A stretch of DNA of 29,117 nt from Sulfurifustaceae bacterium (GTDB taxonomy: Bacteria; Pseudomonadota; Gammaproteobacteria; Acidiferrobacterales; Sulfurifustaceae): NCBI GenBank assembly GCA_041481875.1, contig JBGPCS010000001.1:1-29117 (forward strand), written 5' to 3'. The notes beneath the pieces were generated by a model. That model made no database searches. It saw only the letters and a list, made by a program, of their open reading frames with translations, and was not told the origin of the DNA. Within the stretch, counting starts at the first letter, position 1, and each line of letters opens with the position of its first letter. A program made the translations under genes and the position numbers. Positions 1-29,117 of the stretch are shown piece after piece.

Positions 1-2
1 AG

Positions 3-1895
3 GCGCCATCGAGAGACAACCCGTTGAGCAATCCGCAAAGCGCGATGGAGCGACGCAATTACGTTTTGCGGCACATGCTCAATCTCGGCCACATCGATCA
101 GGCGACTCTCGAACAAGCGCTCAAGACGCCTCTTACCGCAAGCAAGCACGTCGTACGTTATGCGCTCGACGCACCTTATGTCGCTGAGATGGTGCGGCAG
201 TACATGTTTCAAACTTACGACGAAAAAGCCTACGCGAGCGGGTTTCACGTTTACACGACGATTCTCAGCAAACATCAACGCGCGGCAAATCAGGCGCTGC
301 GGCGGGGGCTGCTTGACTACGACCGACGCCACGGTTATCGCGGACCTGCAGCGCACGTGTCGCTGCACGAGCCGCTCGACATGGGGCGGCTCGATGACGC
401 GCTCAAAGATTACCGCGTGGTCGGCGAGTTACTACCCGGTATCGTGACCGAAGTCGCTGAACGTTCCGTCTCGGTTTATACGCAAGACGGAACCGTCATC
501 GAGCTCGACTGGCCGGGCCTTTCTTGGGCGCGGCGGTATGTCAACGAAAATGCCGTTGGATCGGCACCGACGAATGCCGGCGACATTGTGCAGCGCGGCG
601 ACGTGATACACCTCGAACCGACGGAGGAGCCGGCGACCGGCCCTGGCGGACCCGAATCGCGGTGGCGATTGGCGCAGATTCCACAAGTTGCCGGCGCGCT
701 CGTCTCACTGCGTCCGCGCGATGGCGCGATCCTCGCGCTCACGGGTGGATTCGACTTCTATCAGGCCAATTTCAATCGCGCGACTCAGGCGGAACGCCAG
801 CCCGGGTCTGGGCTCAAGCCTTTCATTTACGCCGCCGCTCTCGAAAAAGGGTTCACTCCCGCAACAACCGTCAGCGGCGCGCCGATTGTGATCGAGGATG
901 TCAACCTGGAGGAGGAGTGGCGCCCGGAAAACTACACTCGGCAATTTTTTGGCCCGACACGGTTACGCAAGGCGCTGGCGCTCTCGCTCAATCTCGTTTC
1001 GATCCGTCTGGTACGTGCGATCGGACCGACCTATACGGCACAATATCTGACACGTTTCGGGTTCGACGGCGAGAAGCTGCCTAAAAATCTGTCGCTCGCG
1101 CTCGGCAACGCGTCCGCGACGCCGTTACAGATGGTGTCGGCTTTCGCGATCTTCGCCAACGGCGGTTCGCGCGTTCAGTCTTATTTCATCAGCCGTGTCG
1201 AAGACGGTCGGCACACGTTGCTGGAGCAAGCCGATCCACTCATCGCGTGCCTGGAATGCGAAACCGACATCGCGGCGGATGTGACACGCGCCATGTCGAT
1301 AAGCGCTCCCGGCTCGGCGTCCGATGAGAAAGCTCAACCGCGCGTCGCTCCCCGCGTGTTGACCCCGCAAATCAACTTCCTAATGACCAGCATGATGCAG
1401 GACGTCATCCGAGAGGGTACCGCCGCCGGGGCGAAGGCGCTCGGACGCAAGGATCTCGCTGGCAAAACCGGAACGACGGATGACTATCGCGACGCCTGGT
1501 TCACCGGCTTCAACAACGACTTCGTTGCCACCGCTTGGCTCGGGTTCGATCAAGCGGCGCCACTCGGCCGCGGAGAAGCCGGCGCGCGAGCCGCGCTCCC
1601 GATGTGGATGGAGTACGCGCGGGTCGCGCTCGACGGCACCCCGGAGCGGCGTCTCGTTCCCCCCGAAGGCATTGTCAAAGCGTACGTCGACACGGAAACC
1701 GGCGCGCGGGTTGCGAACCCAGGTCCAAATGTAATGGAAGAGTACTTCATTCAGGGAACCGAGAACGGTGGGACCGGGCTCGCCGAAACAACCCCCACCG
1801 CGCCCGACAACCGCGCCGCGACCGTCGCCGGTCCAACCGCTCCGACGTTAACAACGCCGTCGGACGCGGACAAAATCCGCGAAAAACTCTTTTGA
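3..1895 (+). CDS. mrcA: Penicillin-binding protein 1A (class A PBP), 5' end outside window
   Basis: Frame is open from base 3 (APSRDNPLSNP, end of the transglycosylase domain). Transpeptidase motifs SxxK (QPGSGLKPF), SxN (SLN) and KTG (GKTGTT) are present, plus the OB-like insert typical of PBP1A. Stop TGA at 1893-1895. Confidence 0.96.
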   Translation, partial: APSRDNPLSNPQSAMERRNYVLRHMLNLGHIDQATLEQALKTPLTASKHVVRYALDAPYVAEMVRQYMFQTYDEKAYASGFHVYTTILSKHQRAANQALRRGLLDYDRRHGYRGPAAHVSLHEPLDMGRLDDALKDYRVVGELLPGIVTEVAERSVSVYTQDGTVIELDWPGLSWARRYVNENAVGSAPTNAGDIVQRGDVIHLEPTEEPATGPGGPESRWRLAQIPQVAGALVSLRPRDGAILALTGGFDFYQANFNRATQAERQPGSGLKPFIYAAALEKGFTPATTVSGAPIVIEDVNLEEEWRPENYTRQFFGPTRLRKALALSLNLVSIRLVRAIGPTYTAQYLTRFGFDGEKLPKNLSLALGNASATPLQMVSAFAIFANGGSRVQSYFISRVEDGRHTLLEQADPLIACLECETDIAADVTRAMSISAPGSASDEKAQPRVAPRVLTPQINFLMTSMMQDVIREGTAAGAKALGRKDLAGKTGTTDDYRDAWFTGFNNDFVATAWLGFDQAAPLGRGEAGARAALPMWMEYARVALDGTPERRLVPPEGIVKAYVDTETGARVANPGPNVMEEYFIQGTENGGTGLAETTPTAPDNRAATVAGPTAPTLTTPSDADKIREKLF

Positions 1896-2533
1896 TGGTA
1901 TCGCGCACCGGTCCACGCCCGCGCAAGGCCGGTCCGCGCGGCGGCGAGCAGAAGCGACTGCGCATCGCGACTGAAGCCGCGCGCATCATGGCAGAGGAGG
2001 GCGTACGTGATTTTCAAACCGCCAAACGTAAAGCGGCGGCGCGGCTCAACCTCGCCGAGGTGCAGCATCTACCCACGAACGAAGAAATCCAGGCGTCTCT
2101 TTCCCGGCATCTGCAACTGTTCCACGGGGCCGAGCTCGCTCGCAATGCGCGCCGCCTGCGCGAGATTGCGGTCGAGGCCATGCAGTTCCTAGCGCCGTTC
2201 GAGCCGCGACTGGTAGGGCCGGTGCTGGCGGGGATGGTGACGCCCGCGTCGGAAATCCAGCTTCACGTAAGCGCCGATTCGCCGGAGGAGTTGGGGCTGT
2301 TCCTGGGCGAGCACAACATTCCGTTTCACTTAGGCGAGCGTCGCGTGCGGTTTGGCGGCGAGCGCTACCAGAACGTCTCGACGTATCAGTTCACGGCTGG
2401 CGGAACGGCGATAGAACTATATGTCTTCGACCCGCGCGGCGTTCGCGAAACACCGCTCAGCCCGGTGGACGGCCGCCCCATGCAGCGCGCGGGTCTGAAA
2501 GAGGCGCAAGCTTTACTCGAATTTTTAGGGTAA
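1895..2533 (+). CDS. Conserved hypothetical protein (212 aa), helical N-terminus plus degenerate nucleotidyltransferase-like region
   Basis: ATG at 1895 overlaps the mrcA stop (TGATG) and is in frame with ORF 1535..2533. RIATEAARIMAEEG..AKRKAA and RLVGPVLAG...SEIQLHV resemble a widespread proteobacterial family of unknown function. Confidence 0.8.
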   Translation: MVSRTGPRPRKAGPRGGEQKRLRIATEAARIMAEEGVRDFQTAKRKAAARLNLAEVQHLPTNEEIQASLSRHLQLFHGAELARNARRLREIAVEAMQFLAPFEPRLVGPVLAGMVTPASEIQLHVSADSPEELGLFLGEHNIPFHLGERRVRFGGERYQNVSTYQFTAGGTAIELYVFDPRGVRETPLSPVDGRPMQRAGLKEAQALLEFLG

Positions 2534-2714
2534 AGGACGTTCCTAGCGTTCTCGCGTAAACGCCTGCCGCTCCTTGCCGGACCGGTGCGGCTCAACTATA
2601 AGAAGAACAGAAAGTCATTTCGTTCAAAACTGACTTTACGAGTCATGGTTCTGTCGGCCGGCGGCCTTGCGTACCGCCTCCTAAGCTTTTGTCGCGAGAT
2701 TTCGGGAGTCGATC

Positions 2715-3218
2715 ATGAAAAGAATTAATTGTGCCGCGCTTCTATTGGCGATCTTCGTTGCCAGTTGTGGCAGTGACAAAGGAGAGGGAGCGGCCCCGAC
2801 CGGTTCCACGATTACGATTTTTCCAAGCGGGGTTAGTTTCAGTTATACCGGCGCCTTTCTAACCAGTAACGGAATAACCGTACCTTTCTTCATAGGGTCA
2901 AGCTTCGTTACGGTAACCGTGTTCAACGCAAGCGGAAATCCAATAAAAGGAGCGTCGGTCAATATTTTTAACGCCGGCAGCGGCACAATTTTAAACTCTG
3001 ATCGCATAGGGACTATCGGTAGTCAGCAAGCCGAACCTTACGTGACCACTACAGACGATTTCGGCAATGCTTATGTTTATATCCTTGTGCCAGGATCTAA
3101 CGCGATCGGTGCCGTTACGTACGATTTTAGGGCATTTAGCGGTAGCGCGTTCACTCCAATGACCGTGACCGTTACCTGCACAGACTCAAATACGGTATCG
3201 ACGGCAGTGTGCGATTGA
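2715..3218 (+). CDS. Predicted lipoprotein with bacterial Ig-like (Big-1/invasin-type) beta-sandwich
   Basis: GGAG RBS. Signal peptide with lipobox VAS-C18. VTVTVFNASGNPIKGASVNI...TTTDDFGNA resembles the Big-1 pattern. Thr/Ser/Gly-rich. Confidence 0.72.
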   Translation: MKRINCAALLLAIFVASCGSDKGEGAAPTGSTITIFPSGVSFSYTGAFLTSNGITVPFFIGSSFVTVTVFNASGNPIKGASVNIFNAGSGTILNSDRIGTIGSQQAEPYVTTTDDFGNAYVYILVPGSNAIGAVTYDFRAFSGSAFTPMTVTVTCTDSNTVSTAVCD

Positions 3219-3339
3219 TTGAAGCTTCGGCACACGTCCGGGCATCGATGTCTAAATGAGCGGGTCGGCCTTCTGATTCACCTGGCGTCGACAGTCCGCG
3301 CAAGGTGCCGGATGTTGGCCTGTAAGACGAAGCGACAAA

Positions 3340-4353
3340 TCAACTCGCGATGAGCTGCATCCCCACGCGATTACCCCCGACGGTCTTCGCCGATCGCAAC
3401 GCCGTCTCGGCCGCCGCAATAAATGCGGCGGCATCGGTGCCAGATTCGCACTGGGCGGCGCCGACCGACACGGTGAGTGACGGGAGAATGCTTTCATCCG
3501 ACATCATCACGACGGCCTCGCTCACGGCGTACCGCACGCGCTCACCGACGACAACGGCTCCGGCGACGTCGGACTCGGGCAGAATAATTGCAAACGACGC
3601 GGGACTGTGACAAGCGAGGAGGTCGGTGGGCCTGACGTTGTTCATCATCGTTTGCGCCACGGCGTAGCGCGCATGATCTCCCGCCGCATGACCGAACTGC
3701 GCGCTGTACTCGGCGAAATCGTCGATTTCAACCAGCAGCAAGGCCAGCGGCGAGTTGTTCTTCGAGCTGCGCGTCATCTGCCGAGGCATAATCGAGTCCA
3801 GCCACAGACGGTTATGCAAACCGGTGCATTCATCCAGCGTGGCGTGGCGCTTATAAGATGTTTTCAGTTCTTCACTGCCGCGGATGACACCGCCGACACG
3901 GGAACGTTCCGCGAGGAGCGCTAGCCAGTTTCGAGCGGTTTCGTGCGACGCACGAATTAGTTCCCACGCAACTTTCTGCTCCACGACCAGCAGACGGGTC
4001 GGCTCCACCGCAGAGATGGTCCAAGGGACCGTTGCGTCCTGCATCAGAAACATCTCGCCGACGCTGTCCCCGGGCTTGATCACGGTGTCGGGCACCGTTG
4101 AGGACGGATCCTGCATCCGCAGGCGACCGCTCAATATCAAATAGAGCGCCTGACAAGCATCACCGGCGCGTAGCAGCATCTCGCCGCTGGCGAGCAGACG
4201 TACCACGCAATCCTGCAGAATCGGCACGATGGCTTCTTGATGCGCGTCCTTGAGCAGGGCGATCTGAGCCAGCTCCTTGCGCGAAACGCGAGTGGCGGCC
4301 GATGCCCGAGCCTCTCGACGCATGTCCGCAAATGTCTTGTTCGGTTGATCCAT
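3340..4353 (-). CDS. cNMP-binding (Crp-like) domain plus degenerate GGDEF domain protein
   Basis: N-half LLRAGDACQALYLILSGRL...GDSVGEM is a cNMP fold. C-half DECTGLHNR...FGHAAGD...RPTD...AKTVGGN is a GGDEF fold with the signature replaced by SPASF. Start chosen at ATG 4353; 4407 is an alternative. Confidence 0.88.
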   Translation of the reverse strand: MDQPNKTFADMRREARASAATRVSRKELAQIALLKDAHQEAIVPILQDCVVRLLASGEMLLRAGDACQALYLILSGRLRMQDPSSTVPDTVIKPGDSVGEMFLMQDATVPWTISAVEPTRLLVVEQKVAWELIRASHETARNWLALLAERSRVGGVIRGSEELKTSYKRHATLDECTGLHNRLWLDSIMPRQMTRSSKNNSPLALLLVEIDDFAEYSAQFGHAAGDHARYAVAQTMMNNVRPTDLLACHSPASFAIILPESDVAGAVVVGERVRYAVSEAVVMMSDESILPSLTVSVGAAQCESGTDAAAFIAAAETALRSAKTVGGNRVGMQLIAS

Positions 4354-4503
4354 AGGTGATTCTCGTCCTTGCCTGTCGTCACTTGAAGCAAGCTTGATGC
4401 CAGCCATCCGCGCGGCGCCACGAATTCGTCCCCTGCCGTCTGAACTTTAGCTTCTCCGCGCCGGGGCGGGTAAAATCCGCGATCCGCCCCGCCGATAAGC
4501 AAC

Positions 4504-6192
4504 TTGAAACAGCATCTTGAGGGTTTGATCGTCCAAGCGTTGCAGCGACTACGCGCAAGGGGAACGCCGCTTCCCGACCCTCTGCCGGTCGTTGAAATCG
4601 ATCGCGCTCGAAGCAAGGAACACGGGGATTTTGCCTGCAATATAGCTCTCGGGCTGGCCAAGATAGCGCGCGTCGGACCGCGCGACTTGGCGCAACGCAT
4701 CGTTGCGGCGTTGCCGCCGTCGGAACACGTGGAGCGCGTTGAAGTCGCCGGCCCGGGCTTCATCAACTTCTATCTGCGAGCAGACGCACTTACGCGGGTC
4801 GTTCCGACCATTCTCGCTCGCGGGCGCGCGTATGGCTGCGCCGGCGACGCACAGGGGCAAAAGGTTATGGTCGAGTTCGTCTCGGCCAATCCAACCGGGC
4901 CGCTGCACGTCGGCCACGGGCGCCAAGCGGCGCTAGGGGACGCACTGTCGGCGCTGCTCGAGACCCAGGGCTACGCCGTCACTCGCGAGTTTTACTACAA
5001 CGATGCAGGAGTCCAAATCGAAAATTTGGCGCTATCGGTCCAGGCGCGGACGCGCGGGATTAAGCCGGGCGAAGGCGGCTGGCCTGAAGCGGGCTACAAC
5101 GGCGACTACATTCTCGACATCGCGAACGATTTTCTCGCAAAGAAGACGGTTCACGCTGCCGACAGCGCACCGGTAACAGCCAGCGGCGACGCCAACGATC
5201 TCGAGGCTATCCGTAAGTTCGCCGTCACGTACCTACGCAACGAGCAGGATATCGACCTGCAAAAGTTCGGGGTGAAGTTCGACAACTACTATCTCGAGTC
5301 GAGCTTGTACACCGAGGGCAAGGTCGCAGGGACGGTGCAGACGCTGATAGCGAGCGGCAAGACCTACGAGAACGACGGCGCGCTGTGGCTGCGCACAACC
5401 GACTACGGCGACGATAAGGACCGCGTCATGCGCAAGTCCGACGGCAGCTACACATACTTCGTCCCCGACGTCGCCTACCACGTGACCAAGTGGCAACGCG
5501 GCTATCACAAAGCGATCAACGTGCAGGGCAGCGACCACCACAGCACGATGACGCGCGTGCGCGCGGCATTGCAGGCGCTCGGCCTGGGCGTTCCGCAGGG
5601 CTACCCGGAATACGTGCTGCACAGCCTGGTGCGCGTTGTGCGCGGTGGCGAGGAAGTAAAAATCTCCAAGCGCGCGGGCTCCTACGTAACCGTGCGCGAT
5701 CTGATCGAATGGGTCGGGCGCGACGCGGTGCGTTTCTTCCTCGTTTCGCGCCGCGCCGATTCGCAATTCGTGTTCGATATCGACATCGCGCTGGCGCAGA
5801 ACGAAGAAAACCCGGTGTACTACGTTCAGTACGCGCATGCGCGTGTTTGCAGCGTGTTCAAACAGCTTAAAGAGAAGGGGCTGGCGCACGACCGCGACAA
5901 CGGCAGTCGCCGGTTGCAGCGACTCACCGAGGAGCACGAACGCACCCTGATGAACCGTTTGGGACGCTATCCCGAACTGCTGCGCGACGCCGCAAGCGAC
6001 GCGGAACCGCAGCAGCTTGCGACCTATTTGCGCGAGCTAGCCTACGATTTCCACATCTACTACAACTCGCACAAGTTCTTGATCGACGACCCGGACTTAC
6101 GCGACGCGCGACTCAACTTGATCGAAGCCACACGAGTCGTCATCGCAAATGGACTGAAGTTGCTCGGCGTTTCGGCGCCGGAGAGCATGTAG
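4504..6192 (+). CDS. argS: Arginine--tRNA ligase
   Basis: [16 protein letters not shown] (HIGH motif), KISKRAG (KMSKS-like) and YVQYAHAR motifs, C-terminal [12 protein letters not shown] start. Confidence 0.98.
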
Positions 6193-6194
6193 CA

Positions 6195-6758
6195 ATGCCG
6201 CGTTCGCGCAGAAACAGACGCGGGACGGGAAAGCGCCTGCCCCGTTGGGCGGTCCTGCTGCTCGGGTTGGCGCTCGGCGTCGCTTCGGTTTTGCTCACGC
6301 AGCTCGTGATCAGCCGCGCCGGCTCCAGCGACGGGATCGCGGGTCTGCTCGCGAAAGCGAGACGCGTGGAACCACCCGCGCCGAAACGGCCCGAGCCGAT
6401 AGCCGCCAAACCGAAGCTCGATTTCTACACCGTGTTGCCCGAGGTCGAGACGGTTCTCCCCGACCGCGGGACGCGCACCAAACCCACCAAGCTGGAACGC
6501 GTCGAGACTGGTGAGCGATACGTCCTCCAAGCCGGCTCGTTCGTAAACTTCGAGGACGCGGATCAGCTCAAGGCGAAGCTTGCGCTGCAGGGTCTGCCGT
6601 CGCAAATTCAAAAGATCACGATCGAGGGCAAAGGTGAATACCACCGCGTTCGGCTTGGGCCGTATGAAAAATTAGAAGAGTTCAATGCGGCCAATCAACA
6701 GCTGGCCAAACTTGGGCTCAAACCGATTCGGTTGAGGGTGAAGGGTGCCGCCGACTAG
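6195..6758 (+). CDS. SPOR-domain cell division protein (FtsN-like)
   Basis: Basic N-terminus, one TM helix, FYTVLP motif and C-terminal SPOR domain (YVLQAGSF...HRVRLGPY). Starts 2 nt after the argS stop, a known synteny. Confidence 0.88.
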   Translation: MPRSRRNRRGTGKRLPRWAVLLLGLALGVASVLLTQLVISRAGSSDGIAGLLAKARRVEPPAPKRPEPIAAKPKLDFYTVLPEVETVLPDRGTRTKPTKLERVETGERYVLQAGSFVNFEDADQLKAKLALQGLPSQIQKITIEGKGEYHRVRLGPYEKLEEFNAANQQLAKLGLKPIRLRVKGAAD

Positions 6759-6786
6759 CGTCGGACCAGCGCGACGTGGCAAAACG

Positions 6787-8670
6787 TCAGTCCTCCAAGT
6801 ACGTATACCCTTCGAGCCCCGCGGCTAGTTCTTCGAGGAAGCTATTGCGGCGCCGCTCGTCCAGATTGTGTGCCTGGCGCACTTTCTCCCGGTACGCCTG
6901 ACGCAAATCTTCCGGATCAAAGTGCACGTACCGCAGGACGGCGTCGACCGTGTCGCCGCGATGCGGCTCGACCAGCCGATGGCCGCCGTCGGGCAGAACC
7001 TCCACGTGGACCGAATCGGTGTCACCGAAGAGATTGTGCATGTCACCCAGAATTTCCTGATACGCGCCGACGAGAAAGATGCCGAGCAAGTACGGTTCGT
7101 TTTCTCGCGGCGCGTGTAGCGGCAAGGTGGAGTCGATCCCGTCGGCGTTGACGTACCAGTCCATGCGCCCGTCCGAATCGCAGGTGATGTCTTGTAACAC
7201 CGTGCGGCGCGTCGGCGCTTCGTCGAGTCGACTCAACGGTACTACCGGGAAGATCTGGTCGATCGCCCAGTGATCGGGCATCGACTGAAACAGCGAAAAA
7301 TTGCAGAAATACTTGTCGGCAAGTTTGTCGTTCAACTCATCCAGAATTTCCCGATGTGCTTTGGCGGACGGCTCGAGCAGCTCGTGCACTTTCCAGCAGG
7401 TAGCGAAATAGATCTGCTCGGCACGAGCGCGCTCCGCGAGCGAAAGCACGCCGTGATTGAACATGCCTTGGGCCTGCGAGAGATAGTAGGCGGCGTCGTG
7501 GTGCGCCTCGATCGCAGAGCGATTGGAGATGTTCACGTAGGACTTGTACATGTCCCGTATCAACGGCTGCTCCCCGGCTCGCACCGGCGGCAACTTTCCC
7601 GCACCGGGCGCTTGCTCGCGCTCGACGACGTTGGTGATCAGCACCGCATGGTGCGCCGTCAGCGCGCGTCCCGATTCGCTGACGATGTCGGGATGCGGCA
7701 GGTTTTTCTCCTCGCAGATCTCGGCTAGCGCGTAAACGATGTTGTTCGCGTATTCGCGTACCGAATAGTTGGTCGAGCAGAAGCTGCGCGAGCGCGTGCC
7801 TTCGTAGTCGACGCCCAGGCCGCCGCCGACATTCACGGTATCGATGTCCGCCCCGACCGCCCGCAACTCCGCGTAGTAACGCGCCGCCTCGCGCATGCCG
7901 GACTGGATGTGCTGCACATTGGCGATCTGCGAACCCATGTGAAAATGAATCATCTTGAGCGACCCGAGCGCGTCGGCCTCGCGGAGCCGCTCGCAAGCGC
8001 GCAACGCCTCGGAGGCGGTAACACCGAATTTCGACTTGTCGCCGCCGGTGTTTTGCCATTTGCCCGCGCCGATCGAGGCGAGACGCACGCGCAAGCCGAG
8101 CAGCGGCGCGATATCCAGGCTCTTCGACTCGCGCAGCACGAGCTCGAGCTCGGAGAGCTTCTCGATGACGATGTGCACGCGATGACCGAGCGCCTGGCCG
8201 ATCAACGCTAGACGCGCGTACTCGCGATCCTTGTAGCCGTTGCAAACAATGACGCCGTTCGGGCGCGAACGCGCGAGCACGGCGAGCAACTCCGGCTTGG
8301 AACCCGCTTCGAGCCCGAACCTATCGCCGCCGTGCTCGAGGAGCGCGTCGACGACGCTGCGCTGCTGGTTGACTTTGATGGGATACACCGCCGTGTAGCG
8401 TCCGCGAAATCCGCGTTCGGCGGACGCCGCATCGAACGCTTCGCACAACTCCCGTACGCGATGGTGCAAGATGCCCGAGAATCGCACCAGCACCGGCAGC
8501 GTCAACTTGCACGCACTGAACTCGCGGGTCAGTTCGTACAGATCGACAGCGTGCGCCGAGCTCGGGTCCGGTCGGGCTGTCACGTGCCCACGCTCATTGA
8601 CATCGAAATAGCCGTTGCCCCAGTGCGCGATGTTATAGAGGTCGCGTGCCTTGCTAGTGCTCCAGCTCAT
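6787..8670 (-). CDS. speA: Biosynthetic arginine decarboxylase (PLP-dependent)
   Basis: VYPIKVNQ (PLP lysine), GLEAGSKPEL, HFHMGSQI, ESGRALTAHH, DITCDSDG and GAYQEILGDMHNLFG motifs. Confidence 0.97.
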   Translation of the reverse strand: MSWSTSKARDLYNIAHWGNGYFDVNERGHVTARPDPSSAHAVDLYELTREFSACKLTLPVLVRFSGILHHRVRELCEAFDAASAERGFRGRYTAVYPIKVNQQRSVVDALLEHGGDRFGLEAGSKPELLAVLARSRPNGVIVCNGYKDREYARLALIGQALGHRVHIVIEKLSELELVLRESKSLDIAPLLGLRVRLASIGAGKWQNTGGDKSKFGVTASEALRACERLREADALGSLKMIHFHMGSQIANVQHIQSGMREAARYYAELRAVGADIDTVNVGGGLGVDYEGTRSRSFCSTNYSVREYANNIVYALAEICEEKNLPHPDIVSESGRALTAHHAVLITNVVEREQAPGAGKLPPVRAGEQPLIRDMYKSYVNISNRSAIEAHHDAAYYLSQAQGMFNHGVLSLAERARAEQIYFATCWKVHELLEPSAKAHREILDELNDKLADKYFCNFSLFQSMPDHWAIDQIFPVVPLSRLDEAPTRRTVLQDITCDSDGRMDWYVNADGIDSTLPLHAPRENEPYLLGIFLVGAYQEILGDMHNLFGDTDSVHVEVLPDGGHRLVEPHRGDTVDAVLRYVHFDPEDLRQAYREKVRQAHNLDERRRNSFLEELAAGLEGYTYLED

Positions 8671-8800
8671 GGATGAACGTGGACTTTGAAGGGGACCGAA
8701 TTATGGAGTAATCGCAACGAGAAGAAAACGAAGCCGCGACCTTTTGCTTCCTCCGGCGGTTCGGTATCGTGACGACTTTATTCGATCCGAGAAAGAAAAA

Positions 8801-9652
8801 ATGGCGCTCGATCACACGTGGTACACCGAGCAATGGGCGGAGCAGGGTGCGGCGATCTCGCTCAAGGTTCGAGAGAAGGTGCACGAGGAGCAGTCGCCGT
8901 ATCAGCGCATCGAGATATACGAGACGGAAGCTTTCGGCACGCTGATGACGCTCGATGGGCTCGTCATGGTCACCGACCGCGACAATTTCATTTACCACGA
9001 AATGATGTCGCATCCGGCGCTATTCGCGCACCCGAACCCGCGCCGTGTGCTGATTATCGGCGGCGGCGACTGCGGTACGCTGCGGGAGGTGCTCAAACAC
9101 CCGACCGTGGAGCGCGCCGAGCAGGTCGAGCTGGATGAGCGAGTCACGCGCGTTTCCGAGAAATTCTTTCCCGAGCTATGTGCTTCCAATGGCGACGCGC
9201 GCGCGCGTTTACACTTCGCGGACGGAATCGAGTGGGTAGCGCGTGCGGCAACCGGCTCTTACGACGTGATCATCATCGATTCCACCGATCCGGTCGGACC
9301 GGCGGCAGGGCTGTTCTCCGAGTCGTTCTATCGCAATTGTTTGCACGCGCTCGGGAAGAACGGCGTGGTTGCCGGGCAAAGCGAGTCACCGCTTTTCCAC
9401 GCGGAATTGATCCGCTCGGTACAGCGAGCGCTCCGTTCCGCCGGCTTTCGAGACGTCATAACGCTCAATTTCCCGCAATGCACCTATCCGTCGGGCTGGT
9501 GGAGCGCCACGCTCGCGTGCAAGGACGGCACGCTGTCTTCGGTCCGCGAGAGCGACGTCGCGACGCAGAAGATTCCCACCCGCTATTACAGCCGTGCGAT
9601 CGGCGCCGCCGCGCGCGTGGCGCCGCAGTTTCTCGAAGACCTCTTGCGCTAG
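8801..9652 (+). CDS. speE: Polyamine aminopropyltransferase (spermidine synthase family)
   Basis: QSPYQRIEI, YHEMMSHPAL, IIGGGDCGTLREV and IIDSTDPVGPA motifs. ATG 8801 preferred over TTG 8744 because it gives a typical family length (283 aa). Confidence 0.95.
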   Translation: MALDHTWYTEQWAEQGAAISLKVREKVHEEQSPYQRIEIYETEAFGTLMTLDGLVMVTDRDNFIYHEMMSHPALFAHPNPRRVLIIGGGDCGTLREVLKHPTVERAEQVELDERVTRVSEKFFPELCASNGDARARLHFADGIEWVARAATGSYDVIIIDSTDPVGPAAGLFSESFYRNCLHALGKNGVVAGQSESPLFHAELIRSVQRALRSAGFRDVITLNFPQCTYPSGWWSATLACKDGTLSSVRESDVATQKIPTRYYSRAIGAAARVAPQFLEDLLR

Positions 9653-9792
9653 GGAAGCTCTGAATAAGTCCCCAAAACTATTTCTCACCGCAAAGGCGCA
9701 GAGGGCGCAAAGGGTTTTCTCGATAAAAATCTCATGTTTTTCTTCGCGTCCTTTGCGCCTTTGCGGTGAATGTTCACTTAATCAGAGCTTCC
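9653..9792. mobile_element. 140-bp non-autonomous IS5-type element (MITE) with CTAG target-site duplication
   Basis: 17-bp terminal inverted repeats GGAAGCTCTGAATAAGT (9653-9669) and ACTTAATCAGAGCTTCC (9776-9792) match at 16/17. Flanked by CTAG at 9649-9652 and 9793-9796. Ends resemble E. coli IS5 (GGAAGGTGCGAAYAAG, CTAG target). No transposase. Confidence 0.8.
9685..9769. repeat. 28-bp inverted repeat (REP-like long hairpin) nested in the MITE
   Basis: TCACCGCAAAGGCGCAGAGGGCGCAAAG (9685-9712) pairs with 9742-9769. As + strand RNA this gives 25 Watson-Crick pairs, 2 G-U pairs, 1 mismatch and a 29-nt loop. Confidence 0.9.
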
Positions 9793-9820
9793 CTAGCGCG
9801 TCGGATCAGCGAGCTCGCAC

Positions 9821-9848
9821 AAAAAAACGGGCGCCCGTAGGGCGCCCG
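9821..9848 (-). terminator. Intrinsic terminator after amtB
   Basis: Minus strand CGGGCGCCC-TAC-GGGCGCCCG followed by a 7-T tract, about 25 nt after the amtB stop. Confidence 0.85.
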
Positions 9849-9871
9849 AACAGCTTGCTTCTACTTGCCCA

Positions 9872-11311
9872 TCAATAGTTGTAGGCCTTCTCACCGTGTT
9901 CGGAGACATCGAGGCCTTCGCGCTCCGCTTCCTCGCTCGTGCGCAGACCAATGGTCCAGTCGAGCACCTTGAACAGTACAAATGCGACGACACCCGACCA
10001 GATGAGCGAGACACTGACTGCCCAGAGCTGACTGATCAGTTGCGCCTTCATGTCGAACGCCGCTACCACGTTCTTCTCGTAGTCGAAAATGCCGGTGCCG
10101 CCGAGCGCCGGACTGACGAACACGCCCGTCAACATCGCACCGATAATGCCGCCGATGCAGTGAATGCCGAAAGCGTCGAGTGCGTCGTCATACCCGAACT
10201 TGCTCTTGAGCCAACTGACCGCCCAGAAGCAGATCACGCCCGCGGCGATGCCGATGACGAGCGCGCCAAGAACACCGACGTAGCCGGATGCCGGCGTGAT
10301 GGCGACCAAACCCGCCACCGCGCCCGAAGCCGCACCCAACATCGACGGCTTACCTTTGAGCAGCCACTCGACGAACATCCACGCGAGCGCCGCTACCATG
10401 GTCGCGAACATCGTATTGACCAGCGCGACCACCGCGCCGCCCGCGGCCTCGAGGTTGGAGCCGGCGTTGAACCCGAACCAACCGGTCCACAGCAAGCACG
10501 CGCCAATCATCGTGAGCGGCAGGTTGTGCGGCGGCATAGCGGTCTTGCCGTATCCCAACCGCTTACCGAGCACGACCGCCCCCATCAGCCCCGCAATGCC
10601 GGAGTTGATGTGCACGACGGTGCCGCCCGCGAAGTCGATCGCGCCTTTGCCAAACAGGAAACCCGCAGGATCCCCATAGGCCGAGGGACCGCCCCAGAAC
10701 CACACCATATGCGCGATCGGCGCGTACGAGAACGTGAACCACAGCGCCGAGAATATGAGCACCGCCGAGAACTTGATGCGCTCGGCATACGCCCCCGCGA
10801 TAAGGCAAGTCGTAATCGCCGCGAACGTCATCTGGAACATCACGAACACCAACTCCGGTATCGCGACACCCTTGGTAAACGTCTCGGCCATCGTGTCCGG
10901 CGTCAGCCCTTTCAGAAATACCTTGTCGAATCCGCCGACGAAACTGTTGAGCGACCCTCCCGCCGAGAACGCGAGGCTGTAGCCGTACAACACCCAGATC
11001 ACGCCTATCAAGCAGAACACGGCGAACACGTGCATCAGCGTGGACAAGATGTTTTTCGTGCGCACCAGACCGCCATAGAAGAGCGCGAGGCCCGGCACGG
11101 TCATCAGCAGCACGAGGATGGTCGATGTCATCATCCAAGTGGTGTCGCCCTTGTCGACCTTCATTGCCGGCGCCGCGGGCGCGGCGGCGGCGGGCGCGGC
11201 GGCGGCAGGAGCAGCCGGTTGATCCGCGGCCGAACCGACGCTCGGCAGCCACGTGAGTACGCCGCCGAACAAGATCGCCGCGATTAGCAGCTTTGAAATT
11301 AGTGTTCTCAT
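9872..11311 (-). CDS. amtB: Ammonium transporter, Amt family
   Basis: DFAGGTVVHINSG and DAFGIH (twin His), WFGFNAGS and PPHNLP motifs. Signal peptide and Ala/Pro-rich linker. GGGGGA RBS before ATG 11311. Confidence 0.98.
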   Translation of the reverse strand: MRTLISKLLIAAILFGGVLTWLPSVGSAADQPAAPAAAAPAAAAPAAPAMKVDKGDTTWMMTSTILVLLMTVPGLALFYGGLVRTKNILSTLMHVFAVFCLIGVIWVLYGYSLAFSAGGSLNSFVGGFDKVFLKGLTPDTMAETFTKGVAIPELVFVMFQMTFAAITTCLIAGAYAERIKFSAVLIFSALWFTFSYAPIAHMVWFWGGPSAYGDPAGFLFGKGAIDFAGGTVVHINSGIAGLMGAVVLGKRLGYGKTAMPPHNLPLTMIGACLLWTGWFGFNAGSNLEAAGGAVVALVNTMFATMVAALAWMFVEWLLKGKPSMLGAASGAVAGLVAITPASGYVGVLGALVIGIAAGVICFWAVSWLKSKFGYDDALDAFGIHCIGGIIGAMLTGVFVSPALGGTGIFDYEKNVVAAFDMKAQLISQLWAVSVSLIWSGVVAFVLFKVLDWTIGLRTSEEAEREGLDVSEHGEKAYNY

Positions 11312-11324
11312 TAGTTGATTCCCC

Positions 11325-11717
<393 letters not shown>

Positions 11718-12842
11718 CTAAAACTTGTAAACCGCCTCGACGCCGAGTGAGCTTTGGTCCTTTTTGAGATTTCCGTCCTCTGAGAAAACAACCTTGTCGG
11801 ACTTGTCCGAACGTATCTCAAAACGCAGCTCGGCGTTCTTCGCGATTCCATACCCAACGGTAAGGGTCGTTTCCTTCAGCTTCTGCGTTGTACCGGTCCG
11901 GAACCCTTGCTTGTCGTCGAACGACTCCAGGCGCGCGGACAACCGCCAGTCGTCGTTGATCTTGTAGTTGACATAGCCGGCCGTCCCCTTCCACTTCGCT
12001 TTGCCGGCGGCAACGGCCTTGTCCTGCGAGCCGTCGTCATAGTTGAGCACGAAGCTCACGGCATCCGTTAAGTTGTAGGTCACGACGAGATCCAGAAGGC
12101 TGCGCGTACCGATCTGCGCTCCGACTTCGTTGCCCGAATAAAGCGTCGCCGATACGCTAAGCGGCTTGATCGGCGTCGCCGCCACACCCAACTCGATAGT
12201 CTTCCCGACCGCGCACGAGGTGCCGATGCAGTTGCCAGGCGCTGGCGTGGTTGCGTTCTCATTGAGAATGTTCCAGCCATTATTCAAACCGGCCATGAAC
12301 TTCAGTTCATCGCTAACGGTGAAGTTTGCGCGCACGCCGGTGTGGGTCACCGGTTCGGCAAACGTAAACAGAAACGAGCGCGAGAAGTTGGTGTTGTTAA
12401 CTGCCTGCGCTACTTCTGCACCAGCAAGCGTCGTGAACTTCCCGGCCATTACGCTGAGCGCACCTGAGCTGTATTGCATGAAGACCTGAAGCGGGTCGAC
12501 ATTGGTCCCAGCCGTTTGACCAACGGGAGAGTTGGCGCTTACATCCTTACCGAACTGCAATTCTAACAACCCGCCGAAGCCCTTCGCCGGCAATGACGAA
12601 ATCGAAACGTCGAGCGCGTGAAGATTAAAACTGCGTTGCTCGGTATCGTAGTTATGGAAGGTTGCAGTATTCGGATCCGTCGACTTGCTCTGATACGACA
12701 CATCGATGTAACCACTGACGTCGATACCCGACGCCTTAAGCACGTCTGCCAAGGCCGGAACTTTGTCTGCCGCGCCGGCTGCGGAGCAAACGCAAGCCAT
12801 CACGGCCCCCGCCAGCAGCTTCTTGCTTTTGAAATGATTCAT
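11718..12842 (-). CDS. Outer-membrane beta-barrel protein (putative porin, beta-barrel porin-2/OmpL-like)
   Basis: Sec signal peptide, alternating beta-strand pattern (VSGYIDVSY, GKFTTLAGAEV, FAEPVTHTGVR, RLSARLESFDD) and C-terminal Phe (VYKF). GGAG RBS before ATG 12842. Confidence 0.88.
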   Translation of the reverse strand: MNHFKSKKLLAGAVMACVCSAAGAADKVPALADVLKASGIDVSGYIDVSYQSKSTDPNTATFHNYDTEQRSFNLHALDVSISSLPAKGFGGLLELQFGKDVSANSPVGQTAGTNVDPLQVFMQYSSGALSVMAGKFTTLAGAEVAQAVNNTNFSRSFLFTFAEPVTHTGVRANFTVSDELKFMAGLNNGWNILNENATTPAPGNCIGTSCAVGKTIELGVAATPIKPLSVSATLYSGNEVGAQIGTRSLLDLVVTYNLTDAVSFVLNYDDGSQDKAVAAGKAKWKGTAGYVNYKINDDWRLSARLESFDDKQGFRTGTTQKLKETTLTVGYGIAKNAELRFEIRSDKSDKVVFSEDGNLKKDQSSLGVEAVYKF

Positions 12843-12956
12843 GTCAGTCTCCAAATCGGTTGTTGATGCGAGCGGCCGTGAGGCCGATTTGTTCTAGGAA
12901 CTTCGCGCGACAACCTTGTCGCAAACACGCTGGTCCATCAGTGCGCACCCCCAAGG

Positions 12957-12972
12957 AGCAGTTTCTATGCCA
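12957..12972 (-). promoter_or_regulatory. Sigma54 (-24/-12) promoter of porin-glnK-amtB
   Basis: Minus strand TGGCATAGAAACTGCT has exact GG-N10-GC spacing and is close to the TGGCAC-N5-TTGCW consensus. Confidence 0.8.
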
Positions 12973-13035
12973 CAGAGTATTTGCACGTGAAAACAGAATA
13001 TTAGTAGCGGATGAAATGGGAACGACGAGGCGTCT

Positions 13036-13084
13036 TGCACCAAGATGGAATGGAGGGGACGGCTCCGCGCACCAATTCCATACG
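13036..13084. promoter_or_regulatory. Tandem NtrC-type enhancer half-sites
   Basis: TGCACCAAGATGG (13036) and CGCACCAATT (13068) are 32 bp apart, 65-110 bp upstream of the sigma54 promoter, with an AT-rich stretch between. Only one half of each site matches TGCACCA-N3-TGGTGCA well. Confidence 0.55.
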
Positions 13085-13124
13085 GGCAAGCGTGGACGCT
13101 CTTTAGCCAACTCCGGCGGGGAAA

Positions 13125-16100
13125 TTATCCAGAGTCAGCCAATACCAGCACCACCAGATTCTGCGCAACCGAAACCGGAGTGCCCTCGCGACAAAGCACT
13201 TGGTAAACATAACCGTCGCACGGCGCGACTACGTCGATTTCCATTTTCATCGATTCGATGACAGCGAGTCTGGCGCCCGCCTTAACCGTCTCTCCTTCCC
13301 GGACAGCGAGCCTCCACAAGCTTCCCGCCACCTGCGCGAGCACCGGGCGGGCGCCGGGTGGCAATGCGGCTTCGCTTTGCGATGGCAATGTCGCCGCGCA
13401 CGTCTCGCCCCTATTCGCAGCGCTATCCGAAGATGCCCAACGCTCGCGTTCGGCCTCGAACGCGAGCTGCTGCCGATTCTTGAACTCGGCGATGTCTTTG
13501 GCGCTCGCTTGCAGGAACCGGTTGTAGTCGCCCAAATGAAATGCCTGTTCCTCAACCCGTAACCGATAGCGACCGAGCGGAAAGTCGACTCGGATCTGAA
13601 GCAACTCGTCCTCGGTGACCGGAAAGAATCGAATCTGGTCGAAGCAGCGAAGCAGCCACGGTTTGCCGGGGTGAAACTCGGCGGTGGTGCGATACCGATT
13701 CCACATCTGCAGCGTGCGCCCGACGAACTGATAGCCGCCCGGACCCTCCATGCCGTACACGCAGAGGTACGCGCCGCCGATACCGACGGCATTCTCGGGT
13801 GTCCAAGTGCGCGCGGGGTTGTACTTGGTGGTGACCAAACGATGTCGCGGATCGATCGGCGTCGCGACCGGAGCGCCCAGATAGACGTCGCCAAGCCCGA
13901 GCACCAGGTAGCTCGCGCCAAAGACGATCTCCTGTACCTGCTCGGTCGAATCAAGTCCGTTGATGCGGCGGATGAACTCGATGTTACTGGGGCACCATGG
14001 CGCGTCACCGCGTACCGACTGAGTGTACTTCTCGATCGCGAGCCGTGTTTGCGAATCGTTCCAGGCGAGCGGCAGATGGAGAACGCGTGAAGCCACCTCC
14101 ATGTCCACGACGGCGGGTAGTCGCCCTTCTAATTCAACCAGCGTCCGTTGCAGCCGCGATGCCGGTAGCGCACGGCTGTCATAGTGAACTTGCAGCGAGC
14201 GGACGCCGGGTGTCAGCTCCACGATGCCGGGCATGCGCAGTGTGTCGAGCGCCTGCATCAGCGCGTGAACGCGTAGACGCAGATTGAGATCGAGCACAAG
14301 CGGGCCGTACTCGATCAGCAAGTACTCGTCCCCCGAGCGGCGGTAGGTTACTTCGACCCCCGACAGCGGCACCAAGCGCTCAATGACGGCGGGCGGCAAC
14401 GGTGCGTGCGGGAATCGCATCGGTGACGGGGTTTCTTCGAGCGTTTCGACTTGCCGTTCCAGCGTCCGCGCGAGGAGCGCCGCTTCGTCTGTCGTGATCG
14501 ATCGAAACCGCACGGTGTCGCCGGGCTTCAGTTGGCCGAGCTTCCACAACTCCGCCTTAACGACGACCGCCGGACACACGAACCCCCCGAGACTCGGACC
14601 GTCCGGACCGAGAATCACCGGCATGTCGCCGGTGAAGTCGATCGCCCCGATCGCGTAAGCATTGTCGTGGATGTTCGATGGATGCAGGCCGGCTTCGCCG
14701 CCATCGGAGCGCGCCCACTGAGGCTTCGGGCCGATCAAGCGGATACCGGTGCGGCTGGAGTTGTAGTGCACCTCCCAATTCGTCGCGAAGAACGTCTCGA
14801 TATCGCGATCGGTGAAGAAATCGGGCGCGCCGTGAGGTCCGTACAGAACGCCGATCTCCCAGTGCGGGCGGTAAGTCGGGATCAGCGCTGGATGCAGCGC
14901 CGCCTGCCTGACCGACGACGTTGGACGCAGATGCAGTACATCGCCGACGCGCAGCGGGCGGCCGGCATGGCCGCCGAACTGGCCGAGCGTAAACGTGGAG
15001 CCGCTGCCGAGATAGCGCGGCACGTCGAATCCACCGGCGACGGCGAGATAAGTGCGCATCCCTGACCCGCGAAGGCCGCGAAAACGCAGAGTCGCTCCCG
15101 CCGTCACGAGATGCGTGCGCCAATTTTCGACGGGCTCGCCATCGAGCTCGGCCTGCATGTCAGCGCCGGCAAATACGATGCTGGCGTCTACGTTGAACTT
15201 GAGCATCGGACCGCAAACCGTCATTTCCAAACCAGGCGAGTCGGGAGAATTGTCGAGCAGCCGGTTGGCGAGCCGGAAGGCGAACGCATCCATCGGCCCG
15301 GACGGTGGTACGCCGATCTGCCAATAGCCGAGCCGCCCAGGCCAATCCTGCACGGTCGTTTGCACGCCCGCCTCGAGCACGTCGATGGTGGTCGGCCGAT
15401 AACGAAAGGTGCTGAGGTAGCCGGTGGTTTGCCGACCCTCGCGGAAAACACCGTCGGCAAGAACCTGCCGCAGGTAATCGACGTTGGTTTCGATTCCGCA
15501 AATGCGTGTGCGCACCAACGCTTGCTCGATGCCGACGATGGCGTCGGCGCGGGTCGCAGCGTGCACGATCACCTTCGCAAGCAGCGGATCGTAGTACGGA
15601 GGTATCTCGGTGCCGCACTCGATCCACGTGTCGACGCGAACATCGTCGGGGAATGTCGCCTCCGTCACCGTGCCGGCGCTCGGCTGGAAATTCTTCGCGG
15701 GATTCTCCGCGTATAGCCGCGTTTGGATTGAGGCGCCGCGCGCCGCGACAGCGACGCCGGCGAGCGACAACTCACCGGCCGCTTGCCGCACCATCCACTC
15801 GACCAGGTCGACGCCGGTGACCGCTTCCGTTACACCGTGCTCGACCTGCAGGCGCGTGTTCACTTCGAGAAAATAGAACTCCGCGCCGGCGACGTCGTAT
15901 ACGAACTCCACCGTACCCGCCGACTGATAGCCGACCGCGTTTGCCAATCTCACCGCGGTGGCGTGCAGACGCTCGCGTTGATCGTCGCTCAGGCCCGGCG
16001 CCGGAGTCTCTTCGATCACCTTCTGATTGCGCCGTTGCATGGAACAGTCGCGCTCGCCGAGCGCGATCACGTGGCCCTTGCCGTCGCCAAAAATCTGCAC

Positions 16101-16727
16101 CTCAACGTGGCGCGCCTGCTCGACGTACTTCTCGAGATAAATCCCCGCGTCTTTGAAATTTGCCGACGCCGAACGCCGCACCGATGCGAATGCTTCTTGC
16201 AACTCGTCGACGTTTTGACATAGTCGCATGCCGATGTCCCCACCGCCTGCGGTGCTCTTGAGCATGATTGGATAGCCGATGCGATTCGCTTCCGCTTGCG
16301 CGTGGCTATCGTCGATGAGCAATCCCGAACCCGGCAGCAGCGGAACCTCGTTGGCGCGCGCCAGCTCGCGTGCCGTATGTTTCAAACCGAAGGCGCGCAT
16401 TTGCGAAGGAAGCGGACCGATGAACACGATTCCCGCGCTTGCGCACGCCGCGGCAAAGTCCGCGTTCTCGCTCAGGAACCCGTAGCCCGGATGAATCGCC
16501 TGCGCGCCGGTTTGCTTAGCGGCGGCGAGAATTTTTTCCGCCGACAGATAGCTTTGGGCGGCCGACGAAGGACCGAGGCACAGCGCCTCGTCGGCGAGAC
16601 TCACGTGACGCGCCGCAACGTCCGCCTCGGAATACACCGCGACGCTCGCGACGCCCATTTTCTTCAGCGTGCGGATGATGCGACAGGCGATCGCACCGCG
16701 GTTGGCAATCAGGACTTTGGTGAACAT
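13125..16727 (-). CDS. uca: Urea/guanidine carboxylase (biotin carboxylase + carboxyltransferase + BCCP), 1200 aa
   Basis: BC motifs [37 protein letters not shown] and [12 protein letters not shown] motifs [26 protein letters not shown] and [10 protein letters not shown]. Biotin site ESMKMEI. Confidence 0.97.
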
Positions 16728-16743
16728 CGCTCCGCCGCCACGT

Positions 16744-16791
16744 GCCGGGTCGTCCCGGCGTTGTCAGGAGCGGCGCGCGGGTCGTCCCGCG
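16744..16791 (-). ncRNA. Guanidine-II (mini-ykkC) riboswitch
   Basis: Minus strand has two GC-rich hairpins with ACGA tetraloops, CGCGGG-ACGA-CCCGCG and GCCGGG-ACGA-CCCGGC, joined by a 16-nt linker. It ends 16 nt before the carboxylase ATG, next to a GGAG RBS. Confidence 0.9.
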
Positions 16792-16807
16792 GCCGAGCGT
16801 GGCTACG

Positions 16808-17464
16808 TCAACCCCAAACCAGCAGCCGTATCGGCGTCGGGTTGTAGGCGTTGCATGGATTGTTGAGCTGCGGGCAATTGGAGATGAGCACGAGTACGTC
16901 CATCTCGGCGCGCATCTCGACATACTTGCCCGGTGCCGAGACGCCGTCCTCGAACGTGAGCCCGCCCGCGGCGGTCACCGGCACGTTCATGAAGAAGTTG
17001 ATGTTGGCGGGAATGTCGCGCTTGGTGAGCCCATACGGCCGACCCCAGCGCGCGAGCGCGCTGAGAAAATTATCGCGGCAACTGTGCAGGTACTTCTTGT
17101 CGAGCGCATAGCGCACGGTGTTGCTTTCGGCGGAGCACGCGCCGCCGAGCGTATCGTGCCGGCCGCAGGTATCGGCGACGATGCGCAGCATGGTGTTGCC
17201 GGCGCCGGAAAGAAGCGACGATCCGGTGGTGAGGTAAATATTTCCTTGCCCGCGGATCGTGTCCAGCGCGCTGTAACGCTCGGCCGAGTCGCGCGCATTG
17301 TAGAACAGCGTATCGACCGCCTGGTTGCCCTCGAGATCGACGATGCGAAACGTCTGGCCCTGCTTCACCTCGTGCATCCACGGCTCGCCGGCGGGCAAAG
17401 TGAAATCGTACGCGGCATTGCCCGGCATCAGGCGGCTCTGCGCGATCTTTGTCGCGCTCGTCAT
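16808..17464 (-). CDS. cgdB: DUF1989 urea-carboxylase-associated protein, probable carboxyguanidine deiminase subunit B
   Basis: [47 protein letters not shown] and [11 protein letters not shown] motifs. ATG overlaps the upstream stop (ATGA). A/B naming is inferred from operon order. Confidence 0.9.
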
Positions 17465-18189
17465 CCGCCGAACAACGCCTCGGTATTGCGAAAGCCGCGG
17501 ACGTTCTCGGGCCGAAAATTGCGGCAATAGTCGTCGGCGCCGGGCGGTTCCGCGCGCCATGCGCACAGCCGCACGCTACCCGGCGCGTACTGCGGTTTGG
17601 GGTCGAGCGGATGCGGTGCGGTCGAAAGCGCGACGAGCGTATTCATCTCGAAACGCAGATCGACGTAGTCGCCGCGTTTCGAGTTATCCGGCACGAATTT
17701 CATGCGCCCGCTTTCATCTATCGCCACTTTGCCGAAAAAATTGACGTTCGCGACCAGATCGCGCTCACCCAACCCCCATTTGCCGAGCTCGATCAATAGG
17801 CCGTCGCGGGCACTACGAGCCATGTCGTTGCGGTGCTCCTGAAAAGTTTTCGCGCCGTACCTGGCGCTAGTCTCGGCGTTCGTCGAGATGCCGCCGATCG
17901 GATCGTGCCAACCGACGGTGTCGGCGACCACTGAGCACAGTACGCGGCCCATGTCGGAGTAACAGACGAAGCCGCGCGTCAGATGCGCCGTGTGCTGCGC
18001 TTTGAGGGTATCGGCCATGTTGTAGCGTTCGAGCTTCTCGTCGTCGTTGTAGAAGAGCGCGGCAACATTCGCGCCGCCGTCGGCGTCGATCAGACGTAGC
18101 GCTTGACCGCGCTTCAGCACGCCGGACCAATGACAACCACCGGGAATTAGCTCTTCCCAAAGCGGCCGATCGACACCCGCGTTGGACAT
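17461..18189 (-). CDS. cgdA: DUF1989 urea-carboxylase-associated protein, probable carboxyguanidine deiminase subunit A
   Basis: [41 protein letters not shown] and STAPHPLDP motifs. AAGGAG RBS before ATG 18189. A/B naming is inferred from operon order. Confidence 0.9.
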
Positions 18190-18226
18190 CAATAGCGACT
18201 CCTTCTCGTTTCTCGGCGCACGCTTT

Positions 18227-18242
18227 AGCAACTCGCGTACCA
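18227..18242 (-). promoter_or_regulatory. Sigma54 promoter of cgdA-cgdB-uca
   Basis: Minus strand TGGTACGCGAGTTGCT (GG-N10-GC). Predicted start is about 27 nt before the cgdA ATG. Confidence 0.78.
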
Positions 18243-18295
18243 GCTACGTCTTACCCGCACGGGTGTGAGGATAAGAGGATTGATCCGCGCGAGCA

Positions 18296-18343
18296 CGCAC
18301 AACCGCTGTGCGTGCGAACTCTAGACCGCGCTGCCGTGGTGCG
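18296..18343. promoter_or_regulatory. Pair of NtrC-type enhancer sites between divergent sigma54 promoters
   Basis: CGCAC-aaccgct-GTGCG (18296-18312; GCAC-N7-GTGC) and CGCGC-tgccgtg-GTGCG (18327-18343) are 31 bp apart. Confidence 0.62.
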
Positions 18344-18438
18344 AAAGGTCGGGTACGCGTGTTTTCGGCGGCTGCAGGCGTCGCGGTGAATGACCGGATT
18401 CCCAGGGGCCGCGCGCATTGCGCGCGCCGGCCGGCTCG

Positions 18439-18454
18439 CGGCACAGAGATTGCT
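18439..18454 (+). promoter_or_regulatory. Sigma54 promoter of the ABC importer-atzF operon
   Basis: CGGCACAGAGATTGCT (GG-N10-GC, near consensus). Predicted +1 at about 18465, just before the riboswitch. Confidence 0.82.
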
Positions 18455-18470
18455 GAGTGCACGGTGGATA

Positions 18471-18580
18471 GAGCATCTAGGGTTCCGGCCGCGCGGTGGT
18501 GGTGTTCCGATCGGTGTCTGGTCCGAGAGATGCAGTCCGGCGCGTCGCCGGATACACGGCGGGACAAAAGCCCGGGAGAC
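18471..18580 (+). ncRNA. Guanidine-I (ykkC-yxkD subtype 1) riboswitch
   Basis: CTAGGGTTCCG...TGGTCCGAGAG with P1 GCATCT/AGATGC, P2 TCCGGC/GCCGGA, and 3' ACACGGCGGGACAAAAGCCCGGGAG, which matches the guanidine-binding P3 consensus. Confidence 0.95.
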
Positions 18581-18685
18581 CCAAGTGGAGGATTCGGCAT
18601 CCACGTTTGCGGCGCTCTCCTTACAGCGCTCGTCCCGTGTCCCGACTCCTCTCGACGATAAAATCACTCAATCACGAGGTGTGTC

Positions 18686-19765
18686 ATGCGAGGTTTCGTC
18701 AATAGGCTTGCCGGCGCCGCGGCGCTGTTCGCCCTCACCGGTCTGCTACTCCAGTCCAGCGCAGTCGCCGCGCCAAAAAAGGAATTCAAAGTCGCGTGGA
18801 CCATTTACGTCGGCTGGGTGCCGTATGACTACATGGTGCAATCCGGAATTTTGAAAAAGTGGGCGGACAAGTACGGCATCAAAATCGACATGGTGCAAGT
18901 GAACGACTATGTCGAGTCGATCAACCAATATACCGCCGGCAAGTTCGATGCGTGTTCCATCACCAATATGGACGCGCTCACGATCCCCGCGGCGGGCGGC
19001 GTCGACACCACCTCGCTGATCATCGGCGACTTCTCCAACGGTAACGACGGCATCGTGCTCAAAGGTAAGAGTAAGAAGCTCGCCGACATCAAAGGCCAGA
19101 AGGTGAATCTGGTCGAACTGTCGGTGTCGCACTATCTGCTCGCGCGGGGTCTGGAGTCGGTGAAGATTCCGGAGAAAAACATCAAAGTCGTCAATACCTC
19201 CGACGCCGATATCGTCGCCGCGTACAAAACGCCGGGGGTGACCGCGGTCGTGCCGTGGAATCCGCAACTTTCCGAGATCAAGAACATGGGCGACGGCACG
19301 CTGGTATTCGACTCGAGCAAAATCCCGGGCGAAATCATCGACATCATGTTCGTCAACACGCAAACGCTGAAGGACAATCCGGCGTTCGGTAAGGCACTGG
19401 TCGGTGCGTGGTACGAAACCATCGCGCTCATGGCGAAGGACGACGCCGCCGGCAAAGCGGCGCGCGAATCGATGGCCAAAGCCTCCGGCACCGACTTGGC
19501 CGGCTTCGACAGTCAGCTCAAGACCACGCGCATGTTCTACAAGCCCGCGGAAGCGGTGGCGTTCACCAAGAGCGCGGATCTGATGAAGACCATGGACTAC
19601 GTGCGCAAGTTCTCCTTCGAGCACGAGCTGCTCGGCAAAGGCGCGAAGAGTCCGAACGTCGTCGGTATCGGCTTTCCGGGCGGCAAGACGCTCGGCGACC
19701 CGAAGAACGTGAAGTTGCGCTTCGACTCGACGTACATGGAGATGGCTGCCGCCGGTAGCTTGTGA
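18686..19765 (+). CDS. ABC transporter substrate-binding protein (urea-carboxylase-associated type; probable guanidine binding)
   Basis: Signal peptide. AWTIYVGWVP, YVESINQYTAG, DFSNGNDG, SVSHYLLAR and IPGEIID motifs. Downstream of the guanidine-I riboswitch, with a GAGG RBS. Confidence 0.92.
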   Translation: MRGFVNRLAGAAALFALTGLLLQSSAVAAPKKEFKVAWTIYVGWVPYDYMVQSGILKKWADKYGIKIDMVQVNDYVESINQYTAGKFDACSITNMDALTIPAAGGVDTTSLIIGDFSNGNDGIVLKGKSKKLADIKGQKVNLVELSVSHYLLARGLESVKIPEKNIKVVNTSDADIVAAYKTPGVTAVVPWNPQLSEIKNMGDGTLVFDSSKIPGEIIDIMFVNTQTLKDNPAFGKALVGAWYETIALMAKDDAAGKAARESMAKASGTDLAGFDSQLKTTRMFYKPAEAVAFTKSADLMKTMDYVRKFSFEHELLGKGAKSPNVVGIGFPGGKTLGDPKNVKLRFDSTYMEMAAAGSL

Positions 19766-19768
19766 CGC

Positions 19769-20584
19769 GTGCGCCTCATCAACCGTCGGCCCGGCAAAGG
19801 GGCGGCGCTGTTTTTGGCGGCGCTGCCGTTCTTGTTGCTGTTCGCCGTTTACATCGGCGCGTCGGCGGCGCGTTTGGCGGAGAATTCGGAAGATAAGTTA
19901 CTACCCTCGCTCGCGACCATCGGCGCAACGATCAAGCAATACGCGATCGACACCGACACACGCACCGGCGAGATACTTCTGTGGGCCGATACGCGGGCGA
20001 GCTTGATTCGGTTCGGCGCCGGATTGATGCTCGCCGCGGCGTTGGGACTCGTCGTCGGCGTCGCCAAGGGCGTCGTCCCGTACGTACGCATGACGCTCGA
20101 ATCGTTCATCGCCGCCGTCGCGCTCATCCCGCCGCTCGCGGTGCTGCCGATTCTCTTCATCGTCTTCGGCCTCGGCGAAGTCTCCAAGGTCGTCCTCATC
20201 GTCGTCGGCATCGCTCCGCTGCTGATGCGCGATCTGGCGTTGCGCGTCCGCGATATTCCGCGCGAAGAGATCATCAAGGCGCAAACGCTCGGCGCGAATT
20301 CCTGGACGCTGACGCTGCGGGTCGTGTTGCCGCAGATTCTTCCGCGCCTGCTCGACTCGGTGCGCTTGCAGCTCTGCAGCGCTTGGCTGTTTCTGATCGC
20401 GGCGGAAGCGATCGCCGCGGAAAACGGCCTCGGCTATCGCGTGTTTCTCATGCGGCGATATCTGGCGATGGACGTGATACTCCCTTACGTGTTCTGGATC
20501 ACGCTGCTCGCCTTCGCCACCGACTGGCTATTGCGCCGCGCGACGCGCGTGCTCTATCCGTGGTACGCGCCGACACCGTCGTGA
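19769..20584 (+). CDS. ABC transporter permease (NitT/TauT type)
   Basis: Several TM segments, IPPLAVLPILFI, EAA-like loop (KAQTLGA), WLFLIAAEAIA and GLGYRVFL. GTG start. Confidence 0.93.
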   Translation: MRLINRRPGKGAALFLAALPFLLLFAVYIGASAARLAENSEDKLLPSLATIGATIKQYAIDTDTRTGEILLWADTRASLIRFGAGLMLAAALGLVVGVAKGVVPYVRMTLESFIAAVALIPPLAVLPILFIVFGLGEVSKVVLIVVGIAPLLMRDLALRVRDIPREEIIKAQTLGANSWTLTLRVVLPQILPRLLDSVRLQLCSAWLFLIAAEAIAAENGLGYRVFLMRRYLAMDVILPYVFWITLLAFATDWLLRRATRVLYPWYAPTPS

Positions 20585-21465
20585 CGACGCTCTCGGTTCG
20601 CCGGCTATGGAAGGAGTACGACGGGCACGTCGTGCTCGAGAACGTCAATCTCGAGGTGAAGGACAACGAGTTCATCACCGTCGTCGGCGCTTCGGGCTGC
20701 GGCAAGACGACGTTTCTGCGGATGCTCCTGGGCGAGGAGCGCTCGACCCAGGGGACATTTCTCATGGACGGCCGGCCGTTGCCCGATGAACCGGGACCGG
20801 ATCGTGGCGTCGTGTTTCAACACTATTCCGTATTTCCGCATCTCACGGTGTTGCAAAACGTACTGCTCGGGCTGGAGCTCGCCGCCGCACCGCGCCTGGG
20901 GAAACTCTACGGCGCGCCGCGGCGACGGGCGCTCACGCAAGTCGAACAGATGTTGCATACGGTCGGCCTGCACGAAGCGCGCAGCAAGTACCCGCATATG
21001 CTCTCCGGCGGCATGCAGCAGCGCCTCTCGATCGCACAATCGGTGATCACGAACCCAAAAATTCTCCTGCTTGATGAACCGTTCGCCGCGCTCGATCCGG
21101 GCTTGTCGGCGGACATGCACGAGCTAATCCTGCGGCTCTGGGAAGAACACAAGATGAACATCTTCATGGTCACGCACGATCTCAAGGAAGGCTTCGAGCT
21201 CGGCACGCGTTTGCTGGTGTTCGACAAGGTGCGCCTCGATCCGCAAGCGCCGGAGCGTTTCGGCGCGACGATCACCTACGATATTCCTCTCGGTGGCGCT
21301 GGCAAGAAACTATTGAAGGAGGTGTCCGCCACCACCGCGCGCACCGGAGAGTTTGCGCAGAAAGTGGCGGACAACGTCAACGTGACGGCGGTGCGTCCGC
21401 GCGTGGAGGCGGGAAATTCCCGCGTTGCTTCCGCGCGCAATGAACTAGTGGACGATAACGTTTGA
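20581..21465 (+). CDS. ABC transporter ATP-binding protein
   Basis: GTG start overlaps the permease stop (GTGA). Walker A GASGCGKT, signature LSGGMQQR, Walker B LLLDEPF and H-loop VTHD. Confidence 0.94.
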   Translation: MTTLSVRRLWKEYDGHVVLENVNLEVKDNEFITVVGASGCGKTTFLRMLLGEERSTQGTFLMDGRPLPDEPGPDRGVVFQHYSVFPHLTVLQNVLLGLELAAAPRLGKLYGAPRRRALTQVEQMLHTVGLHEARSKYPHMLSGGMQQRLSIAQSVITNPKILLLDEPFAALDPGLSADMHELILRLWEEHKMNIFMVTHDLKEGFELGTRLLVFDKVRLDPQAPERFGATITYDIPLGGAGKKLLKEVSATTARTGEFAQKVADNVNVTAVRPRVEAGNSRVASARNELVDDNV

Positions 21466-21553
21466 ACGCCGGCACACTCGCTACACGGCCGCGTGGCGCG
21501 ACCGGTAGGCGTGCGGCATTTCTCGCGCACGGACGTGGAGGCTGAGCGAAACG

Positions 21554-23374
21554 ATGGTCGGATGGACGATTTCGGAATGGATCGCGGCGTACGCGGACGG
21601 TGCTACGCCGGAAGATCTGCTGACCGCACCGGTGGCGACGCCGCCACCGGACGACGTTGCGTGGATCAGCCGCGCACCGCTGGATCTATGGCGGCGCCAA
21701 TTCTCGGACTTGAGAGAAAAACGCGCCGCGGTCGGCGGTGACTTGACGAAGCTGCCGCTTTACGGCGTTCCGTTCGCGCTCAAAGATAACATCGATGTCG
21801 CCGGATGGGCGACGACCGCCGCCTGCCCGGCGTTTTCGTACATGCCGGCGCGCACCGCGACGGTGGCGCAGCGCTTGATCGATGCCGGCGCGATCCTAGT
21901 CGGTAAGACCAACCTCGATCAATTCGCAACCGGCCTGGTCGGCGTGCGTTCGCCCTACGGCGCGGTACCCAACGCCTTCGATCCCCGCTACATCTGCGGT
22001 GGTTCCAGCTCCGGCTCCGCCTCCGTGGTCGCGCGCGGCATCGTGCCGTTCGCGCTGGGAACCGACACCGCGGGTTCCGGCCGAGTGCCGGCGGGTTTCA
22101 ACAATATCGTCGGGCTGAAACCGACACGCGGCGCGCTGAGCGCCGCCGGCGTCGTCCCCGCGTGCAAGACGCTCGATTGCGTTTCCATTTTTTCCGCCAC
22201 GGTCGCGGATACGCGCACGGTTTACGCGGTCGCGGCCGGCTTCGACTCGGCGGATGCGTACTCGCGACCGGCGCCGCTCGATACCACGTCGAAGCGGCTG
22301 CCCGAGCGGCCTCGTTTCGGCGTGCCGCGCGAGCCCGAGTGGTTCGGCGATCGCCGAGCGGAAATGTGCTATCGCGACGCGCTGGCGACGCTCGCCACGC
22401 TCGGCGTTGAATGCGTGCCGATCGATTTTTCGCCGCTGCACGAGATCGCGGCGTTGTTGTACCAAGGGCCATGGGTCGCCGAGCGTTATGCCGCGATCGA
22501 ATCGTTCGTCGTGCAGAACGCCGCCGCCATGCACCCGGTGGTTAGGGAAATCATCTTGGGCGCGGCGAAGTTTTCGGCAGCGGACGCCTTCAAGGCGATG
22601 TATCGCCTCGCCGAGCTCAAACGAGTGGCGGACGCACTGCTCGCCGAGGTCGACGCGCTCGCGGTTCCGACCGCGCCGACAATTTATCAAATCGCCGAGG
22701 TCGAGGCCGATCCGATTCGCCTGAACAACCGCCTCGGCACCTACACCAACTTCGTGAACTTGCTCGATTGGAGCGCGCTGGCGCTGCCGGCCGGCTTTCG
22801 CGACGACGGCCTTCCGTTCGGCATCACGCTGATCGCGCCCGCGTGGCACGAGCTCGCGCTGGGTGAATTCGGCGAACGCTGGCAAGCGCGTCTCGCGCTG
22901 CCGCTGGGCGCTACGGGGCGCGCGTTCGCGGCGAAGCCGCCGGCGCGCACCGCGGGACCGCCGCCCACCGCGACGACGGTAAGGCTCGCCGTAGTGGGAG
23001 CGCATCTAACCGGCATGCCGCTCAATCGTGAGTTGACCGAGCGCAACGCGATATTCATCGAGCGCACGAGCACTTCCGGCGCGTACCGACTGTACGCACT
23101 CGGCGGAACAGTGCCGCCGAAACCCGGGCTCGTGCGCACGGGAGATGGCGCGCCGATTGAAGTGGAACTGTGGGATCTGCCGCTCGAAACTTTCGGGTCC
23201 TTTGTCGCCGCGGTGAGCGCTCCGCTCGGCATCGGCACGCTCGAGCTGGCCGACGGGCGTCGGGTGAAGGGCTTCGTTTGCGAATCGTGGGCGATCGGGC
23301 AGGCGACCGACATCACGGTCTTCGGCGGGTGGCGCGCGTACGTCGCGGCCGATCGCAACCGGACGCCGAATTGA
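21554..23374 (+). CDS. atzF: Allophanate hydrolase (amidase signature family)
   Basis: FALKDNID (catalytic Lys), GKTNLDQFATGL, GGSSSGS and GTDTAGSGRVPA (Ser-cisSer). C-terminal domain AVVGAHLTGMPLN...FGGWRAY. Confidence 0.96.
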   Translation: MVGWTISEWIAAYADGATPEDLLTAPVATPPPDDVAWISRAPLDLWRRQFSDLREKRAAVGGDLTKLPLYGVPFALKDNIDVAGWATTAACPAFSYMPARTATVAQRLIDAGAILVGKTNLDQFATGLVGVRSPYGAVPNAFDPRYICGGSSSGSASVVARGIVPFALGTDTAGSGRVPAGFNNIVGLKPTRGALSAAGVVPACKTLDCVSIFSATVADTRTVYAVAAGFDSADAYSRPAPLDTTSKRLPERPRFGVPREPEWFGDRRAEMCYRDALATLATLGVECVPIDFSPLHEIAALLYQGPWVAERYAAIESFVVQNAAAMHPVVREIILGAAKFSAADAFKAMYRLAELKRVADALLAEVDALAVPTAPTIYQIAEVEADPIRLNNRLGTYTNFVNLLDWSALALPAGFRDDGLPFGITLIAPAWHELALGEFGERWQARLALPLGATGRAFAAKPPARTAGPPPTATTVRLAVVGAHLTGMPLNRELTERNAIFIERTSTSGAYRLYALGGTVPPKPGLVRTGDGAPIEVELWDLPLETFGSFVAAVSAPLGIGTLELADGRRVKGFVCESWAIGQATDITVFGGWRAYVAADRNRTPN

Positions 23375-23414
23375 CTCTTGCGGCCCGGGGTTTACCGCCG
23401 TTCAAGACACGGCA

Positions 23415-23443
23415 TGATGATTTTCGGCTGTGATCGCTATAAT
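23415..23443 (+). promoter_or_regulatory. Possible sigma70 promoter of ubiK-comM
   Basis: Perfect TATAAT at 23438-23443, 27 nt before the ubiK ATG. The -35 region is poor. Confidence 0.35.
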
Positions 23444-23470
23444 GTCCGGCCCGGTCGCATAGAAACTCTC

Positions 23471-23707
23471 ATGATCTCCAAAACCTTCGAGGAAATCATC
23501 GACTCGGTCGCGCGGCTGCTGCCGCGCACGCCGGCGGATCTGGAACGCAATGTGCGCGCGGCGCTGGCGGCGGCGTTCGATCGACTGGATGTCGTCACGC
23601 GCGAGGAGCTGGAAGTTCAGGAAGCGGTGCTGCAGCGCACCCGCGCCCGGCTGAAAGACCTGGAAGAGCGAATCGCAGCGCTGGAACGTGCTCCCGAAAA
23701 AAAATAA
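23471..23707 (+). CDS. ubiK: Accessory factor UbiK (YqiC) family protein
   Basis: 78 aa, LDVVTREELEVQEAVLQRTRARLKDLEERIAALE coiled-coil motif. Directly upstream of comM, a known synteny. Confidence 0.88.
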   Translation: MISKTFEEIIDSVARLLPRTPADLERNVRAALAAAFDRLDVVTREELEVQEAVLQRTRARLKDLEERIAALERAPEKK

Positions 23708-23737
23708 CTTCGACGGACACCATAGCGGAGGCAGGGA

Positions 23738-25249
23738 ATGACACTCGCCGTAGTGCACAGCCGCGCGCAGGTCGGCATCGATGCGCCGCCGGTAACGGTC
23801 GAGGTTCATCTCGCAAATGGGTTACCGGCGCTGTCGATCGTCGGTCTGCCCGAGGCCGCGGTAAAGGAGAGCAAAGACCGCGTGCGCGCCGCGCTCCTCA
23901 ACGCACGCTTCGAGTTTCCCGCGCGCCGCATCACCGTCAACCTGGCACCTGCCGACCTGCCGAAGGAAGGCGGTCGTTTCGATTTGCCGATCGCCCTCGG
24001 CATCCTCGCCGCCTCCGATCAGGTTCCCACCGCCGAGCTGGATAGCTACGAATTTCTTGGCGAGCTGGCGCTGACCGGGAAGCTACGCCCCGTGCGCGGG
24101 GCACTGACCGCGGCGCTCGCGGCGCGCGGGACCGGACGCACGATGGTCGTTCCGGCGGCCAATGGGCCGGAGGCGGGGCTGGTGGAAGGCATTCGCGTTA
24201 TCGGCGCGCGTCACCTGCTCGACGTCACCGCGCATCTCGCCAACGATAAGCGCCTCGAACTCGAGCCGCCGCAACGCGCCGTCGCGCGAAATTCCGAAGC
24301 GCCCGATCTGAGCGATATCCGCGGACAGCATCGCGCGAAGCGCGCGCTTGAAATCGCAGCGGCCGGCGGGCACAGCATGCTGCTAGTCGGCCCGCCCGGG
24401 GCGGGCAAGACGATGCTCGCGATGCGCCTGCCCGGGATTCTCCCATCGCTCACCGACGATGAGGCACTGGAGGTGGCGGCGATTCAGTCGGCGCATCGGG
24501 GCTTTTCCGTGGACGAGTGGCGCCGCCGCCCGTTCCGGACACCACACCACACGGCTTCGGGCGTCGCGTTGGTGGGAGGCGGAAGTCACCCGCGGCCGGG
24601 AGAAATTTCACTCGCACACCATGGCGTTTTGTTTCTCGACGAGCTCCCCGAGTTCGATCGCGCGGTGCTGGAAGTTCTGCGTGAACCGCTCGAGTCCGGC
24701 ACGATCACCATATCGCGCGCGGCGCGGCAAGCCGATTTCCCGGCTCGGTTCCAACTGATCAGCGCGATGAATCCTTGCCCGTGCGGATTTCTCGGGGACG
24801 CGAGCGGACGTTGTCGTTGCACCGAGGATCGCGTGCGCAACTATCGCGCGCGCGTTTCGGGACCGTTGCTCGATCGGATCGATTTACATGTGGATGTCCC
24901 GGCGGTCCCGCGCGGTCTGTTGATCTCGCGTGAGCCTCACGAGGCGGAAACCTCAGCGGTCGTTCGCCAGCGGGTAGAAGCAGCGCGCGAACGCCAGCGC
25001 GCGCGCACCCGCTGCACGAATCACGCGCTCAACAACAAGCAGGTGGAAGAGTTGTGTAAGCTCGATGCGCCGTCGCAGCACCTGCTCGAGCAGGCGATCA
25101 CCCGGCTCGGCTTAAGCGCCCGCGCCTACCACCGGGTTCTCAAGGTCGCGTTGACCATCGCCGATCTTGGCGCCGCCGACGCGATATCGTTGGCGCATGT
25201 GGCCGAGGCGATACAGTACCGTTCCCTCGATCGTCCGAGCGTAGGCTGA
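23738..25249 (+). CDS. comM: YifB/ComM Mg-chelatase-like AAA+ ATPase
   Basis: VTVEVHLANGLP, VNLAPADLPKEGGRFDLPIA, Walker A GPPGAGKT, FRTPHHTAS, LAHHGVLFLDE and AMNPCPCG motifs. Confidence 0.96.
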   Translation: MTLAVVHSRAQVGIDAPPVTVEVHLANGLPALSIVGLPEAAVKESKDRVRAALLNARFEFPARRITVNLAPADLPKEGGRFDLPIALGILAASDQVPTAELDSYEFLGELALTGKLRPVRGALTAALAARGTGRTMVVPAANGPEAGLVEGIRVIGARHLLDVTAHLANDKRLELEPPQRAVARNSEAPDLSDIRGQHRAKRALEIAAAGGHSMLLVGPPGAGKTMLAMRLPGILPSLTDDEALEVAAIQSAHRGFSVDEWRRRPFRTPHHTASGVALVGGGSHPRPGEISLAHHGVLFLDELPEFDRAVLEVLREPLESGTITISRAARQADFPARFQLISAMNPCPCGFLGDASGRCRCTEDRVRNYRARVSGPLLDRIDLHVDVPAVPRGLLISREPHEAETSAVVRQRVEAARERQRARTRCTNHALNNKQVEELCKLDAPSQHLLEQAITRLGLSARAYHRVLKVALTIADLGAADAISLAHVAEAIQYRSLDRPSVG

Positions 25250-25255
25250 AAAAGA

Positions 25256-25280
25256 AAAAAGCGGCCGGCGGCCGCTTTTT
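25256..25280. terminator. Bidirectional intrinsic terminator between comM and cytochrome c5
   Basis: AAAAA-GCGGCC-GGC-GGCCGC-TTTTT between convergent genes. Confidence 0.85.
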
Positions 25281-25302
25281 CCGCGCCTTATTGCGATTCG
25301 CG

Positions 25303-25782
25303 TTACTTGACCTTGGACACCATATAGTCGACCGCTGCCTTAACATCGGAATCCGGCAACGCGGTGTTTCCGCCTTTGGGCGGCATAAAACCGGTTTTTC
25401 CTTGGAATCCCTTCAGCGCGTGCTCATACAGCTTGGCGTTGCCCTGCGCGATGCGATCCTTCCATGCGGCGCCATCTCCGAACTTCGGCGCACCGGCAAT
25501 GCCGGCACCATGACACGCCACGCACGTGCTGTCGTAAATCGCCTTTGCCTTGTCGTCGCCCGCGGCGTGCGCCGTCGCAATCAAATTAATTCCCGCAGAG
25601 CTCGGTGCTTGGGCGATGCTGACTTCGCCGATCGGCTTAATCCGATCCGCCAGCGCGGCATCCGGATGCGGGCGCACATGCTTGCCGGCGACGACATTAG
25701 CCAATATCAGCAGCACGACGGTCAGCGCCGCGAGTGCGCCCATGAGCCCGGAGAACAGTTTCAGAAATTCACGATCACTCAT
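25303..25782 (-). CDS. Membrane-anchored cytochrome c5 family protein
   Basis: N-terminal TM helix, RIKPIGEV, single CxxCH (CVACH), GAPKFGD..AW..R and MPPKGG (axial Met). Confidence 0.92.
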   Translation of the reverse strand: MSDREFLKLFSGLMGALAALTVVLLILANVVAGKHVRPHPDAALADRIKPIGEVSIAQAPSSAGINLIATAHAAGDDKAKAIYDSTCVACHGAGIAGAPKFGDGAAWKDRIAQGNAKLYEHALKGFQGKTGFMPPKGGNTALPDSDVKAAVDYMVSKVK

Positions 25783-25951
25783 TGCCTAACCTTTTCTAGA
25801 TTTGATGGATTTAAAATTCCCGCCGAAAGGCGGGCCCGAAAATCGTGCTTAGTATAGCCTGCCGCATGGACGCTTAGGCAGACCGCGAGTATGCTCTCGC
25901 TAGCTCCGTTAGGTACTGCATCCCAAGCACAGCACAACTCACGCCATATTC

Positions 25952-26028
25952 GCGCCCTTAGCTCAGCTGGATAGAGCGTCGGCCTCCGGAGCCGAAGGTC
26001 AGAGGTTCGAATCCTCTAGGGCGCGCCA
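25952..26028 (+). tRNA. tRNA-Arg (anticodon CCG)
   Basis: 77-nt cloverleaf: acceptor GCGCCCT/AGGGCGC, D-arm GCTC/GAGC, anticodon stem TCGGC/GCCGA around CT-CCG-GA, T-arm AGAGG-TTCGAAT-CCTCT, encoded CCA. Confidence 0.98.
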
Positions 26029-26062
26029 TATTTCCGACACTGCTTGCCCGCGTCTCAAGCCT

Positions 26063-27526
26063 CTACCCGTCACCGCCACCCGCGGCCGCGCGCGAAGCGC
26101 GTCCTGCCTTCGCCACGTGGATCGGCCGCCCCAACACCGACAGCGCCGCTTCGTGAAATGATTCCGACAGGCTCGGGTGGGCGAACATGGTAAGCGCGAT
26201 ATCTTCGCTCGACGCGCCGAACTCCATCGCCATCACGCCAAGCGCGATCAGCTCGGAACATTGTGGACCGATCATGTGCACGCCGAGCACGCGATCGGTC
26301 GAGGCGTCGGAAAGTATCTTGATGAAGCCGCCGGTGACGCCGAGCGCTTTGGCGCGTCCATTCGCCGCGAAAGGGAAATTGCCGGCGTGATAGTTAACTC
26401 CCGCCGCTTTGAGAGCATCTTCGGTTTTGCCGGCCCACGCGATTTCGGGTGAAGTATAAATTACCGAAGGAACGATGTCGTAGTTGACCTCGGCGTGGTG
26501 CCCGGCGATGGTTTCGGCAACCATGACGCCTTCCTCCATTCCCTTGTGCGCGAGCATCGGCCCGCGCACCACGTCGCCAACCGCGTAAACGCCGGGGATG
26601 TTGGTACGGCATCGCTCATCGACATGAACGAAGCCCCACTCGTCGACCAGCAGCTCGGCCTCGGGAACGGATAGGCCATCCGTATTGGGCCGTCGTCCAA
26701 CCGCAACGACCAATCGGTCGCATTCGATCTGCTGCGGTCCGTTCTTGTCCTCGTAGTCGACGACGATACCGTTGTCGGCGCGCTTCGTAGCCCGTACACG
26801 CGCGCCGAGCCGGATATCGAGGCCTTGGGCGCTAAATTGCTTGTACGCTTCACGCGCGACTTGACTGTCCGCCATGCTTAGGAAGCGCTCTAGCGCTTCG
26901 AGCAGAACCACCTTCGAGCCGAGTCGTTGCCAAACACTGCCCAGCTCGAGACCGATCACGCCGGCACCGATCACGCCCAGACGTTCCGGCACCTTGTCAA
27001 AAACCAATGCGCCCTCCGAGTCGACGATGCGATCGCTTTGCAACGGTGCGACGCTCAATTCGGTGGGGACGGACCCGCTCGCGAGGATGATGTGTTGCGC
27101 TTCCAGAACGCGCACGCCGCCCCCGTGTTCGGTCGTTTCCACGCAGCGGTTCGCGAGTAACTTACCGCGACCGGCGACCCAGGTGATTCCGTGCGCGCGA
27201 AACAATTGCGCCACGCCGCCGGTGAGATCGGCGACGACTTTTTCCTTGTGCTGCATCATGCCCGGAAGATCGAGCGTGACGCCTTGCGTGCGTATGCCGT
27301 AAGCCGCTCCATGAGTCGCCTCGATGTACAGCTCAGACGCTTCAAGCAAGGCCTTCGACGGAATGCAGCCGACGTTGAGGCAGGTGCCGCCGAGCGAGGG
27401 CTGCTGGGAGGCGGAGAGCCAGCGATCGACGCAGGCGACGCGCATGCCGAGCTGCGCGCAACGGATCGCGGCGACATATCCCGCCGGACCGGCGCCGATG
27501 ACGATCACATCGTAACGATCAGCCAT
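26063..27526 (-). CDS. lpdA: Dihydrolipoyl dehydrogenase (E3)
   Basis: GAGPAGYVAA (FAD), GGTCLNVGCIPSK (redox disulfide), GAGVIGLE (NAD) and HPSLSE motifs. Confidence 0.97.
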   Translation of the reverse strand: MADRYDVIVIGAGPAGYVAAIRCAQLGMRVACVDRWLSASQQPSLGGTCLNVGCIPSKALLEASELYIEATHGAAYGIRTQGVTLDLPGMMQHKEKVVADLTGGVAQLFRAHGITWVAGRGKLLANRCVETTEHGGGVRVLEAQHIILASGSVPTELSVAPLQSDRIVDSEGALVFDKVPERLGVIGAGVIGLELGSVWQRLGSKVVLLEALERFLSMADSQVAREAYKQFSAQGLDIRLGARVRATKRADNGIVVDYEDKNGPQQIECDRLVVAVGRRPNTDGLSVPEAELLVDEWGFVHVDERCRTNIPGVYAVGDVVRGPMLAHKGMEEGVMVAETIAGHHAEVNYDIVPSVIYTSPEIAWAGKTEDALKAAGVNYHAGNFPFAANGRAKALGVTGGFIKILSDASTDRVLGVHMIGPQCSELIALGVMAMEFGASSEDIALTMFAHPSLSESFHEAALSVLGRPIHVAKAGRASRAAAGGGDG

Positions 27527-27562
27527 GCGTCAGCTCCTCATATGCCGGTTGCGACGAACCCG

Positions 27563-28795
27563 CTATACGCCCAGCAATAGGCGCGCCGGATCCTCGATCA
27601 TCTCTTTGATCGTGACGAGGAAGCGGACCGCTTCGCGGCCGTCGATCAGCCGGTGATCGTACGACAGCGCGAGATACATCATCGGCCGTATGACCACCGC
27701 GCCGTTTTCCGCCACCGGCCGATCTTGAATTTTGTGCATACCGAGGATGGCGCTTTGTGGTGGATTCAAAATCGGCGTCGAGACCAACGATCCGAACACG
27801 CCGCCGTTGGTGATGGTAAACGTCCCGCCGGTGATATCGGCGATGGCGAGCGCGCCGGTCTGCGCCTTGTCGCCGTACTCCTTGATGCGCGTCTCGATGG
27901 TCGCCATGTCCAACCGATCGGCGTCACGCAGTATCGGCACGACCAGCCCGCGCGGCGTGCTGACGGCGATGCCGATGTCCTGATAGCCGTGATAGATGAT
28001 GTCGGTCGCGTCGATCGAGGCGTTCACCTCCGGGAAGCGCTTGAGCGCTTCGACCGATGCTTTCACGAAGAACGACATGAAACCGAGCTTGATCTTGTGC
28101 TCACGCTCGAACGCGTCGCGATAGCGGTTGCGCAGCTCCATCACCGGCTGCATGTTCACTTCGTTGAAGGTCGTGAGAATCGCCGCCGTCTGCTGCGCTT
28201 CGAGCAAGCGCTCGGCGATGCGCGCGCGCAAGCGCGTCATCGGCACGCGCTTTTCGGGCCGGGCGGCGCTGCCGACAGGGGTCGGCTCGACGACCGCGGC
28301 CGGCACCGGCGCTGACTCCGCGGCGCGCACGGGTTCGGGCTGGCGAACGACATCCTCCTTGAGGACTCGCCCGCCCTTGCCGCTGCCGACGACGGCCTCG
28401 CGGCCGATGCCGCGCTCGGCCATCGCGCGTCGTGCGGCGGGCATGACGGCGCTCTCGGCTCGGGTTGCGGGCGCGACTGCCGGCGGGGTCGGCGCCATCG
28501 GCGGCGCGGGCCGCGGTTTCAATTCAGCGGCCGGCTTCGATGCCGCCATCGTCGATTTCGCGCCCACATCGATGCGCCCGATGACTTGACCGGAGGTTAC
28601 GGTTGTCCCCTCGGGCACTACGATCTCCGCTAACACGCCATCGTCGGTGGCGGGAACCTCGAACACGACTTTGTCGGTTTCGATTTCCGCCAGCACCTCT
28701 CCGCGCTTGACGGATTCGCCCGCGTGTTTGCGCCACGCGACTAAGGTGCCGTCGCTCACGGACTCCGGGAATGCGGGAACGGCTACATCGGCCAT
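27563..28795 (-). CDS. sucB: 2-oxoglutarate dehydrogenase E2 (dihydrolipoamide succinyltransferase)
   Basis: Lipoyl domain ETDKV, E3-binding GSGKGGRV, and catalytic domain motifs [18 protein letters not shown] and YDHRLIDG. Confidence 0.97.
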
Positions 28796-28851
28796 GGTGT
28801 CTCCTTCTTGTTATGCGCCGCCGGGTGGCGTTGCCGGGGCGTCACGTCCAT

Positions 28852-29117
28852 TTAGCTCGTCAGGTTCTCTCTAGCTCCGGAAGCGGCCGAGCCATGACTC
28901 GCCGGACTTGGCGAACCATTCAGCGCCGCGTCGAGCAACTCCTGCAGCTGTTGCAAATGCAAATGGTGATCGCCGACGGCGGGCGCTGCGAGCGTCGGAC
29001 GTCCGGCGTATTCGACCTCGCGCCCCGACGGCACTGCGCGCTGGAGCCGGTGGCGCGTGGTGTACCACGCGCCCTGATTCTTCGGCTCTTCCTGGCACCA
29101 CACGAACGCCGCCGCAT
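28852..29117 (-). CDS. sucA: 2-oxoglutarate dehydrogenase E1, C-terminal fragment (runs off window)
   Basis: VWCQEEPKNQGAW...YAGRP..AAPAVG is the SucA C-terminus. Immediately upstream of sucB. Confidence 0.95.
   Translation of the reverse strand, partial: AAAFVWCQEEPKNQGAWYTTRHRLQRAVPSGREVEYAGRPTLAAPAVGDHHLHLQQLQELLDAALNGSPSPASHGSAASGARENLTS

Follow-up and report, generated by a model that had tools for sequence, protein, structure and literature searches.

Operons for the use of guanidine have been described in Raoultella terrigena, Klebsiella michiganensis and Erwinia rhapontici (Sinn et al. 2021, reviewed in PMC12186494), and in Vreelandella boliviensis as the gca operon (PMC12508155). 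A Guanidine-I riboswitch heads the operon and a Guanidine-II riboswitch lies inside it in Raoultella, Klebsiella and Vreelandella. The review (PMC12186494) names guanidine as the preferred substrate of such carboxylases and states an Asp/Asn rule that separates guanidine from urea carboxylases, given without a residue number. In Burkholderia cenocepacia H111, the “urea carboxylase” cluster BCAS0269-BCAS0272 belongs to the NtrC regulon, and expression of its carboxylase, binding protein and Cgd protein under nitrogen limitation is lost in an ntrC mutant; the genes were treated as urea-related, and riboswitches were not discussed (PMC5491218). In Synechocystis, gdmH and gimABC combine NtcA-activated promoters with a Guanidine-I riboswitch, which amounts to the same AND logic as proposed below (PMC12704784).

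The window, which is the whole analysed stretch of 29,117 nucleotides from a Sulfurifustaceae bacterium, contains a complete cassette for guanidine as a nitrogen source at positions 13125-23374, confirming an observation of an earlier note on this DNA. The cassette was probably acquired as a horizontal insertion and probably places the known guanidine carboxylase pathway under sigma54/NtrC-type and two-riboswitch control. The four enzyme genes and the associated ABC importer are all present, and every reading frame is intact:

13125..16727, minus strand: guanidine (annotated “urea”) carboxylase, 1200 aa (TIGR02712, 1860 bits, and the full Pfam domain set)
16236..16238, minus strand: codon 164 of the carboxylase, GAC (Asp), within its glycine-rich ATP loop (loop comparison)
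16808..17464, minus strand: cgdB (UAAP2, DUF1989), carboxyguanidine deiminase subunit (TIGR03424, 347 bits)
17461..18189, minus strand: cgdA (UAAP1, DUF1989), carboxyguanidine deiminase subunit (TIGR03425, 359 bits)
18686..19765, plus strand: ABC substrate-binding protein of the carboxylase-associated (guanidine) importer (TIGR03427, 569 bits)
19769..20584, plus strand: ABC permease (PF00528)
20581..21465, plus strand: ABC ATPase (PF00005)
21554..23374, plus strand: allophanate hydrolase (AtzF type), downstream of the importer genes (TIGR02713, 827 bits)

Three starts were refined by reading the sequence. cgdA begins at ATG 18189, preceded by a GGAG ribosome-binding site. cgdB begins at ATG 17464, where ATGA joins its start codon to the stop of cgdA, and the ATPase at GTG 20581, where GTGA does the same with the stop of the permease. 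The importer, the carboxylase, the two DUF1989 proteins, the allophanate hydrolase and the two riboswitches are recovered by profile and cmscan matches where the earlier note had placed them.

The NCBIfam names of the carboxylase, UAAP1/UAAP2 and the binding protein are urea-related and, taken literally, describe a module that degrades urea by the classic urea amidolyase route. This reading is very improbable: the locus is controlled by two guanidine-specific riboswitch classes, the review assigns guanidine preference to such carboxylases, and the carboxylase carries Asp in its GAI-D-FTGD motif where the urea carboxylase of Kluyveromyces lactis (3VA7) has Asn (N737 -> D in the alignment). Because the review gives its rule without a residue number, this Asp is taken as the likely substrate-specificity position from the K. 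lactis alignment. Asp is found there in 24 of 25 homologues, and the guanidine-type residue favors the guanidine pathway originally assigned to these genes. A second position could bear on whether the module works at all. Residue 164, which belongs to the GGGG loop conserved among biotin carboxylases, is Asp in the window, so that the enzyme departs from the canonical glycine-rich ATP loop. Wherever the loop motif was found among the homologues (22 sequences), it reads KSTAGGGGIGM; compared with these, Asp164 is unique to the window. Asp164 could impair the carboxylase, and the module would then be inactive or decaying here, with its regulatory wiring a relic. Such decay is unlikely: against it stand the intact reading frames and near-identical contigs from two public sediment metagenome runs, which read GGC (Gly) at codon 164, with C at 16237, at a depth of only ~4. 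Since these contigs read Gly, Asp164 may represent either a rare allele or an error of the assembly. The preferred reading is that of a guanidine module under the following control elements:

16745..16793, minus strand: Guanidine-II (mini-ykkC) riboswitch (RF01068, 40.7 bits, cut-off 32)
18227-18242, minus strand: sigma54-type -24/-12 box TGGTACgcgagTTGCt, predicted promoter of cgdA-cgdB-carboxylase (motif and conservation)
18297-18311 and 18328-18342, between both promoters: NtrC-type sites GCACaaccgctGTGC and GCGCtgccgtgGTGC (motif)
18439-18454, plus strand: sigma54-type -24/-12 box cGGCACagagaTTGCt, predicted promoter of importer-atzF (motif and conservation)
18466..18580, plus strand: Guanidine-I (ykkC subtype 1) aptamer (RF00442, 83.3 bits, cut-off 63)

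The riboswitches were identified with Rfam cmscan at gathering thresholds. The Guanidine-II element consists of two hairpins, both with ACGA loops, that are joined by a short linker. It starts 14 nt past the cgdB stop and ends 17 nt ahead of the carboxylase ATG, and its second hairpin stops 11 nt before the GGAG ribosome-binding site of the carboxylase (16730-16733). The linker additionally contains a GCUCC anti-Shine-Dalgarno stretch. Among 13 orthologous copies, 92% of the cells pair, compared to 68% in shuffles. Nine of 13 pairs vary on both sides, the observed covariation score was reached by none of 500 shuffles, and the fold has a z of -2.5. The Guanidine-I match spans model positions 1-107. 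Its leader opens at the predicted transcript start, and 105 nt separate the aptamer from the binding-protein gene. Positions 18581-18685, the candidate expression platform directly 3′ of the aptamer, contain no canonical terminator and no clear Shine-Dalgarno-sequestering helix, and gating of the importer and atzF by Guanidine-I is thus assumed from the behavior of the family. A weak sigma54-like box, cGGCATttctcGCGCa (score 16), is located in the 88-nt gap 5′ of atzF, which might therefore have its own promoter.

Both promoter boxes match TGGCAC-N5-TTGCW, with GG at -24, GC at -12 and the spacing exact, and score 19.5 on a consensus-weighted scale with a maximum of 21. The predicted start of cGGCACagagaTTGCt, ~18465, coincides with the first base of the Guanidine-I aptamer. 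The TGGTACgcgagTTGCt transcript is predicted to start at ~18216 on the minus strand, which leaves a cgdA leader of ~27 nt with no RNA element in it. A sigma54 box was present within 150 nt 5′ of Guanidine-I in 20 of 24 homologous loci (0.56 expected) and, in a second sample, in 49 of 52 (1.3 expected), or 69 of 76 Guanidine-I leaders against ~1.9 expected. All eight other divergent loci, described below, carry such a box, of the form TGGTAC/TGGCAC-N5-TTGC, upstream of cgdA, and in the window as in these eight loci 7-13 nt separate the Guanidine-I aptamer from its box. Because equivalent boxes recur in homologous loci, those of the window are more than chance matches, in agreement with the two divergent sigma54 promoters initially proposed.

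The NtrC-type pair was judged against TGCACC-N5-GGTGCA (core GCAC-N7-GTGC) at ~80-160 bp from a promoter. One site is exact and the second has one core mismatch; they are 31 bp apart, with centres at ~-87/-118 relative to one predicted start and ~-161/-130 relative to the other. The same 31-bp tandem is found in locus L074. ntrB is present in the window's genome, as is the N-terminal half of ntrC (residues 1-246). rpoN was not found in this genome, the assembly of which is 77% complete, and is present in four of four same-genus genomes tested. The sigma54 promoters might be real and still answer to another enhancer-binding protein than NtrC, for instance a dedicated activator, in which case the first input would not be general nitrogen status. 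In keeping with this, the exact core is absent from four of the nine divergent loci, and at least five sigma54-dependent activators, full-length or nearly so, are encoded in the window's genome. No activator gene lies within the cassette, however, and the spacing of the tandem is classic. Exact cores occur five times in the 2820 nt of nine orthologous intergenic regions, compared to 0.23 expected (~22-fold), and the B. cenocepacia homologues are NtrC-dependent (PMC5491218). A different activator accordingly has only a small chance of being correct, and NtrC remains the likely regulator.

The responses proposed for this NtrC-type control are read from the arrangement of the genes, the aptamers and the conserved motifs; the locus occurs in no RNA run. 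Guanidine would be taken up by the ABC importer and carboxylated in an ATP-dependent reaction; CgdAB would subsequently deiminate carboxyguanidine to allophanate, which allophanate hydrolase would convert to NH3 and CO2. As the two divergent sigma54 promoters share the central NtrC-type pair, both transcripts are expected to start only under nitrogen limitation. Synthesis of the importer and AtzF would also need guanidine, since the rightward transcript begins at the Guanidine-I aptamer. For CgdAB, nitrogen limitation by itself would suffice, because the short leftward leader has no sensor. The intercistronic Guanidine-II element would permit translation of the ATP-consuming carboxylase only with guanidine present. 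At this level, the layered AND logic and the ligand-independent synthesis of CgdAB suggested by the earlier note are both upheld by promoter and riboswitch placement.

The surroundings of the cassette indicate how it came to its position:

9872..12972, minus strand: native operon, with a sigma54 box TGGCATagaaaCTGC at 12958-12972
9872 to ~11300, minus strand: amtB of the native operon
11325-11663, minus strand: glnK of the native operon
11718-12842, minus strand: porin (PF07642)
13081..23412, unstranded: ~10.3 kb inserted by comparison with two congeners (flank alignment)

The flanks align to same-genus genomes up to ~13080 and from ~23413; in G005 and G001, only 0.77-0.86 kb separate the porin gene from yifB. 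A search of seven same-genus genomes yielded no copy of the cassette, and the promoter sequence of the native operon is identical in the congener G005. The cassette had been described as joined to porin-glnK-amtB. The adjacency is real, but it reflects insertion beside a native operon and not an integrated design.

The wiring had also been regarded as unusual, with co-occurrence in homologous loci as the check, and the survey of such loci speaks against this. Guanidine-II occupies the gap between cgdB and the carboxylase in 19 of 30 and 44 of 80 loci (two samples), and Guanidine-I with an internal Guanidine-II, a published combination, is the commonest layout in the sampled loci. Sigma54 boxes ahead of Guanidine-I are near-universal at these loci, and NtrC dependence has been published for the homologous Burkholderia genes. 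As these main features recur in many relatives and are already described, the main design is known and widespread among related bacteria, and novelty is limited to details of the wiring. Just two traits are uncommon. One is the exact divergent layout, with a sigma54 promoter and no riboswitch for cgdAB, which was found in eight other genomes of ~107 loci. The other is the place of atzF, which lies behind the importer in none of the ~107 other loci, being 3′ of the carboxylase wherever found. The eight loci are L040 and L042, L074 from a Chromatiales MAG, L114 from a Steroidobacteraceae MAG, and L086, L098, L138 and L151 from Pseudomonadota/Proteobacteria MAGs. In all of them the importer runs leftward behind Guanidine-I and a sigma54 box, and a second sigma54 box, cgdA, cgdB, Guanidine-II and the carboxylase follow rightward. 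The cgdA promoter is of the TGGTAC type in L074, L098, L114 and L138, TGGTAT in L151, and TGGCAT/TGGCAC in L040, L042 and L086. In contrast to the window, none has atzF after the ATPase, and atzF is 3′ of the carboxylase where visible (L042, L098, L114, L151). Their CgdA proteins are only 57-67% identical to that of the window. Specific to the window are atzF behind the importer, the 10.3-kb insertion beside the native porin-glnK-amtB operon, and Gly164Asp in the carboxylase.

Compared to the described systems, the window shares with Raoultella, Klebsiella, Erwinia and Vreelandella the same pathway genes, Guanidine-I ahead of the importer and Guanidine-II immediately ahead of the carboxylase. 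Those operons run in one direction, with the importer and cgdAB behind Guanidine-I and the carboxylase and allophanate hydrolase behind Guanidine-II; sigma54 promoters do not figure in the available passages of PMC12186494 and PMC12508155. The window differs from them in its divergent arrangement, in cgdAB without a riboswitch and in atzF within the importer operon. B. cenocepacia has homologues of the binding protein, a Cgd protein and the carboxylase, and the sampled Burkholderia and Paraburkholderia loci carry sigma54 boxes on both divergent sides as in the window; unlike the window, Burkholderia-type loci have a second Guanidine-I before cgdA and no Guanidine-II. Synechocystis resembles the window in its two inputs, a transcription factor of nitrogen limitation and a guanidine riboswitch, and differs in its pathway, which uses a Ni-dependent guanidinase, in its regulator, NtcA acting on promoters of the sigma70 type, and in having only one riboswitch class.

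The guanidine module comprises two divergent operons, and every gene that the earlier note had listed is present, as judged from the open reading frames of the window and from family scans; together with the riboswitches and promoter motifs, these genes bear out its observation and its functional reading. The cgdA start is the ATG at 18189 and is preceded by a GGAG ribosome-binding site, the cgdB start overlaps the cgdA stop (ATGA), and the ATPase start overlaps the permease stop (GTGA).

Features of the guanidine module (coordinates, strand, description)
13125-16727, minus, biotin carboxylase-carboxyltransferase of 1200 aa (TIGR02712, 1860 bits)
16745-16793, minus, guanidine-II (mini-ykkC) riboswitch (Rfam, 40.7 bits), within the 80-nt cgdB-carboxylase gap
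16808-17464, minus, cgdB (UAAP2; TIGR03424)
17461-18189, minus, cgdA (UAAP1; TIGR03425)
18227-18242, minus, sigma54-type box TGGTACgcgagTTGCt, leader to cgdA of about 27 nt
18297-18311 and 18328-18342, NtrC-type sites GCACaaccgctGTGC and GCGCtgccgtgGTGC, 31 bp apart, between both boxes
18439-18454, plus, sigma54-type box cGGCACagagaTTGCt, predicted start at the first aptamer base
18466-18580, plus, guanidine-I (ykkC) riboswitch (Rfam, 83.3 bits)
18686-19765, plus, carboxylase-associated ABC substrate-binding protein (TIGR03427)
3' of the binding-protein gene, plus, ABC permease, then ATPase (family scan)
21554-23374, plus, allophanate hydrolase, atzF (TIGR02713)

The assignment of guanidine as the substrate of the module is secure because of an aspartate in the carboxylase and the presence of two guanidine-specific riboswitches. 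The alignment to the urea carboxylase of Kluyveromyces lactis (3VA7) spans the whole carboxyltransferase domain and places GAI-D-FTGD in the window enzyme against GAI-N-FTGD in the yeast enzyme. This column probably corresponds to the position at which, according to a review (PMC12186494), aspartate marks guanidine carboxylases and asparagine urea carboxylases. The aspartate is found in 24 of 25 homologues from riboswitch-bearing loci. The carboxylase of locus L057 (G311:C63:1-15487), which carries guanidine-I and a weak guanidine-II, has asparagine instead (GTVNFTGD) and is an exception to the rule.

A second aspartate lies inside the glycine-rich ATP loop of the carboxylase. Codon 164 (16236-16238, minus strand) reads GAC, whereas the 22 homologues with a recognizable loop motif all have glycine at this position; the loop, KSTAGGGGIGM, is otherwise invariant. 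Codon 174 (16206-16208, minus strand), 30 nt away, is also GAC (Asp). A 320-nt contig from a public sediment metagenome run is near-identical, differing from the window at only two bases, and has GGC (Gly) at both codons, and a contig from a second run that covers codon 164 reads GGC as well; both contigs have C at 16237, at a depth of only about 4. Asp164 may be a rare allele, or it may stem from an assembly error; a genuine substitution could weaken the carboxylase.

The 276-bp divergent region contains both sigma54-type boxes. GCACaaccgctGTGC and GCGCtgccgtgGTGC are putative NtrC sites, showing the core pattern at typical enhancer distances. The bare GG-N10-GC pattern is not enriched over the whole window, so conservation in homologous loci was assessed instead. 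Nine divergent intergenic regions, 2820 nt in all, contain 5 exact copies of the NtrC core, where chance would give 0.23. A weak sigma54-like box, cGGCATttctcGCGCa, lies about 25 nt ahead of the atzF start in the 88-nt ATPase-atzF gap (21466-21553); its score of only 16 left it uncounted as a promoter, and atzF might have a promoter of its own. The genome encodes several sigma54-dependent activators, as well as ntrB and, at a contig end, the N-terminal half of ntrC. A search with TIGR02395 and PF04552 did not find rpoN in this 77%-complete assembly; each of the four same-genus genomes that were tested has the gene.

At gathering thresholds, Rfam cmscan identifies exactly two regulatory RNAs within the module. 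Neither family has further copies in the 2.75-Mb, 77%-complete MAG, and no other Rfam family reaches E <= 1 in the 18150-18470 intergenic region and the cgdA leader. The guanidine-II stems are supported by covariation: over 13 copies, 92% of cells pair, both sides change in 9 of 13 pairs, and no shuffle reaches the observed score. A GCUCC in the guanidine-II linker is complementary to the GGAGC ribosome-binding region of the carboxylase. Downstream of the guanidine-I aptamer, neither a canonical intrinsic terminator nor a significant fold was found (fold z-score 0.49). By eye, the GGGAGA tail of the aptamer is able to pair with a downstream UCUCCU, which matches the importer-side leaders of Burkholderia-type loci.

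The earlier note had regarded the joining of sigma54/NtrC control with two riboswitch classes as unusual. For the main elements, this does not hold in homologous loci, which were drawn from 400 evenly sampled genomes of the same class (30 loci) and from a one-genome-per-species scan (80 named loci) and were surveyed with Rfam and two covariance models built on Rfam-level hits; the functional reading is left intact. In the first sample, 20 of 24 guanidine-I aptamers (0.56 expected) have a sigma54 box with a score of 18 or more out of 21 no further than 150 nt upstream; in the second, 49 of 52 do (1.3 expected). As these counts show, guanidine carboxylase loci of Proteobacteria normally couple a predicted sigma54 promoter to guanidine-I. 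The three leaders without a box in the named sample (L125, L128 and L146) belong to Nitrospira and Nitrosomonas, and the missing boxes would fit nitrifiers not keeping guanidine use under Ntr control. Guanidine-II occupies the cgdB-carboxylase gap in 19 of the 30 class-sample loci, 12 of them exceeding Rfam's own cut-off, and in 44 of the 80 named loci. Both classes occur together in 13/27 and at least 29/80 loci, with many of the remaining loci cut by contig ends.

What survives of the claim is limited to two details, a divergent variant in which no riboswitch precedes cgdAB, and the displacement of atzF. The dominant layout runs in one direction, from the sigma54 box through guanidine-I, importer, cgdA, cgdB, guanidine-II and carboxylase to atzF, and its leaders show a clear terminator pairing with the aptamer 3' tail, whereas the guanidine-I platform of the window lacks a U-tract terminator. 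Burkholderia and Paraburkholderia have divergent operons with guanidine-I on each side. In the divergent layout of the window, by contrast, guanidine-I is confined to the importer side, cgdA has a bare sigma54 promoter, and guanidine-II precedes the carboxylase. The same layout is found in L040, L042, L074, L086, L098, L114, L138 and L151, and the promoter-to-aptamer spacing is short (7-13 nt) in all loci of this type. An unusual TGGTAC -24 element shared by L074, L098, L114 and L138 suggests a common origin of the variant. Placement of atzF 3' of the importer ATPase is seen in none of about 107 other loci; the gene lies behind the carboxylase wherever it is found.

Two relatives of the locus show features of their own. 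L074, the closest divergent-layout homologue, has a long near-perfect hairpin in its divergent intergenic region (L074:4717-4785) that has only sub-threshold microRNA-precursor matches in Rfam and resembles a REP-like palindrome; nothing in the window corresponds to it. The closest CgdA relative (67%) is that of L073, from Proteobacteria bacterium UBA3588, with the gene order permease-ATPase-cgdA-cgdB-carboxylase. Neither covariance model matches guanidine-I or guanidine-II in this 10.7-kb locus, and the fetched flank may have been too short to include its guanidine-I leader.

The position of the module beside porin-glnK-amtB, which the earlier note had counted as part of the wiring, reflects the site of an insertion. 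In two congeners (G005 and G001), porin and yifB are 0.77-0.86 kb apart on a single contig, compared with 10.9 kb in the window, and the alignment of the flanks with G005 runs to about 13080 and resumes at about 23413. Judging by this spacing and alignment, the module is an insertion of about 10.3 kb (13081-23412), located about 110 bp upstream of the predicted native Ntr-type promoter, between porin and a small gene upstream of yifB. The porin sigma54 box is identical in G005, and a search of seven other same-genus genomes did not find CgdA. Neither boundary repeats or mobile-element signatures at the ends, nor an integrase, nor a GC shift across the insert were found. Downstream of the carboxylase, its strand carries no terminator-like site, so read-through to the porin operon is possible. 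The native porin-glnK-amtB enhancer may consist of two TTGGTGC half-site-like repeats upstream of the porin sigma54 box (13030-13080, minus strand) that are partially conserved in G005; the cassette is inserted just past them. With speA (arginine decarboxylase) and speE (spermidine synthase) immediately past amtB (6787-9652), the insertion site has a cluster of several nitrogen and polyamine genes around it. glnK-amtB also adjoins guanidine genes in L045, L052, L058 and L076. As the insertion shows, the whole cassette moves together.

From what is established about sigma54/NtrC and both riboswitch classes, applied to the observed parts and their conservation, the regulatory responses can be inferred. 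Under nitrogen limitation, the shared enhancer would turn on both sigma54 promoters. Productive expression of the importer and AtzF from the rightward mRNA would require guanidine, and CgdAB would be made from the leftward mRNA whether or not guanidine is present. The carboxylase start would open only once guanidine bridges both ACGA loops. The locus would thereby be a clear natural two-input switch, nitrogen starvation AND guanidine, and the ATP-consuming step would form a third checkpoint within the operon. Which steps have to be gated by ligand is a question for which the divergent variant and the displaced atzF provide a natural experiment. A broader reading, which we hold to be rather improbable as a whole, is that the divergent variant of the window and eight genomes makes CgdAB on nitrogen limitation and gates the carboxylase alone, either to pre-load CgdAB so that labile carboxyguanidine never accumulates or to serve a second, guanidine-independent CgdAB substrate; independently of this, the almost universal combination of sigma54 promoters and guanidine-I leaders in Proteobacteria would be a general design rule, one not found stated in the searched literature.

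None of these results overturns current understanding. Literature searches found no papers joining guanidine riboswitches or ykkC with NtrC, sigma54 or RpoN. The NtrC regulon of B. cenocepacia H111 under nitrogen limitation contains the carboxylase BCAS0272 (6-fold down), the ABC binding protein BCAS0269 and the Cgd protein BCAS0271 (PMC5491218), and the present counts tie such NtrC transcriptomics, in which the genes are annotated as urea genes, to the riboswitch literature. In Raoultella, Erwinia and Klebsiella, as described in a review (PMC12186494), guanidine-I goes with the importer and CgdAB and guanidine-II with the carboxylase and allophanate hydrolase. An operon drawing for Vreelandella boliviensis places guanidine-I at the head and guanidine-II internally (PMC12508155). 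The same AND logic has been demonstrated experimentally for a cyanobacterial guanidinase locus, in which NtcA takes the place of NtrC (PMC12704784).
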